Positions 1 through 64,000 of a stretch of 64,000 nucleotides of DNA are shown piece after piece. Below the pieces are notes generated by a model, which searched no databases, was not told the DNA's origin, and saw only the letters and a program-made list of their open reading frames with translations. The first letter of the stretch is position 1. Every line of letters begins with the position of its first letter. The position numbers and the translations under genes are program-made. Origin of the DNA: Patescibacteria group bacterium (GTDB lineage Bacteria; Patescibacteriota; Microgenomatia; UBA1400; PJMF01); assembly GCA_041747555.1 (NCBI GenBank), contig JBGTEY010000011.1, forward strand, positions 12,696 through 76,695. Direction: 5' to 3'.

Positions 1-180
1 CATATCCATTGAGTTTTTCTTTATATCTGGGTTTGTATGTAGCACTCAGCCTTTCACCTTTTGAAGAAAAAGAACACTCACTCGCAAGCATTGCAAAATC
101 TACCAAGCGAAAAATTACCACGGAAGACTTCGATTAGCCTAAAAATCTCAAGCAATGATACAATACACACTCGGGAAATT

Positions 181-1824
181 ATGATTAAAATACTGCAACA
201 CATCGCTCTCTTTGTCTTTACGCTTGGAATTCTTGCGCTCGCGCTGCGTGGTTTACCCGGCACGGTCACGCATGAAAACATGAACGATCATTACTGGACT
301 GAGAACGGCCCGTTTGAACTGTCACCAGAGCGTGGTCGGTTTGCATTGGTCTATTCAGTTCTTGAAGATAAGTCATATACATTCGCACTTCCGATTGCTC
401 GATTTGCTGCTCCAGACGTTGGTTATTACGATGGTGAGTATGTTTCTCTCTTTGCCCCCGGTGTATCATTCCTAGCACTGCCTGGATACGTGATTGGAAA
501 AATGTTTGGCTCAGCCCAAGTTGGTTCGTTTGCTGTCATTAGTTTGTTTGCGCTACTAAATTTGTTTTTAGTCAGAGGGATTGCGCTCAAACTTGGTGCT
601 AGCAAAACCGCAAGCACAATTGGTGGTCTGTTATTCTTGTTTGCTTCGCCTGCGTTTGCGTACGGCGTGACACTCTATCAACACCATATTTCAACTGCGC
701 TACTGCTCACTGGTTTTTACGCCCTGGTTGCAAGCAAAAAAAGCTTACTGGCACTCATTCCGGTTTGGTTTGTGTGCGCCCTGAGTATTCCAGTCGATTA
801 TCCTAATGCTTTCTTTCTTGCCCCAATTGGAATTGCCGCACTCGGTAGAATTCTCTGGAAGGAGGAGACAGTCCAGAAAGTTTCACTCCACGTCAAACCT
901 CAAGCCATTTTGACCTTTGCTGGTGCGATCATTCCTATTGTGTTTTTCATGTGGTTCAACCATCAGGCGTACGGCAATGCGCTCCAGCTTGCTGGTACGG
1001 TTCAACAGGTAAAACAAATCGACGAAAATGGCGACCCTGTACAAAATTTCACCGCAGAACGTAGTGAAACCTCACAAAATGCCACTACAGTCACATTTTT
1101 TGATCCAAGAAGTTTAGTTCATGGTCTGTTTACCCTTACCATCAGTGCAGATCGTGGTATTGTCACCTTTGCACCAGTACTTCTGATTGGCCTTTTTGCG
1201 CTGCCTCACATCTATAAAAAACATCCAGAAACGACCGCACTGATGCTGGCAATCATCGGCATCAATCTTTTGCTCTATGGAATGTGGGGTGATCCGTATG
1301 GAGGGTGGGCATTTGGATCTCGGTATTTGTTGCCGACATATGCCATGCTTTCGATCATGCTCGCTGTGTTATTAACCGGCAATCGCAATAAAATTATACA
1401 TGGATTACTCCTCATACTCGCAGTGTACTCACTCTCAATAAATACTCTGGGCGCAGTCACTTCAAGTCAAAATCCACCAAAAACTGAAGCTATTCCACTC
1501 GGTGACATTACGGGACGAATTGAAAAATACTCTTATGACAGAAACTGGCAATTCCTAACCAATCAGGGCTCAAAGTCATTCATATTCAATACGGTGGGTA
1601 AGCAGTATGTAACTCCAGTGCAATATTATTACCTGGTTGTCGGAATGGTCTTAGTTGGATTTCTGAGTCAGTATGGATCACTGGTGGCGCAAAATTTTTC
1701 GCTCTTTGATTCTCAACAAGCGCGACTGAGTAAATCCCAAGTCAGCAAGTCAATCACTCGATTCAAAAATCGCACCAAAGTAAAACTGCAGCAAAAAATT
1801 ACCAAAGCAGGTAAAAAATCATGA
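181..1824 (+). CDS. Polytopic membrane protein, probable GT-C fold glycosyltransferase (PMT_2/ArnT-like)
   Basis: Many predicted TM helices with conserved loop segments resembling GT-C mannosyltransferases. Start moved to the internal ATG at 181 (MIKILQ...), preceded by a TGaTACAAT extended -10-like box; the track ORF starts at TTG 61. The gene overlaps the next CDS by ATGA. Confidence 0.5.
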   Translation: MIKILQHIALFVFTLGILALALRGLPGTVTHENMNDHYWTENGPFELSPERGRFALVYSVLEDKSYTFALPIARFAAPDVGYYDGEYVSLFAPGVSFLALPGYVIGKMFGSAQVGSFAVISLFALLNLFLVRGIALKLGASKTASTIGGLLFLFASPAFAYGVTLYQHHISTALLLTGFYALVASKKSLLALIPVWFVCALSIPVDYPNAFFLAPIGIAALGRILWKEETVQKVSLHVKPQAILTFAGAIIPIVFFMWFNHQAYGNALQLAGTVQQVKQIDENGDPVQNFTAERSETSQNATTVTFFDPRSLVHGLFTLTISADRGIVTFAPVLLIGLFALPHIYKKHPETTALMLAIIGINLLLYGMWGDPYGGWAFGSRYLLPTYAMLSIMLAVLLTGNRNKIIHGLLLILAVYSLSINTLGAVTSSQNPPKTEAIPLGDITGRIEKYSYDRNWQFLTNQGSKSFIFNTVGKQYVTPVQYYYLVVGMVLVGFLSQYGSLVAQNFSLFDSQQARLSKSQVSKSITRFKNRTKVKLQQKITKAGKKS

Positions 1825-3452
1825 TACAAGTTGACAAGAAAAACCAATCACTAAGAGTTGATTTCTCAAAACGATCGCTCCAAAAACTAGGGAGAAAAAT
1901 ATCTAAAGTTCTTCCATACCTTTTGGTGCTCGGTCTCATTGCCATTTCAATTTGGAATTTTATCTATTATGCAAATAATGGGCTTGGTCTCGCTTATAAC
2001 GACGCACGATCGCATCTAGATATCGGTCGCCGCGTGGTTGAAGGGCTCAAACCTGGGCTCGCGCAGCTCGGAAGTGTGTGGCTCCCGCTCCCACATGTCC
2101 TCATGATTCCAACGATCTGGAACGACTTCATGTGGCATTCTGGTCTGTCTGGTGCGCTGCCATCAATGATCTCTTTTGTAGTAACGGCGATGGTTATTTA
2201 TAAGTTGCTTGGTCACTTTGGTGTTGGGCTCTTTGGTCGGATTTTTGGCGTTGTGGTCTTTATTACTAATTTGAATATTCTGTATTTACAGTCCACTGCC
2301 ATGACAGAGTTGTTGCTCCTCGCAACCATGACACTCGGCGTGTATGAATTAATTATTTGGCATAAAAATGATCAGTTGGTGCATTTAGTGCGCTCTTCGT
2401 TCTGGATTATGCTGTCAACGCTTGTGCGGTATGACGGCTGGTTCTTATTTTTCTGGGCAGCTATGTTGGTATTTTTCAAAGGATTTAAGGGTGGAAAATT
2501 CAAAATGGGGGAGGGACTCTTTATTTTCTTCTGTACCCTTGGTGGACTGGGAATAATCTTATGGCTCCTCTGGAATGCCGTTATTTTTGGTGATCCATTA
2601 TATTTTGCATTTGGTCCATTTTCTGCACATGCACAACAAACACAACTCGACGACGCTGGAGTCCTGCAAACGAAATATAATTTACCACTTTCAATGCTTA
2701 TGTATTGGTACGCCATGGCATATAACTCAGTACTTTTCACCGTGGTCCTTGGAATATTGGGTGCAATCGCATTATTTTATGATAAAACTATAAAAACTCC
2801 GGTAAAAATAGCTGCAACGGCACTTCTGGCCCCGTTTGTATTTAACATTATTGCACTCTACCTCGGGCACTCTGTATTATTTATTCAGGGAATCTCTGGA
2901 AATACTTGGTTTAATGTGCGGTATGGTGTGATGATGATGCCAAGTTTCGCGGTGTTTGCCGGATATTTGGTGCATAAATTTAAACCATTACGATTTGTTT
3001 TCGTAGGATTATTTGTGTTTGTAACTATTTTCCATCTTGGAAACAAAGACGCCGTTACGATTGATGACGGAAGAGTAGGGTCAAGTCAAAAGAACGTCGA
3101 TGAAGTAAGCACTTGGCTTCGTGAAAATGCAGGTGATGAGGAAGGCTTTGTTTTAATTTCAGCAGCCTCACACGATGCAATTATCTTTTCTTCAAGATTG
3201 CCAATGAAAAAATATATCCACGAAGGAACGGGCGAATACTGGGAGAGTGCCACCATCGCTCCTGATCGCTGGGCAAAATGGATCGTGATGCGAACCAACG
3301 ATACGAATGATTTGACTTTCCGCGAAGTCAGCAAAACAGATGCACTCTGGAAGTATAACCTGGTACAATCATTCCCATTCGCAGATATTTACGAATTGAA
3401 AGAAGAGTTTAAGCCTGATGCAGAAACAAAAGCTACAATCATACAGCGGTAG
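1821..3452 (+). CDS. Polytopic membrane protein, GT-C fold glycosyltransferase-like (ArnT/PMT_2-like first-loop motif YNDARSHLDIGRR)
   Basis: 543 aa with more than 10 hydrophobic helices. The N-proximal loop with D/E and R residues is typical of GT-C enzymes. Translationally coupled to the upstream gene through a 4-nt overlap. Confidence 0.5.
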   Translation: MIQVDKKNQSLRVDFSKRSLQKLGRKISKVLPYLLVLGLIAISIWNFIYYANNGLGLAYNDARSHLDIGRRVVEGLKPGLAQLGSVWLPLPHVLMIPTIWNDFMWHSGLSGALPSMISFVVTAMVIYKLLGHFGVGLFGRIFGVVVFITNLNILYLQSTAMTELLLLATMTLGVYELIIWHKNDQLVHLVRSSFWIMLSTLVRYDGWFLFFWAAMLVFFKGFKGGKFKMGEGLFIFFCTLGGLGIILWLLWNAVIFGDPLYFAFGPFSAHAQQTQLDDAGVLQTKYNLPLSMLMYWYAMAYNSVLFTVVLGILGAIALFYDKTIKTPVKIAATALLAPFVFNIIALYLGHSVLFIQGISGNTWFNVRYGVMMMPSFAVFAGYLVHKFKPLRFVFVGLFVFVTIFHLGNKDAVTIDDGRVGSSQKNVDEVSTWLRENAGDEEGFVLISAASHDAIIFSSRLPMKKYIHEGTGEYWESATIAPDRWAKWIVMRTNDTNDLTFREVSKTDALWKYNLVQSFPFADIYELKEEFKPDAETKATIIQR

Positions 3453-4767
3453 AGAAAAACACCCCGTTTGGGTGGGTGTTGGAATGGCTGGTATAGTTGT
3501 TGGCGCGCTCCTCACCTTGTGGCACCCTGAACGCGTCCAAAGTTTAACCCCTCCGCGTCCATCACAGTCAGAAACTGTTTCTCATTCTTGGTGGGATGTC
3601 CAAGCAATCGACACCATGAAAACATCTCGGGATAGAAGCCGTGAATTTCTAAGCGGCAGTGGGAATATTTCTAGCATCTCAGACGCACATGCAGAGAGAA
3701 TCGCCTCAACGGGCGCAACCCACATCGCCATCGCTACTCCATACGATGAAGAGTTTCTGCCAATCCTCGAACAATGGGTTGAATCAGCGCGAAAATATGA
3801 ACTCAATGTCTGGTATCGCGGCAATTGGTCTGGGTGGGAACAGTGGTTTGAGTACCCCTCAATTACTCGAGAACAGCATTTAGAAAAAACAGTCGCATTT
3901 TTAAATGATAATCAACATCTGTTTGAGGATGGTGATATTTTTCAGGCATGTCCCGAATGTGAAAATGGTGGTCCCGGAGATCCGCGTCATAACGGTGACG
4001 AGGAAGGGCACAAGCTGTTTTTGATTGATTTGTACCAAGCGAGCGCAAAAATTTTTGAAGAAAATAATGTGGACGTCGATACTCGACTAAACTCAATGAA
4101 CGGCGACGTTGCACGACTAATTATGGATCCAGAGACGACTCAAGCACTGGGTGGATTGGTAGTAGTGGATCACTATGTGGAAAGCCCTGAAGAGCTGATA
4201 GAAGATCTCAACGAATATGCAGAACAAAGTGGCGGCCAGATAATACTAGGAGAATTTGGCGCGCCGATTCCTGATATTCACGGAGACATGACCCATGAGG
4301 AGCAAGCGGCATGGCTTGATGAGCTTTTTGAGCTGATGCTCGAGACCCCGTCAATCGTTGGCATGAATTACTGGACTGACACCGGGAGTTCGACGCAGTT
4401 GTGGAATGATGCAGGGGAGCCTCGAGTTGCGGCTGGTGTTGTTGCAAATTACTACACTCCTAAAGCTATTAGTGGCGTTATTTTGGACACAAATGGAAGA
4501 CAAATCGCAGACGCAGCAATTCGTACCCATCAGCGAGAAGGGGTGTCAAACCAGGATGGCAGTTTTAGTGTACCGTATACGAGCACCACGGGAGATGTGG
4601 TTATTAGCAAAGTTGGATTTAAGGACGCAGTGGTACCCATGCAAGAACTGGTAACTGGTGATGTTGAGATTACTTTAGAGTACGACTTGCTAGCCCGCAG
4701 TACGCTGACGACTATTATTGATCGAGCTTGGCCACGGATAGTTCGATATCTTTTGTTTCGATTTTAA
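3418..4767 (+). CDS. Membrane-anchored glycoside hydrolase, GH-A clan (GH5-like LGEFG nucleophile motif) with C-terminal CarboxypepD_reg-like beta-sandwich
   Basis: N-terminal K/R-rich n-region plus a hydrophobic anchor. An (ECENGG) acid/base-like motif lies ~97 aa before the QIILGEFGAP nucleophile-like motif. The C-terminal ILDTNGRQIADAAI...DGSFSV stretch is typical of CarboxypepD_reg domains. An alternative start is ATG 3484. Confidence 0.45.
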   Translation: MQKQKLQSYSGREKHPVWVGVGMAGIVVGALLTLWHPERVQSLTPPRPSQSETVSHSWWDVQAIDTMKTSRDRSREFLSGSGNISSISDAHAERIASTGATHIAIATPYDEEFLPILEQWVESARKYELNVWYRGNWSGWEQWFEYPSITREQHLEKTVAFLNDNQHLFEDGDIFQACPECENGGPGDPRHNGDEEGHKLFLIDLYQASAKIFEENNVDVDTRLNSMNGDVARLIMDPETTQALGGLVVVDHYVESPEELIEDLNEYAEQSGGQIILGEFGAPIPDIHGDMTHEEQAAWLDELFELMLETPSIVGMNYWTDTGSSTQLWNDAGEPRVAAGVVANYYTPKAISGVILDTNGRQIADAAIRTHQREGVSNQDGSFSVPYTSTTGDVVISKVGFKDAVVPMQELVTGDVEITLEYDLLARSTLTTIIDRAWPRIVRYLLFRF

Positions 4768-4885
4768 TAACCTTTCACAAAAACAAATAGTTGAATATTC
4801 TATGCCAAAAGCGATCAATTCGTTTTGGTTTTTTTTGACTTTCAAAGCGTTTAACTGATCAAAAAACGCCCTCCTATCCCCATTA

Positions 4886-4914
4886 TTGCTACTTTTGATA
4901 TAGTTTGATACAAT
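4886..4914 (+). promoter_or_regulatory. Sigma70-like promoter TTGCTA-17-TACAAT upstream of the LAXTG protein gene
   Basis: TTGCTA (4886-4891), 17-nt spacer, TACAAT (4909-4914), about 24 nt upstream of ATG 4938. It sits in the 137-nt intergenic gap after a convergent-free region. Confidence 0.45.
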
Positions 4915-4937
4915 ACATCACAATAATAAACCTTATT

Positions 4938-5522
4938 ATGATGCATAAACTAATTCTTATTGCTACAGCAATGATTCTCCTGACCATGACTTCGGTCAAG
5001 CCAGTGTCAGCTGCCACAGCACCAAATTTCCCAAGTTGTGAAAACCCAAGTGGCACCGTTATTGCCCAATACGATTCCGGCACGCACGGAATCCCAGGTA
5101 GAACTCAAACCTACACCGGTAGCGACAGCGTCTATCAGATTTCAGACACCCAAGTACTCCAATGCTTTTGTCCCGAAGAGGGTAGTGAAGGCATCCAAAG
5201 CAACTGGTGGAAATATCAAGGTCTCACAGAAGACGAGGTAAAAATATTCACACGAACAGGCTGGACATTTATTATCGATGGCACCGCATGGGGTCTCGAT
5301 CGTGCACCATATTTAGTTCAAAATAAATCATACACCTGCAGAAGTACCGGAGGCGGCACATCTAGCGGCACTGGTGGCGGTACAGCTGGGTCAAGTGGCA
5401 CAGTCGGCTCAAGCGGTCAAGTGCTCGGCGTTAGCTCACTAGCAGACACCGGCGATAGTCTCGCAATTTTCTCACTTTTTGGTGTGGGCGCACTCGCACT
5501 CTTCGCAGCCCGAAAGAATTAA
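4938..5522 (+). CDS. Secreted surface protein with C-terminal LAXTG-type sorting signal (LADTG + hydrophobic segment + RKN tail)
   Basis: Signal peptide (MMHKLILIATAMILLTMTSVKPVSA). A Gly/Ser/Thr-rich linker precedes LADTG-DSLAIFSLFGVGALALFAARKN, a classical sortase cell-wall sorting signal; LAXTG is the class E sortase motif. The gene is adjacent to a sortase. Confidence 0.6.
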   Translation: MMHKLILIATAMILLTMTSVKPVSAATAPNFPSCENPSGTVIAQYDSGTHGIPGRTQTYTGSDSVYQISDTQVLQCFCPEEGSEGIQSNWWKYQGLTEDEVKIFTRTGWTFIIDGTAWGLDRAPYLVQNKSYTCRSTGGGTSSGTGGGTAGSSGTVGSSGQVLGVSSLADTGDSLAIFSLFGVGALALFAARKN

Positions 5523-5525
5523 GTA

Positions 5526-6056
5526 ATGCGAATTCTGCTCATTTTTGTTGGAATCATTTCACTAGTGTCATCCATGGTGCTACTGAGTAATCGCTATGTG
5601 CCGCTACTACCTGAGGCACTGAGCTCATCAATGGTCATCCAAGGCTCTGCACAGAGACCAACACACCTCAAACTTACTCAAGAAAGCGAAAGTATTGAGC
5701 TCGTACCAAGTCAAATCCAGAATCAAACCTGGGAAACAAGTCAAACCGGCGCCAGCATCCTCACCAATCCGTCGCTCCTCGGGCTTTCAGATACCTCAAT
5801 TGTTATTTATGGTCATAATTGGCCACGACTCCTAGGAAAATTGCATGAACTCAAGGAAGGTGACGTTTTTTACCTCAAAATTCAAGGAAGTTGGCAAGAA
5901 ATGCAGATTCAATCACAGTCGATAGTCGGCAAATCAGATCTGGGACCGCTCTATGCAGCAGACACCAAATCAGTAATTGTGTACACCTGCGCTGGATTTC
6001 TCGATAGCAAACGCCTGGTGGTCCTGGCTAAACCAACAGATTATCGCGCGATATAG
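5526..6056 (+). CDS. Sortase family transpeptidase (class E-like)
   Basis: N-terminal TM anchor. Conserved His in VIYGHNW, the catalytic TLxTC-equivalent VIVYTCAGF, and a downstream Arg (KRLVVLAKP). It lies 4 nt downstream of its putative LAXTG substrate. Confidence 0.7.
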   Translation: MRILLIFVGIISLVSSMVLLSNRYVPLLPEALSSSMVIQGSAQRPTHLKLTQESESIELVPSQIQNQTWETSQTGASILTNPSLLGLSDTSIVIYGHNWPRLLGKLHELKEGDVFYLKIQGSWQEMQIQSQSIVGKSDLGPLYAADTKSVIVYTCAGFLDSKRLVVLAKPTDYRAI

Positions 6057-6167
6057 GTGAAAACACAGCTTTTCCTCTTGAGAACTGCGGCAAAGAACGG
6101 TACAATCACAGCCTCAATTAGCTGGTATACTACTAGATACTAGACAACAATTGCACGAAGGAGCAGT

Positions 6168-6338
6168 ATGGGAGCACTACCAAAGAACAAGATCACAAGA
6201 GTAGAGCGTGGAAAAAGACGCGCAGGCAATAAGCCAAAAATCACAAAGCAGATTAAAACTGCGTCTGTACCACTGCACAAACAAGGTCTGGTGGCACAAA
6301 TTTTAAAGAGCGTTGGTGTCAAATCACCAGCAAAGTAA
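6168..6338 (+). CDS. rpmF: 50S ribosomal protein bL32 (56 aa), not in the ORF track (<60 aa)
   Basis: MGALPKNKITRVERGKRRAGNK... matches the basic N-terminus of bL32 (MAVQQNKPTRSKRGMRRSH...). Preceded by GAAGGAG 5 nt upstream of the ATG. Confidence 0.5.
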   Translation: MGALPKNKITRVERGKRRAGNKPKITKQIKTASVPLHKQGLVAQILKSVGVKSPAK

Positions 6339-6348
6339 CGGAGCGACC

Positions 6349-6762
6349 ATGTCTCAGCCAGCCCCTGGTCAGGTCGTCGTTCAACCAAACGACGATACCA
6401 GCCATATTGATCATCGTCACGAGAGACGCGTTTCTCTGATGCAGGATCTCTTCCAGTGCACGTTTAGTGGTGCTACACTACAAACATGGCGTCAAACCAA
6501 GCCTGACAGCACGGTTCTTAAAATAATCGATGCTTTACCAGAAATTGACGTCAAAATTCAGGCCGCCGCTCCAGAGCGACCACTCGAAGACATCAATAAA
6601 GTAGACCTTGCAATCTTACGCCTGATTATGTTTGAATCAGAGCATAAGAAGACACCAAAAAAAGTACTAATTAACGAGGCAGTTGAGTTAGCAAAAGCAT
6701 TTGGGAGTGACACATCACATAAGTTTGTGAACGGCGTACTCGCTAAACTAATGCTCGAATAA
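6349..6762 (+). CDS. nusB: Transcription antitermination factor NusB
   Basis: Motifs LAILRLIMFE...INEAVELAKAFGSDTSHKFVNGVLAKL are typical of NusB. Start chosen at the internal Met 6349 to avoid overlapping bL32. Confidence 0.75.
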   Translation: MSQPAPGQVVVQPNDDTSHIDHRHERRVSLMQDLFQCTFSGATLQTWRQTKPDSTVLKIIDALPEIDVKIQAAAPERPLEDINKVDLAILRLIMFESEHKKTPKKVLINEAVELAKAFGSDTSHKFVNGVLAKLMLE

Positions 6763-6780
6763 GTAAAAAGAGAGGGATTC

Positions 6781-7032
6781 GTGACTAAAGCAGAAATTTT
6801 TACCGTGGTTCAACATATCATTGCCGAACAAACCGGCAATCATGTTGAAGATATCATGGGCACCACCCATTTACAGGATGAACTTGGAGTTTTGGGACAA
6901 GACTTTGCACGCATCGTGAATAGTATTAATGAAGAGCTTGAAATCACCCTTTCAGCATCAGAAATAGAAGAAGAATCCGAGACAGTCAACTCACTCGTCA
7001 CAATCGCGTTTGAAGAAGCTGAGCTGGGATAA
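6781..7032 (+). CDS. Acyl-carrier-protein-like small acidic protein (phosphopantetheine Ser apparently replaced by Gly)
   Basis: 83 aa acidic protein. It aligns to the ACP helix II region (DELGVLGQDFARIV against DLGADSLDTVELV). It lies immediately upstream of rnc, as acpA does in Bacillus. GTG start. Confidence 0.5.
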   Translation: MTKAEIFTVVQHIIAEQTGNHVEDIMGTTHLQDELGVLGQDFARIVNSINEELEITLSASEIEEESETVNSLVTIAFEEAELG

Positions 7033-7040
7033 TCGCGCCA

Positions 7041-7706
7041 ATGTCATACGAACTTCCAACATTTAAAGACGCATCACTCCTCGAAACCGCACTCACGCAT
7101 CGCAGTGCGCTCAACGAAGAAACCTCACCCTCCAAAGAATCAAACGAAAGATTAGAATTTCTCGGTGATGCAGTGCTCGAACTCGCCACAACGCAATTCT
7201 TATTCGCACAATTCCCCGACCAACCAGAAGGTGTGCTCACCTCATACCGCAGCGCACTCGTCAAAACCACCACCCTCGCCATGGTCGCAGAGCGACTTTC
7301 ACTCGGTGAAAAACTCTACATGAGCAGGGGAGAAGAGGCAACAGGTGGCAGAACCAACGCAGGACTCCTCGCAGACACCATGGAAGCCGTCATCGGCGCA
7401 CTCTATCTTGACCAAGGATTTACCGCCACCGAAGAATTTCTGACTACCATTCTATTCATTGAAATAGAAAATATTTTGCATCAAAAGCTCTATGTCGATG
7501 CCAAAAGCAACTTGCAAGAAGTTGTCCAAGCCTTGGGTCACAGTACGCCAATGTACGAAGTCACCGCAGAAGTCGGTCCCGATCATGATAAAGAATTTAC
7601 CGTTCAGGTTATAGTTGATGGCAAAGCTATTGGCGTTGGAATCGGACGGAGCAAACAACTCGCACAACAAGAAGCGGCCAAAAAAGCACTCGAACAATAC
7701 GCGTAA
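7041..7706 (+). CDS. rnc: Ribonuclease III
   Basis: The ERLEFLGDAVLELA signature is present. A C-terminal dsRBD follows (KQLAQQEAAKKALEQ). Confidence 0.9.
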   Translation: MSYELPTFKDASLLETALTHRSALNEETSPSKESNERLEFLGDAVLELATTQFLFAQFPDQPEGVLTSYRSALVKTTTLAMVAERLSLGEKLYMSRGEEATGGRTNAGLLADTMEAVIGALYLDQGFTATEEFLTTILFIEIENILHQKLYVDAKSNLQEVVQALGHSTPMYEVTAEVGPDHDKEFTVQVIVDGKAIGVGIGRSKQLAQQEAAKKALEQYA

Positions 7707-7747
7707 GTACAAAATAGCAGGGATTACCCGTTTATATAACTTTCTCA

Positions 7748-7776
7748 TTGAAATAACTACACATCTCGAGTATAAT
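7748..7776 (+). promoter_or_regulatory. Near-consensus sigma70 promoter TTGAAA-17-TATAAT for rpsP
   Basis: TTGAAA at 7748-7753 and TATAAT at 7771-7776 with 17-nt spacing, 10 nt upstream of the rpsP ATG region. Confidence 0.55.
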
Positions 7777-7785
7777 CACCCACCT

Positions 7786-8229
7786 ATGCTGAAAATCAAA
7801 CTTGCACGATTCGGAAAACGAAATCAACCAGAGTACAGAATTGTAGTCAACGAGGCACGCAGTAAGCGCGATGGTGCGTATGTTGCCAACATTGGTAACT
7901 ATTCTCCAACTCGAGAACCAAAAATTCTTGAACTCGATATCAAGGAATATAACGCCTGGATCGCCAAAGGTGCACAACCCACAGACACCGTAGCAGGTCT
8001 CGCCAAGCGATACCAATCAGACGATCCATTTCCAAAAAAGAACAAACTCTCCAAAAAATCCAAAGCCAAGCAAGCTGCAGAAGCAGAAGAAAAAGCAGCA
8101 GCCAAAGCAGAAGCCGCTAAACCAGTAGAGAAAAAGGCAGAAGAGCCAAAAGAGGCAGAAGCTCCAGCAGCAGAGCCAGAAGCTGAATCAAAAGAAACTC
8201 CAGAAGAAACCACGCCAGAAAGCAAATAA
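7786..8229 (+). CDS. rpsP: 30S ribosomal protein bS16 with long Lys/Ala/Glu-rich C-terminal extension
   Basis: MLKIKLARFGKRNQPEYRIVV... is canonical S16. The track ORF 7615..8229 extends upstream through the promoter, so the ATG at 7786 was chosen. The protein is 147 aa, against roughly 80-90 aa typical. Confidence 0.85.
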   Translation: MLKIKLARFGKRNQPEYRIVVNEARSKRDGAYVANIGNYSPTREPKILELDIKEYNAWIAKGAQPTDTVAGLAKRYQSDDPFPKKNKLSKKSKAKQAAEAEEKAAAKAEAAKPVEKKAEEPKEAEAPAAEPEAESKETPEETTPESK

Positions 8230-8232
8230 TCC

Positions 8233-8463
8233 ATGAAAAACCTTCTTGAATACATCCTCATTCATCTAGTCGACAATCCAGAAGAAGTTGACGTTGAGGA
8301 ACATCAAGACGGCGAAACATGGGTCTACACCATTCGCGTCCACCAAGACGATATTGGTCGAGTAATTGGCAAGGGTGGTTCAGTTATTCAGTCAATCAGA
8401 AATATTGCCAAAATCAGATCAGTCAAAGAGGGCATTCACGCTCAAATTGTTCTAGAAGATTAA
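8233..8463 (+). CDS. KH-domain RNA-binding protein (UPF0109/YlqC family)
   Basis: The GRVIGKGG KH motif is present. It occupies the conserved position right after rpsP. Confidence 0.8.
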   Translation: MKNLLEYILIHLVDNPEEVDVEEHQDGETWVYTIRVHQDDIGRVIGKGGSVIQSIRNIAKIRSVKEGIHAQIVLED

Positions 8464-8478
8464 TTTTTTTAACTTTTC

Positions 8479-9273
8479 TCAATTCTCAAAATTCAGTTCT
8501 TCCACGTTGAAGAGGTCCTCGAGTCCACCGCCGAGCACTTCATCTTGCTCTGGTAAGTCAGAGCTGACAAATGAGGCGAGTTCTTCAAGTACAGCGATGT
8601 CCTGATTATTTAGCTTTGGCAGCGGTGCCTCCACGGTGGTTTTGACGGGCTGGGTGAAAAAGTAGGTTTTAGTGGCGAGACGTGATTCAATAAGTGGTTC
8701 ATTTTCTGCATTCGTGGCAGCTTGCACTCCAAGCGTTAGGGTATTAATCGTGGTAAATGGACTAATTTTTTCAATAAGAATTAAGAAATCCTGTACTTGT
8801 GAAAAAGTCCCCTCAATGACCATCTCAAACTCCAAATACCCAACCGCAGCGCTCGCTCCACGTGCTCGAACGGTCGGCTGAATTGCCTCTAATCCTGCGG
8901 AGTCGCTCGCAATTTGTCCTGGAGAAATCTCAAAATCTTGAATCACCACACCCGTTTCAACTGCAATAGAACTCAAGCTCATCATCAATTCAAGGAGTGG
9001 TTTTTTGGAAGGCAGTGCGGCATCGACTAGATCAGCCTGTCCAAATTCTGGAGTGAATTTGACGTTTTCTAGGTCAGTCAATTTGCGCTCGAGTTGCAGT
9101 AATTTAGGTGTTTCTTTGTCGAGCTCGGCTCTGAGATCAAACACCTGCTGAACCTGAGGTACGAGGCCAAAAAGTAACAACCCCACTGCAGAAACCCCGA
9201 GTACAATAGCCGTCGCCATTTGCTTGCGCGTTGCCAAGAAAATACTAATATTAAATTCGTTAAATGATGTCAT
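8479..9273 (-). CDS. pilO: Type IV pilus assembly protein PilO-like
   Basis: N-terminal TM helix, a coiled-coil, then a periplasmic domain. Last gene of the pilM-pilN-pilO run. Overlaps pilN by 4 nt. Confidence 0.6.
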   Translation of the reverse strand: MTSFNEFNISIFLATRKQMATAIVLGVSAVGLLLFGLVPQVQQVFDLRAELDKETPKLLQLERKLTDLENVKFTPEFGQADLVDAALPSKKPLLELMMSLSSIAVETGVVIQDFEISPGQIASDSAGLEAIQPTVRARGASAAVGYLEFEMVIEGTFSQVQDFLILIEKISPFTTINTLTLGVQAATNAENEPLIESRLATKTYFFTQPVKTTVEAPLPKLNNQDIAVLEELASFVSSDLPEQDEVLGGGLEDLFNVEELNFEN

Positions 9274-9962
9274 GGTGTAAATCCTTCATCTGACTCTAAA
9301 ATTTCTCGTGCAGGATCAAAATCGGCGTCAAGTGGACCGGGTATCGCAGGATCACTGAGCTCCCCAGGTTCATTTGAGGCAGGCGCATTGGGATCTGCTG
9401 CCACAGGACCACCTGGAGTGGCCAGGATTACAGTGAGCGTTAAATTATAACTAGCTTGACTGGTTCTTGATAAACCACTCTTTGATATCCCCGCAAATTT
9501 ACTCTTCACCTCTGGGCTATCGAGTGTTGCGAATACTTGCTCCATTACAAACACACTCGGAGCCTGAACCGTGAACTGCAAAATATCATTTGAGCTCGAA
9601 GAGTAATCAATTTCACTAATAATCACCTCAGGACCAAATACTTGACTAAAAAATTCAAACGCTTCTTGTTTATCTTTTCTAACACCAAATAATTCAGTGA
9701 GCTGTTTGAGTTTTTGAGCAAACACGTTGTAATCGAGCTCCGTCTGTTGCTGAGATGAAATTACTTGCCTAATTGTATCTTGTTCATCGAGTACCCCACG
9801 AACCTGGAAGACATAATACAATCTTGTCCCGAGCGCAATCAAAAAGACTGCAAACACCGCCACAAACACATAGACTACTTTCTTGAGAATTTCATAGTCC
9901 TTGCGCTGGGTAAGATCAAGCCTTTTGCGCCGCTCACCAACAAAATTAATAGTCTTTGACAT
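9270..9962 (-). CDS. pilN: Type IV pilus assembly protein PilN-like
   Basis: Short cytoplasmic N-terminus, a single TM helix (VVYVFVAVFAVFLIALG), then a periplasmic domain. Located between pilM and pilO. Confidence 0.6.
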   Translation of the reverse strand: MSKTINFVGERRKRLDLTQRKDYEILKKVVYVFVAVFAVFLIALGTRLYYVFQVRGVLDEQDTIRQVISSQQQTELDYNVFAQKLKQLTELFGVRKDKQEAFEFFSQVFGPEVIISEIDYSSSSNDILQFTVQAPSVFVMEQVFATLDSPEVKSKFAGISKSGLSRTSQASYNLTLTVILATPGGPVAADPNAPASNEPGELSDPAIPGPLDADFDPAREILESDEGFTP

Positions 9963-10034
9963 AGTTCTATTTCCTTTGAGCCAGTTCTAAAGGCTCAAAA
10001 TCGTGCGTTTTCAAGCAAGGAGCATCATCCCCTA

Positions 10035-11045
10035 CTACATTTCACGCTGCATTAACCCCATACAGACGGTCATGCTTGGCTGATTTACGGTATTGGGAAC
10101 GTTATCGGTCACCCCCGCAAATGGCGACGCGACAAGCACTTCTACTCCGAGCTCAGCCGTCGCAAGTTGGACTATTTCCGGGAGCATCGCCGAACCACCA
10201 GAGAGAACAACGCGCTTGATCGGCTGCTGTGTGTGCTGGTTATTGAAGAATTGTGCTGACTTGGCAATTTCTCCCGTGAGAATTCTGACTCCTGGGAGCA
10301 GAGCTTCGCGGACTTTACCTTCAAATTGATTTTCAATGAGTCCGTAGGTGCGCTTGTATTGCTCTGCCTGGACAGTATCGAGTCCAACGGCTGATTCCAA
10401 CGCGCGCGTCAATACCTGACCACCATTCATATTTGTAATCACAAACTGGAGTTCTCCCTGGTGGATAGCAAACAAATTCATGCTTGAAGCACCAATATGA
10501 GCTACAAGCGTGGTTGGGTCATCTACATTGAATTGAAGTGAGCGGGCAATCGAGATAACTTGTGTTTCTAGAAGTGTTGGCTCTACCCCCAGCTGATGAA
10601 ACATATCTACAAAGCGCTCAACCATAGCCTTGCGGGTGCCAACGAGGAGGACGCGCATTTGACCTTGGTCTTTTTTAACTGGTCGGTACAGCACCTGATA
10701 TTCGAGCGAAAGCTCCTCTGGTGGAATAGGAATATGTTGCTCTGCTTGCCAGCCAATTGCTGACGCCAACTCGGCGTCGGTGAGCGGGGGAATGGAGATA
10801 ACTTTGGTAGAAACAACTGTTTCGGGGAGGGCGAGACGAACATCGGTGCGTGCGAGCTCATTATCTTTTAGAAATGAATCAATCAAGGTACCAAGCTGCT
10901 CTTCACTGGCGTCGTCGGTGGGCATTGCTAGTCCCGTGGTGTTGAGGACGTCTACTGCGCGCTCGATCGTTGGACGAGTTCCTGGCTTGCCCGCGATTGC
11001 TTTTATACTGTAGGTGCCGATATCAAGTGCGATGGACTTCGCCAT
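10035..11045 (-). CDS. pilM: Type IV pilus assembly ATPase-fold protein PilM
   Basis: Actin-like/FtsA-like N-terminus MAKSIALDIGTYSIKAIAG. 336 aa. Confidence 0.85.
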   Translation of the reverse strand: MAKSIALDIGTYSIKAIAGKPGTRPTIERAVDVLNTTGLAMPTDDASEEQLGTLIDSFLKDNELARTDVRLALPETVVSTKVISIPPLTDAELASAIGWQAEQHIPIPPEELSLEYQVLYRPVKKDQGQMRVLLVGTRKAMVERFVDMFHQLGVEPTLLETQVISIARSLQFNVDDPTTLVAHIGASSMNLFAIHQGELQFVITNMNGGQVLTRALESAVGLDTVQAEQYKRTYGLIENQFEGKVREALLPGVRILTGEIAKSAQFFNNQHTQQPIKRVVLSGGSAMLPEIVQLATAELGVEVLVASPFAGVTDNVPNTVNQPSMTVCMGLMQREM

Positions 11046-11070
11046 ACGTGCCTTTCTTCATGTGCTCTAG

Positions 11071-11871
11071 TTATTTAACTAACGCTGCTCCGCTATATAC
11101 TGCATAATCCATGATTGAAGGCGCGACCGGTAGGGTTCTCGTGACCTGAATCGTTCTCTGTTCGTCGCCAAATGTATTGCTTGCTTCAGATCTGACCCTA
11201 TAAAATTGATCAGGCATATTATTACCTGCTACGCGGATATGAGTGTCATGATACACAGCTTTGATACGGACAAAAAGGTCGTTATTATTAACCGACAAAT
11301 TATAGCGAAGCGTATAGCCGCTGGAGTTTGAATTTTGCGCATTATCAAAATTATCAGATCCACAGCCTGGTGGACCAACCGGAATGTGTCGGACGCGATT
11401 TCTACCTGAGGTGTAGGAATAGACAGAAAAGATCAGTGAAGCTTTTTCGTTGCAGGGATTTTCTCGAGCCCAGCGGACCTCTAAATTGCCATTTACTGCA
11501 TTGTCGAGTCGAACCATGGCACTGAGACCCTCGGTGAGGCGAGTTTCCAATACGTCTGATGGGGTGATGGTGTAGCTGACATCGACACCGTCGATCGTTG
11601 CAACATCGGTTTCTGCGCCACTCAAACTATCAAAATCTTGCGAAAGCGCATCTTCTACACCAGTTTCTGCGGCATTAAAAACACGGCTCGATTCTGATTG
11701 CTGTTGAGAGAGGAAGACTTCTTGGGTGGTGCGGGTGGCAATTGAAAGGCCGATTGTGAGAAGGACCACCATGATGAGGAGGACGACAACTGCGACTTGA
11801 CCAGATTGATTGGCACGCTCAGAGAGTGGCGAAAATTTCCTGGTGGTGGGCAGCATACGAGTTGGCATCAT
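11071..11871 (-). CDS. PilX-N-domain minor pilin-like protein
   Basis: N-terminal QSGQVAVVVLLIMVVLLTIGLSIATRTTQE matches the PilX_N pattern (QRG.AL..VL...L..G...E). Lies upstream of pilM on the same strand. Confidence 0.55.
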   Translation of the reverse strand: MMPTRMLPTTRKFSPLSERANQSGQVAVVVLLIMVVLLTIGLSIATRTTQEVFLSQQQSESSRVFNAAETGVEDALSQDFDSLSGAETDVATIDGVDVSYTITPSDVLETRLTEGLSAMVRLDNAVNGNLEVRWARENPCNEKASLIFSVYSYTSGRNRVRHIPVGPPGCGSDNFDNAQNSNSSGYTLRYNLSVNNNDLFVRIKAVYHDTHIRVAGNNMPDQFYRVRSEASNTFGDEQRTIQVTRTLPVAPSIMDYAVYSGAALVK

Positions 11872-11945
11872 AGTACATACGGCAGGTCAACACTGCCTCA
11901 AGCTTTATGATAGCTAATTGGGGGGGTGGTGGCAAGGGGGAGGGG

Positions 11946-12515
11946 TTAAGAGTAATCTTCGCTTTGTTCCATGTCTTTTTCGATGAGGTTTCTGAGATAA
12001 ACGGATCGCGGGATCTTTTTTGATTGAGAGATCCAATCTAAATACTGGCCGATCGCTGGCGATATGAAGAAATTGAATCTAACATCTTGGTGACTTGATG
12101 CGTACTCAATAGCATCCTCAAGCACCTTCCTTAAATTTTTCTGATTGTACCTCGCTAGCAGTAGTAAATCTCCACCTTCGTCTCTTAAAAGATGCGGGTC
12201 AACTCCGTCACGATATAGCGCAATTACGGGCTTATTCATAGACAATGCTAGCGCTATTTCCTGACCAAGACCAATACTGCTTTTCGAAACTTCCACTACA
12301 ACTAAGTCTGCTTTTTTCTTGAGCTTAGTTAAGCTCTTTTGAGCCTCTATTGCCTCTTCTGTTGACTGAGATTCATATGCATTTTTTGTTTTTGATAAAA
12401 TTGCATCATTGATCACGGAATGTCCCAGCTCGTACATAGTTGAGACAATGGTATTGCAGTTAACTTTGAGTTCTTCGTCCAGCTGACTTATAGAGACACT
12501 AAAATAGATTTTCAT
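11946..12515 (-). CDS. DNPH1/nucleoside 2-deoxyribosyltransferase-like domain fused to C-terminal ribbon-helix-helix (CopG-like) domain
   Basis: N-terminal KIYFS... and ADLVVVEVSKSSIGLGQEIALALSMNKPVIALY align closely with the DNPH1/Rcl and NDT catalytic region (ADVVVAEVTQPSLGVGYELGRAVAFNKRILCLF); the nucleophile Glu is retained. The C-terminal RFNFFISPAIGQYLDWISQ...RSVYLRNLI is an RHH-like beta-strand plus two helices. It lies 27 nt downstream of the deaminase gene on the same strand. Confidence 0.55.
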   Translation of the reverse strand: MKIYFSVSISQLDEELKVNCNTIVSTMYELGHSVINDAILSKTKNAYESQSTEEAIEAQKSLTKLKKKADLVVVEVSKSSIGLGQEIALALSMNKPVIALYRDGVDPHLLRDEGGDLLLLARYNQKNLRKVLEDAIEYASSHQDVRFNFFISPAIGQYLDWISQSKKIPRSVYLRNLIEKDMEQSEDYS

Positions 12516-12542
12516 GTGCTAATTATATCACTATTTGGATGT

Positions 12543-13025
12543 TTAAACGGAGGGAATACTTAAAGATAGGTCTAGATTTTTAATTGGCTCACCTTGTAGA
12601 AATAGATCTTCGCACTCTTTAGCCATCACACCAGGGACAACTTCAATCTTATATTTGTCGGTCTTAAATCTCTTTGGAAGGTGGTGTTGCAAACACATGC
12701 CCCCGCTTTCATCTATGTTTGTCCCATAAACAACTCTCTTTATGTGGTTTAGCAAAATTGCCCCTAAGCACATCGGGCAAGGTTCATATGTAGCGTAAAG
12801 CGTAGCCTCTGATCCTCTTTTAGTGAGCAACTCAGATATCTCATTCATTGCGATAATTTCTGCGTGATTGATTTTATTATTACTAGAGTAAACTTTGTTA
12901 TATCCCCTAGAAACTATCTTACTATCAATAACTATTACACAACCAATTGGCCAGTTTCCTGATTCTAAAGCCTTCATGGCTTCATCAAGTGCCTCTTTCA
13001 TGTAAAAATCATCGTTTGGTTTCAT
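12543..13025 (-). CDS. CDA-fold zinc deaminase, TadA/guanine-deaminase (GuaD)-like
   Basis: HAEIIAM and YEPCPMCLGAI zinc-binding motifs. The PCPMCLGAI string is identical to B. subtilis GuaD; the overall layout also fits tRNA adenosine deaminase TadA. 160 aa. Confidence 0.8.
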   Translation of the reverse strand: MKPNDDFYMKEALDEAMKALESGNWPIGCVIVIDSKIVSRGYNKVYSSNNKINHAEIIAMNEISELLTKRGSEATLYATYEPCPMCLGAILLNHIKRVVYGTNIDESGGMCLQHHLPKRFKTDKYKIEVVPGVMAKECEDLFLQGEPIKNLDLSLSIPSV

Positions 13026-13196
13026 GACAGCTTCTAGCTACTTCTAATAGTCTATATCATTCATTTAAAAAATTTCCGCAATAATACCATACATGCGTCT
13101 TTTATGCGTATATCTATTACTTGAAACGGGGTAGTATATCATTTTTTGATTATTATTGATATAATTATAATTGTTAATATTTCTTAAATTTTATAA

Positions 13197-13751
13197 ATGA
13201 AAATTCATTTTTCAGCAGCAGTTGACGGTGACCAAGTCCGTTATGCTCAAATAGTGAAAATAATTCAAGATCTTGGACATACCTTGATCACGGACCATTA
13301 TTTAGTCACTACCATTGAAAATATCAAAAGACAGAATGGCGAAGAAGGGGATCAATATCTCAGAAATGTTCAGAAATGGAACACTCTCGCAGATATTGTA
13401 GTCTTTGAGGTATCAAAATCTGATATAAGTACCGGTTATGAGATTGGGTTCGCATTACAATTACAAAAACAAGTTGTCGTTTTGGTTGGCGACGACCAAC
13501 CCACTTTCCCTCACACACTTAAAACGCTAAACAACTTGAATCTTCAAATAATTGAATATAATTCTAAAAACTTAAAGTTTGCGATCGAGCAAGCAATTGA
13601 TTATGCTAACTCATGCAAGAACATTAGATTTAATTTTATGCTTTCTAGTGAACTGAATGCCTATCTCACTTTGATATCCGAAAAGAAAAAGTCAACCAAG
13701 TCAGAATTTCTAAGATCACTACTCATTGGCTACCGCAATAAGCACAGCTAA
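13197..13751 (+). CDS. Paralogous DNPH1/NDT-like domain + C-terminal RHH domain protein
   Basis: MKIHFSAAV...ADIVVFEVSKSDISTGYEIGFAL (Glu retained). C-terminal IRFNFMLSSELNAYLTLISEKKKSTKSEFLRSLLIGY is an RHH fold. Divergently transcribed from the deaminase operon. An extended -10 box TGATATAAT lies at 13157-13165. Confidence 0.55.
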   Translation: MKIHFSAAVDGDQVRYAQIVKIIQDLGHTLITDHYLVTTIENIKRQNGEEGDQYLRNVQKWNTLADIVVFEVSKSDISTGYEIGFALQLQKQVVVLVGDDQPTFPHTLKTLNNLNLQIIEYNSKNLKFAIEQAIDYANSCKNIRFNFMLSSELNAYLTLISEKKKSTKSEFLRSLLIGYRNKHS

Positions 13752-13891
13752 TACACACCCAGTACACATTGCAATATTATAAGACCTTATATATAATTGC
13801 CGCATTGTCATCTTGTATCGTGCTGCATCCCATATAAATAGCCTGCACGCGCAATTTGAAAAAGTGAATAATAAGTGTTGTAATAAAAACT

Positions 13892-15808
13892 ATGAGATCA
13901 AAAGATCTATCACCGCTATCTTTGCTATTACCTGAGTTATCTCACCTAATTCTTCATGCGATGAATGAGGAAAGAGGCGAGTCAGATGATGAGATTGAGT
14001 TTTCTGTGGAAGATATCGAACTAATCGAATATCGAAAATTCCTAATTTCCAATTTACTTTCAGAAATTATTCCTGCTGACGAGTCGAATAACGCGTCAGT
14101 CTATATTGGAGTCTCTCTTGATGAGAACACGGTTGACCTTATTACAGATATTGCAGAACAAAGCGTACGCGACGGCCTTACACCTGACGAGTACAAATAC
14201 TTAGCAGTAACTTTGAAACAATCAATTGCTGCAGCTCTTGATGCAGAAGAATATTTACTACTCACCCCAGAAGCAATTGACGAAATGTCAGACGAGGAGT
14301 ATCAGCAAACAGTTCTAGAAATTGCACAGGGAATCGTATCAGCACTTGATAACAATCCCGAATTACCTATAAAAACGAGGGAACGATGGCGAAGAATTTC
14401 TAAACTCATTCTATTTTTAATTATAGCTGTCCTCTTCCTCGCTGCTTGCGGATCAGTAGAACCTGCAGTAGATGATCTGGCAACAAGGACAACCCTTGCA
14501 CCAGAGGATGACGATGACGACTCAACCGGAGGTGATGGCGGTGATGATGGCGGAAATGGCCCTCCAGATGAGGAAGAACCAACACCAACGCCTGTACCAC
14601 AACCCACTGGAACTCCAGAACCAGAGCCAGAACCAACTGCAACACCAACTATACCTGACGCAGAAAGCATAGAAGTTATAGCCAGCGATGATGTTCTTAG
14701 GGAATTCCACGCAAAGTTTGTTGAATTTCTTTTCACGAACGAAGCATTTGTATGGCAATTTGATACAAATATTGAATTTGAGGTCTATGAGACAGCGATA
14801 GGAAATGTACTGTTAGCAGAAATTGTAGATGATTTCGAATATCAAGGAGAAAAATATCCCGAAGGTACTCACTTGAGGTTTGCGAGTCTTGATAGCACAG
14901 AACCTTACTTTGCGTCCGTTGAAGGCAGTCAATCTGTGATCGATCTAGCAGGTGGAGTAGGTACTGTAGTTGATATCACCGTCGATTTAGAAACAGGACA
15001 AACAGTCGCAGTTGATGCAGATGGAAATGTACTTGCGCAAGTTAATCTAGAATCGAATCAGTGGGAGATTAATCCAGATTTATTGATACCAGATTTGCCA
15101 CCAGCGACCGTGGAGACGTTGTTGACGGATACGACACTTGATGAATCAACGATACTCAGATATTTGGTTCGTCCATTTAATACAGAATCGCGTGATACTA
15201 TCGCATTCGGGCCACCTGCAGAAGGCGTTGAGTTCTCTGATGAAGAAATGAGCTGGGAAATAATCGTTGATAGATCAGACCCTGCTGCAACATTCTATGA
15301 CAACATGCGACTTTACACTGGATTTGACGTTGAAGTAGCATCTCGTGCTTGGGAAGAGGCGCCTGATGGCTATACAGAATTAGCAGTAAAATATATCGGA
15401 CACTACACAGCGGATTTTGGAGAACACGGTACCGAAGAATGCGCTATTTTTCAAACGTGGATTGAAGAAGAAGGTCAAGTTATACCTCTCATTTTCGCGG
15501 TCAGTTTATCAGATGCTCACATGTTGAAAAATTTTAATTATCTAGATGAAAACTTTGAAGTAAAATCAAATTCACCACAATCTGCTACTTCTATTGTTGG
15601 TAACTTGGAGCGAGCAAATCCTTATATGATAATAGCGGTAGCAATAGGCAATAAGAATGATGCTGCCGATTCTTTTGCTCATGGTTTAGTAACACCCGAC
15701 GATCGCCTTCCTGACTTTGCAGTTTTTAACTCAATACATGACGTACTTGGAACAGAAGTTACCAGCACGCCCGCAATTGGTGCTATCTTTGCGCAGGCCC
15801 AGAAGTAA
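13892..15808 (+). CDS. Hypothetical bitopic envelope protein (acidic N-domain, lipobox-like TM segment, Pro/Thr/Glu-rich linker, ~400-aa extracytoplasmic domain)
   Basis: Residues ~165-190 (RERWRRISKLILFLIIAVLFLAACGS) look like a lipoprotein signal peptide, but are preceded by ~165 aa of acidic sequence in the same ORF. A low-complexity DDDDSTGGDGGDDGG/PTPTPVPQPTGTPEPEPEPTATPT linker follows. No recognisable catalytic motif. Confidence 0.45.
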   Translation: MRSKDLSPLSLLLPELSHLILHAMNEERGESDDEIEFSVEDIELIEYRKFLISNLLSEIIPADESNNASVYIGVSLDENTVDLITDIAEQSVRDGLTPDEYKYLAVTLKQSIAAALDAEEYLLLTPEAIDEMSDEEYQQTVLEIAQGIVSALDNNPELPIKTRERWRRISKLILFLIIAVLFLAACGSVEPAVDDLATRTTLAPEDDDDDSTGGDGGDDGGNGPPDEEEPTPTPVPQPTGTPEPEPEPTATPTIPDAESIEVIASDDVLREFHAKFVEFLFTNEAFVWQFDTNIEFEVYETAIGNVLLAEIVDDFEYQGEKYPEGTHLRFASLDSTEPYFASVEGSQSVIDLAGGVGTVVDITVDLETGQTVAVDADGNVLAQVNLESNQWEINPDLLIPDLPPATVETLLTDTTLDESTILRYLVRPFNTESRDTIAFGPPAEGVEFSDEEMSWEIIVDRSDPAATFYDNMRLYTGFDVEVASRAWEEAPDGYTELAVKYIGHYTADFGEHGTEECAIFQTWIEEEGQVIPLIFAVSLSDAHMLKNFNYLDENFEVKSNSPQSATSIVGNLERANPYMIIAVAIGNKNDAADSFAHGLVTPDDRLPDFAVFNSIHDVLGTEVTSTPAIGAIFAQAQK

Positions 15809-15861
15809 TTATTCCGTTTGCACTTGTTGCACAGACACGTCTAGTCAGCTAGACTGACTGT

Positions 15862-16503
15862 ATGGAAAGTTCAAAGCAATCTTTTTATGTGGTGGGGAGT
15901 TTTTTAGTTGTCATTCTCATTGCTGTAGTTGGATATCTGTGGTATCAAAATCAATCAATCAAAAGTATTGCATTACCAACAACTAGTCAACCAAGTACCG
16001 TAGATCCTCGAACTGCACCTGTCATGCCCAAGCAAGATGGGGTCGTTGCAGACACACCACTGCTTGGTATTTTTGAAATAGGTTCGTCTCGAATTCCTAC
16101 TATTTCTGGCATTGTCGAGTCTGTTGACTTAATCGATTTGGGAAATCCTGGGCAACCGGAGCAATACTTTGTAGTCATTTCTAGTTTAGAAATACCTGAG
16201 GCAAAAATCAGAGTTGGAATCGGCCATGCTCAATACATGACCTCGGTTAGATACACAGGTGGCACCCCAACAGCAGGCAAAATTGTCGAAGAAAACATGC
16301 GTGTCAGGGACTTAGTTGAAAAAATAATACCAGGAGAAATTTTCACTGCTGATCTAACATTTCCTCAAGAGCAACCCGAGATACGATCAACCTTTATGGA
16401 CGACATAAAAGCATTTGAAGCAGAGGTGCTTGAAGGCAGTAACCCAAACCCATTCAATGTCCACTACTTTAGAGTACAAAAAATTGCGCTGCCACAAACA
16501 TGA
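15862..16503 (+). CDS. Hypothetical N-terminally membrane-anchored protein
   Basis: TM helix (FYVVGSFLVVILIAVVGYLWY) followed by a ~180-aa exported domain. Overlaps the next gene by ATGA. Confidence 0.45.
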   Translation: MESSKQSFYVVGSFLVVILIAVVGYLWYQNQSIKSIALPTTSQPSTVDPRTAPVMPKQDGVVADTPLLGIFEIGSSRIPTISGIVESVDLIDLGNPGQPEQYFVVISSLEIPEAKIRVGIGHAQYMTSVRYTGGTPTAGKIVEENMRVRDLVEKIIPGEIFTADLTFPQEQPEIRSTFMDDIKAFEAEVLEGSNPNPFNVHYFRVQKIALPQT

Positions 16504-19500
16504 CAAAAAGAGGCATCTTTAACCTTCTCGGGCTCATTCTTATTGTTTTTAGTGTGATTTTTTTCTACCAAACAAGAGTAGTGCAGGTTGCTGATGCTGT
16601 GCAGGGTTGGGCGCCCGGGAACTGCGGATGGACATTATCGGTGGTGCAGTGGTCTTGCAACACCAATACCGATCGTTGTTACGAATGGGAATCTGGAGAA
16701 ACGCCAAGATGGTATTGCGATGCAACAAGTGTTGGATACACTACCGAAGCGCTGTGTAACGACTCATGCACAGGCAACTGCGAATATACCTGCCTTAATG
16801 GTTGGGCAAGGCATTGCGTCATCAGTGACACAGATGTCGGCTGCGACCATCCCAACGAAAACACCTGCACCGCTGACGTTTACGCCGTTCAATGCTCTTC
16901 ATTAGCTGGAGGCGATGACTGTTCCACCAGCACTGAACCCATCGACGTCCGACAATGCTGGGTTGGCAATGGCCCTCCACCACCAGACGATCCACCCCCA
17001 GGAGGAGGAGGTTGCGACGGCAACTGGTGGGGCTGTGGAGCTGGTTCTTGTTTGGAACCTTTCGATAATCAATCAGCATGTGAAACTTCAACTGGAGGAT
17101 CATGCCAATGTGGCTCATGCCCTGCAGCGTGCACTAGCTCAACTGGTAGACGTGCAATTTTTCTCTTCGAGGACACAAATGAGAATGGCGCCTGGGATCA
17201 TGCCGCAGGTGAGCTTAGGATTTCTACCACGAGTTCATGCGTTGCATCAAATGCACAATATGTAGCTGGGGCACAGATTCTCGTTGATGGAGAAGCACGA
17301 TTTGAAAGCTGCAATGTAGGTAATTCAGAGTTCACTGGAGCAGTCTGTACTTGGGATGATCCTGTACCTCCTGCGACGCAGTGCAATGATGGCGACGATA
17401 ATGGCTTCACCGTAGGACCATGCGAAAGATGGGGTCCAGAAAATAATGGAGTAAATAGTACCTGCTTTACCCAACACAGTTGCGGTGGGGGATGTCATTA
17501 TTCTGGTGACGGATGTAACGGAGCAGTTCCAGAAGCTGGTGTAATCTGCGATTCTGGAAATTGTTCCGGTTCAGGAGATCTCAAATCCGGCAGCTACCTC
17601 ATCATGCCTCGCGACACCGGCAACCATACCGTTGGTGCTACGGTTCCTGCAGGCTGGCGTATTTCAAATGGTATGTCCGGCAACCCAATCACGGTCAACT
17701 GGAGCAGAACAAATGGCTCGTGTGAGGGCGGTCCCGTTGGAATTGGCTTAGTACGCGATACAAATACATCATGCTACGTTTCGCCATCGTCAACAACAGT
17801 TGCCGGTGGAACAGGATCAGTTTCTGTGCGCCTCTGGGGAAGCACAGATGCGACTACCACGCACACCGCCAGACTGTGGCTGCAAACTAAAAATCCTAAC
17901 ACGACTGCACCTACAGCACTTCAGATGAACCCAATTCCAGCACTGACAACTCAGTTTTTAAATTCAGGACGATATTCCTATCAATATACTGGCGCAGCTT
18001 GTACAACTAGTAACGGCACAAGTTGCACAACCTTAACCGACGTCACTGGACTTCCTCAAGGGTCATATTACTTCCATTGCGATGTTGTTCAGGGAACTTC
18101 TGCACCTTTCGCCCCAGAATGCTCTGGAAATCCATCGTGCTTGTATGAAGGTTTGGGTGGTTTAGTCGATTGTGCTGCAAACGGCTGGCAAAGTTGTTTG
18201 CCATCATCTGCAACACCAACAGACAATGCTCCTCTGACTGCCACATGCGTTCCGTCCTGTACACCAGCTTGCGGAGGACCAGATGGTTGTGGTGGAACCT
18301 GCGCGAGTACTGATTTAGGTATGCCAAGTTCGGTTCAAAATCTCGCACCTACAGGCAATTACACTGTCACTAGTACAACAGTTCCCATTACTTGGACTCC
18401 ACCTGCCACCAACGCAGCACTAGTTGATTCATATGAAATTAAAGTCTTTGCTGGAATTCTACCGATTAATGAAAATGCTATTACTAACCGCCCTTGCAAC
18501 AACACGCCTGGTGGTGCTGTCTGCGCTTCTGTTAGCAATACGATCACGAGCTGGAACTATGCTCCTCAAGTTGCAAAATCAAGAAATATTAATATAGCTG
18601 TGAGACCACGAAATCTATCTTGTAGTAATCAATCTGCCCCGTGGGTTGTCACCAATGTCACACTTCAGGGGGAAATTACTGGAAACTTCTACATTGATAA
18701 TGGCAATGCTGCCATTGTTGGTGGATTCTGCAGAAATGGTGGCACACAACCAGCTTCTGTTCAGACAGGCACCAACATCGTAACTACCATGAATAGTAAT
18801 CCAGTTGGTTCAAGTTCAATTGGGGCCAGCACATATACCATTTCAGCTGTTCCGTACACACCGACCAGCGCCTGGGGACCTCTAGGAATTATGACCCTGA
18901 CATTAGATAATCCTGATGCAGAAAACACGCTAGCATGCGCATGCCCAGTACCTGGCTCTGACCCATTTGTCTGCCAGTATGGCGGTGTTGCGGCACCAAG
19001 ACTTGGACCAAATGCTCCAGTCAATTGGTACCTCGACCTCTACGACCTCAGTAACGACCCTTGGTGGCAAACAAGAGGCGGTTTGGCGTATGCAAGAACT
19101 GGTGTGCTCAGTACAGACATTCCACGTCCTTGTGTTGATGAAAATAATCCAGCTGTGTGTGTTCCGTATATGATTACTCGGGAAGTGAGCAATGGGCTGG
19201 CTGTTAGTGCAGGTGTGCCAATGACGGGTGGGGGAGCAATACTATCTGGTACCGATGCACCTGGCTATTTCACCGACCGCAACCCTCAACCAAGAGCACA
19301 AGGCACTGATCACAGCGGAATTGTTCAGGAAGATTACGCATTCTTCTCAAGTCTCTACAATCTCAGTCAGGTTGCGCAAGTTGCCAGCAGCAATTTAGTC
19401 AATAAGGACAGCTTGCCAGCACCCGTTAATCCAGATGCAGATGGCACCGAAGTATATTACCGAAATGGAGACCTCACCATCACGCCAACAGAAATTTGGG

Positions 19501-19973
19501 CAATTGCTCCAGGTGAAAAGAAAGTACTTTTCGTAAATGGTGATCTAACTTTCCAGGGACCAGGGCACACCAGCAATCGCATGATTCGCGTAGATACCCA
19601 AATTGGTGGCGGTTCAGGTTTTATAGCGTTTATCGCCTCTGGAGATATCACTTTTGACGAAAATGTTGGACATCCTAATTATGCTCAAGAAACTCCCAGC
19701 AATATCGATGGTTTATTTGTCGCTGATGGACAGATCATTATTGAAGGAGCTGCCGATGCTAATGTCAGCGACCGCAAGTTCCTTGGGGCAGGCACATTTG
19801 TAGGCTGGAGTGGTTTTGATATGCAGCGCGATTTTGCCAATGACGCAGATCCACTCTCACGAGCGCTCAATAACCTTGATCCAACCGAAAGTTTTGAATT
19901 CCTACCAGGCTTAACTAGGCATATTCCAGATAAAATGAAAACACCTGTCATTGAATGGCAGGAAGTCAACTAG
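16500..19973 (+). CDS. Giant Cys-rich surface protein (1157 aa) with FN3 domain and beta-helix-like C-terminus; candidate pilus-associated adhesin
   Basis: N-terminal TM/signal anchor. More than 70 Cys in the first ~600 aa (CxxC, GCG, CQCGSC patterns). An FN3-like segment PSSVQNLAPTGNYTVTSTTVPITWTPP...YEIKVF. The C-terminal repetitive G/N/D-rich region looks beta-helix-like. Encoded directly upstream of minor pilin genes. Confidence 0.5.
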   Translation: MTKRGIFNLLGLILIVFSVIFFYQTRVVQVADAVQGWAPGNCGWTLSVVQWSCNTNTDRCYEWESGETPRWYCDATSVGYTTEALCNDSCTGNCEYTCLNGWARHCVISDTDVGCDHPNENTCTADVYAVQCSSLAGGDDCSTSTEPIDVRQCWVGNGPPPPDDPPPGGGGCDGNWWGCGAGSCLEPFDNQSACETSTGGSCQCGSCPAACTSSTGRRAIFLFEDTNENGAWDHAAGELRISTTSSCVASNAQYVAGAQILVDGEARFESCNVGNSEFTGAVCTWDDPVPPATQCNDGDDNGFTVGPCERWGPENNGVNSTCFTQHSCGGGCHYSGDGCNGAVPEAGVICDSGNCSGSGDLKSGSYLIMPRDTGNHTVGATVPAGWRISNGMSGNPITVNWSRTNGSCEGGPVGIGLVRDTNTSCYVSPSSTTVAGGTGSVSVRLWGSTDATTTHTARLWLQTKNPNTTAPTALQMNPIPALTTQFLNSGRYSYQYTGAACTTSNGTSCTTLTDVTGLPQGSYYFHCDVVQGTSAPFAPECSGNPSCLYEGLGGLVDCAANGWQSCLPSSATPTDNAPLTATCVPSCTPACGGPDGCGGTCASTDLGMPSSVQNLAPTGNYTVTSTTVPITWTPPATNAALVDSYEIKVFAGILPINENAITNRPCNNTPGGAVCASVSNTITSWNYAPQVAKSRNINIAVRPRNLSCSNQSAPWVVTNVTLQGEITGNFYIDNGNAAIVGGFCRNGGTQPASVQTGTNIVTTMNSNPVGSSSIGASTYTISAVPYTPTSAWGPLGIMTLTLDNPDAENTLACACPVPGSDPFVCQYGGVAAPRLGPNAPVNWYLDLYDLSNDPWWQTRGGLAYARTGVLSTDIPRPCVDENNPAVCVPYMITREVSNGLAVSAGVPMTGGGAILSGTDAPGYFTDRNPQPRAQGTDHSGIVQEDYAFFSSLYNLSQVAQVASSNLVNKDSLPAPVNPDADGTEVYYRNGDLTITPTEIWAIAPGEKKVLFVNGDLTFQGPGHTSNRMIRVDTQIGGGSGFIAFIASGDITFDENVGHPNYAQETPSNIDGLFVADGQIIIEGAADANVSDRKFLGAGTFVGWSGFDMQRDFANDADPLSRALNNLDPTESFEFLPGLTRHIPDKMKTPVIEWQEVN

Positions 19974-19980
19974 TCACGCC

Positions 19981-20502
19981 ATGAAATACTTCGCAAAACT
20001 CTTGCTGAGACACAAAAAAACACCTCAAAAAGGTTTCACACTCATAGAATTGCTGGTGGTAACCTCACTCCTCGTGTTTTTACTCGTCTCAATATCTAGT
20101 CTCTTCATGACATTTCTCCTGAGTGGCTCGAGGCTTAATACACGTAATCTGGTCAAGGCAGAGGGTAGACACGCGCTTAATCAAATGGAATTTATGCTCA
20201 GAAATGCACTTGAAATTACCACCAACAGCAGTAATCAAGTCTGCCAAACGGGTATGAATCGTATTGCCTTACGCTCATCAGACGGTCGTATCACGGAATT
20301 CAGAGTTCAAAATGGAAAAATAGCATCAAATTCCGCAAGTTTAACATCAGAAACGGTCCAGATCTCAAGTGGCCCCACGTTTGATTGTGAAGAGGGGGTT
20401 ACGGGTCAGGGATATGTTCGAATTTCCTTTGAATTAACAAAATCAGTTCCCGACGCAGTCGTCACCGAACGATTTAGCAGCATTGTTGGCTTGAGAAACT
20501 AA
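19981..20502 (+). CDS. Type IV minor pilin / pseudopilin (GspJ/PilW-like)
   Basis: Class III signal: basic leader ...KKTPQKG followed by FTLIELLVV (Gly-Phe cleavage site, Glu5). Start set to ATG 19981 because the track start 19951 (TTG) overlaps the upstream CDS. Confidence 0.75.
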   Translation: MKYFAKLLLRHKKTPQKGFTLIELLVVTSLLVFLLVSISSLFMTFLLSGSRLNTRNLVKAEGRHALNQMEFMLRNALEITTNSSNQVCQTGMNRIALRSSDGRITEFRVQNGKIASNSASLTSETVQISSGPTFDCEEGVTGQGYVRISFELTKSVPDAVVTERFSSIVGLRN

Positions 20503-20536
20503 GACTAAAAGTTCAGTGCAAACTCTGCAAACGTTA

Positions 20537-21019
20537 TCAATTCCACCGAGTAAATTCTTGCACCAACACCACGGTTCTATCATCGCTAGAAGTCCTAAAC
20601 CAACTCACGGTCACTTCAACACGCACCACATCGGTATCAGGAAAAGTTATATATGCTTCACGCGAAAAATCTTGCCCAGACGCGTCAATATTCATCGGAC
20701 AATTTGCTTGCGCAGGCATATCTCCAAGAGAGAAGGCATCTTCTGGAACACAAAAGTTTTGTCCATTAGAAAAACTAGACTGAAATGTGCCAAATCCAAG
20801 TAAGCCTCGCTCTTTTCTAAAAATATCTATTGCTTCTTGAGCGAGCGTCGTTGCAACTTCTCGATAGCGAGCCTCAGCTTGATTTTTGATTGAATACGTC
20901 ATCCCAGAAGCAATTGCAGTTACAACAAGAGCCATGACCATCGTTGCTACTAATAATTCGACTATCGTAGACCCTCGCTGGAGATTTTTTCTCAACCATG
21001 CGTATTTTTTCATAACCAA
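20537..21019 (-). CDS. Type IV minor pilin (PilV/GspI-like)
   Basis: Leader MVMKKYAWLRKNLQRG then STIVELLVATMVMALVV prepilin motif. Confidence 0.7.
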   Translation of the reverse strand: MVMKKYAWLRKNLQRGSTIVELLVATMVMALVVTAIASGMTYSIKNQAEARYREVATTLAQEAIDIFRKERGLLGFGTFQSSFSNGQNFCVPEDAFSLGDMPAQANCPMNIDASGQDFSREAYITFPDTDVVRVEVTVSWFRTSSDDRTVVLVQEFTRWN

Positions 21020-21606
21020 TCTCCCTCAGTAATCTCGCCACCTTCTCGGATCATAAATTGCCATTCTCGGTCAAAACCTTGTACAGTTATTGTCCTTGTA
21101 GAATTGTTGGTACCTACAAACTGCACACCGCCGTATAACGACCAAAATCGAACGTCTAGATCACCATTGTCTGTAGTTATGGTAACGGTGCTGGGAAGCT
21201 GATATTCGCGAACTGCGCCCCTCACAACGTCTAATTCACTATCCTGCTGCACCCGACCACAACTGGCGTAGAGCTGTACAGTCGGACCAGGAACACCTGC
21301 GGGCGCGGTTACTCTCCAACCTTGTAAGGGGAGTCCCGCTGCGGGATCACATTCTGGTGGTGTCTCTCGTACTCGGGCTTTGGTTTGGGCAGAGCGGAGA
21401 ATGGTTTGGAGTTCTTTGTTGGCAGTAGCCACAGTTTGACGGTCATTAAAGGTGATAAATGAAGCGATGCCGCCGCCTACAACCACGAGTAAAATACTTA
21501 CCGTAATCATCAGCTCGATAAATGAAAATCCACGATTTCCATGAACTACACGCTTTTCACAATTTTCATGCATTCCACGAAAGGGTAAAAGTGATTTGTT
21601 GATCAT
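21010..21606 (-). CDS. Type IV minor pilin (FimT/GspH-like)
   Basis: ...VVHGNRG followed by FSFIELMITVSILLVVVG prepilin motif. The start is uncertain; the internal Met at 21573 would give a 15-aa leader. Confidence 0.7.
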   Translation of the reverse strand: MINKSLLPFRGMHENCEKRVVHGNRGFSFIELMITVSILLVVVGGGIASFITFNDRQTVATANKELQTILRSAQTKARVRETPPECDPAAGLPLQGWRVTAPAGVPGPTVQLYASCGRVQQDSELDVVRGAVREYQLPSTVTITTDNGDLDVRFWSLYGGVQFVGTNNSTRTITVQGFDREWQFMIREGGEITEGDWL

Positions 21607-21618
21607 GTCTGCTCACAG

Positions 21619-22089
21619 TTATGGCTGGGTGACACAATAGAAGTTCCCGGTCCCAAAATTACAGTTATTATTGGTGGAATTACCCATGTTTGTTCCTTCC
21701 AATTGAGCACAAAGACAGAAGCCAGTGGTGCCTGTTGGGACGTACCGATAGTCTTGCGTTGGGGTTTGCGGATCCTGAGGAACTGGTTGACTGAGGTAAT
21801 TATCTCCCGTGAGAACACCAGTTATTGCACCGTAATTGCCACCAGGAGGATATGCGCCCTCATCTGCTCGATAGAGCACAATTGCTTGCCTGACTGTTTC
21901 CATATCAGTTTTGCGCTTGCCATTTCTGGCATTTCTTCCAGCATTCGTGAAGCTGACCATGCCAATTGCAGCTAGAATTATGATGATAGTGGCAACAACG
22001 AGGAGTTCAATGAGTGAAAATCCACGTTTTTTCGATAAAACATGCCGAGCGCCAAAGTCAGAAAAGATTGATTTATCCGTTATTTTCAT
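21619..22089 (-). CDS. Type IV pilin (PilA/GspG-like)
   Basis: MKITDKSIFSDFGARHVLSKKRG then FSLIELLVVATIIIILAAIG. The start was moved to the internal ATG 22089 because the track ORF 21619..22194 overlaps the upstream pilin gene. Confidence 0.75.
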   Translation of the reverse strand: MKITDKSIFSDFGARHVLSKKRGFSLIELLVVATIIIILAAIGMVSFTNAGRNARNGKRKTDMETVRQAIVLYRADEGAYPPGGNYGAITGVLTGDNYLSQPVPQDPQTPTQDYRYVPTGTTGFCLCAQLEGTNMGNSTNNNCNFGTGNFYCVTQP

Positions 22090-22121
22090 AATATTGGCCT
22101 GCGAATGTGTCAAAGTGTCAG

Positions 22122-22610
22122 CTACTGTAGATTCTTGACACAAAAGCGAGTTGTTCCAGTGGTAAAAGTACATCCAGTTCCTGTGCAAGCACAACTATTG
22201 CAGTTACCGTTTCCAGCCTCCATAACTGCTGAAACACAATATCCACCAGTTGCATTATAGGCACAGGTGTACGTTGAATCGGGTGCTCTAGGATCAGCAG
22301 GAAATACATCGAGTACTCCAGCTGATTGCAGTTGCGAACCACTACATCCGCTAATACTTGCATATGTTGAATTATTCGCGGTGTAGTAAATTTCCTGCGC
22401 AGTTTGAATTGCCTTCAAATCACCAGATCGCCTGGCGTCACGAGCTTTCCTCTGGGCAGTGGTAAAACCAGCCACACCCATTGCTACCAAAATTGAAATG
22501 ATCGAGATAACAACCAGCAACTCAAGGAGAGAGAAACCAGATTTCCGTGAAGTTCGGAACCGAGCATCACCATGTATATATGTTTCAATCGATTTAAATA
22601 ATTTTTTCAT
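22122..22610 (-). CDS. pilA: Type IV pilin, likely major pilin (PilA-like) with Cys-rich C-terminus
   Basis: MKKLFKSIETYIHGDARFRTSRKSG then FSLLELLVVISIISILVAMG. The AQRKARDARRSGDLKAIQTAQEIYY alpha1-C region is typical of PilA/GspG. C-terminal cysteines suggest a disulfide loop. Confidence 0.75.
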   Translation of the reverse strand: MKKLFKSIETYIHGDARFRTSRKSGFSLLELLVVISIISILVAMGVAGFTTAQRKARDARRSGDLKAIQTAQEIYYTANNSTYASISGCSGSQLQSAGVLDVFPADPRAPDSTYTCAYNATGGYCVSAVMEAGNGNCNSCACTGTGCTFTTGTTRFCVKNLQ

Positions 22611-22668
22611 AGCACTCCTTATAGTTCTATACTAGTATGAAGCACGCCTAGTGCGCAAGTCATACTTT

Positions 22669-23640
22669 TTATTGCGAAGTCGATCCCGTCTGGTTATTTA
22701 CAATTACGATCATCGTACTCACAGGTGTATCAGCTGATTCAATACCCCAATTGTCTTTGAGGCTAATTCGTACATTGTACTCACACTGAGTAGTTTCGCA
22801 GGTAAATTTATGATTGACTGCTTTGGCGGTTGCCCTGACCTGTTCGGTTGCACCGTCACCAAAGTCAAGCGTCGCGGTAACACTACTTGCCTGACCCTCA
22901 TCTGCAACATACACAAATTCAACTGTCGCACCAGAGGCAATTTCAATCGTTCTGGTCTTTAGATCAAAAAATGGATTACTGGTAAATGACAAAATGACTG
23001 GACGAGATACGCACGCTGAGTAGCATGATTTTTCACAATCAGTAGTACCTACCAAACGATCGCCAACACCTATGTGCGATACATCCTGACAGCATTCATA
23101 GCCATAGCCAGTACAGCTCGTGATCGGTCCGCTCTCGACACTAGGTAATTCTTCGCCCTCATGCAAGATTCTGTTATCAATCAGCAGAGTTCTGCTGCGG
23201 CTGACCCACTTACCGTGGTTAAAAAGAAACGCATTCAATTGCTGTTCTAGTTGGCCAAAAACTTTAATTTCGATGCCACTTTTGCTTGTATTCCAGAGGA
23301 ATCCTGATCTACCTGGAGCTTTTTCCACGAAAGGAGGGAGTTGTTGTCGTTCAATTAGAATTGGGTCGCGTGAATTCTGACTGCACAATGCCTCAAGCAC
23401 ATACTCTGTAGAAGAAAGAAATCTGAGTTGCAAAAATTCCTGCCCACCAGAAGAAAGTCCTCGACGTCGACACTCAATCTCATAACTACCTTGATTGCTT
23501 GCCCTTTGTAACTGCTGCAAAGACTGCTTAACGGTTGATATTCCCCAGTAAAGTAGTCCTTCGCGTGCCACAAAAAAACCAGTAATGGCAATTACAATAA
23601 CAATTGACAACCACAAAAATAAGTACCGCAAAACACGCAT
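22669..23640 (-). CDS. Hypothetical membrane-anchored protein in the T4P locus (C-terminal Ig/PKD-like beta domain)
   Basis: TM helix LFLWLSIVIVIAITGFFV. The C-terminal ~100 aa are beta-rich (TRTIEIASGATVEFVYVADEGQASSVTATLDFGDGATEQV resembles PKD-like domains). Start taken at Met8 of the track ORF. Confidence 0.4.
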   Translation of the reverse strand: MRVLRYLFLWLSIVIVIAITGFFVAREGLLYWGISTVKQSLQQLQRASNQGSYEIECRRRGLSSGGQEFLQLRFLSSTEYVLEALCSQNSRDPILIERQQLPPFVEKAPGRSGFLWNTSKSGIEIKVFGQLEQQLNAFLFNHGKWVSRSRTLLIDNRILHEGEELPSVESGPITSCTGYGYECCQDVSHIGVGDRLVGTTDCEKSCYSACVSRPVILSFTSNPFFDLKTRTIEIASGATVEFVYVADEGQASSVTATLDFGDGATEQVRATAKAVNHKFTCETTQCEYNVRISLKDNWGIESADTPVSTMIVIVNNQTGSTSQ

Positions 23641-23698
23641 ACATCCATAGTAACCAATCAATCAATCGACGTACAGTAACAGTCTGAAAAAATCGTAT

Positions 23699-24529
23699 TT
23701 ACCTCAAGAGCTGGAGATACCATTCCCACAAAACCAATCCATGAGTCATGCTCAACAAAAAACCCACAATCAGAAACGGACCAAATGGAATTGGTTGTCG
23801 CCATTGTCTTTTTTTAGAAGCAATCAGAAATACACCAACCACTGCGCCGATCAAAAAGGCCAAAAACAGTCCCACCAGCGCCTGCGGCCAGCCTGCCACT
23901 AGGCCAAGTGGGATCATTAATTTTACATCACCAAACCCCAAACCTTTACCTTTCGTCCCTGCCCAAAGCAAAAACATACCTGTAGTAAGGCCCAAGGTGA
24001 TTGCGATTGTTGCTATGAAGTTTGTCGCGGGTGCTCCCAAACCGTATGTTGTCACCTGGTAGAGCAGAGTAAGTATGGTTAACAGAATAATAGATCCATC
24101 GGGAATAATCAGATATTTCAGGTCAACAAGCGTAATGTACGTGAGCGTCAAAAACACAATAAGCCAATATAGTGCTGTTATCGTCAATAGCAGGTTGGAA
24201 AACGACAACACGCCCATTGCAACAAGTGCGAACCAGATCAGAAATACTGCGCCAAATGCAATTTCTGAGACCAAATGTGTCTGCGTTATGGGCTTTTTAC
24301 AAAACCTGCATGTACCCTTGAGGAACAAAAATGAAAGTACCGGAACCATATCAAACCACTTGAGTAATTTATGGCAGTGATCACAAGCAGATCTGCCGGT
24401 GACCCATAACTTTCCCTCGGCGCCTCTAGTAGCCATGACATGCAAAAAACTGCCAATCACAGCTCCAAACAAAAACAAAAAAAATCCACCAAGTAATGTA
24501 CTTATAGTTTCTAGGAGTGTATTACTCAT
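23699..24529 (-). CDS. pilD: Prepilin peptidase (A24 family) with N-terminal Zn-finger
   Basis: CDHCHKLLKWFDMVPVLSFLFLKGTCRFCKKPI tetra-Cys motif. Second catalytic Asp in GFGDVKLMIPLGLVAGW. Polytopic. Confidence 0.88.
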   Translation of the reverse strand: MSNTLLETISTLLGGFFLFLFGAVIGSFLHVMATRGAEGKLWVTGRSACDHCHKLLKWFDMVPVLSFLFLKGTCRFCKKPITQTHLVSEIAFGAVFLIWFALVAMGVLSFSNLLLTITALYWLIVFLTLTYITLVDLKYLIIPDGSIILLTILTLLYQVTTYGLGAPATNFIATIAITLGLTTGMFLLWAGTKGKGLGFGDVKLMIPLGLVAGWPQALVGLFLAFLIGAVVGVFLIASKKRQWRQPIPFGPFLIVGFLLSMTHGLVLWEWYLQLLR

Positions 24530-24590
24530 GAGGACCTACCAAAAGCCCTGAGCTCTTGCGAACCCAGGGCATATATATTTCTAATTTTGT

Positions 24591-25250
24591 TTAAGGAATG
24601 CAAACGCATTTTCCTTCTACACCACACTCTGTAGTGTTATCAATTGCGCTAGGCGGGTAGTCAGCTGGTACATTATCAAGCGTTCCATCTAAGTTCTGAT
24701 CAAGCCTTTGCTCAACTTCAGTGATAAATGCTTGGGATGATGGCGCGAAGCAAACATACGTACTGTCTCCCTGACTCCCTCGATTGTATACGAAGAGGGG
24801 ATTGCGAGATGAGGCAAAGACTCTATTAAAGAAACTAACCTTTACTTCATCTGTACCAATACAGTTACCAGTTGTGGCTTCACTCAGTTTTTCGTAGACA
24901 GGGCAAGCAGAATCATCAGCGGTAGCGTCAGTGAACTCTTGCCAAAGAATACCAGCGTTAGCGGTATCTCCCGGACCAGTTTGCCAAGGATACGCGCCTT
25001 GAAATGCTTGATATCGCTCAAACGCGCCAAGCAGTTGTTCAGCATCAGATCGATACCCCGTATCTCGACCACGATTAATTTGCTCAATCGGATTGAGTGC
25101 AGACAGCACCGCTACTGCCAAGATTCCAAGAATGGCGATAACAATTAAGAGTTCGATCATCGTGAAACCAGCCGCATTTTTGGCGGCAGATTTAATTGCT
25201 AGAAGGGCAGAGCGAATTGACATAATCTCCTTTGTCCTACGGGACATCAA
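24591..25250 (-). CDS. Type IV pilin-like protein
   Basis: ...AAKNAAG followed by FTMIELLIVIAILGILAVAVLSA. The start is ambiguous; the internal Met at 25223 would give a 19-aa leader. Confidence 0.7.
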   Translation of the reverse strand: MMSRRTKEIMSIRSALLAIKSAAKNAAGFTMIELLIVIAILGILAVAVLSALNPIEQINRGRDTGYRSDAEQLLGAFERYQAFQGAYPWQTGPGDTANAGILWQEFTDATADDSACPVYEKLSEATTGNCIGTDEVKVSFFNRVFASSRNPLFVYNRGSQGDSTYVCFAPSSQAFITEVEQRLDQNLDGTLDNVPADYPPSAIDNTTECGVEGKCVCIP

Positions 25251-25366
25251 GTGTGTTTTAAACTTACAATTACTCTATACTAAAAAACAACCTTTCTGCA
25301 AGTAGCATCTGGGAGGACTGCCCAAATTGCTATGCAAACTCTCGATCTCAACACGATTTGTCTCAA

Positions 25367-26572
25367 TTAGAATTGTGAGGTGAGATTGTAGATTGGCATA
25401 ATTATTGCGATCACCATTGCACCTACACCAATTCCAAGTACGACCATAATAAGTGGCTCGATCGCAGTAGTCATATTCTTAACTGCATGCTCAGTTTCAG
25501 ACTCGAAATACTCTGATAGCTTTTTGAGAACGCTATCGAGCTTGCCTGTTTCTTCACCAACCTTAATCATTTGGTGCAAAATCGGGGGGAAAATATCATC
25601 ATAGTGACTGAGTGCTTGTGAAAGAGAAACGCCTTTTTCGACCTGATCAGTGGCTTTCTGCAGAGCATCACGATACACAATATTCTCGACACCATCAGTC
25701 ACAATCTGCAATGCCTGTAACAAAGAAATGCCCGCGCCAAGTAATAGTGAAAGTGTTCGAGAAAATTCAGTGAGGATAACTTTTTGAGTTAACACACCAA
25801 CAACTGGGAGTCGCATCACAAATTTATCCACTACCAACTGTCCTGCCTCAGTTTTGTACCATCTGCGCACACCAAATACGCCTCCCACAATCGCAATTGC
25901 CACAAACCACCATGCACGGACCATAAAATCCGAGATTGCAATCAGTACTCGAGTAGCAAGCGGTAAATCGGCGCCAAAATCACGATACATTTCAGTCAGC
26001 TTTGGAATAACAAAAATCATCATAATCGCACCAACAACCAGCATCGCGATGATAACAATGACCGGATAGATGAGAGCGCCCTTGGTTTTGGCCCGAAAAT
26101 CTTTTTGCTTTTCCATATTTTCTGCTAACCGCTCAAGAATATTGTCCAAAACTCCGCCTGCTTCGCCGGCAAACACCAATTGAATGTAAATTCGTGAAAA
26201 ATATTCTTTTTGTTTATCGAGTGCTTTGGCAAATGATGTACCACCTTCAACCTCTTGAAGAAGTCCCGAAACCATCTTAGACATCTCGGGTTTGCCCTGC
26301 TGCACGAGAATGGAGAGTGCAGAGGACAATGGCAACCCTGCAGTAATCATGGTCGAAAGTTGCCGAGTAAAGTTGACAATATCGTCTATTTTTATTCCAA
26401 AAAATTTCGATTTAAAAAACTGCAACGAATCCTCAACCAAAGGATTAAGCGTTATAACTAGCAAATCTCTTGAGGTAAGAAGCGACGCAGCTTGTTCAAT
26501 AGTCTGAGCCTCGACCTTTCCCTTCACCGTCTCTGAAAATTTATTTTTGGCAGTGTATTTAAAGAATGCCAT
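25367..26572 (-). CDS. pilC: Type IV pilus platform protein PilC (GspF family)
   Basis: 401 aa with two GspF repeats and three TM segments. N-terminus MAFFKYTAKNKFSETVKGKVEAQTIEQAASLL is typical of PilC. Confidence 0.88.
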   Translation of the reverse strand: MAFFKYTAKNKFSETVKGKVEAQTIEQAASLLTSRDLLVITLNPLVEDSLQFFKSKFFGIKIDDIVNFTRQLSTMITAGLPLSSALSILVQQGKPEMSKMVSGLLQEVEGGTSFAKALDKQKEYFSRIYIQLVFAGEAGGVLDNILERLAENMEKQKDFRAKTKGALIYPVIVIIAMLVVGAIMMIFVIPKLTEMYRDFGADLPLATRVLIAISDFMVRAWWFVAIAIVGGVFGVRRWYKTEAGQLVVDKFVMRLPVVGVLTQKVILTEFSRTLSLLLGAGISLLQALQIVTDGVENIVYRDALQKATDQVEKGVSLSQALSHYDDIFPPILHQMIKVGEETGKLDSVLKKLSEYFESETEHAVKNMTTAIEPLIMVVLGIGVGAMVIAIIMPIYNLTSQF

Positions 26573-26575
26573 AGT

Positions 26576-27640
26576 TTATTGGCTTGTGCCTCCCATTAAA
26601 CGCTCGATTGCTTCTGGCCTAAAGGCATTAGTTTTGGCAACCTCGGCGGTAATGACGCCTTGGTTGGTGAGGGTAACAAGATGTGACTCCATAAGCTGCA
26701 TGCCGACGTCAGCAGAAGTTTGAATAACGTTGTCAATTTGATGCGTCTTTGCCTCCCGAATTAAGTTTCGGATAGCTGGATTCGCAACCATAATCTCAAG
26801 TGCAGCAACACGACCACCACTAGTATTAGGCAGCAATCGCTGTGAAGCAATTATTTTGACGGTAGCGGCTAACTGCTGGCGAATTTGACCTTGTTGATGA
26901 CCAGGGAACACATCAATGATACGGTCGATAGTCTGGGCTGCAGTTGCGGTATGCAGCGTTGCAAACACCAAATGTCCCGTTTCTGCTATTGTAATAGCTG
27001 CCGCAATTGTTTCGTAGTCGCGCATTTCACCAATCAGAACAATATTCGGGTCTTCACGCAGGACTGACTTGAGGGCAACTTCCCAACCATGGGTATCATG
27101 ATTAACCTCGCGTTGCGAAATAATACTTCTTTTTGGCTTGTACATGAATTCGATAGGATCTTCGATGGTGACGATGTGCTCAGCACGACTCGTGTTGATT
27201 TCATCAATAAGCGCAGCCAAACTAGTAGATTTTCCCTCGCCAGTAGGACCAGTGATCAGAATAAGGCCTTGATTAAACTTAGTAAAATCGTGAAAAATTG
27301 GTGGGAGCTGCAACTCATCAACCGTCTTGATTCTGGTTGGGATCAACCGAAGTGCAGCAGCCATCGTACCTTGTGCATGGTAGACATTAACACGAAATCG
27401 ACCTTTATCCTGATATTGATAACCAAGGTCCAATTCTTTGTTGACGCGGACATAATCGGCTTGCTCTTGAGTGAGGAGGGGAATAATGAGCGCTTCACTC
27501 TGCTCAGCATTCAACACTGGGGCGCCAGGTACAGGTTCAAGAACACCATGCACGCGTGTCATCGGGGGAGAACCCACCACTATATGAATGTCAGACCCCT
27601 CTGCAACGACAAGCTGCTCTAAAATATCATGTATGTTCAT
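26576..27640 (-). CDS. pilT: Twitching motility retraction ATPase PilT
   Basis: Walker A GPTGEGKST, the Asp box, and the PilT C-terminal AIRNLIRE motif. 354 aa. Confidence 0.9.
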   Translation of the reverse strand: MNIHDILEQLVVAEGSDIHIVVGSPPMTRVHGVLEPVPGAPVLNAEQSEALIIPLLTQEQADYVRVNKELDLGYQYQDKGRFRVNVYHAQGTMAAALRLIPTRIKTVDELQLPPIFHDFTKFNQGLILITGPTGEGKSTSLAALIDEINTSRAEHIVTIEDPIEFMYKPKRSIISQREVNHDTHGWEVALKSVLREDPNIVLIGEMRDYETIAAAITIAETGHLVFATLHTATAAQTIDRIIDVFPGHQQGQIRQQLAATVKIIASQRLLPNTSGGRVAALEIMVANPAIRNLIREAKTHQIDNVIQTSADVGMQLMESHLVTLTNQGVITAEVAKTNAFRPEAIERLMGGTSQ

Positions 27641-27665
27641 ACCAACTCCTTATATTCCTCAAACC

Positions 27666-29672
27666 TTACGTTTGGGCGACACGAAGCACCTCTTCAATTG
27701 TTGTTACTCCGCGCAATGCCTTGATGTATCCGTCTTGTTTCATTAAACGCATACCATCTTTGAGCGCCGCATTTTCGAGATCTGCGGCGGATTTTTGCTG
27801 TAGTATCAGCCTACCAATTTCTTCAGTAACTTTCATCACCTCAAAAATACCAATTCGGCCTTTGTATTCTGGCTGATCATTAGGGCGATTTTGACTCGGC
27901 CTAAAGAGCGTAATGTCCTCTGGTTTTTTTCCTTCTTGTTTACAGTAATTTTCAAAATGAGGCCCCAAAACGTTGATAATATCCTCAAGTACCGCAGGAT
28001 CTGGCTTATATTCTTCTTTAAAATCAGGATGCAGCTGTCTGACGACACGTTGTGCAGCAACCATAGTCATCGAAGAAGCAAGCAAAAATGGCTCTGCACC
28101 CATATCAAGGAGCCGAGGAAGCGCTCCCGCTGCAGAAGAGGTATGAAGCGTGGAGAAGACCAAATGACCAGTCAGGGCTGCTTGAATTGCCAACTCGGCA
28201 GTTTCACTATCACGAATCTCTCCTACCATAATAATATTAGGATCTTGACGTAAAAATGACCGCAGTCCAGAAGCAAAGGTTAAACCCGCTTGGGGATTAA
28301 TCTGTACTTGATTGATGCCAGGCATCTGATACTCGACAGGATCTTCAAGTGTCATAATATTAACCTTGGGCGTATTGATCTGGTGGAGGATTGAGTAGAG
28401 AGTGGTGGTTTTACCTGAGCCAGTCGGTCCTGTCACCAGCACAATTCCATGTGGAACGTGAATAGCGTCATTGACGTTCTTGAGTGCGAGTCCATCCATT
28501 CCAAGGTCTTTGATGGCAGGCACCTTTTCATCTTTTCTCAACAACCGCATCACAATTTTCTCGTTATGAATGGTTGGCAGCGTAGAAACACGAAGGTCAA
28601 CATCTTGATCATCACCGCTGTATGAGAACCGCCCATCTTGAGGCAAACGCTTCTCATCAATTTTCAGACCAGACATAATTTTAATTCTAGAAACAACTGC
28701 ATCGTGCACAGATCTGGGTAGGATTAGTTTTTCGCTTAAAATACCATCAATACGATACCGTACTCGAGTACGACTTTCTTGAGGTTCGATGTGAATGTCT
28801 GATGCGCGTGCTTTGATGGCAAAGGACAACACCGTCTGGACAATCTTAGTAATGGGCGCTTCTCGTATTGTCTCACCAGAAAGCGCCGAAAAATCTTCTT
28901 TTTTAGCCTTATCTTGCGCAACTTGACTTGTTTGCTCAAGGGCAGCTGATACTTCACTTGAGAGCGTTTGGGAATAGTGTGCAGCGATTGCCTGATCTAT
29001 TTCCGATGGGGTTGCATAAGTAGCTACAACCCTAAGTCCAGTTTTTTGTTTCGCAAATTCAATTGCGCTCAAATCGAGTGGATCCTCCATTGCAACCGTC
29101 AGCACGCCTTCATTTTTGTTGTAGGAAAGTGGAAGCATTCTATAGTTGCGCGCGACACTCTCAGGAAGCTGCGATAGAGCTTGTGGATCGGTTCCAGTCT
29201 CAGATATTTTTGTAAACCCAACATTATTAAGCAGCGCCTTTGCTTGATAGAGTTGCTCCTCGGTTACAATATCTTTTTCTTTAAGGAGAAGATCAATGGG
29301 CTTGTTTTCACTAATGTGTTGAAGTTTAAGTTGATTATGCTGTTCAGCCGTGATCGTCCCATTTGCCAGTAAAACATCAAGGAGTGATTGTTTCATTCCT
29401 GTGGCACCAGGAATTAGACTGGGTGTGGCGACGGGTGGAGGCGGAGGTGGAGCAGATTGGGCAACTTCTGGCGGTGATTCTGGCTCAATTACAGTGACTA
29501 GTGGACTTGGCTCAATTGTTGGAGAACTTGGGGTAGCTTGCGATTGATCTGGTGGTTGAGGAGGCACACCAGATGCCATCGTCGATTCACCTGCAGGGTT
29601 CGCGGGAACACCAGAGGACGTCGAAGACGATCCAGATTGCGCACTAACTGGCTGCTGGGCAGGAATGTCCAT
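27666..29672 (-). CDS. pilB: Type IV pilus extension ATPase PilB (GspE family) with Pro/Ser-rich N-terminal extension
   Basis: T2SSE_N domain and Walker A GPTGSGKTT; 668 aa. The first ~90 aa are low complexity (PQPPDQSQATPSSPTIEPSP...PPPPPPVATPS). Confidence 0.9.
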   Translation of the reverse strand: MDIPAQQPVSAQSGSSSTSSGVPANPAGESTMASGVPPQPPDQSQATPSSPTIEPSPLVTVIEPESPPEVAQSAPPPPPPVATPSLIPGATGMKQSLLDVLLANGTITAEQHNQLKLQHISENKPIDLLLKEKDIVTEEQLYQAKALLNNVGFTKISETGTDPQALSQLPESVARNYRMLPLSYNKNEGVLTVAMEDPLDLSAIEFAKQKTGLRVVATYATPSEIDQAIAAHYSQTLSSEVSAALEQTSQVAQDKAKKEDFSALSGETIREAPITKIVQTVLSFAIKARASDIHIEPQESRTRVRYRIDGILSEKLILPRSVHDAVVSRIKIMSGLKIDEKRLPQDGRFSYSGDDQDVDLRVSTLPTIHNEKIVMRLLRKDEKVPAIKDLGMDGLALKNVNDAIHVPHGIVLVTGPTGSGKTTTLYSILHQINTPKVNIMTLEDPVEYQMPGINQVQINPQAGLTFASGLRSFLRQDPNIIMVGEIRDSETAELAIQAALTGHLVFSTLHTSSAAGALPRLLDMGAEPFLLASSMTMVAAQRVVRQLHPDFKEEYKPDPAVLEDIINVLGPHFENYCKQEGKKPEDITLFRPSQNRPNDQPEYKGRIGIFEVMKVTEEIGRLILQQKSAADLENAALKDGMRLMKQDGYIKALRGVTTIEEVLRVAQT

Positions 29673-29739
29673 ATTCTTATATTTTCACGGTATACTACGT
29701 GCTGAGCTTTACTATAGTCTAAAGACTGAACAAGGACAA

Positions 29740-30483
29740 ATGGCAACTACCCCAGAAAAGAGCACCAAACCGGCGCAATACCAACAATTTTGGCAACCAC
29801 TCTTGCTGATTATGCCATCTGGATGTGATCACAGATCAGCTGCTAATGCATTCCTTACTTCAAATACACTCGCAAAAACAATTTCGCTACAAACACCACA
29901 AAGCACCCAGCATTGGATCAATGATTCCGAGACCAAACTCACCATCGAACACGTACGCACACTTCAAAAACAACTCTCATACGGATATGCAGCCCATGAA
30001 CCTCAGCTGTTTTTTGTACACCAACTAGAAAATGCCTCACACGCTGCCCAAAACGCGTTATTAAAGCTTCTCGAAGAACCACCGGAATACATTCAGATTA
30101 TTGTCACCACCGAACAACCAGAAATGATACTTCCAACCATACATTCACGTTGTTTGAGTCTGTCAATAATGGGAGAAAGTGATTCGATACAAACCGATAG
30201 GGGAGCCGCTTTCTATACCAGTGCTAAAGCAGCAAAAAATTACGGTGAACTTATTACAGTAGCTGAAACACTCTCAGACCGCGATGACGCTATAACTGTA
30301 CTTCAGCAAGTGGTACACTACCTCTACAGTGAAAAAATAGCAGGCAAGAGTGATGTTGCACTCCAGTTGATACAGTTTGTTCAATTACTTTTGATGACAG
30401 TGCGTGATATTCGCCAAAACAGCAACGTCAAGCTCGCCATTGAGCATTTGTTGTTTATAGCAAGACGATCAAAGTATATCTAA
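29740..30483 (+). CDS. holB: DNA polymerase III delta-prime subunit-like (clamp-loader AAA+ without intact P-loop)
   Basis: NALLKLLEEPP and TIHSRC (SRC motif) are present. Start taken at Met26 (29740); the track start 29665 overlaps the divergent pilB. Confidence 0.7.
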   Translation: MATTPEKSTKPAQYQQFWQPLLLIMPSGCDHRSAANAFLTSNTLAKTISLQTPQSTQHWINDSETKLTIEHVRTLQKQLSYGYAAHEPQLFFVHQLENASHAAQNALLKLLEEPPEYIQIIVTTEQPEMILPTIHSRCLSLSIMGESDSIQTDRGAAFYTSAKAAKNYGELITVAETLSDRDDAITVLQQVVHYLYSEKIAGKSDVALQLIQFVQLLLMTVRDIRQNSNVKLAIEHLLFIARRSKYI

Positions 30484-30590
30484 CTATATCAAATATTATA
30501 CCTATACATCAACACTTTTTGAAAGATGCCCAATTTAGCAGTCAAATTATCACTCTGCTAATTGGTCTGTAAAGCAATAGAGAAGAGTAG

Positions 30591-32654
<2,064 letters not shown>

Positions 32655-32658
32655 ATTT

Positions 32659-33603
32659 ATGTCAAAAACATACATCATCGGCCATACCAAACCAGACACA
32701 GACGCAGTTGTAGCAGCGATGGCTCTCGAGTATCTGTACAAAAAAGAAGAATGCTTTTGTCATCCAGATGCAGAGGCGGTAATTGCAGATCCACTCAATC
32801 CAGAAACAGAATTTTTGTTTAAAAAATTTAGCGTATCCAGCCCTCGATTAATTACTGCAGATGATATTGCTCCCGGTGACAAAATCGTACTTGTCGACCA
32901 CAACGAAGCCTCACAACGTCTCGAGGGAATTTCAGAGGATCAAATTGCAGAAGTTCTCGATCACCACAAGGTAAATCTCAACCTCAGTCAACCAATTTTC
33001 ATGACCTTCAAGGCATGGGGTTCCAGCTCCACTATTGCTTACTACTTGATGAAACAACAAAATCTTACACCCGATAAAACCTTAGCAAGTCTGTTATTGG
33101 CAGCCATTTTGTCAGACACAGTTGGGTACAAGTCCGCTACCACGACCCAAAAAGACAAAGACTTAGGTGCAGAACTCGCAGACCTGGCCGAAATTTCTGA
33201 CGTTGATGCCTTCACCTTAGAAATTTTCAAGGCAAAATCAAACGTTTCTGATCTCTCAGACGAACAAATTGTCAAAAATGACTACAAAATCTTTGAATTT
33301 GGCAAAAAAACCATGATCGATCAGCTCGAAACGGTAGAGCAGACCGAAATTTTGCAAAATAAGAAGCAAGATTTACTCACCGCTATGCAAAAAGTCAAAG
33401 ATGAGCTCCAGGTTGAACTACTTTTTGTGGCAATTACCGATATTTTAAACGTAAATACCAAAGTTTTAATCCTCTCAGACGCAGAAAGAACAGTCGCAGA
33501 GGCAGCATTTGGCGGCACCACTCAGGATAATGTCCTCGATATAGGGGCTAAAATGTCAAGAAAAAAGGAAATCGCACCCGCTATAGAGAAAGCGTTAGCG
33601 TAA
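32659..33603 (+). CDS. ppaC: Manganese-dependent inorganic pyrophosphatase (family II, DHH-DHHA2)
   Basis: [31 protein letters not shown] and a C-terminal SRKKEIAP track B. subtilis PpaC motifs (GHQNPDSDAI, DHNE, VDHHR, LLSGLISDT, SRKKQVVP). Confidence 0.8.
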
Positions 33604-33616
33604 ACAGGACCACACC

Positions 33617-36358
33617 ATGAATGAAGAAGAGCAAGTAACGCCAGAAGAAACCAAAGAAGACACCCGCAGTGAGGCGCAACTCGAGGCGATTTCTAAACTT
33701 GGCACAATAGAAGAAACCCGCTACGGCAAACTCAAATACATCTCAATTCGATCAGAGATGGAAAAGAGCTACCTCGACTACGCCATGAGTGTTATCGTTT
33801 CTCGTGCGTTACCAGACGTCAGAGACGGATTAAAGCCCGTACATCGCAGAATTTTATATTCGATGTACAAGTCTGGCATTCACCATACGAGTTCTTACAA
33901 AAAATCCGCTCGTATTGTTGGAGATGTGCTCGGAAAGTATCACCCACACGGTGACTCACCCGTGTATATGGCATTAGTACGTCTGGCACAAGACTTTAGC
34001 ATGCGATATTTGCTGGTTGATGGTCAGGGTAACTTTGGCTCTGTAGATGGTGATAGCCCAGCCGCCATGCGGTACACCGAAGCTCGATTGGGCAAAATTA
34101 CTCGAGAACTACTCTTAGATATTGATAAAGACACCGTCCCTTTTGTTGATAACTTTGATGGCAGTTTGCAAGAACCTACTGTTCTGCCAGGTAAATTACC
34201 CAATCTACTCCTGATGGGTGCAGAAGGTATCGCTGTTGGAATGGCAACCAAGATCCCACCACATAACTTGACAGAGGTATGTACCGCAATTATTCATGTG
34301 ATTAAAGCTGGGACAGCGACAACTCCAGATGATTTCATCATTCCCAGCAGCACCAAGAAGAAGGATGCCGACCTGGATTCTAAGCTCGTTGATGAGTTCA
34401 TTCTCGCAGACCCAAAATCATTAGCCGGCATTTTCAAGACCGATAGTACGGTTGACGACATTATGGAATTCATAAATGGTCCAGATTTCCCAACCGGCGG
34501 TATTATTTATGATTTTGACGCTATTACCGAGGGCTATCGCACCGGGAAGGGCAGAGTCGTTATCCGCTCAAAGGCCAAAATTGAGGAATCCAAAAAAGGT
34601 GGTTTCCAGATTATCGTTACAGAATTGCCATATCAAGTAAATAAATCAAGATTACTTCAAAAAATCGCTCAGCTTGTACGGGATAAGAAATTGGTCGGTA
34701 TTCGTGACCTCAATGACGACTCAGACAGAAATGGACTCCAAATCACGATCGACCTCAAGCGAGACGCCAAACCCAAAGTCGTTCTCAACAAGCTATTTAA
34801 GTACACCGACCTCCAAACCAGTTTTTCAATGAACATGGTTGCACTCAATTCCGATGGCACGCCACAACTCATGAATGTCAGACAGATTTTGATCGAGTTT
34901 ATTGCTCACCGCCAGTTAATGATCGTCCGCAGAAGTCAAAATAAGCTTAGTTCAGCTCGAGATCGTGCACATATTTTAGAGGGCCTCAGAATTGCACTCA
35001 AAAATCTCGATGACGTGATCGAAACAATTCGACGCTCACCAGATACCGACACCGCACGCACTTCGCTCATGAAAAAATTTGGCCTCAGTGAAATTCAGGC
35101 AACGGCAATCCTTGAAATGCAACTCAAACGCCTTGCCGCCCTCGAGAGACAGAAAATTGAAGACGAGTACAAAGAAGTCAAAGAAACCATAGAAGGCCTT
35201 CTCGAACTCCTCAGCAATCCAGAGGCTGTCCTCAAGGTCGTTGCCGATGAAACCGATGAATTAATCGCCCAGTACGGAGACGAACGTCGCTCCAAACTCA
35301 TTAAAGGCAAGGTCGGAGAATTCAGCGAAGAAGACCTTGTGCCAAATGAAGAAGCATTCATCACTCTCACCGAAAGTGGCTATGTCAAACGCATGAACCC
35401 ATCGTCATTCCGCTCACAATCCAGAGGTGGAAAAGGTAGTCGTGGGCTGACTATGAAGGCAGAAGACATGGTTAAATCACTACTTTCAGTCCAAACACAT
35501 GATACATTGCTTGTGTTCACCAATGAGGGTAAAGTATTCAAACTCAAAGCATACGAAATTCCAGAATCGCAACGTCAAGCCAAGGGTACTGCAATTGTCA
35601 ATTTGATAAATCTTAACCAAAACGAGCGTGTCCAGTCAATTTTGGTTATTGATGAAAAGAAAGACCAAGATAAATTTATTACACTCGTTACATCCAAAGG
35701 TTTAGTCAAGAAAACTGCAGTCACACTCTACAGCAACATCCGCCAAAACGGCATCATTGCCATCAGCCTCAACAATGGCGACGAACTCGTCGATGGGGAA
35801 CTCACCCATGGTGAAGACGAGTTGATGATGATCACACACTCGGGTAAATCAATTCGATTTTCAGAAGAAGAGGTTAAATCATCTAACAGAGATACCAAGG
35901 GTGTGAAGGGCATGACCCTCAGAAAAGAGGACTATGTTGTTTCGTTTGAGGTCCTCCGACCTGTTGAAGATCTTGATAAATCACAAGAAAAAAATCGACA
36001 GTTGCTAGTCATCACCGAAAACGGTCTCGGCAAACGAACCAAACTAACCCAATACCCAAGTCAAAAACGATCTGGAATTGGCGTTAAAGTTGCAGACATT
36101 ACTAAGCGAACCGGTCCAGTCGCTGCAGCACTCAAAGTAGATATTGAGGAGCACAGCGAAGTTGTGATTACGTCCAAAGAAGGTCAGACCATTAAATTAC
36201 CACTTACCAAAAAATCTATCCCTATCCTCACCAGACCAACTCAAGGCGTCATCCTGATGCGTCTCAAGAAGGGTGATACTGTTTCTGCAGTTGCACTGAC
36301 ATTCAAAAAGGTTGAAGGTGATGAAGGAAATGATAGCGACGTAGCTGACGAATCGTAA
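33617..36358 (+). CDS. gyrA: DNA gyrase subunit A
   Basis: [27 protein letters not shown] with the catalytic Tyr region. C-terminal beta-pinwheel repeats. 913 aa including a ~60-aa insertion near residue 230. Confidence 0.95.
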
Positions 36359-36413
36359 TCAGAATCAAAATGTCATTTTGACACTACTGAAATCTTTCAA
36401 ACGTATTTTTTTG

Positions 36414-36487
36414 TGGACCTGAGGGGATTCGAACCCCTGACCTTCTGTATGCCATACAGACGCGCTAACCAACTGCGCCACAGGCCC
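36414..36487 (-). tRNA. tRNA-Ala (anticodon GGC)
   Basis: Reverse complement: GGGCCUGUGGCGCAGUUGGUUAGCGCGUCUGUAUGGCAUACAGAAGGUCAGGGGUUCGAAUCCCCUCAGGUCCA. Cloverleaf with a G3:U70 pair, a GGC anticodon in a 7-nt loop, a TPsiC loop UUCGAAU, and discriminator A. CCA is not encoded. Confidence 0.85.
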
Positions 36488-36535
36488 ATCTCAAGATTTC
36501 AATTATAGCACGAGCATGTGCATTAAAAAGTCCGC

Positions 36536-37471
36536 CTAAAAATCTGAATGGTGTTTTTCATGCACTTTCCTCAGTTGAGGGCGGGTAACATGGGTATAAA
36601 TTTGGGTTGTGGCAATGTTTTTGTGCCCAAGCATCTCTTGGACATCCCTGAGACCTGCACCATTTGACAATAAATCAGTAGCAAAACTATGTCGCAAGCC
36701 ATGCGGGCTAATTTTGATCGGCAACTGCGCCTGGCGACAGTATTTATCTAGGATTCGCTGAACACTCCGTGATGTGAGCCGCATTTGCTCTCCATCGGTG
36801 GTAATTGGAGGTCTTTTACCAGAAAACCGCACAAAAACTGGTCTCCACTTATCATCACGCCGATCAAGCCATCTAGCAAGCCAATCTGCCGCGCGATGAC
36901 TCAAGAACACTACTCGTGGTCTGCGACCTTTACCGATCACGCCAAACTCTCGTTTTTCTAGGTCTATTTGGTCTCTGTTGAGTTTTACTAACTCACTCAC
37001 GCGGAGGCCAGTAGAGAAGAGGACTTCCAAAATCGCCCGGTCGCGGAAACCTGCCGGATTCGATAATTCTGGTTGTGCGAGCAATTTTTCTACCTTATCG
37101 CGATTTAAAAACTTCATGTGTTGGGAATCTGCTTTGGGGAGATCAATTTTTTCGGGGTGGAGAACTGGCTTGTCGTTTTTCACCAGCCATTTTAGGAATG
37201 AGCGAAGCGAAATAACGTAGTAGCTCTGAGTTTTTTTGGCTAAGGTACCACCTTTACCGTCTGGCTCTCTTGATAAAAAGAGTCTATACTCGCGCACGAG
37301 ATCCTGATTAAGATCTTTTATGTCGTCGTGACCTTGTTCATGAAACCAAGCAATAAATTTTCGCAAATATTGCCCATAATTTCTAATGGTAAGCTTGCTG
37401 ACATTACGTTCAACCTCAAGATGCTCTAGAAATTTAATGAGTGCTGGCTGCGCGGAGGTAGTGAGAGACAT
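36536..37471 (-). CDS. Tyrosine site-specific recombinase, XerC/XerD family
   Basis: N-terminal SAM-like core-binding domain. Catalytic region HGLRHSFATDLLSNGAGLRDVQEMLGHKNIATTQIYTHV (R...HxxR...Y). Confidence 0.85.
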   Translation of the reverse strand: MSLTTSAQPALIKFLEHLEVERNVSKLTIRNYGQYLRKFIAWFHEQGHDDIKDLNQDLVREYRLFLSREPDGKGGTLAKKTQSYYVISLRSFLKWLVKNDKPVLHPEKIDLPKADSQHMKFLNRDKVEKLLAQPELSNPAGFRDRAILEVLFSTGLRVSELVKLNRDQIDLEKREFGVIGKGRRPRVVFLSHRAADWLARWLDRRDDKWRPVFVRFSGKRPPITTDGEQMRLTSRSVQRILDKYCRQAQLPIKISPHGLRHSFATDLLSNGAGLRDVQEMLGHKNIATTQIYTHVTRPQLRKVHEKHHSDF

Positions 37472-37715
37472 GAATGCAAAAGACTATAAGCTTTTAGCAG
37501 TCAAAGTAATCTTCTGCTAAAATTGATGCATATCACTTTTGCTTGATGTATCAAGCAGAAAAATGACATACTTTGATCAGTTCGTATGTAACCAATACAG
37601 ACACTGATCTATTTAATCGGTCGTTGGTATAGATACTGTTGTATCGTATTTTTTTATGTTTAGCAAGGTGCTGTTTTATCACCGTGTACGGAGATAATAC
37701 AAAAGATGCCGTGAC

Positions 37716-39788
37716 TTAATTCTTAAGGTGCTCTGGAAATCTCAACTTACTAGAAAATAAAATATTCTTTTTTAAATTGGTAACAATAGGTGCAGGCAAA
37801 GGCAAGTGTGCGTCAAACAGCGCCTGAAAAATACTTACAACTCTATCGCGCAATTGTTCATTCTTATTCATACTTACTATCGCGTCAGTGTTGCAGAGCC
37901 GCATCAAGCCTGAAAACTTTTCACAGTCCGCCGCAATAATACTTTTCTCCATAGCCACAATTAGATATTCAATCGGCATATATGTAACGCAGTACGCAAC
38001 GAACTTTTCATAGTGCTCTAACTGCGAACAGTACTCCTGACCAGCTTCTAGAATGTTAAAAACTAGCGTTGAATACGTCTGAATACTGTTTGTACTGCGC
38101 ATAAATTGTGCGATTTCGAGCATCTCTTGATCAGTTGCAAATTTTAAGAAGTCAGCAATTAAACCAAGTGTTGTTTCAATTTGATCTGCTGAGCCGAGCT
38201 CTCTCAAATCAGCGAAAGCAGCCTTTAATCGAACCGTTGTTTTGTGATCATCTACCTGTTTCACTTGCAAGTACTGAGTAAGTCCGGGAAATGTCTCAGT
38301 AGCAAAGTGAGCTTTAATTGTTTCTCGATTTCTTGTATTCACCAATTCAAGTAGTTCTAGTATCTGTGATGATGGATAGACTTCTGTAACCCTGACTAAG
38401 GTAGCTTGTAGATCCGAATCTAAGAAGATTGTCATGACCGCATCTATAAGATCTGGTTTTTTATCGACTATGATCTCAACGAGCAAGCCAAACTGCGCCA
38501 GTGAGAATGATCTAAATGCTTTTTCAAGGAGACTCGAACCATGTTCTCCAACTCTCACCAGCATATCGGTGTCAAATGCCAGAACAAATGCCGCTAATTG
38601 ATACCGTTCATGGAAAGCAGACTGATCCGCAAGCATTTGATGAAGTAACGTTTCTGTCGCACTTTTATCGAGCTTCATAAGTAAGTAGTCGACAACCCGT
38701 CTATCTTTCATATCAAACCCAAACGAGTGAGAAATTTTCTGCATCAACTGCATATCCGGAACCAGTTGGGCAGAATCATCAAGGGATTTCAGATACTCTA
38801 GAACCTTTTCAACTGACAATCCGAGCGCAGGTACTTTGTCGTCATCACCAACTAAAGATAACTGAACATTTAATAGTTGTTTCACCAGTGAGAGGGCAAT
38901 TGTTGGATCATCTTGTGGTAACACATCAACTACTGATACAAAAACCTCGCTTACCGCTGGGGCAGATGGTATTCTGACATGCATATCGTACCCAAAGAGG
39001 AGGGTAGTAGCGCCGTACCTTGGATGATCGGTCACTTCTGTAGGGAGCTGCAGATACAACTCATACAATCGAATACATTCCTGAGTTTCTATTCGAAGTT
39101 CTCCGACAGCACAGCACTCAGAAATTAATTCCCGTGTGGGAAAAAGGGGATCAATCAACCAATCTGGGTTATTTTTTGAGACAGATGAGAGTATGTCAGT
39201 AGAAAAATGTCTTTGCGACAAAATTGGTAATGAACTCAAATAGAGTATGACATCAAGGCTGTTCCATAGTCTAATAAAATCTTTACATTCAAATTGAGCT
39301 CGCTCGCCACTCTCGGCTGATGAGCGCTGAAGTGCGTTTCGTGTCAGGAAATTAAAGATAAATCTGCCGTTTGCCAATCGCTGCTCATCGGTTATATTCG
39401 CCACATTTCCAACTTCAACGAGGTATTTTTTTAGGTTTGGATCACCAAGAATCTCCAGTAGCTCATATGGTGGGTCACTCTCACCAGAGAGAATTGCAGC
39501 TACGAGTATTTGAAAGTAAAGATCATAGAATTCTGTTCCAACAACCGCCTCCGCGAAAGCTGTATTGTACGAATCAGGACCGTCTTTTAAGGTTTGCTCT
39601 GCAGCGAGAAGGAGCATTTTATCAAGCATTTGAGGGGCACGATGTGAGGTTCGTCCCATTACATCGAGCAAAAGCATATAAAGCAGTTGGTCATTTGATT
39701 CGTCGCCAGCCGCAACTTCTAGTTCAATAACGATCCCATCAACTGCGCCATCGCCATCACGTTCTTTGCCAGTTGGGGAAGTGGACAT
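37716..39788 (-). CDS. Hypothetical large all-alpha protein (690 aa), no recognisable domain
   Basis: Leu-rich helical sequence with no TM helix or signal peptide. No motif was matched. Flanked by the Xer recombinase and the LOX-like gene. Confidence 0.4.
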   Translation of the reverse strand: MSTSPTGKERDGDGAVDGIVIELEVAAGDESNDQLLYMLLLDVMGRTSHRAPQMLDKMLLLAAEQTLKDGPDSYNTAFAEAVVGTEFYDLYFQILVAAILSGESDPPYELLEILGDPNLKKYLVEVGNVANITDEQRLANGRFIFNFLTRNALQRSSAESGERAQFECKDFIRLWNSLDVILYLSSLPILSQRHFSTDILSSVSKNNPDWLIDPLFPTRELISECCAVGELRIETQECIRLYELYLQLPTEVTDHPRYGATTLLFGYDMHVRIPSAPAVSEVFVSVVDVLPQDDPTIALSLVKQLLNVQLSLVGDDDKVPALGLSVEKVLEYLKSLDDSAQLVPDMQLMQKISHSFGFDMKDRRVVDYLLMKLDKSATETLLHQMLADQSAFHERYQLAAFVLAFDTDMLVRVGEHGSSLLEKAFRSFSLAQFGLLVEIIVDKKPDLIDAVMTIFLDSDLQATLVRVTEVYPSSQILELLELVNTRNRETIKAHFATETFPGLTQYLQVKQVDDHKTTVRLKAAFADLRELGSADQIETTLGLIADFLKFATDQEMLEIAQFMRSTNSIQTYSTLVFNILEAGQEYCSQLEHYEKFVAYCVTYMPIEYLIVAMEKSIIAADCEKFSGLMRLCNTDAIVSMNKNEQLRDRVVSIFQALFDAHLPLPAPIVTNLKKNILFSSKLRFPEHLKN

Positions 39789-39854
39789 CTCGATAGTATA
39801 TCATACAGGATCATATCGAAGCCGCATCAAGTTCACCAGAGTTCAAAAATTGTT

Positions 39855-40853
39855 TCACGGAAACACTACAGATTGCTCAAACCGATTATTTGCATAATCA
39901 CTTTCAATAAGCGCAGAGTTTGGATTTAGTATATATCTAATTATGACGGCAGCACCCGGTGGTACTGGATACTGTAACCTGATATTTTGACCAGGCACAT
40001 TTTCACCATAATGATCAACGTATCCTGGAGAAAGTCCTTGGATGTGCGCTCCGCAGCCTTGATACACCGCATTCGGTGGAGCTGCACCTTGACTCAATTC
40101 AACAATTCCTGGATGAAACGGATCCATTGCAACATTTCCGTCTTGCAAACAAAAGGATGCTTTATCCACCCTCACAACCTCACCAGTTGCGGGAACAAAC
40201 ACTTCAACGGTCACAAAATTTTCAAAATGAAAATGTCCATGTGATGGATGGTGTTCAAAATTACCCGCAGGTGCCTCGTAGGCTACAACTTGTCCGGTTA
40301 ACTCGTCTTTTGCATAGAGTATTTGAGCAACCTTCATCGAAGCACCAGATCCTGAAGTTTCCAAACCAGCTGCCTGCAATCGCAGAGGTCCTGGTCCAAT
40401 ATTTGCAAATGTGGTTGGAAAGTAAAATGATAGACGGTCTTCTCCTAGTCGATACGCCGTTTCTGGGCTAGGGGAGGGGACGATGGTTAAATCAGGGTAG
40501 AGAATTGGACTCCCAGAAGTTGCAGCTTCAATTGGTTGGGTAAAAACCTGATCCAAAGGAACGGGGGAGCCATCAATATAATCAATATACGACTTATCAA
40601 GATTTGGATTCCCAGTTCCAATAGCAGTCTGCACCTCATTTGGCGTGAGTGTTGGCACATCTTGCGCTGGAGCCACCGATTCAACTATGTCAGAACTAGT
40701 ACCACCCGAGTTCTCTGGAGTCACTGTGGCAACAAAGGTCACCTGTTCCCCACCGGTATCTGTAGAATATGAGCCAGCCTCAGCTGTACAAGATATAAGT
40801 AGCAATGCAATTACGACCTGTCCGAGCGCATAGCGATACCTAACTCCTTTCAT
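39855..40853 (-). CDS. Lipoprotein-anchored lysyl oxidase-like copper amine oxidase domain protein
   Basis: The C-terminal half aligns to the animal LOX catalytic domain: FEHHPSHGHFHFENF (His-rich Cu site), KASFCLQDG (the LTQ Lys context KASFCLED), QGLSPGYVDHY (QGLSPGCYDTY, LTQ Tyr), and ESDYANN (ESDYTNN). The start was moved to the Met giving MKGVRYRYALGQVVIALLLISC| with a lipobox. Confidence 0.6.
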   Translation of the reverse strand: MKGVRYRYALGQVVIALLLISCTAEAGSYSTDTGGEQVTFVATVTPENSGGTSSDIVESVAPAQDVPTLTPNEVQTAIGTGNPNLDKSYIDYIDGSPVPLDQVFTQPIEAATSGSPILYPDLTIVPSPSPETAYRLGEDRLSFYFPTTFANIGPGPLRLQAAGLETSGSGASMKVAQILYAKDELTGQVVAYEAPAGNFEHHPSHGHFHFENFVTVEVFVPATGEVVRVDKASFCLQDGNVAMDPFHPGIVELSQGAAPPNAVYQGCGAHIQGLSPGYVDHYGENVPGQNIRLQYPVPPGAAVIIRYILNPNSALIESDYANNRFEQSVVFP

Positions 40854-41976
40854 ATAATCTTTAACCGCTAACTTTAGACGGTCAAACCGAGGTGAGTTGT
40901 TTTTACTTTTGACTAATTTTTCTGCATGATGCTTTTCTGATTGCAAATGGGTTTTATCGAATGATTGAATTAATGCCATAAGGCAGTAGTATCCAATATT
41001 TTCACAAAAAATACAAATTTTCCCCAAGTAAGCCATTTAAAGCCCCAAAATCGGCTTTTTAATTGTGAGACGGGTGTTTGTATGTCTCAAATAGAGGCCC
41101 GTGTGCATCAAAACGGTATTTTGTATACCAAATGACCTAATCCTACTGAATTACCGTTGCTAAGCAACAACTACTTACCTCCCATATCATATACGCCTGC
41201 CTTTTTAAGGTATATGCAACTAATTTGCATTTAGCACCAGGTGTATAGGGACTAAAAACCGAGAACTCAAGGTATGGAGACACCCCGAGAGGTATGGGGG
41301 AAGGAAGTAATACAAAGAAAATAATAACGAATACACAAAAACAACAAGCATGGAGAACAAACACAAATTAAGCAATGAAATCTGTGCAGTCTTTCTATAC
41401 TTGGCTTTACGTCGCAAAAGTAATATTGTGCGACGTAACACATTGTGGGTCCATTTAGTAAAAGAGAGCTCTTTCGCTCTCCACCGCTTCGATAGATTGC
41501 ACATTTCTGCATAGAACATGTTTCAGCGATCACCATTCACGCTGCAGTTCACCCGCCACCGCGTCTCTCGAGTCAGTCGCACTCTGTACATTATTTTCAC
41601 TATCTCATTAAACAGGCATTCGGGTTTTTTATTCCCGCAAATTGATGTATGTACTCGAGGAATAGAATAGCCCACCAGAGGTGGCTCTACTGCAGCCGCC
41701 AGAGGTCAGATCTGGTACTTATTTTTTCATTTATGGTCGTTTACGTGCCGATTATGCAACATTTACCCTGGTGGAATGCGTGTAATGTCCTATAACTATT
41801 GGAGTTTTCCACACTCTGTACTGTATCAAACTATATCATTTTACTCTATCAAAATATATCAACATCCCCTGCTCTTGACATATGGCACACATTTTTCTTC
41901 CCCCTACTCCAGTCTGGAAAAGATTACTCAATTTTTTTAAAAAAAATAAAATAGTGCATTTTTTAACGCTATTTTT

Positions 41977-42744
41977 CTATTTTAAGGGAAAAATAATGAA
42001 GAAAATTAACACGATAAAACCTGCCACCAAGCTATATTCCGTCAGTGTCTTGGAAAACAGTCTCCCCTTGAGGTAATTATGCAAAACCCCAAGTCCCAGA
42101 TATAAGATCGACATGATAAATAATGCGTAGTACCAGATAGTAAATGGAAAAAATGACAGCACGAGCGCGATTTGTATCAGCACCGTAGTCAAGAGTACTG
42201 ATATCAAAAACTCGCCCTTTTTGAGTTTTGGCTCGAGTTTAACCGACCAAACTGACATAAAAATTAAAGGGAAATGAACAAGTCCGATCAAAAGCGCATT
42301 CCAATAAAACGCTAACCTCAGAGAAAAAATAGTATGTGAGAGCAAGAGCGAAGTCAAAAGGGTAAAAAGGAGCCCAACCGCGTGCGCAGCGTGCAATAAT
42401 TGAATCGTTCTCCCCTTCGCCACCGAATATATATTTGATGTCAGAAACAATCCGTACATCCCTACCCCAAATAAACCGAGTATTGCGATTTTACTCGCCA
42501 GATGACTCGGTAACAGAAAGTAGAAAACGCTGACGGCCGTGGCATACATGGCGGGAAATGGCACAATCGTCACGCGCTCATGACTCTGAAGGTCGTCAGA
42601 AAGTGCCCAGGTGGACACCAGATAAGTTACAGCCGTGAAAATACCAACGGCCAAGTACCTAAACTCAAGCGAGATCGCTTGCACTCCAAGGAGACCGATA
42701 CTCAGCAAAACAGCTGCAATGACAAATTTTTCTCGTCTGCGCAT
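41977..42744 (-). CDS. Hypothetical polytopic membrane protein (~8 TM)
   Basis: Continuous hydrophobic helices and no recognised motif. 9 nt downstream of yebC. Confidence 0.45.
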   Translation of the reverse strand: MRRREKFVIAAVLLSIGLLGVQAISLEFRYLAVGIFTAVTYLVSTWALSDDLQSHERVTIVPFPAMYATAVSVFYFLLPSHLASKIAILGLFGVGMYGLFLTSNIYSVAKGRTIQLLHAAHAVGLLFTLLTSLLLSHTIFSLRLAFYWNALLIGLVHFPLIFMSVWSVKLEPKLKKGEFLISVLLTTVLIQIALVLSFFPFTIWYYALFIMSILYLGLGVLHNYLKGRLFSKTLTEYSLVAGFIVLIFFIIFPLK

Positions 42745-42752
42745 ATCGTTTG

Positions 42753-43313
42753 TTACTCATCATCAGAGAGCTGGGCAGCGGTGTACACATCCTCAACATC
42801 ATCGTCAGATAAAAATTGATCTAGTAATGATTTGATCTTTTTTTCGTCTGCTGGCTCGACTGGCATGGGCATCGTGGTCACGTAGTCACCAGCGTCGTTT
42901 CGCTGAAACATATACATGGCGGAGCCTGGACTGCCAAGGGAGCCCCCTCCTCTAGAAAAAATAAATTTCATGTTGGAACTAGTGCGATTAGGATTGTCGG
43001 TCATTGCAGAAACAATTATGGGAACGCCACCAGGTCCAAATCCTTCGTAATCAATTTGTTGAATTGTCGCGCCGGTGCTGCTTTTTCCAAGACCGCGATC
43101 GATTGCGCGCTGAATATTATCTTTGGGCATGTTGGCACTGCGAGCTTTTTCAAGTGCTAATCTGAGCGATGGATTTGCGTTTGGATCTCCTGAACCACCT
43201 TCTTTGGTGGCCATTTTAATTTGTTTTGAAATTTGGGAAAAAACCTTGCCTTTTTTGGCGTCGTTTGCCCCTTTTCGCTGTTTAATATTGTTCCACTTAC
43301 TGTGTCCTGCCAT
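42753..43313 (-). CDS. yebC: YebC/PmpR family DNA-binding regulatory protein
   Basis: MAGHSKWNNIKQRKGANDAKKGKVFSQISKQI is the family N-terminus. The start was moved to that Met; the upstream part of the track ORF is an artefact. Confidence 0.88.
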   Translation of the reverse strand: MAGHSKWNNIKQRKGANDAKKGKVFSQISKQIKMATKEGGSGDPNANPSLRLALEKARSANMPKDNIQRAIDRGLGKSSTGATIQQIDYEGFGPGGVPIIVSAMTDNPNRTSSNMKFIFSRGGGSLGSPGSAMYMFQRNDAGDYVTTMPMPVEPADEKKIKSLLDQFLSDDDVEDVYTAAQLSDDE

Positions 43314-43406
43314 ATGAAATTCTATTATACAGGATTGTTTAAAAAAACCATGTTGACATACGACACCACACCTTGTAGTATTCTCCAGCATAACCCTGAG
43401 GGATCT

Positions 43407-44147
43407 ATGATAAGCAGAGCAACTCTCCGCAACAAAGCAATCGCCGCCGCAAAGCAAGCAAATTGGCATGAGGCGATTGAACTTAATACACTCCTTATTT
43501 CTCAAGAAAAGCACGATACTCAAGCACTTAACCGCCTTGGTGTAGCACACCTACAGCTGCGTGACGTTGATGCTGCCAAAGCAGCGTTTGAGCAAACCTT
43601 AGAAATTGATCGAACTAATACCATTGCAAAAAAGCACTTAGCTAATCTGAAAAAAAACATTATTGTGGCCGCTCCTTCGTTCACCAAACAGCATTTCATC
43701 GAAGAGCCAGGAAAAACAAAAACAGTTGAGCTTCACCGTTTGGCAGGAAAAAACTCACTCAAAGATGTTTCAGTTGGCCAAGTTTGCACACTCAAACCAA
43801 AAAATCGCTTTATCTCAATCGAAGTTGGTGATTCATACGTCGGCGCACTTCCAGAAGATCTTTCGTTTCGACTTTCTAAATTAATAAAACGCGGCAATCA
43901 GTATTCCTGCCAAGTTCGATCATGTAATGGCACCGCTTGTTCGGTCTACATCAAGGAAGAAGTTCAATCTGCAAAAAATGCAGATATCCACTCGTTCCCA
44001 CCAAATAAAAATAATCTCGCGACACTAAACGATATTGATGAAGACTTTTTACTCGAAAAAGATATACCAGTTGAAATCGTTGATACCGACAACGATGTTG
44101 AAAAGTCATTTGAAGACGTCGAATCAGATGCCCTTAATGACGATTAA
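43407..44147 (+). CDS. TPR-repeat protein with acidic C-terminus
   Basis: ALNRLGVAHLQLRDVDAAKAAFEQTLEIDRTN forms TPR-like helices. GAGGGA lies 3-4 nt before ATG 43407. An alternative start is 43350. Confidence 0.45.
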   Translation: MISRATLRNKAIAAAKQANWHEAIELNTLLISQEKHDTQALNRLGVAHLQLRDVDAAKAAFEQTLEIDRTNTIAKKHLANLKKNIIVAAPSFTKQHFIEEPGKTKTVELHRLAGKNSLKDVSVGQVCTLKPKNRFISIEVGDSYVGALPEDLSFRLSKLIKRGNQYSCQVRSCNGTACSVYIKEEVQSAKNADIHSFPPNKNNLATLNDIDEDFLLEKDIPVEIVDTDNDVEKSFEDVESDALNDD

Positions 44148-44148
44148 A

Positions 44149-45195
44149 TTATTCACCAGACAGCGCTGCTGCGGTGTCGTTTCCAAGTAAAATAATAACA
44201 GTTCCTCGGTAATACGACTCCAAATCCTCTCTCACTTCTCTCTCTGGGGGATCAGGGAAAAATACAGAAATTTTTTCTGCAATCGGCTCGCATGTTTCGA
44301 TAACTGATGAATCGATAAGTACAATCGTACGCTCTACCGTTGGTGTTTCTGAGATTGTCCTAACCACAAATACTCCGTTTTCTTCAAAGCTATCAGTAAT
44401 TGTTCTGGCTAAGCCAGGTTCAGTCGTCGTGTTTACTACCACAACAGGGCAATTTTGTATAACTGAAGCGTCAAGCGCTCCAGGTGCAGCTATTGTTGCG
44501 TGAACTGCATCTGGTGTTGCAATCGCTTCGATACTCCCTGACTGCAGCGCATAGTACATCCGAAGTAAATCTGCCCATTGCGGGTCGGTACCAAAGCCGC
44601 GGATACCTCGCCAGAATAGTTCATTTTTAAAATCATTTGAAGCAAATGCTTCTTGGGTAATATTTGGATGAGCGACAACAGTATCAACTAACGAACCAAA
44701 AATATGCCCATACACCGCTGTTGCTTCAGGCTGATCTTTTATGCTTAAGTGTAAAAGTGGATATACTGACCGGAGTTCGTACTCACCAAATCCACTGATG
44801 ACCGATACCTCAGTATCTCCAAGCACGGGGACCACCACACTGTCTTCATACGTTGGGTGTAATCGTGCAGCTAGAACGAGCTGTCGTTCGGCATCGGGGT
44901 TGCTGGGTACTAACACTATTGTTGATTCTTCAAACTTTAGAAAAAGTAATTCGGGGAGGATAAATGAGAAGGTTAGCCAAAGCGTTGCCGCAATTCCGAG
45001 TGCTACAATCACCACACTTCGGATCAGTCTGGTCATGAAGGACGCTAGTTTTGGCCGGCTCGTTGATCTTGTGGATCGTGATCTGGATCGAGTTTTTCGC
45101 GCAGGAACTTTAGAACGGGATCGACTAGGGACACGAGACTTGCTCGCGGTCTTACGGAGTGATGTTCGTTTTTTTGGTGTCCGGGCAGGTACCAT
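44149..45195 (-). CDS. Membrane-anchored protein with Arg/Ser-rich cytoplasmic tail and C-terminal LytR_C-like domain
   Basis: The N-terminal 50 aa are RS/KR-rich, followed by a TM helix and an exported domain. C-terminal VVVVNTTTEPGLARTITDSFEENGVFVV resembles LytR_C. No RSDT LCP catalytic motif was found. Confidence 0.4.
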   Translation of the reverse strand: MVPARTPKKRTSLRKTASKSRVPSRSRSKVPARKTRSRSRSTRSTSRPKLASFMTRLIRSVVIVALGIAATLWLTFSFILPELLFLKFEESTIVLVPSNPDAERQLVLAARLHPTYEDSVVVPVLGDTEVSVISGFGEYELRSVYPLLHLSIKDQPEATAVYGHIFGSLVDTVVAHPNITQEAFASNDFKNELFWRGIRGFGTDPQWADLLRMYYALQSGSIEAIATPDAVHATIAAPGALDASVIQNCPVVVVNTTTEPGLARTITDSFEENGVFVVRTISETPTVERTIVLIDSSVIETCEPIAEKISVFFPDPPEREVREDLESYYRGTVIILLGNDTAAALSGE

Positions 45196-45210
45196 GGTTT
45201 TTTACTGTAA

Positions 45211-46401
<1,191 letters not shown>

Positions 46402-46406
46402 TTAGG

Positions 46407-46904
46407 TTACTCGGATGCAGCTTTGGTTTCCTCTGCGTCTGAAGCAGTTTCACCAACTTCGTATCGCACAAATCGTGCAACTACAAATTTCTCTCCAATT
46501 TTTCCGCTGACCGTTTTCATGAATTGCTCAACGGTTTCTGATGGATTTTTGATGAAATCTTGCTCAAGCAATTCGGTGACAGATGTTGGCTTCATAGCTA
46601 CCACTTGCATGGCAATACCTTTTGCCATATCTTGAAAATCGCTGTTTCTGGCAACGTAATCAGTTTCGCAATTGATTTCGACTATAGCTGCGGTTTTGTT
46701 ATTTCCGTGGACGTAGCTTGCGATGTAGCCTTCTGAGGTTTCGCGATCAGCTTTTTTCTCTGCGCGAGCCATGCCTTTGAGCTTCACGATTTCAAGTGCT
46801 TTTTTGTAGTTACCCTTGGCTTCTTCGAGGGCTTTTTTACAGTCCATGATACCTGCGCCTGTTTCTTCACGAAGTTTTTTTACATCTGCGGGTGATATTG
46901 CCAT
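46407..46904 (-). CDS. tsf: Elongation factor Ts (short form)
   Basis: The UBA-like N-terminus ADVKKLREETGAGIMDCKKALEEAKGN is present. It sits immediately downstream of rpsB, as is canonical. Confidence 0.85.
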   Translation of the reverse strand: MAISPADVKKLREETGAGIMDCKKALEEAKGNYKKALEIVKLKGMARAEKKADRETSEGYIASYVHGNNKTAAIVEINCETDYVARNSDFQDMAKGIAMQVVAMKPTSVTELLEQDFIKNPSETVEQFMKTVSGKIGEKFVVARFVRYEVGETASDAEETKAASE

Positions 46905-46948
46905 ATCTTGCTCCTTCTCTCTCTAGTATTTGATAAAAATATGCGAAG

Positions 46949-47674
46949 TTATGCTGCTTTACCAGCTTTGTATCCAGCGGCGAGTTGAGACACGATGTAT
47001 TGAATGCTTTTGACCGCGTCGTCGTTTGCAGGAACTAAGATATCGATGTGTTCTGGATCAGCGTTTGAGTCAGCGAGGGCGATGATTCGCACTTCGGTGT
47101 CGTTTGCTTCTTTGACTGCGTTTTTCTCTCGCACTGGGTCAACCACGATGATTGCATCGGGTTTGGACTCTAATTTTCTGATTCCTTCAAAAAATCGTCT
47201 CAATCGACCGAGTTCTTTTTCAAGCTGCACTTGTTCGTATTTGGTGTAGCCGTCAAATTTCTTGTTTTTCAAGCCATCTTCAAGCTCGTTCATTCGTTTG
47301 ATTGATTTTTGAACTTGATTCCAGTTTGTGAGCAGTCCACCAAGCCAACGAGATGCGATGTAGTACATACCTGCTTCTTGTGCAGTTGAGACGACGATGT
47401 CTTTTGCTTGGCGCTTGGTGCCGACAATGACGACTGACTTGTTGTTTTTTCCGAGGGAGTGCAGATAGTTATATGCGTCTTGGAGTTGTGATGCGGTTTT
47501 GGCGAGGTCAAAAATGTGGACGCCGTTTTTTTCCATGTAAATGAACTCGTCCATTTTTGGATTCCACTTTTCTTTTTTGTGACCAAAATGACATCCTGCC
47601 TCGAGTAATTCAGCAAGATCGTATTCAGGTGCCTCTTGAGGCAATTTCGTGAGATCGATTGGTAATGTTTTCAT
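46949..47674 (-). CDS. rpsB: 30S ribosomal protein uS2
   Basis: LLEAGCHFGHKKEKWNPKM motif. A strong SD AAGGAGG lies 6 nt upstream. Confidence 0.93.
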   Translation of the reverse strand: MKTLPIDLTKLPQEAPEYDLAELLEAGCHFGHKKEKWNPKMDEFIYMEKNGVHIFDLAKTASQLQDAYNYLHSLGKNNKSVVIVGTKRQAKDIVVSTAQEAGMYYIASRWLGGLLTNWNQVQKSIKRMNELEDGLKNKKFDGYTKYEQVQLEKELGRLRRFFEGIRKLESKPDAIIVVDPVREKNAVKEANDTEVRIIALADSNADPEHIDILVPANDDAVKSIQYIVSQLAAGYKAGKAA

Positions 47675-47902
47675 GTCCTTGTTCCTCCTTTTGGAGCACG
47701 GAATTGCGGCGGTTTCGTCATAAATATCGATTTATGCGAACAGGACGTGCACTGCATCCATACATTTTTTTACTAGAAGGGGTAGTATAGCATACTTGGG
47801 GGGATGTGGGGAGTGTGTGCAGGCCAGCATTGGATATTGGAAACTTTTTTTCATCCACGCAAAATTTATGCATGAATAAACTTTCCCTATTTGACTCTAA
47901 TC

Positions 47903-48733
47903 CTACTCGCTCTGTCTCTTGGCTTTATTCATAAGTTTCATCCTCTCTTCTTCGATGTCTAAAACATGCATTCTCCGATGACAGTTGGGACATAATGCCA
48001 CTACGTTTTCCAACGTATCGGGACCACCCTCTGAAAGCCATTTAATATGATGTACTTCAAAAAATGGCTCATTGCTTTTATCAGTAAATGGCGCTTCCAG
48101 TTCGCACAAATCACAAATGCCACCTGCCCTTCTTTTTGCCAACTCCACTATATCTGAATTGCGGTCATACTGTTTGGATACTACAACTCTTACCCCGACC
48201 TTCTTTGGAGCCTTTTTAACCCGCGCCTCCAGTTCTTCAGTGGTTTTACTCCTTGATTTCTTATCTAATATTCTAGTCTTGTTATCAAACACGTCTTTAG
48301 TAATTATTGGCGTTTGTGACTGGTCCTCAAGCTTTAAGGGGAATACCCATACTTTTCGGTCTGTTCCATCTGCATCTGGCTGTACCTCTTCATGAGGGTC
48401 TTCAAACAAAACCATTTTTCCTTGGTAGGTATATTTTCCAGCTTCAAGCACCTCAAATAGGTGGACATCAATTCCGTTAGTATCTGACTCCGCAAGTGTT
48501 TTATTTTGACTGTAGTTCAAGTCTTGGTCTCCCCGCAAACCCATGCCAGTATAATGAAATACGTCATCCAGCCATCTATCTTCATAAACAGACTTTAAGT
48601 GGTCTGACACTAAAACGAGTGTATTTGTACGCAAACTACGTCTCATACCGCCCTGAGGAGCGCAAAGGAAGATTTCGCAAACTTCTTCGTTTGATAAGTT
48701 GGTTCCAGGTTTCAGACTTTCAATTTCATCCAT
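47903..48733 (-). CDS. SRA-domain + HNH nuclease, ScoMcrA/McrA-like modification-dependent (type IV) restriction endonuclease
   Basis: N-terminal LVLVSDHLKSVYEDRWLDDVFHYTGMGLRGDQD...YTYQGKMVL fits the SRA/YDG-like pattern (SGGYEDD...YTGSGGRD...YRYDGLY). C-terminal CDLC...EVHHIKWLSEGGPDTLENVVALCPNCHRRMH is an HNH beta-beta-alpha-Me fold with a Cys4 Zn site. 276 aa, similar to E. coli McrA. Confidence 0.65.
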   Translation of the reverse strand: MDEIESLKPGTNLSNEEVCEIFLCAPQGGMRRSLRTNTLVLVSDHLKSVYEDRWLDDVFHYTGMGLRGDQDLNYSQNKTLAESDTNGIDVHLFEVLEAGKYTYQGKMVLFEDPHEEVQPDADGTDRKVWVFPLKLEDQSQTPIITKDVFDNKTRILDKKSRSKTTEELEARVKKAPKKVGVRVVVSKQYDRNSDIVELAKRRAGGICDLCELEAPFTDKSNEPFFEVHHIKWLSEGGPDTLENVVALCPNCHRRMHVLDIEEERMKLMNKAKRQSE

Positions 48734-49127
48734 CGCTTTTCTCCATGAGGGTACTAATTATTGGTAAGTCAGCTTCACAGAAAGTGAAATCAGGCAATTG
48801 ATGAAGGGAAACCCATGCAATCTCTTCATGGTCATTCAGAATAAAGTCACCGGAAATGTATCGAGAGTGAAAAGCCATTAAATTTATTGTTACTTCTTTG
48901 TAACTATAAAGGCAGTTGGTAATGTGACTACCAGTCTCTGTGTTAATGCAGAACTCCTCAAGTAACTCCCTCTCTAAACACTGCTCAGGAGTTTCTCCCT
49001 CCTCAATCTTTCCTCCAGGAAACTCCCATTTTAGTTCCAAACGCGAACCTCTTTTGCGCTTGGCAATCAACACTTTTCCATCCCTCTCAATCACCGCTGC
49101 TGCTACATTTACTACCTTTTTACTCAT
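48726..49127 (-). CDS. NUDIX hydrolase (MutT-like)
   Basis: Nudix box GGKIEEGETPEQCLERELLEEFCI. Overlaps the SRA-HNH gene by 8 nt. Confidence 0.8.
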   Translation of the reverse strand: MSKKVVNVAAAVIERDGKVLIAKRKRGSRLELKWEFPGGKIEEGETPEQCLERELLEEFCINTETGSHITNCLYSYKEVTINLMAFHSRYISGDFILNDHEEIAWVSLHQLPDFTFCEADLPIISTLMEKSDG

Positions 49128-49175
49128 GATTAGTCTCGCAATAGATTAATACCTTGCATCTTGAGAGTCGTATGC

Positions 49176-50141
49176 TTAGAGAGAAGATGAAGTGGTACGA
49201 CTAGCCAACTCCACACAATTCTCCAACAAGCTAACAACCGTCAAGGGACCTACACCTCCAGGCACTGGCGTAATAAACGCAGCTTTTGGCGCCACAGTTG
49301 CAAATTCAACATCAGGTCGTGGTTCACCGACGTCAATCACTACAACTCCAGCAGAAACCATTTGCCCAGTTATCAGGTTTTTGCTCCCCGTGGCACTGAT
49401 AATTACTGCCGCATCCTTGAGGAAAGTGCCTAATTCAATCCGTTCATCAAGCTCTGTGCGACCGATCATTTCAACGGGATAACCTTGGTTTTTAATTTCA
49501 TAAAAAAGTGGCTGGCCCACAATATCTGATTTGCCAATAATAATATGTTTACTTATTTTGGTGATTGTATTGGGCGTGTATTTGGCGGCGTTTCTTGCTA
49601 ATTCTAAAATTAACAACACTGCCCGAGCTGTTGCTGGCATGACACTCCCCTGCTCTAGCCAGGTATTTTTTTTGATGAATCGTAATGTTTTTGGGTGCAA
49701 ACCGTCAACGTCTTTTTCCAGTGCAATGGCGCTCGTCAATTTCTTCCACCAGGCAGAAAAATCGGCAGGGGAGGGGTTGTTTTTAGTTTTGTCCCCTTCT
49801 CTAGTGCCCTGCTCCTTTGAAACGTGGGCAGTCATCCAAGTTTTCCTCCATGGTTTTTGAATGATAATTCCTGTTATTGCGGGATCTGTATTGAGTTTTT
49901 TGATAATTTTTACTATTTTTTTGGGATCGTCTCTCAATGAACACTGCTCTACCCTATAGATAATTCCTACGCGCTTTGCTGCCTCACCTTTGAGCTGGGT
50001 GTATAACCGACTCCCCTCATCTTCGGTAAACAGTACTGCTGCAATTGTCAGAGTTTGACCTTCACGAGCAATTTTTGCAACTTTTTGAGTAATTGCTTTT
50101 TCACGCTCCGCCGCCGCAGCATTTCCGTCAAAAATAATCAT
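49176..50141 (-). CDS. folD: Bifunctional methylenetetrahydrofolate dehydrogenase/cyclohydrolase with ~45-aa insertion
   Basis: MIIFDGNAAAAE..., NAD(P)-binding GKSDIVGQP, and PGGVGPLTVVSLLEN. 321 aa against ~285 typical. The insertion is PWRKTWMTAHVSKEQGTREGDKTKNNPSPADFSAWW. Confidence 0.8.
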   Translation of the reverse strand: MIIFDGNAAAAEREKAITQKVAKIAREGQTLTIAAVLFTEDEGSRLYTQLKGEAAKRVGIIYRVEQCSLRDDPKKIVKIIKKLNTDPAITGIIIQKPWRKTWMTAHVSKEQGTREGDKTKNNPSPADFSAWWKKLTSAIALEKDVDGLHPKTLRFIKKNTWLEQGSVMPATARAVLLILELARNAAKYTPNTITKISKHIIIGKSDIVGQPLFYEIKNQGYPVEMIGRTELDERIELGTFLKDAAVIISATGSKNLITGQMVSAGVVVIDVGEPRPDVEFATVAPKAAFITPVPGGVGPLTVVSLLENCVELASRTTSSSL

Positions 50142-50152
50142 TTCTTCCTTTT

Positions 50153-51058
50153 TTATTGAATCAATTTCTTAAGCCTAGCCATATTTTCTGCATCAGGACC
50201 ATTTTTATCCAAACCGGGAACCTCTAAAATTACTGGAATTTCATCGAGTTCTGGTCTTGTGAGGAAAAAGCGAAAATCATCCAATAAAATCTCTCCATCT
50301 CCCAAATTATGATGCCGATCTCTCCCCGATCCATACGGATCGCGACTGTCGTTTGCGTGGATACATTTGAGTGATTTCCAGAGATCTAAGTCTGAAATTG
50401 TTGTGACTAAACTCTTGGGAAGAGTAACATTTTTTTGGGCAGTGTCGTGTTCTGGGACCGATTCGCCAAGGTAATATCCAGCAGCAAATGAGTGGCAGGT
50501 ATCGACGCACCAGCCGAGGCGATCTCCAAATTTTGGTTGTAATTCATCGAGTAGCCATTTGACTTCTGCGAGGTCGCTACATAATTTGCCGTTTTGCCCA
50601 GCAGATGGTTCGATAAGAAATGTTGAATTTTTTGGCGAGTCACTAAGAATTTCTGCGATTGCATCTCTAACCTGAATTTTAACTGCCTCCCAACCTCTAC
50701 CTTGATGACTCCCCAAATGAACCACGATGCCGCTTCCGCCTATTTTTGCGTCAAACTGGAGGTCGTATTTAAGGACGTCGATTGATTTTTTAACAAGATC
50801 TGGCTTGTCGGAAGCTAGATTTATCAAATACAGTACGTGGGTAAAAATAGGCTGTACATCATACTTTTTTTGATATTCAAAAACTTTTTCAAAATCAAAA
50901 TCATCAAGTGGTTTTCGCTTCCAAACTTGTGGACTCCCACTAAATAATTGCAAGCAATTTCCGCCAATTTTAGCGACTCGCTCAACTGCTTTAAACTGTC
51001 CTCCAGCCGCAGAAACATGGGCTCCAATTCGTCTGTTACTCTTTTTTTCTGCTGCCAT
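50153..51058 (-). CDS. nfo: Endonuclease IV (AP endonuclease family 2)
   Basis: Metal-binding His/Asp/Glu in GAHVSAAGG, VVHLGSH and CIHANDSRDPYGSGRDRHHNLGDGEI. Confidence 0.88.
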   Translation of the reverse strand: MAAEKKSNRRIGAHVSAAGGQFKAVERVAKIGGNCLQLFSGSPQVWKRKPLDDFDFEKVFEYQKKYDVQPIFTHVLYLINLASDKPDLVKKSIDVLKYDLQFDAKIGGSGIVVHLGSHQGRGWEAVKIQVRDAIAEILSDSPKNSTFLIEPSAGQNGKLCSDLAEVKWLLDELQPKFGDRLGWCVDTCHSFAAGYYLGESVPEHDTAQKNVTLPKSLVTTISDLDLWKSLKCIHANDSRDPYGSGRDRHHNLGDGEILLDDFRFFLTRPELDEIPVILEVPGLDKNGPDAENMARLKKLIQ

Positions 51059-51132
51059 GGGTCACTTCCTTTCTGGGTACATGCCTTGTATTATAGCGGT
51101 GAACGGCAAAAACCCAATGCCAGACTCAGTGT

Positions 51133-51831
51133 ATGCAAAAAAATAACTCATCAAAACTAGAATCATTTACCGTATTTCATGCCAATTCAGAAGAATATCA
51201 TCAGCTGAAACAAGAAATTTTTACCAAAGACACCTACTATTTTGAATCCGACTCCCCTGCCCCACGAATTATTGACGCGGGCGCACACATTGGGGTTGCA
51301 ACGCTGTATTTTAAAAAATTATACCCAGAGGCAATAATTACCGCCATTGAGCCGAATCCGATTAGTTTTGAACTCTTGGAACAAAATATATTTGAAAATC
51401 AGCTCTCCTTTGTTGATGCTCATCAATGCGCGCTTGGCGAAACACAGGGAAAAACAACCTACTACCGAGACAAAACAAAAAACCAGTGGCACAGCACGGG
51501 CGGATTTATCGATGGTGCGTGGACCAATCAACAAGAATCAGAAGCATTGCCCGTCATGACCCACACCCTCGCCGAATTCATTACCGAGCCTATTGATTTT
51601 CTCAAAATGGACATCGAGGGCGCCGAGCAAGCTACACTGGCAGCGGCTGGTGACTCTCTAAGGATGGTTGGAGAGTTGATTGTCGAATTTCACCCCCACC
51701 GTACTCAATCTCTTGAGGACATGCTGAAAATTCTTGATCCTTATTATAAAACCACGCTCTACAAAGACGGCAAAGAAGTCGTCTTTACTCAGGCTCGCGG
51801 GTTGGTGCATATTCATGGGCTTGCGAAGTAA
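51133..51831 (+). CDS. FkbM-family SAM-dependent methyltransferase
   Basis: IIDAGAHIGVATLYF (SAM motif I) and LKMDIEGAE are characteristic of the Methyltransf_21/FkbM family. Confidence 0.75.
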   Translation: MQKNNSSKLESFTVFHANSEEYHQLKQEIFTKDTYYFESDSPAPRIIDAGAHIGVATLYFKKLYPEAIITAIEPNPISFELLEQNIFENQLSFVDAHQCALGETQGKTTYYRDKTKNQWHSTGGFIDGAWTNQQESEALPVMTHTLAEFITEPIDFLKMDIEGAEQATLAAAGDSLRMVGELIVEFHPHRTQSLEDMLKILDPYYKTTLYKDGKEVVFTQARGLVHIHGLAK

Positions 51832-51895
51832 AAGGTGCAGAAAATCAGCGATTGGTCACTGAGAGCCCAATTAGTTCGCGCCGATAATCCGCATC

Positions 51896-53209
51896 TTAAG
51901 GCTTGAAAAGCGGGAATTTCAGTGCCATTTTGGTCACTTCTTTCCTAATTTCGAGCAAAAAAGGATCTGCAGTAGCTTTTTTCTTGAACTTACTTAAAAA
52001 TCCAGCCCATTTTTTTTGATCAGAGGGTAGTTTTTCCTCTGAAACATGCTCAATAACTTGTGCGATCCAGCCGGCAATTTTCTGCATTTCTGGCTCTTTC
52101 ATGCCTCGAGTTGTAACAAGCGGTGTGCCAATTCTGACACCTGATGGATAAAATGGTGAGCACGGCTCATGCGGAACTGTGTTTTTGTTGGCGTACATGC
52201 CTGCCACATCCATAGCAAATGCAACTTGGGTGCCGTGGCCTGGCGCAATTCCCGTCAAATCAATAAGCATCAGGTGAGTTTCAGTCCCGTCTCCGACGAG
52301 TTTGACGCCGTGTTTCATGAGTTCATCCGCAAGTGCTGTGGCGTTTTTTCTGATTTGCGTTGCGTATTTTTTAAATTGTGGAGCACTTGCCTCCTCTGCC
52401 GCAATCGCAATCGCCGCAGTTGTCGCATTGTGGGGACCACCTTGCAAGCCAGGGATGATGGCTGAGTCTATCTTGTCTCCTAATTTGGGATCTTTCTTCA
52501 TTCCTCGTTTGGTCACGAGAATCATTGCGCCTCGTGGACCACGAAAAGTCTTGTGCGTGGTCGACATAATCACATCAGCGTATGGCACCGGCGACATGTG
52601 TGCTCCGCCAATCACGAGACCCGTGATGTGAGAAATATCTGCCATCAACCAAGCGCCAACTTCATCAGCTATTTTTCTGAATTCTTTAAAATTGAGTTCA
52701 AAGGGATACGCAGTATTGCCCGCGACAATAACTTTGGGCGTATGTTTTTTTGCTAGTGCGCGAACCTCCTTAAAATCTATCCGAGCATTTTTGTCTAAAC
52801 CATACTGAACGGCATTGTAAAATCTACCTGAAGCTGTAACCCGAGGGTGCCCGTGGGTCAAATGTCCCCCCATTGCCAGCTTGAGACCCATCAGAGTGTC
52901 GCCTGGCTCCATAAGTGCAAAGTAGATAGCGGCGTTGGCTGGGGAGCCCGAATACGGCTGTACGTTGGCATAAGGCACGTCGAAGAGTTTGCATACACGG
53001 TTGATGGCTTCGCGCTCAATCTCATCAATGAATTCATTGCCCTCGTAAAATCGCTTACCGGCGTAGCCTTCTGAGTATTTGCTCGAGAGACAGCTGGATA
53101 GTACGGCAGAAACTTCTGGCGAGATATTATTTTCGGATGGAATTAAACCGATCATTTCGGTTTGGCGTTTTTTTTCTTGTTCGATGAGTTTGGTTATTTT
53201 TTTGGACAT
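51896..53209 (-). CDS. glyA: Serine hydroxymethyltransferase
   Basis: PLP-Lys region TTHKTFRGPRGAMIL and HLTHGHPRVTASG. The start was moved to Met22 (MSKKITKLIEQEKKRQ). Confidence 0.93.
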   Translation of the reverse strand: MSKKITKLIEQEKKRQTEMIGLIPSENNISPEVSAVLSSCLSSKYSEGYAGKRFYEGNEFIDEIEREAINRVCKLFDVPYANVQPYSGSPANAAIYFALMEPGDTLMGLKLAMGGHLTHGHPRVTASGRFYNAVQYGLDKNARIDFKEVRALAKKHTPKVIVAGNTAYPFELNFKEFRKIADEVGAWLMADISHITGLVIGGAHMSPVPYADVIMSTTHKTFRGPRGAMILVTKRGMKKDPKLGDKIDSAIIPGLQGGPHNATTAAIAIAAEEASAPQFKKYATQIRKNATALADELMKHGVKLVGDGTETHLMLIDLTGIAPGHGTQVAFAMDVAGMYANKNTVPHEPCSPFYPSGVRIGTPLVTTRGMKEPEMQKIAGWIAQVIEHVSEEKLPSDQKKWAGFLSKFKKKATADPFLLEIRKEVTKMALKFPLFKP

Positions 53210-53388
53210 GTGACTTTCGTGAAGTAGTACGTTTGTAAGGAAAAACCACAAAAAGCTGCGGATGTAGTTCAAAAAAAACCAACTTACAGTGTAGAAAATG
53301 ACACCTGGAATGTAAAATGCGCGCTGATCATGATACTGCCTTTTTGCTCATACACGGTATACTATATCATGCCGCAACAGAAAAAAGC

Positions 53389-54033
53389 ATGACCCCCACT
53401 AGAAAAAAACAACACTTCCAGAATTACCTCATCCACCCCAAAGCAGAGCGTGTACTGAGGCAAATTATCCTCAAGGACCTCGTATCAGCTCGAGGTAGTT
53501 ACGACAGGCAGCATACTGAAGCAGTAGTGTACTGGATGAAATACCTTCTGCAGCATGAACCGCTCTGTGCCGAGCTAGATAGCAGCGTCCTGATCACCGC
53601 GGCCTACGCACATGATTGGGGGTGGTCTGGAGTATTTTCTCAATCTAATCCTTCATACAAAGAGATGCTCAGCAAAAAATCACTACACATGAAAATCTCT
53701 GCCGATCGCATTTCGGAACTTCTCTACAATCGCCTCCGCTCTTTCTATACAGAAAAACAGCGGATTCGCATCATTCACCTCGTTGCAAATCATGATCGCA
53801 TTAATTTCTTACAAGACGCTGACGAATTTACACTGCTTGAGGCTGATACGCTGGGAATGATTGATGGGAGTCGAGTGGATTCGACACTAACGGCAAAGGA
53901 AAATGCACGTTTTATGAAAAATAGTATTTATGGCAAGCGATTGCCACGATTTATTCATGGAACAGCCACTAGGATTGCTCAGGACCTAATTGAGAAACGT
54001 GAGCACTATTATCCGGGAATTGGTGGAGGTTGA
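53389..54033 (+). CDS. HD-superfamily phosphohydrolase
   Basis: H...HD...H...D spacing (QHTEAV, AAYAHDWGW, HLVANHD, EADTLGMID). An alternative start is 53317. Confidence 0.55.
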   Translation: MTPTRKKQHFQNYLIHPKAERVLRQIILKDLVSARGSYDRQHTEAVVYWMKYLLQHEPLCAELDSSVLITAAYAHDWGWSGVFSQSNPSYKEMLSKKSLHMKISADRISELLYNRLRSFYTEKQRIRIIHLVANHDRINFLQDADEFTLLEADTLGMIDGSRVDSTLTAKENARFMKNSIYGKRLPRFIHGTATRIAQDLIEKREHYYPGIGGG

Positions 54034-55475
54034 GCGTCATCCTCGTCCGGCATTTGAATAAGCATAAGTGTTACAATTGCGTTCTCCTCGAGCCACTGCC
54101 ACACAATTAATCCGATTTCTGAACATGAGCTTTGGACCTTTTCATAAATTGAGTTTAGTAATTGGGACATGAACCTGTGATCGTTGTGGTTTTCATCACG
54201 TTCTCCAGCACTGTTTAGTTTTTTTCTAATCACAGACATGAGCTGGACTATTCCAGCGCCGATGGTTTTTCTTAGCTGAGTAATGGTAGCTGCTGATTCC
54301 TCACTCTCCCCCATCATGGACTCAAGCTGTTTTTCTGCATGTAAAATGGCGTCGATGTTGTCATTGATAGCTTGACCTTTCTTTGCGCGCATTAACTCAT
54401 TTCCTGCCAGTGAGTACTCGAGACACATCCCCATCTCGTACAAGGTTCGACCTAGTGACCCCGCAAGGACTCGATACAGTGTGTTGCATTCTTCAAATCC
54501 TTCGATCTCAACCATATGATCGATCAGTAATCGAGCTGCTCTGGCATTTTCAACGATAAATTGTGGATTTCCACCTGCCCCTACGTCTGCCATTGTAAGC
54601 AAAATGAAATGGTGCAGTGAGGTAAGTAATTGTTGATTTAGATTCTCAAGTTCTGCTTCGTCTCCTTGCTCAATTGCTTCAGCGCGATCTTTATAAAACG
54701 GTGACATCATGATAGCAGCGAGCTCTGGTGTATCCACAATATTCTTTGCATGTAGCTCTGGAGCATGATGCAGTGCCACCGGTGCAGTAAATATCCTTCT
54801 ACCCTCTGGGGTTGCCAAATTTAATGAGGAAAACAACTCAGAAACACCCGGTTGTGGATGATCATTGAGAGCGCTCGACTGTGACGCCCGAAACAATAAC
54901 TCGTCAAGTATGTGAGCACCTATAAATGAGTGATCTTGAGTAAAGTCATCCACTAGCTTAAACGTTGCGCCGTCGCTTTGGTCTAGTTGCGCGATAAAGT
55001 ATTTTCCAATATCGTGAAGAATGGTTTCCAGCCGCTGAATAGTTCGATGATATTGAGGATTTATTTCACCAGACGGATCGTCTGCTAATCGACTCACTTT
55101 AAGTACATGCTCGAGCGTACTCTCAAGTCTGCTGCTAAAAGTTAACGTTAAATTTTTGAACAGGGGTGAACGCGCAACTAATTTGGCATACATTGCATTG
55201 AGGTGTTGAGACCTATACTCAGGTCCCGAAACATTTGAAGTTTCTAAGATTTTGGCGAGTAAAGCTATAAAACCTTCAACGTCTGCTTCTAATGTATTCC
55301 ACGTAACACCCAAAGTATTATCGGCTCTTCTGTAAAACTCTGCATTTTTTTGTTTGAGAATTCTTTCAAATCTACGAAGTGCCGGCAATTTGTCTGATTC
55401 AAGCAAGTATAATCGGCGAATTTCCTCGACTTTTCGCGCGGGATTGAGGCCTTCAAGAGATGGGCTACTCGCCAT
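54009..55475 (-). CDS. HD-domain protein (HDIGK motif) with long helical C-terminal region
   Basis: LETILHDIGKYF...HSFIGAHILDELL fits HD hydrolases of the CCA-enzyme/YqeK type. 488 aa. The 3' end overlaps the convergent HD gene by 25 nt. GGGGG lies 8 nt before the ATG. Confidence 0.55.
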   Translation of the reverse strand: MASSPSLEGLNPARKVEEIRRLYLLESDKLPALRRFERILKQKNAEFYRRADNTLGVTWNTLEADVEGFIALLAKILETSNVSGPEYRSQHLNAMYAKLVARSPLFKNLTLTFSSRLESTLEHVLKVSRLADDPSGEINPQYHRTIQRLETILHDIGKYFIAQLDQSDGATFKLVDDFTQDHSFIGAHILDELLFRASQSSALNDHPQPGVSELFSSLNLATPEGRRIFTAPVALHHAPELHAKNIVDTPELAAIMMSPFYKDRAEAIEQGDEAELENLNQQLLTSLHHFILLTMADVGAGGNPQFIVENARAARLLIDHMVEIEGFEECNTLYRVLAGSLGRTLYEMGMCLEYSLAGNELMRAKKGQAINDNIDAILHAEKQLESMMGESEESAATITQLRKTIGAGIVQLMSVIRKKLNSAGERDENHNDHRFMSQLLNSIYEKVQSSCSEIGLIVWQWLEENAIVTLMLIQMPDEDDAQPPPIPG

Positions 55476-55490
55476 ATATACCCCCTAGAA

Positions 55491-55519
55491 CGCAAAAGCG
55501 CGCCTTTGGCGCGCTCTCT
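55491..55519 (-). terminator. Intrinsic terminator-like hairpin on the minus strand, 15 nt upstream of the HD gene start
   Basis: Minus-strand RNA: GCGCGCC-AAAG-GCGCGC followed by UUUUGCGUU. A 7-bp GC stem plus a U tract. Confidence 0.5.
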
Positions 55520-55769
55520 CCTTCAGATTTCAATTTGCATTGAATCTTAAAAATAGTCAGATAGTTCTTTTCAAACTTCCTCATACTATAAAAAAACACT
55601 TGTGGCTTTCGGCTCAACTTGGTTTCCCTTCCTGACTTTCGTCATTCAGTTTCGTTACTTGGGAGCGAAAACGACTAAGTGTTTCCGTCCTTGTTTTGTA
55701 TGTAAGTAATGTGTAATTGTACGTATTCTGCTTAATGAAAGCAAGTAGCAATTTTATGCGCTGATTCGG

Positions 55770-56432
55770 TCAGATTTTGGCCAGAATTGCTTTTAAAATC
55801 CTTGGATTGAACTGCATTGCGTGCAATCTTGATGCGATTTCATCCATCTCAATCCCCTGCTCTTTCCAACGAGACGACAAATCATAAACCGTTTCTTGAA
55901 ACTCGTAGGGAAAAATTACCCATAATACTGTTTCTGCACTGTAAAAATCAGGTTGAATGCTGGAATGGGGCTTAAAGAAAACCGTGGCTGTTGTGATCTG
56001 TGTAACGCCCTGCTCTTTGAGGTGATCAAGGGTAAATTGGAGCGACTGACCGGTATCTGCGATGTCGTCAAACAGTAGTATATGTTCGCTCGGGTCGAGT
56101 GGAGGCAACGCTTGATATACGGCAATATCACTCGATTGGTTCGAGATGCCATCATAGGTTCTGACGCCAAAACTCGCAACGGGAACACCGCCCAAGAAAT
56201 CAGACAGACTTCTCGCCATCGGCCAGCCACCTTTGGCCAAGGTAATGATTCTATCAATTGGATGCAATGATGTATGATTCGATATTTTCTGCGCAAGAGA
56301 AAAAACCTCTGCTTCAAGCTGAGCCCAGGTCAAACATAAGAATCTGATCGATTCATTTGGAAAGGTTACCTCGGAAAAAATAGTCTGCTCTGCAGCACCA
56401 TTTTCTTCGTTGTCATGATGCATATCGTGCAT
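55770..56432 (-). CDS. gpt: Xanthine-guanine phosphoribosyltransferase-like (type I PRTase)
   Basis: PRPP-binding LLFDDIADTGQSL. The layout parallels E. coli Gpt (VTWDML.../IAVSRGG/IDDLVDTGGT/FAKP). Confidence 0.7.
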   Translation of the reverse strand: MHDMHHDNEENGAAEQTIFSEVTFPNESIRFLCLTWAQLEAEVFSLAQKISNHTSLHPIDRIITLAKGGWPMARSLSDFLGGVPVASFGVRTYDGISNQSSDIAVYQALPPLDPSEHILLFDDIADTGQSLQFTLDHLKEQGVTQITTATVFFKPHSSIQPDFYSAETVLWVIFPYEFQETVYDLSSRWKEQGIEMDEIASRLHAMQFNPRILKAILAKI

Positions 56433-56476
56433 ATCAAGTTATCGTACTGATCGAAATGCTAGACTGCAAGTGACAG

Positions 56477-57364
56477 TTAGTTTGTGCTTTGATCGCTCGC
56501 TTGGTTTTTTAAAAATGCGAGTGTTCCCTGCAATTCTTGAGATAACGGCACTTCAACACTCTTTGTATCGCCCGTTCTTGGATGTAAAAATGTAATTTCA
56601 GCAGCATGAAGAAATAATCGCTCGCACCAGATTTTATCTTGTTTTACCCGTCTTTTTCCTCCATATATTTGGTCAGAAACTATCGGGTGTTGTAGCTGTG
56701 CCAAATGCACACGGAGTTGATGCGTTCGACCTGTTTTTGGATGGCATTCTACCAGTGAATACCCCTGCTCCGTTATTCCCGCACGATTATTTTGCTGTGC
56801 TCGATCTGATTTTCTACCTTCTTGTGACAAAGTTTCATAAAATTCAAGCACTTCATAACCCGTCACCGCAGGTCTCCCGGTAGGATCAATGGCCATTTTT
56901 TTTCTATCAAATTGACTTCTACCCAAAGGTAGTGAAATGGTGCCTGTTTCACTTGCAAAGCGTCCATGACAGAGCGCAAGATATGTTTTAAACACCGTTC
57001 TTTTTTGAAACTGTGACAACAGTGATACTAGTGCCCCAGGATTTTTAGCCCAAAGCAATGCGCCACTCGTTTCTCGATCTAATCGATGCACCATGCCGTC
57101 TCTTTGTGTAAAAATTTCTGTTGGCGAACCATATTCTGAAGTAAAATCTGCGGGCAACAGGCTTTCCCAATCAGACTGCTCATCAGAAATAGCATCACTG
57201 CCAAACTGCCCAACGATATAATCCCGCACTGCGGTCTGCAGCGTCACGCCCTGGACTGATTCTGCGTCATTTACCACCAAGCCCGCTGGCTTATCAAGAA
57301 CCAGCATGTCAGCATCCTCATACATAATCGGAATTGCTTGTGTTGGATGGGGAATATGGCTCAT
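56477..57364 (-). CDS. RluA-family pseudouridine synthase (RluD-like)
   Basis: Catalytic HRLDRETSG motif. Overlaps lspA by 4 nt. Confidence 0.85.
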   Translation of the reverse strand: MSHIPHPTQAIPIMYEDADMLVLDKPAGLVVNDAESVQGVTLQTAVRDYIVGQFGSDAISDEQSDWESLLPADFTSEYGSPTEIFTQRDGMVHRLDRETSGALLWAKNPGALVSLLSQFQKRTVFKTYLALCHGRFASETGTISLPLGRSQFDRKKMAIDPTGRPAVTGYEVLEFYETLSQEGRKSDRAQQNNRAGITEQGYSLVECHPKTGRTHQLRVHLAQLQHPIVSDQIYGGKRRVKQDKIWCERLFLHAAEITFLHPRTGDTKSVEVPLSQELQGTLAFLKNQASDQSTN

Positions 57365-57795
57365 CGTTCCCTAAAAACAATAATAGCTAAAGTAGTCACT
57401 ATCACAATATCTGCCAAATTATTGCGAACCCCTACTAATGGCATTGGTAGCCAATCACGCACCCCTCCAAAAATAATCCTATCCAGGATATTCGATGCGA
57501 CAGCTCCCCAGAATATTCCCGAGATTATCAAATTTTTCTGCCAAACATCTCTAAAATAAACCAAAATCCCAATCGTGACCGCCATAACCAAAAAGAGCGT
57601 AAATATTTCTGGGAGCGCAGTTCCAATTCCAAATGAAATACCCCTATTTATGGTGGTATCAAAGCCATTTTGATCAGCAAGCCACTTGGAAGTCTGATCA
57701 AGAATTAGCAGTACTATCCCAGCCAGCACGCTCAGAACGAGCGGAGAATTTCTAAACGTTTGTACGTAACTATGATTCATGGGTAAACTGCTCAA
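57361..57795 (-). CDS. lspA: Lipoprotein signal peptidase (signal peptidase II)
   Basis: NRGISFGI and FGGVRDWL motifs, four TM helices. 144 aa. Confidence 0.85.
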   Translation of the reverse strand: MSSLPMNHSYVQTFRNSPLVLSVLAGIVLLILDQTSKWLADQNGFDTTINRGISFGIGTALPEIFTLFLVMAVTIGILVYFRDVWQKNLIISGIFWGAVASNILDRIIFGGVRDWLPMPLVGVRNNLADIVIVTTLAIIVFRER

Positions 57796-58603
57796 TTTTT
57801 ATCTTCTTAGGTCGCTTTTTTTTCAAAAATCCAATTACTCTCCCTGATCGAACATATAACAAACTAAGTCCAAACAACAGAAACACCACCAATGCCGTGC
57901 GCTCTAGAAATAACCCACCAATAGCAATTCTACTCGGTCGAATTACCGTCATGCCAAGCTCAATAACACTACTTAAAATTACAAACATCGCAAACACAAA
58001 CCCCGTCTGAGCTGTTTTCTTCCCTGATCGGTACCAAGAAAAAGTTCGATATCGGTACTCTACTCGAGATAAAAACCAAAATAATCCGCCATACGCCAGT
58101 GCCAAGTACAACTGCACCGGGTGCGCGGGCTCAAAAAGGCTCGGAAACTGCACTCCCCAAGGCATGGTTGTCGTGTAGCCACTCCCCCCACCTTGAAAAA
58201 ATTGCCCAATATTGACAAAAATCAACCCAATTGCCATAGCAGTTGCCCAAAAATCAAGTATCTCAAATTCATCCCATTTTTGCGCTCTACATCGCTTAAA
58301 AAGAACAATTGAAGCAACTATTGAGCCAGAAAAACTATCAAATCCCGGACTCCGAATCACGTCAAACCACTGCAACACATTAAAACCAAATTGTGGAAAA
58401 TTCAATGCAATATACCCAATTCGACTTGCCAATCCTCCAACCAACACCGCAATAAAAAACGCATCAAACAACTGCTCCTCGCTGTAGTGCTCTTCTCGAC
58501 CTCGGCGCCAAAACACAAAGCTCGCCGCAAAAAATCCAAGCAACGCAAACAAGGTCATCGTTCTGAAGGCAATCGGACCAATTGTAAATAATATCGGAAA
58601 CAT
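57770..58603 (-). CDS. lgt: Prolipoprotein diacylglyceryl transferase
   Basis: Lgt signature region with conserved R/G residues in a polytopic protein. Operonic with lspA. Confidence 0.85.
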   Translation of the reverse strand: MFPILFTIGPIAFRTMTLFALLGFFAASFVFWRRGREEHYSEEQLFDAFFIAVLVGGLASRIGYIALNFPQFGFNVLQWFDVIRSPGFDSFSGSIVASIVLFKRCRAQKWDEFEILDFWATAMAIGLIFVNIGQFFQGGGSGYTTTMPWGVQFPSLFEPAHPVQLYLALAYGGLFWFLSRVEYRYRTFSWYRSGKKTAQTGFVFAMFVILSSVIELGMTVIRPSRIAIGGLFLERTALVVFLLFGLSLLYVRSGRVIGFLKKKRPKKIKIEQFTHES

Positions 58604-58660
58604 AGTACCGTTGATTATACCGTTAGCTTCTCATCATGCACAGCTGATATACTACAAAAC

Positions 58661-59107
58661 ATGCTTTCTATCCCACATACCCTTACTGGCGCATTTTTAG
58701 CAAGTCGTCTTCCCCACCCTGCACTTTATATTCCTCTTACCCTTGGTATGCACTATCTTCAGGATTGGATTCCGCATTGGGATGTGGGGACGGGTTTATC
58801 ATCTGGAAAACGCAAGCGCAGTACGGCAATTTTACTTGAATTGGTCGAATTAGGAATTTCCGCGTATCTAGTACATCTCTTTTTCATAACCAGCAATCCA
58901 GAGCTCAGCCTTCATATTTGGGCAGGTGCACTCACGGGCATTGCCCCAGATTTGCTCGAATCACCAAGGAATTTCTTAAGATGGGAACCGTTCTTTCTCA
59001 AACCAATCAACGCGTTTCATGCTATGTTTCATCATTCTACGCCGTCAATGGTGATTGGGTTGTTGCCGCAGGTGGTGTTGGTTATTGTCTTATGGTTTCT
59101 AAGATAA
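58661..59107 (+). CDS. Hypothetical small membrane protein (His-rich)
   Basis: 148 aa with ~4 TM helices and several conserved-looking His (HYLQDWIPHW, HAMFHH). No family was recognised. Confidence 0.45.
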   Translation: MLSIPHTLTGAFLASRLPHPALYIPLTLGMHYLQDWIPHWDVGTGLSSGKRKRSTAILLELVELGISAYLVHLFFITSNPELSLHIWAGALTGIAPDLLESPRNFLRWEPFFLKPINAFHAMFHHSTPSMVIGLLPQVVLVIVLWFLR

Positions 59108-59121
59108 AACTAAAAAACAGT

Positions 59122-60051
59122 TCACGCATGCTTCTCTAAAAACCTGTCAAAAGCCATCTCTCGAATGGTTGCACCTTCAGCTGTAAAATCATGTCCACTC
59201 GAGGTGGCAATGACAAATTCTGAATTATTATGCGTTGTGGCAAGCTCATGTGCTTTCTGAATTGGACAAAGAATGTCATACCGACCGTGAACAATAACCA
59301 TTGGTATATTCTTAATTTTTTCAATATTCTTCAAAATAAAATTGTCGGGAATAAATGCTGAATTCATTTCATAGTGAACGAATATTTTAACCGATGCAAT
59401 GTCTGCATCTGAAATATCCTCTGGGTTGGTATATGAAATTGGTGAAAGTGAAGAAAATAAATTATTCTCCCAATTTTGCACGCCAGCCGCAATTTCTTTT
59501 TGCTCGGCAGGGCTTGCTGCCTCAAGTTCTCTCAAAATATCTTCATTTTGCGTTTCAACTTGTATGTTAAATCGTTTAAAAAATGCCATTCGTTTTTCCC
59601 ACACATCTGGCAGAAGGCGCGAAGCACCGTGCTCTTGAGTCATTGCCCACTCAACAGAATCTCGATCAGCCAAAAATACGGCAGATATTAGAATACCCCG
59701 AGTTTTTTTGGGATGCTGAATTGCATACAACAATGCCAGTGTCGAACCCCAACTAGATCCAGCTACAAACCAAGTTTTTATATCAAGTTGTTCTCTTATT
59801 CGCTCTGCATCTGCTAACAAATCTTCCGTTGTATTGTGTTCGAGTTTTCCGAGAGGCGTACTTTTGCCACACCCACGCTGGTCAAACAAAATAACTCGGT
59901 ATTTTTTTAGATCAAACCGCTCTGCGTGCGCAGGCTTACTCCTTGAGCCAGGACCGCCATGAAAGGAAAGGATTGCAGGACCATCAAGATTTCCGTGTTC
60001 AGAAAAAGAAACACTGTGGCCGTTATTTTCTGGAAGTGTGTGAATGTTCAT
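59122..60051 (-). CDS. pip: Proline iminopeptidase-like alpha/beta hydrolase (S33)
   Basis: HGGPGSRS oxyanion motif, nucleophile elbow GSSWGS, and RVILFDQRGCGKSTP. The start was moved to Met51 (MNIHTLPENN) because the track's N-terminal extension runs through tRNA-Leu. Confidence 0.75.
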   Translation of the reverse strand: MNIHTLPENNGHSVSFSEHGNLDGPAILSFHGGPGSRSKPAHAERFDLKKYRVILFDQRGCGKSTPLGKLEHNTTEDLLADAERIREQLDIKTWFVAGSSWGSTLALLYAIQHPKKTRGILISAVFLADRDSVEWAMTQEHGASRLLPDVWEKRMAFFKRFNIQVETQNEDILRELEAASPAEQKEIAAGVQNWENNLFSSLSPISYTNPEDISDADIASVKIFVHYEMNSAFIPDNFILKNIEKIKNIPMVIVHGRYDILCPIQKAHELATTHNNSEFVIATSSGHDFTAEGATIREMAFDRFLEKHA

Positions 60052-60064
60052 GCACTTTTGGTAA

Positions 60065-60148
60065 TTTTTACCGTGCCTCGGGTGGGACTCGAACCCACAA
60101 GGTCGTGAAACCATGAGTTTTTGAGACTCACGCGTATACCAATTCCGC
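60065..60148 (-). tRNA. tRNA-Leu (anticodon CAA), class II with long variable arm
   Basis: Reverse complement: GCCUCGGUGGCGGAAUUGGUAUACGCGUGAGUCUCAAAAACUCAUGGUUUCACGACCUUGUGGGUUCGAGUCCCACCCGAGGCA. 7-bp acceptor stem, CAA anticodon in the loop CUCAAAA, a 14-nt variable arm, T-loop UUCGAGU, and discriminator A. Confidence 0.85.
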
Positions 60149-60242
60149 CACCGAGGCAATTTGTATGTCTTTTGATCGACAATGGAATAATTATACCTCA
60201 AGCTAGCTTGCTTTTTTAGGGGAATTCAGGCATTATTAATAC

Positions 60243-60479
60243 ATGGAAAGCCTCGAGTTGATTGCGACGTCAATTTTTTCACCAAATAGCATCTGGTCTG
60301 TAGTTGCCAGGGGTGTTGTGTGGCTACTTGTTGCGGTGGTGATTATTGTCAGCACTGACGCACCCGACCCCGTCCAGTCACTCAAAGACCTCAAGTCAAA
60401 CTTAGGGTTTTTTCTGATGTTTTTGATACTCTCTGGTGGACTCGTGTATTTGTTGTTTAGTTATGCCCCAGCGGCGTAA
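60243..60479 (+). CDS. Hypothetical small two-TM membrane protein
   Basis: 78 aa with two hydrophobic helices. Isolated between the tRNA and dnaB. Weak support. Confidence 0.3.
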   Translation: MESLELIATSIFSPNSIWSVVARGVVWLLVAVVIIVSTDAPDPVQSLKDLKSNLGFFLMFLILSGGLVYLLFSYAPAA

Positions 60480-60505
60480 TTTTTTGCTTTTTTCGATCTG
60501 GTTTT

Positions 60506-61825
60506 TTATTGCCCTTGCCGCGTTTCCATACCATAAAACTTAACGCGCTCACCCCTGAAGTACAGGTCAATGTCGCCGAGTGCGCCGTTACGGTGCTTAG
60601 CGATCTTGAGGTTAACCGATTCTCGAATATCTTCGTCTTTTCGATACAAAAACATCACTACGTCCGCGTCCTGCTCAATAGATCCAGATTCACGAAGATC
60701 AGACAGTTGTGGAACTTTCTCGCCCCTACTCTCAATCGCGCGAGACAACTGTGAGAGAGCTAGGACAGGAATCTTTAGCTCACGAGCAATGTTTTTTAAA
60801 CCTTGAGAAATTTCTGCAACTTCTTGGACACGATTGTCTCGGGAACGGCCATGTGCGAGCTGTAGATAATCAACGACTAAGAGATCGATAGAATGTTCGG
60901 TCATCAATCTACGCGCTCTGGTACGCATTTCAAAAATACTCATACCAGGCGTGTCATCGATATAAATCTTTGCATCTGCCAAAACACCCATCGCATCCGA
61001 AATCTTCAAGAAATCCTGCTGATCAAGCCGACCGGTCTTGAGTCGCCAGGCGTCGATATCAGCCTGAGAAACCAGTAAACGATCCACCAACTCTTCTCTA
61101 CTCATTTCAAGAGAAAACAATCCAATGCTCCGCTTGGCTGTGACAGAAACATGATGGGCAATATTCAGAGCAAGTGAAGTTTTACCCATACCAGGACGAG
61201 CAGCTAAAATTATTAGGTTAGACCGCTGCATACCCGCCAAGAGATGGTCGAGATCAGCGTACCCTGTTGGCACGCCACGAAGCTCATCTCCTGATTTCTG
61301 CAACTCATCGAGTCTTTCGAAACTTTCTACCAAGGTGTCTTTAATATGAATAAATGCCTTGCCGCCCTGCTGCTGACTGACTGAAAAAACATGCTGTTCT
61401 GCTTGATCGACGATGTCGGCTACGTCTTTGGAATCATCAAACGCTAAACTCGCGATTTCTGAACCCATATGGATGAGGCGACGTTTGACATACGCTTCTG
61501 AAACCAGCTTGGCATAATGCTCGACATTGGCTGCAGTGGAAATTTCATTTGATAACTTAGCAATTCCCGCACTTCCGCCTGCTGCTGACAATTTTTTTAG
61601 TTTTTTGAGCTGATTAGTTAAGGTAACGGCGTCGATTGGTTGACGTTTTTCATATAAAGCCTGCATGGCTTCGAAAATTACCTGATGCTGTTGCTCGTAA
61701 AAGCTCTCAGGCACGAGATATTCAGACGCAGTAACGATTGCATCAGGATCAATTAAAACCGCGCCAAGGGCTGAACGCTCTGCTCTGCTGTCGTGGGGCG
61801 GGACTCTCGCTGAAGTTGATGCCAT
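60506..61825 (-). CDS. dnaB: Replicative DNA helicase DnaB
   Basis: N-terminal DnaG-interaction domain (ERSALGAVLIDPDA). RecA-like domain with Walker A GARPGMGKTS and the Walker B region. Confidence 0.93.
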   Translation of the reverse strand: MASTSARVPPHDSRAERSALGAVLIDPDAIVTASEYLVPESFYEQQHQVIFEAMQALYEKRQPIDAVTLTNQLKKLKKLSAAGGSAGIAKLSNEISTAANVEHYAKLVSEAYVKRRLIHMGSEIASLAFDDSKDVADIVDQAEQHVFSVSQQQGGKAFIHIKDTLVESFERLDELQKSGDELRGVPTGYADLDHLLAGMQRSNLIILAARPGMGKTSLALNIAHHVSVTAKRSIGLFSLEMSREELVDRLLVSQADIDAWRLKTGRLDQQDFLKISDAMGVLADAKIYIDDTPGMSIFEMRTRARRLMTEHSIDLLVVDYLQLAHGRSRDNRVQEVAEISQGLKNIARELKIPVLALSQLSRAIESRGEKVPQLSDLRESGSIEQDADVVMFLYRKDEDIRESVNLKIAKHRNGALGDIDLYFRGERVKFYGMETRQGQ

Positions 61826-61895
61826 AGTGTGCTTTGTGGTGCTAGTCGTGCTCGATCATTAGTGACCGTGACACAGGCAGGAAGTGCAAACTCGC

Positions 61896-62555
61896 TTAGG
61901 TTTGCTCAAGAAGAATTAATTGTGTTTCTTCTGGGATTTTTCCTCGTTCTATATCAAGCTTGACCATTGGTTTGGGGTCAAGCCCATACTCTCTGGTGAA
62001 ATCACTCAGTGTAGTCATGTCTGCAAAAACATCCGAGTTGTGAGCGTCAGTTTTGTAGTGCATTGGAATGACAATCCCTGGTTCAAGTGTTCTGATAATT
62101 TTAACCGCTAATTCAGAATTAATAGTGAATGCGCCGCCTACCGGACACAGCAAAATATCAATCGCGCCGATTTTCTCAACCTGTTGCGATGTTAAATCGT
62201 GACCAAGGTCTCCGAGATGACACACGCGTAAGTGATCAATGAGAATAGTAAAAACCGTATTTTGACCTCGCTCTGTTCCTTTACTATCATCATGAAAGGT
62301 AGGCACGCCGAAAATAGAAATTCCGCCAACTTCATACTCACCTGGCTTATCAACGATAAATGGATTGTTTCTGCGAGCAGTACCGCTAATTTTATCAGCA
62401 GCGTTATGATCCTTGTGGTCGTGAGAAACGGTGACGATGTCAGCACTTAGTCGTGGGAGTGTCAAGCCGATGTAATCATCGTAAGGATCGGTAACAGCAG
62501 TGCCTCTTTTGCCTTTTAATTTAAATGTTGAGTGTCCGTGATAGGTAATAATCAT
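61896..62555 (-). CDS. Metal-dependent hydrolase, MBL fold (UPF0173 family)
   Basis: MIITYHGHSTFKL and VSHDHKDHNA metal-binding motifs. Confidence 0.7.
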   Translation of the reverse strand: MIITYHGHSTFKLKGKRGTAVTDPYDDYIGLTLPRLSADIVTVSHDHKDHNAADKISGTARRNNPFIVDKPGEYEVGGISIFGVPTFHDDSKGTERGQNTVFTILIDHLRVCHLGDLGHDLTSQQVEKIGAIDILLCPVGGAFTINSELAVKIIRTLEPGIVIPMHYKTDAHNSDVFADMTTLSDFTREYGLDPKPMVKLDIERGKIPEETQLILLEQT

Positions 62556-62614
62556 AGCGCTAGTCTAGCGTAACAATGTCGATTTGTAAAAGGTGCGGTA
62601 TAATACAAGTTCAT

Positions 62615-63088
62615 ATGCGCAAAGAAGTATTGGCAGCAGTCATTATTGGGCTCAGTTTAGGGTTATTCATTACCTATGGTTTCTATCGAGTACGAAGTAC
62701 TTTAACAGAGACCACGATTACTGATTTACAAACAACTCCAAGCCCGAGTCCAGAAGCTCCCGTGCCAACAAATCTAGCACTCCACAGTCCAGAGGATGGA
62801 ACTATTCAGACAGAAACTACTCTCACTGTTGCTGGTGCAACCATTCCGAATGCGCTTGTGGTGGTGTTTGTGAACGATGCTGATATGATTACTACCGCTG
62901 ATGAAACGGGCAATTTTGCAGTTGAAAGTACTTTAAAGCAAGGAAGTAATACGATTGCCGTTCATGTTGTTGATGAAAACGGTGATACAACGGTTGAAGA
63001 ACGCGTCGTGATCGTTACCACAATTTTTGAAGAAACTGCAGACGCGACCGACTCTGCGCAACAAGAAACTGACGATGATGATCAATAA
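62615..63088 (+). CDS. Hypothetical membrane-anchored protein with Ig-like (Big-like) beta domain and acidic tail
   Basis: TM LAAVIIGLSLGLFITYGFY, then TLTVAGATIPNALVVVFVNDADMITTADETGNFAVE (bacterial Ig-like pattern). Start taken at Met14. Confidence 0.4.
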   Translation: MRKEVLAAVIIGLSLGLFITYGFYRVRSTLTETTITDLQTTPSPSPEAPVPTNLALHSPEDGTIQTETTLTVAGATIPNALVVVFVNDADMITTADETGNFAVESTLKQGSNTIAVHVVDENGDTTVEERVVIVTTIFEETADATDSAQQETDDDDQ

Positions 63089-63809
63089 ACAAACACTAAC
63101 TCTCATTGGTCCAGCTGCACTTGCTGGTGTCCTTTTTGCAATTATGGTACTCATTGGTGGTTTACTACCTGTCCGCGCGGCAACTCCAACACCGTCTCCG
63201 AGCCCAGACACAGAAGACGCAGTCCTCGATGTCAACGCCAAACAAACTATTGAAGAAATAAAAAAACGAATTGAAAAAAATCGATCAAAAGTCCAAGGCA
63301 CTATTGATGATCTCCTCCAAAAGCGACGCGGATTTATCGGCGAAGTACTGCGTGTCACCGGCGAGTCAATCACCGTTGAGAATGCTGATGGCACGACCAT
63401 CATCGCGCTTAGCCAAGGAGTTACAGTCACCAAAGACGACGAAGCCATCCAGGTCGATGATATTGCCGTCGGTAACTGGGCGATTGTGATGGGATCTGTT
63501 CAAGATGATGTCTCAATTGAGCCACAATTTGTTGAGATTTATGAAGAGACACTTCAGCCAGAACCAAAAACAGTAGAACTTGGTACGATTACAAACATTA
63601 ACGCGTCAGAAATTACCCTTACATCAAGAAGTACTGGTGAAAAACTTGTCATTGAACTCAGCACATCCACCGAATATCAAAACGCAGACGGTACCGAGAT
63701 TTCCCGAACTGACTTTGAAGAGGACATGAACTGTCTTATCACTGGTACTATTTCTGACGGAAGTATTGAAGCACTGACCGTGCGTTCACTCGCACCACTC
63801 GATGTCTAA
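63075..63809 (+). CDS. Hypothetical secreted protein
   Basis: Signal peptide MMINKQTLTLIGPAALAGVLFAIMVLIGGLLPVRA|ATPTPSP. The start is ambiguous (track ORF from 63027) and overlaps the upstream gene. Confidence 0.4.
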   Translation: MMINKQTLTLIGPAALAGVLFAIMVLIGGLLPVRAATPTPSPSPDTEDAVLDVNAKQTIEEIKKRIEKNRSKVQGTIDDLLQKRRGFIGEVLRVTGESITVENADGTTIIALSQGVTVTKDDEAIQVDDIAVGNWAIVMGSVQDDVSIEPQFVEIYEETLQPEPKTVELGTITNINASEITLTSRSTGEKLVIELSTSTEYQNADGTEISRTDFEEDMNCLITGTISDGSIEALTVRSLAPLDV

Positions 63810-64000
63810 GTACACCCCTCGTCTTTTAGCGCTATCCAAGAATCTCCAATCAAATCAAGCTATCCTTATCTCAGACATCCATGATATGTACTATTTGACT
63901 GGATTTGAAACGCTCGTGCCAAATGAGCGTGAGGGATATGTAGTACTCACCAAAAAGGCGACTTCTGTGGTCCATGCCAGTTTTACACCAGTTACAAAAT
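63802..64000 (+). CDS. Xaa-Pro aminopeptidase (M24B) N-terminal fragment, runs off window end
   Basis: MSKYTPRLLALSKNLQSNQAILISDIHDMYYLTGFETLVPNEREGYVVLTKKAT matches the creatinase-N/PepP N-terminus (..LISD..N..YLTGF). The ATG overlaps the upstream stop (gATGtctaa). Not in the ORF track because no stop lies within the window. Confidence 0.6.
   Translation, partial: MSKYTPRLLALSKNLQSNQAILISDIHDMYYLTGFETLVPNEREGYVVLTKKATSVVHASFTPVTK

What the first reader, a model, noticed from the sequence alone, without database searches (positions are those of the whole stretch)
47903..49127. SRA-HNH (McrA/ScoMcrA-like) type IV restriction endonuclease translationally coupled to a NUDIX hydrolase
The 276-aa protein has an N-terminal SRA/YDG-like modified-cytosine-binding pattern and a C-terminal Cys4-Zn HNH nuclease. 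This is the architecture of modification-dependent restriction enzymes that cut 5mC/5hmC or glucosylated DNA. It would be the only recognisable innate defence gene in this window.

Its 8-nt overlap with a MutT-like NUDIX gene is unusual. The NUDIX enzyme may simply be the house-cleaning 8-oxo-dGTPase. It could instead be functionally tied to the nuclease, for example by hydrolysing modified dNTPs.
Basis: partly seen in the sequence, partly recalled or inferred. Interest (0 to 1): 0.55.

Follow-up and report, generated by a model that had tools for sequence, protein, structure and literature searches.

The report
Modified-cytosine restriction nuclease with NUDIX partner
This is a two-gene defence cassette, a nuclease predicted to cut DNA carrying modified cytosines plus a small nucleotide-cleaning enzyme, and the pairing recurs across bacteria, archaea and prophages, though what the partner does has never been tested.

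Summary
Window 47903-48733 (-) encodes a 276-aa protein with an N-terminal SRA domain and a C-terminal Cys4 HNH nuclease. Window 48726-49127 (-) encodes a 133-aa NUDIX hydrolase whose stop overlaps the nuclease start by 8 nt (ATGGATGA).

The NUDIX pairing is conserved, not accidental.
- 45 of 80 species-representative genomes have a co-oriented adjacent NUDIX, in both gene orders, and one genome has a fusion.
- 23 of 40 viral or prophage contigs have it too.

Relatives of this NUDIX also sit next to SauUSI-type enzymes, a different nuclease with an SRA-like reader. The host is a Microgenomates-group (CPR) bacterium. Its relatives carry other cargo in the same folD-rpsB slot, so the cassette was acquired.

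My best mechanism is inferred, not shown. The nuclease restricts 5mC/5hmC DNA. The NudG-like NUDIX destroys modified dCTP so the host does not build targets into its own genome.

The nuclease is a known kind. The partner's role is open.

The parts
48726..49127 (-). NUDIX hydrolase gene (133 aa) of the MutT/NudG-like (d)NTP pyrophosphohydrolase clade; it matches the PADLOC candidate PDC-S07
   Evidence: PF00293 E 2e-19. PADLOC PDC-S07 E 8e-47 over the full length. TIGR00586 MutT scores 95.2 bits against a cut-off of 97.9, and PRK10546 NudG scores 95 against 156. In the PDB it is closer to E. coli NudG 2rrk (74.6 bits) than to MutT 1mut (46.8 bits).
48945..49013 (-). Nudix box, residues G39-I61 (GX5EX7REUXEEXGU, with C in place of the last G)
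   Evidence: Read from the translation. The same box is intact in 43 of 44 partner NUDIX proteins.
48768..48770 (-). Codon for Asp120, the position of NudG Asp118 and MutT Asn119 (the base-recognition position)
   Evidence: HMMER alignment to 2rrk. Column counts give Asp in 43/44 partners, 6/6 SauUSI-linked and 69/70 other relatives, and Asn in MutT.
48726..48733 (-). 8-nt overlap ATGGATGA, covering the NUDIX stop TGA and the nuclease start ATG
   Evidence: Sequence read. Short overlaps are the commonest junction in 47 related pairs, although the start codons there are approximate.
48741..48744 (-). GGAG ribosome-binding-like motif 7 nt upstream of the nuclease ATG, inside the end of the NUDIX gene
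   Evidence: Sequence read. Function is inferred.
47903..48733 (-). SRA-HNH type IV restriction endonuclease gene (276 aa)
   Evidence: phrog_15103 matches over the full length at E 2e-86.
48320..48733 (-). SRA domain (residues 1-138), the predicted reader that flips out a modified cytosine; candidate pocket residues Y50, D52, Y61, T62
48125..48298 (-). Helical linker (residues 146-203) between reader and nuclease
   Evidence: Secondary structure of the AlphaFold model, helices 146-161, 165-173 and 193-203.
47960..48124 (-). HNH nuclease core (beta-beta-alpha-metal fold) with a Cys4 zinc site (residues 204-258): C207, C210, H228, H229, N243, C248, C251, H252, H256
   Evidence: PF01844 E 2.9e-11. 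The family profile matches the EcoKMcrA HNH at E 2.6e-26. All listed residues are invariant in 39 homologs.

Best explanation
This is an acquired two-gene type IV (modification-dependent) restriction cassette.

The 276-aa protein uses its N-terminal SRA domain to flip a modified cytosine (5mC and/or 5hmC) out of incoming DNA into a Tyr/Asp/Tyr pocket. Its C-terminal zinc-stabilised HNH domain then cuts nearby, probably as a dimer as in TagI and EcoKMcrA. This restricts phages and plasmids whose DNA carries modified cytosines. No methyltransferase is needed.

The upstream, overlapping NUDIX gene encodes a catalytically competent NudG-like (d)NTP pyrophosphohydrolase. I propose that it hydrolyses modified dCTP (5-methyl-dCTP, 5-hydroxymethyl-dCTP). 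These nucleotides could come from breakdown of restricted modified DNA or from a phage's own synthesis. Removing them would keep modified cytosine out of the host chromosome, where it would become a target for the host's own nuclease. It might also starve phages that need hm-dCTP.

Shown here:
- the domain architecture, conserved active-site residues and conserved reader-pocket residues;
- the conserved, order-independent adjacency of the two genes and one fusion;
- linkage of the same NUDIX clade to a second, unrelated nuclease with an SRA-like reader (SauUSI type);
- the accessory status of the cassette in this lineage.

Inferred:
- modification-dependent cleavage by this particular subfamily;
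- the substrate of the NUDIX enzyme and its self-protection role;
- translational coupling.
For: Architecture.
- Foldseek on the full model matches ScoMcrA at E 5e-13 and TagI at E 3e-9.
- PF26348 SRA_ScoMcrA plus HNH is recorded on the closest homolog.
- Y50, D52, Y61, T62 and the HNH/Cys4 set are invariant. They parallel TagI Tyr55/Asp58/Tyr67/Thr68, which that paper describes as the flipped-base pocket (PMC6212794).

Linkage.
- 45 of 80 genome loci have a co-oriented adjacent NUDIX: 30 upstream and 15 downstream.
- Marinospirillum celere has a 406-aa NUDIX-SRA-HNH fusion.
- 23 of 40 close viral-contig members have NUDIX upstream.
- Pairwise identities of the two proteins correlate (r 0.755; 0 of 2000 permutations reach it).
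- The Nudix box is intact in 43 of 44 partners.
- The 33 unpaired loci show no alternative conserved partner.

- Among neighbours of 80 metagenomic NUDIX relatives, the most frequent families form the SauUSI architecture (PLDc_2 + ResIII/Helicase_C + DUF3427). Pfam counts 7 such neighbours and 6 were verified individually. Another 4 are SRA-HNH.
- Xu et al. 2011 noted a conserved MutT/NUDIX gene beside SauUSI in at least 60 genomes and left its function open (PMC3141236).

Substrate plausibility.
- The NUDIX is closer to E. coli NudG than to MutT.
- It has Asp where NudG has Asp118 and MutT has Asn119.
- NudG hydrolyses 5-methyl-dCTP with kcat/Km of 3e5 M-1 s-1 (PMC3744803).
- 5m-dCTP and 5hm-dCTP are incorporated as well as dCTP, and their likely source is degraded methylated DNA (PMC10742078).

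Acquired status.
- Two Microgenomates/Patescibacteria relatives keep the folD...rpsB-tsf synteny but hold different genes in the slot.
- The closest homologous pair sits in a defence island with GmrSD and a MazG-like gene.
Against: - No biochemical data exist for this subfamily or for any partner NUDIX. Everything on substrate and role is inference.
- About 40% of family members lack the NUDIX partner, so it is not obligatory.
- Only about 5% of close NUDIX relatives sit next to SRA-HNH, and several lie in housekeeping contexts, for example beside UDG. The clade is therefore generic.
- The NudG-type Asp is shared by unpaired relatives too, so it does not discriminate partners from non-partners.
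- NudG Arg72 and Arg77 are not conserved here. That these residues matter for NudG substrate recognition is recalled from memory, not taken from a paper read here.
- The one fusion protein has a degenerate Nudix box (RHVKEK), which fits a binding or regulatory role better than catalysis.
- In a small CPR genome the enzyme could double as the general dNTP sanitiser.
- Only 64 kb of the genome was available, so a cytosine methyltransferase elsewhere cannot be excluded.
Confidence: 0.6

Rival explanations
1. The NUDIX enzyme is itself an anti-phage effector. It depletes canonical or phage-specific nucleotides (for example dCTP or hm-dCTP) during infection and acts in parallel with the nuclease rather than protecting the host from it.
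For: PADLOC lists this family as a stand-alone candidate, PDC-S07. Relatives occur next to other defence-type genes without SRA-HNH: an SLFN-group-3 helicase in L086, and a MazG-like gene in the L081 island. Defence by nucleotide depletion is established for dCTP deaminase and dGTPase systems (from memory).
Against: A general nucleotide-depletion effector would not be expected to pair specifically with enzymes that carry SRA-like readers, in two different nuclease architectures. Many close relatives sit in plainly housekeeping contexts. No regulatory or sensor domain is present in a 133-aa protein, so uncontrolled dNTP depletion would harm the host.
Confidence: 0.2
2. The NUDIX gene is just the housekeeping MutT-type 8-oxo-dGTPase of this small genome, and its position beside the nuclease has no functional meaning.
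For: TIGR00586 MutT scores 95.2 bits, just under its cut-off of 97.9. JGI annotates relatives as 8-oxo-dGTP diphosphatase. The neighbours in the window are housekeeping genes. Some relatives lie next to DNA repair genes such as UDG and HhH-GPD.
Against: The adjacency is conserved in 45 of 80 genomes across bacteria and archaea, in both orders, with one fusion, and in 23 of 40 viral contigs. My own rough estimate of the chance expectation is well under 1%, given a few such NUDIX genes per genome. The closest relatives of this organism lack both genes at this slot. The closest NUDIX homolog (71% identity) is again paired with the closest nuclease homolog (60%), with the same 8-nt overlap. MutT Asn119 is replaced by Asp.
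Confidence: 0.07
3. The NUDIX protein regulates the nuclease by direct contact, as an antitoxin-like inhibitor or a nucleotide-sensing subunit, rather than by acting on the nucleotide pool.
For: Overlapping genes favour equal-dose co-production. A natural NUDIX-SRA-HNH fusion exists, and its Nudix box has lost two catalytic glutamates, which suggests that a non-catalytic role can suffice.
Against: The catalytic box is strictly kept in 43 of 44 unfused partners. About 40% of nucleases occur without the partner, which is hard to square with an essential inhibitor. The same NUDIX clade pairs with the structurally unrelated SauUSI-type nuclease, so a conserved protein interface is unlikely unless it lies on the reader domain.
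Confidence: 0.1

Closest known systems
ScoMcrA (Streptomyces coelicolor Sco4631; PDB 5zmm/5zmn), an SBD-SRA-HNH type IV enzyme
   Different: ScoMcrA is 561 aa, with an N-terminal head and a sulfur-binding domain that reads phosphorothioate DNA. The window protein is 276 aa and has neither. Sequence identity is about 18-20%. No NUDIX partner is reported for ScoMcrA in the papers read.
TagI / ScoA3IV (Sco5333) / TbiR51I group of SRA-HNH endonucleases
   Different: They are separate sequence families. A profile of this family reaches TagI only through the HNH domain (E 6e-4) and not through the SRA domain. TagI has a CxxD variant at the second zinc motif, whereas this family has CxxC. The carboxylate is one residue closer to the first tyrosine here. 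The neighbourhood survey in PMC6765204, as read here, covers methyltransferases and never mentions NUDIX or MutT.
EcoKMcrA (E. coli McrA; PDB 6ghc)
   Same: It is the closest HNH domain by sequence (profile E 2.6e-26 over residues 176-263). It is also a 5mC/5hmC-dependent enzyme without a methyltransferase.
   Different: The EcoKMcrA reader is the unrelated NEco domain, not an SRA domain (PMC7461809). The match covers only the C-terminal third.
SauUSI (Staphylococcus aureus; PDB 7clg) with its linked MutT/NUDIX gene SAUSA300_2432
   Different: The nuclease (PLD) and motor (an ATP-dependent helicase) are entirely different, and the protein is about 950 aa. I could not compare the S. aureus NUDIX sequence itself.
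E. coli NudG (Orf135; PDB 2rrk) and MutT (PDB 1mut)
   Same: The size is the same (about 130 aa), the Nudix box is intact and the enzyme belongs to the same (d)NTP pyrophosphohydrolase clade. The window protein shares NudG Asp118 (as Asp120). NudG prefers 5-methyl-dCTP, CTP and dCTP (PMC3744803).
   Different: It scores below the NCBIfam cut-offs for both (95 against 156 for NudG; 95.2 against 97.9 for MutT). NudG Arg72/Arg77 and MutT Asn119 are not conserved. Neither E. coli gene is known to be linked to a restriction enzyme.
PADLOC candidate PDC-S07
   Same: The window NUDIX matches this model over its full length at E 8e-47.
   Different: PDC-S07 is a single-gene candidate with no assigned function and no named partner. 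The papers found only list its occurrence.

Membership tests
SRA-HNH type IV modification-dependent restriction endonucleases | N-terminal SRA (PUA-superfamily) fold | tested here: met
SRA-HNH type IV modification-dependent restriction endonucleases | Flipped-base pocket: two aromatic walls plus a carboxylate that reads the cytosine edge | tested here: met
   Y50, D52, Y61 and T62 are invariant in 39 homologs. HMMER aligns YEDRW...HYTGMGLRGDQ with ScoMcrA YADGR...AYVGDGLSGDQ. They parallel the TagI pocket residues. The test is by motif only; atomic superposition was not possible.
SRA-HNH type IV modification-dependent restriction endonucleases | C-terminal HNH (beta-beta-alpha-metal) nuclease with a zinc-binding Cys4 site and catalytic His/Asn/His | tested here: met
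   PF01844 E 2.9e-11. C207, C210, C248, C251, H229, N243 and H252 are invariant.
SRA-HNH type IV modification-dependent restriction endonucleases | No cognate cytosine-5 methyltransferase | tested here: inconclusive
   None was found in the 64-kb window: no PADLOC methyltransferase hit among 58 ORFs and no PCQ-type motif. The nearby FkbM-family methyltransferase is not a DNA m5C enzyme. The rest of the genome was not available.
SRA-HNH type IV modification-dependent restriction endonucleases | Cleavage that depends on 5mC/5hmC in the substrate | not testable with these tools
   This needs enzyme assays or phage restriction assays. I found no characterised member of this sequence subfamily.
ScoMcrA proper (SBD-SRA-HNH) | Head domain and sulfur-binding domain N-terminal to the SRA domain | tested here: not met
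   The SRA domain starts at about residue 10 of a 276-aa protein. ScoMcrA aligns only from about residue 300 onward.
EcoKMcrA | NEco N-terminal 5hmC/5mC-binding domain | tested here: not met
   The match to 6ghc covers only residues 176-265, the HNH domain. The N-domain has an SRA fold.
MutT 8-oxo-dGTP diphosphatase (TIGR00586) | Score above the curated cut-off | tested here: not met
   95.2 bits against a cut-off of 97.9.
MutT 8-oxo-dGTP diphosphatase (TIGR00586) | Asn119, which reads 8-oxoguanine (role recalled from memory) | tested here: not met
   Asp120 occupies this column.
NudG pyrimidine (d)NTP diphosphatase (PRK10546) | Score above the curated cut-off | tested here: not met
   95 bits against a cut-off of 156.
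NudG pyrimidine (d)NTP diphosphatase (PRK10546) | Asp118 at the base-recognition position | tested here: met
   Asp120 aligns with 2rrk chain residue 123, which is native Asp118. The Asp is kept in 43 of 44 partners.
NudG pyrimidine (d)NTP diphosphatase (PRK10546) | Arg72 and Arg77 (substrate-recognition role recalled from memory) | tested here: not met
   These columns hold Tyr/His and Gly/Phe/Val in the partners.
NUDIX superfamily, catalytically active | Nudix box GX5EX7REUXEEXGU with the REUXEE glutamates | tested here: met
   Residues 39-61 read GKIEEGETPEQCLERELLEEFCI. Only the last Gly is replaced.
PADLOC PDC-S07 (defence candidate) | Full-length match to the model | tested here: met
   E 8e-47, 156 bits, residues 3-130 on model positions 4-131 of 135.

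The most novel reading that the evidence does not exclude
NUDIX partners of type IV restriction enzymes that carry SRA-type readers (both SRA-HNH and SauUSI-like) are a general 'nucleotide-pool immunity' component. By destroying 5m-dCTP and 5hm-dCTP they stop modified cytosines, salvaged from degraded invader DNA or made by the phage, from being built into the host chromosome. That would make a methyltransferase-free, modification-dependent nuclease safe to carry, and would at the same time deprive hmC phages of their precursor. It would be a self/non-self safeguard that acts on the dNTP pool rather than on the DNA.
Probability: 0.4. Interest if true: 0.7.

Novelty: new variant of a known kind. 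Interest (0 to 1): 0.5.

Why it matters
Type IV restriction enzymes are usually treated as single-protein systems that need no protective partner, because the host simply lacks the modification. A catalytically intact NUDIX hydrolase is conserved beside two unrelated nuclease families that share only the modified-cytosine reader. This suggests that such systems do carry a self-protection problem, namely modified nucleotides re-entering host DNA through the dNTP pool, and have a dedicated solution to it.

If that is confirmed, it would:
- explain a gene linkage noted but left unexplained since 2011;
- give a function to the PADLOC candidate PDC-S07;
- identify enzymes selective for 5m-dCTP or 5hm-dCTP that could be useful for measuring or cleaning nucleotide pools.

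For this genome, it shows a compact acquired defence cassette lodged among translation and folate genes of a small CPR bacterium.

Tried and rejected
- The direct Pfam test for SRA failed because the local Pfam copy lacks PF26348. Only HNH models hit. I resolved this through the precomputed annotation and the structure.
- Sequence profiles of the whole family and of the N-domain alone against PDB sequences do not reach any SRA structure. Only fold comparison does.
- I tested whether longer homologs (338-470 aa) are NUDIX fusions. They are not; their N-terminal extensions have no match in the local Pfam copy. The Tepidibacter plasmid variant also has no NUDIX similarity. Only L059 is a true fusion.
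- I looked for an alternative conserved partner in the 33 genome loci without NUDIX. None exists; the neighbours are heterogeneous (integrases, reverse transcriptases, other restriction genes).
- I looked for promoter, terminator or flanking repeats that would mark an insertion. Nothing exceeded chance. GC content is only slightly lower than the window's (41.5% against 43.9%).
- An exact look-up of the window proteins gave no contig record and no names. I inferred the taxon from ribosomal protein S2 instead.
- Literature searches combining SRA-HNH, McrA or modification-dependent restriction with Nudix found nothing except the SauUSI remark.
- The supplement of Lutz et al. 2019 is not held. I therefore could not test whether their Vibrio enzymes (VcaCI, Vsi48I, Vvu009I) belong to this subfamily.
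- I rejected a homing-endonuclease reading of the HNH domain, because of the SRA reader and the absence of any interrupted host gene.
Full report
**1. What is in the sequence**

On the minus strand, window 48726-49127 encodes a 133-aa protein and 47903-48733 encodes a 276-aa protein. The upstream frame ends AGC GAT GGA TGA and the downstream frame begins ATG GAT GAA. The two genes therefore share ATGGATGA, an 8-nt overlap, and a GGAG lies 7 nt before the ATG. This arrangement is compatible with translational coupling, which I infer rather than show.

The surrounding genes all look like housekeeping genes:
- TGT, a short EF-Ts and ribosomal protein S2 lie downstream.
- FolD, an endonuclease-IV-like AP endonuclease, an FkbM-family methyltransferase and SHMT lie upstream.

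Nothing above chance was found for promoters, terminators or flanking repeats around the pair.

**2. The 276-aa protein is an SRA-HNH nuclease**

The C-terminal third is a clear HNH domain. Pfam PF01844 hits at E 2.9e-11. By sequence it is closest to the HNH of E. coli McrA (E 8e-16 for the single sequence, 2.6e-26 for the family profile). In an alignment of 39 homologs the residues C207, C210, C248 and C251 (a Cys4 zinc site) and H228, H229, N243, H252 and H256 are invariant.

The N-terminal 140 residues gave no hit in the local Pfam copy. The database protein identical to this one carries precomputed PF26348. That accession is named SRA_ScoMcrA on the 60%-identical homolog.

An AlphaFold model of the full protein (pLDDT 92.3) matches ScoMcrA (Foldseek E 5e-13), TagI (3e-9), plant SUVH5 and mammalian UHRF1 SRA domains, and MspJI.

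The invariant Y50, D52, Y61 and T62 occupy the motif (YEDRW...HYTGMG) that HMMER aligns with ScoMcrA YADGR...AYVGDG. They correspond to the two tyrosine walls, the carboxylate and the threonine described for the TagI pocket (PMC6212794).

The protein lacks the N-terminal domain of EcoKMcrA, and it lacks the head and sulfur-binding domains of ScoMcrA.

**3. The family**

The database search returned 3,899 proteins at E <= 0.001, although part of these match only through the HNH domain. The 120 best are full-length proteins of about 270-290 aa at 51-60% identity, from very different bacteria and archaea. Named or identified hosts include Desulfotomaculum, Paenibacillus, Halomonas, Moorella, Pseudomonas, Acinetobacter, Vibrio, Saccharibacteria, Thermoplasmatota, Methanoregula and Bathyarchaeota.

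Members also occur on plasmids and in viral or prophage contigs. The family corresponds to phrog_15103, which has no assigned function. A patchy distribution of this kind is typical of mobile defence genes. I found no biochemically characterised member of this sequence subfamily.

**4. The NUDIX pairing is conserved**

Evidence from the genome collection:
- I searched 80 loci, one per species, that hold a homolog of the nuclease, using the window NUDIX protein as query. A co-oriented homolog lies directly beside the nuclease gene in 45 of them: 30 upstream and 15 downstream.
- In Marinospirillum celere the two are fused in a single 406-aa ORF.
- The junctions are mostly short overlaps of 4 to 17 nt. 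My start-codon calls there are approximate.

Evidence from other collections and analyses:
- In an independent collection of viral contigs, 23 of 40 close full-length family members have the NUDIX gene upstream.
- The closest pair to the window (71% and 60% identity) has the same 8-nt overlap. It lies in a defence island with GmrSD, a MazG-like gene and an SLFN-type helicase.
- Pairwise identities of the two proteins are correlated (r 0.755; none of 2000 permutations reaches it). Shared host ancestry contributes to this value.
- The state of each locus (N-H order, H-N order, or solo) is clustered on the nuclease similarity tree but interspersed. The nearest neighbour has the same state in 52 of 79 cases, against 27 expected. 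This indicates repeated loss or rearrangement.
- The 33 loci without NUDIX have no other recurrent neighbour.
- The Nudix box is intact in 43 of 44 partners. The exception is the fusion protein, where REUXEE has become RHVKEK.

**5.

The association is asymmetric. Of 80 metagenomic relatives of the NUDIX protein, only 4 lie next to an SRA-HNH gene.

A Pfam scan of all their immediate neighbours shows which families recur most often: Helicase_C, DUF3427, ResIII, PLDc_2 and the NgoFVII-type PLD domain. Together these make up the SauUSI architecture. Pfam counts 7 neighbours with DUF3427. Six of them, each 896-1,071 aa, were confirmed individually to have PLD + helicase + DUF3427, on either side of the NUDIX gene.

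Full-text searches found no paper that connects NUDIX with SRA-HNH enzymes. The large neighbourhood survey of PUA-domain nucleases, in the passages read here, covers methyltransferases only and never mentions NUDIX or MutT (PMC6765204). PADLOC carries the NUDIX family as the untested single-gene candidate PDC-S07 (E 8e-47).

**6. What the NUDIX enzyme may do**

It belongs to the MutT/NudG group of small (d)NTP pyrophosphohydrolases, but it falls below the curated cut-offs of both.

Features pointing towards NudG:
- Among solved structures it scores higher against E. coli NudG (2rrk, 74.6 bits) than against MutT (1mut, 46.8 bits).
- At the position where MutT has Asn119, it has Asp120, like NudG Asp118. 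That Asn119 reads 8-oxoguanine is recalled from memory.

Limits of that argument:
- This Asp is nearly universal in the whole clade, paired or not. It argues against a classical MutT specificity but does not single out the partners.
- NudG Arg72 and Arg77 are not conserved.

Supporting biochemistry from the literature:
- NudG hydrolyses 5-methyl-dCTP efficiently (kcat/Km of 3e5 M-1 s-1; PMC3744803).
- Polymerases incorporate 5m-dCTP and 5hm-dCTP as readily as dCTP. Degraded methylated DNA is considered the main cellular source of 5m-dCTP (PMC10742078).

Putting these together, the most economical hypothesis is that the partner removes modified dCTP. A cell armed with a nuclease that reads modified cytosine would then not write that mark into its own chromosome. 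A secondary benefit would be depriving hmC phages of their precursor. This step is inference.

The rivals, scored in the rivals section, are an independent nucleotide-depletion effector, a regulatory subunit, and a mere housekeeping MutT. The last is contradicted by the comparative data.

**7. Host and status of the cassette**

Ribosomal protein S2 of the window is 87% identical to that of a 'Microgenomates group bacterium' MAG. The other best named hits are Patescibacteria, so the window comes from a CPR bacterium.

Two relatives keep the flanking synteny but hold different genes in the slot:
- That closest relative has FolD, then an acetyltransferase and a small ORF, then S2, EF-Ts and TGT.
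- A more distant relative has SHMT, the AP endonuclease and FolD, then two unknown ORFs, then S2 and EF-Ts.

Neither relative shows any similarity to the two cassette genes. The folD-rpsB gap is thus a variable slot, and the NUDIX-nuclease pair was acquired as a unit.

No other NUDIX gene and no cytosine-5 methyltransferase were found in the 64-kb window. The rest of the genome was not available.

**8. Verdict**

The nuclease is a new member of a known kind, the SRA-HNH type IV enzymes, in a subfamily that is abundant but uncharacterised.

The more interesting result is that the NUDIX partner is a conserved module component, and that it is shared with SauUSI-type enzymes. The linkage has been noted once in passing and catalogued as a candidate, but never explained. 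That justifies 'new variant of a known kind' and a moderate interest score. The locus in this window is an ordinary representative of that module.

Noticed in passing
L059:5614-6834 (+), Marinospirillum celere DSM 18438: A natural 406-aa NUDIX-SRA-HNH fusion. Its Nudix box has degenerated (RHVKEK in place of REUXEE), so the fused NUDIX domain may bind nucleotides without hydrolysing them.
   Followed up: partly
L081:1-8408 (JGI contig Ga0645783_04088): The closest homologous NUDIX/SRA-HNH pair lies in a defence island: GmrSD_N, a SACS/NOV_C protein, then the pair, then a MazG-like NTP pyrophosphohydrolase, an SLFN-group-3 helicase and an N6/N4 DNA methylase. The cassette is thus flanked by a second nucleotide pyrophosphohydrolase of a different fold.
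   Followed up: no
L178, L184, L187, L217, L228, L236 (metagenome loci): SauUSI-architecture genes (PLDc_2 + ResIII/Helicase_C + DUF3427; 896-1,071 aa) lie directly beside relatives of the window NUDIX, on either side of it.
   Followed up: partly
window 47675-47902 and 49128-49175; L168:604-1743; L169:4953-6000: The gap between folD and rpsB is a variable slot in Microgenomates/Patescibacteria relatives. One relative holds an acetyltransferase plus an 82-aa ORF, another holds two unknown ORFs (153 and 117 aa), and the window holds the defence cassette.
   Followed up: partly
P0021, P0036, P0059, P0079, P0035, P0015 (homologs); L085:3575-4837 (Tepidibacter plasmid): Longer family members (338-470 aa) carry N-terminal extensions of about 60-190 aa with no hit in the local Pfam copy and no NUDIX similarity. 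P0074 and P0110 carry precomputed PF26345, whose name was not available here. P0059 gives a weak DUF3427 hit within its SRA region.
   Followed up: partly
L131-L166 (IMG/VR contigs); phage records PQ189285.1, PQ189364.1 and MN988468.1: A second, distant group of phage-borne relatives (about 30-35% identity, matching residues 27/50-256) occurs in Vibrio cyclitrophicus phages and a Rhizobium phage. Most are annotated as hypothetical, and only one of them has an adjacent NUDIX.
   Followed up: no
window, two of the 58 ORFs (not identified): Two window ORFs weakly match the PADLOC model mad8 (best E 2.4e-6). I did not determine which ORFs these are or whether the hits mean anything.
   Followed up: no
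window 46407-46904 (-): The EF-Ts gene is short (165 aa; the Pfam EF_TS match covers only part of the model). The relatives have 152-160 aa, so this appears to be a lineage trait of these small genomes.
   Followed up: no
window 51133-51831 (+): An FkbM-family methyltransferase (PF05050, E 1e-17) is the only plus-strand gene in a run of minus-strand housekeeping genes. The relative L169 has SHMT directly followed by the AP endonuclease, with no such gene, so this too may be an insertion.
   Followed up: no
L083:4001-4941 (Candidatus Yanofskybacteria MAG): In another CPR genome a 53%-identical NUDIX overlaps a uracil-DNA glycosylase gene by 4 nt. The same NUDIX clade is therefore also coupled to DNA repair genes.
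   Followed up: no
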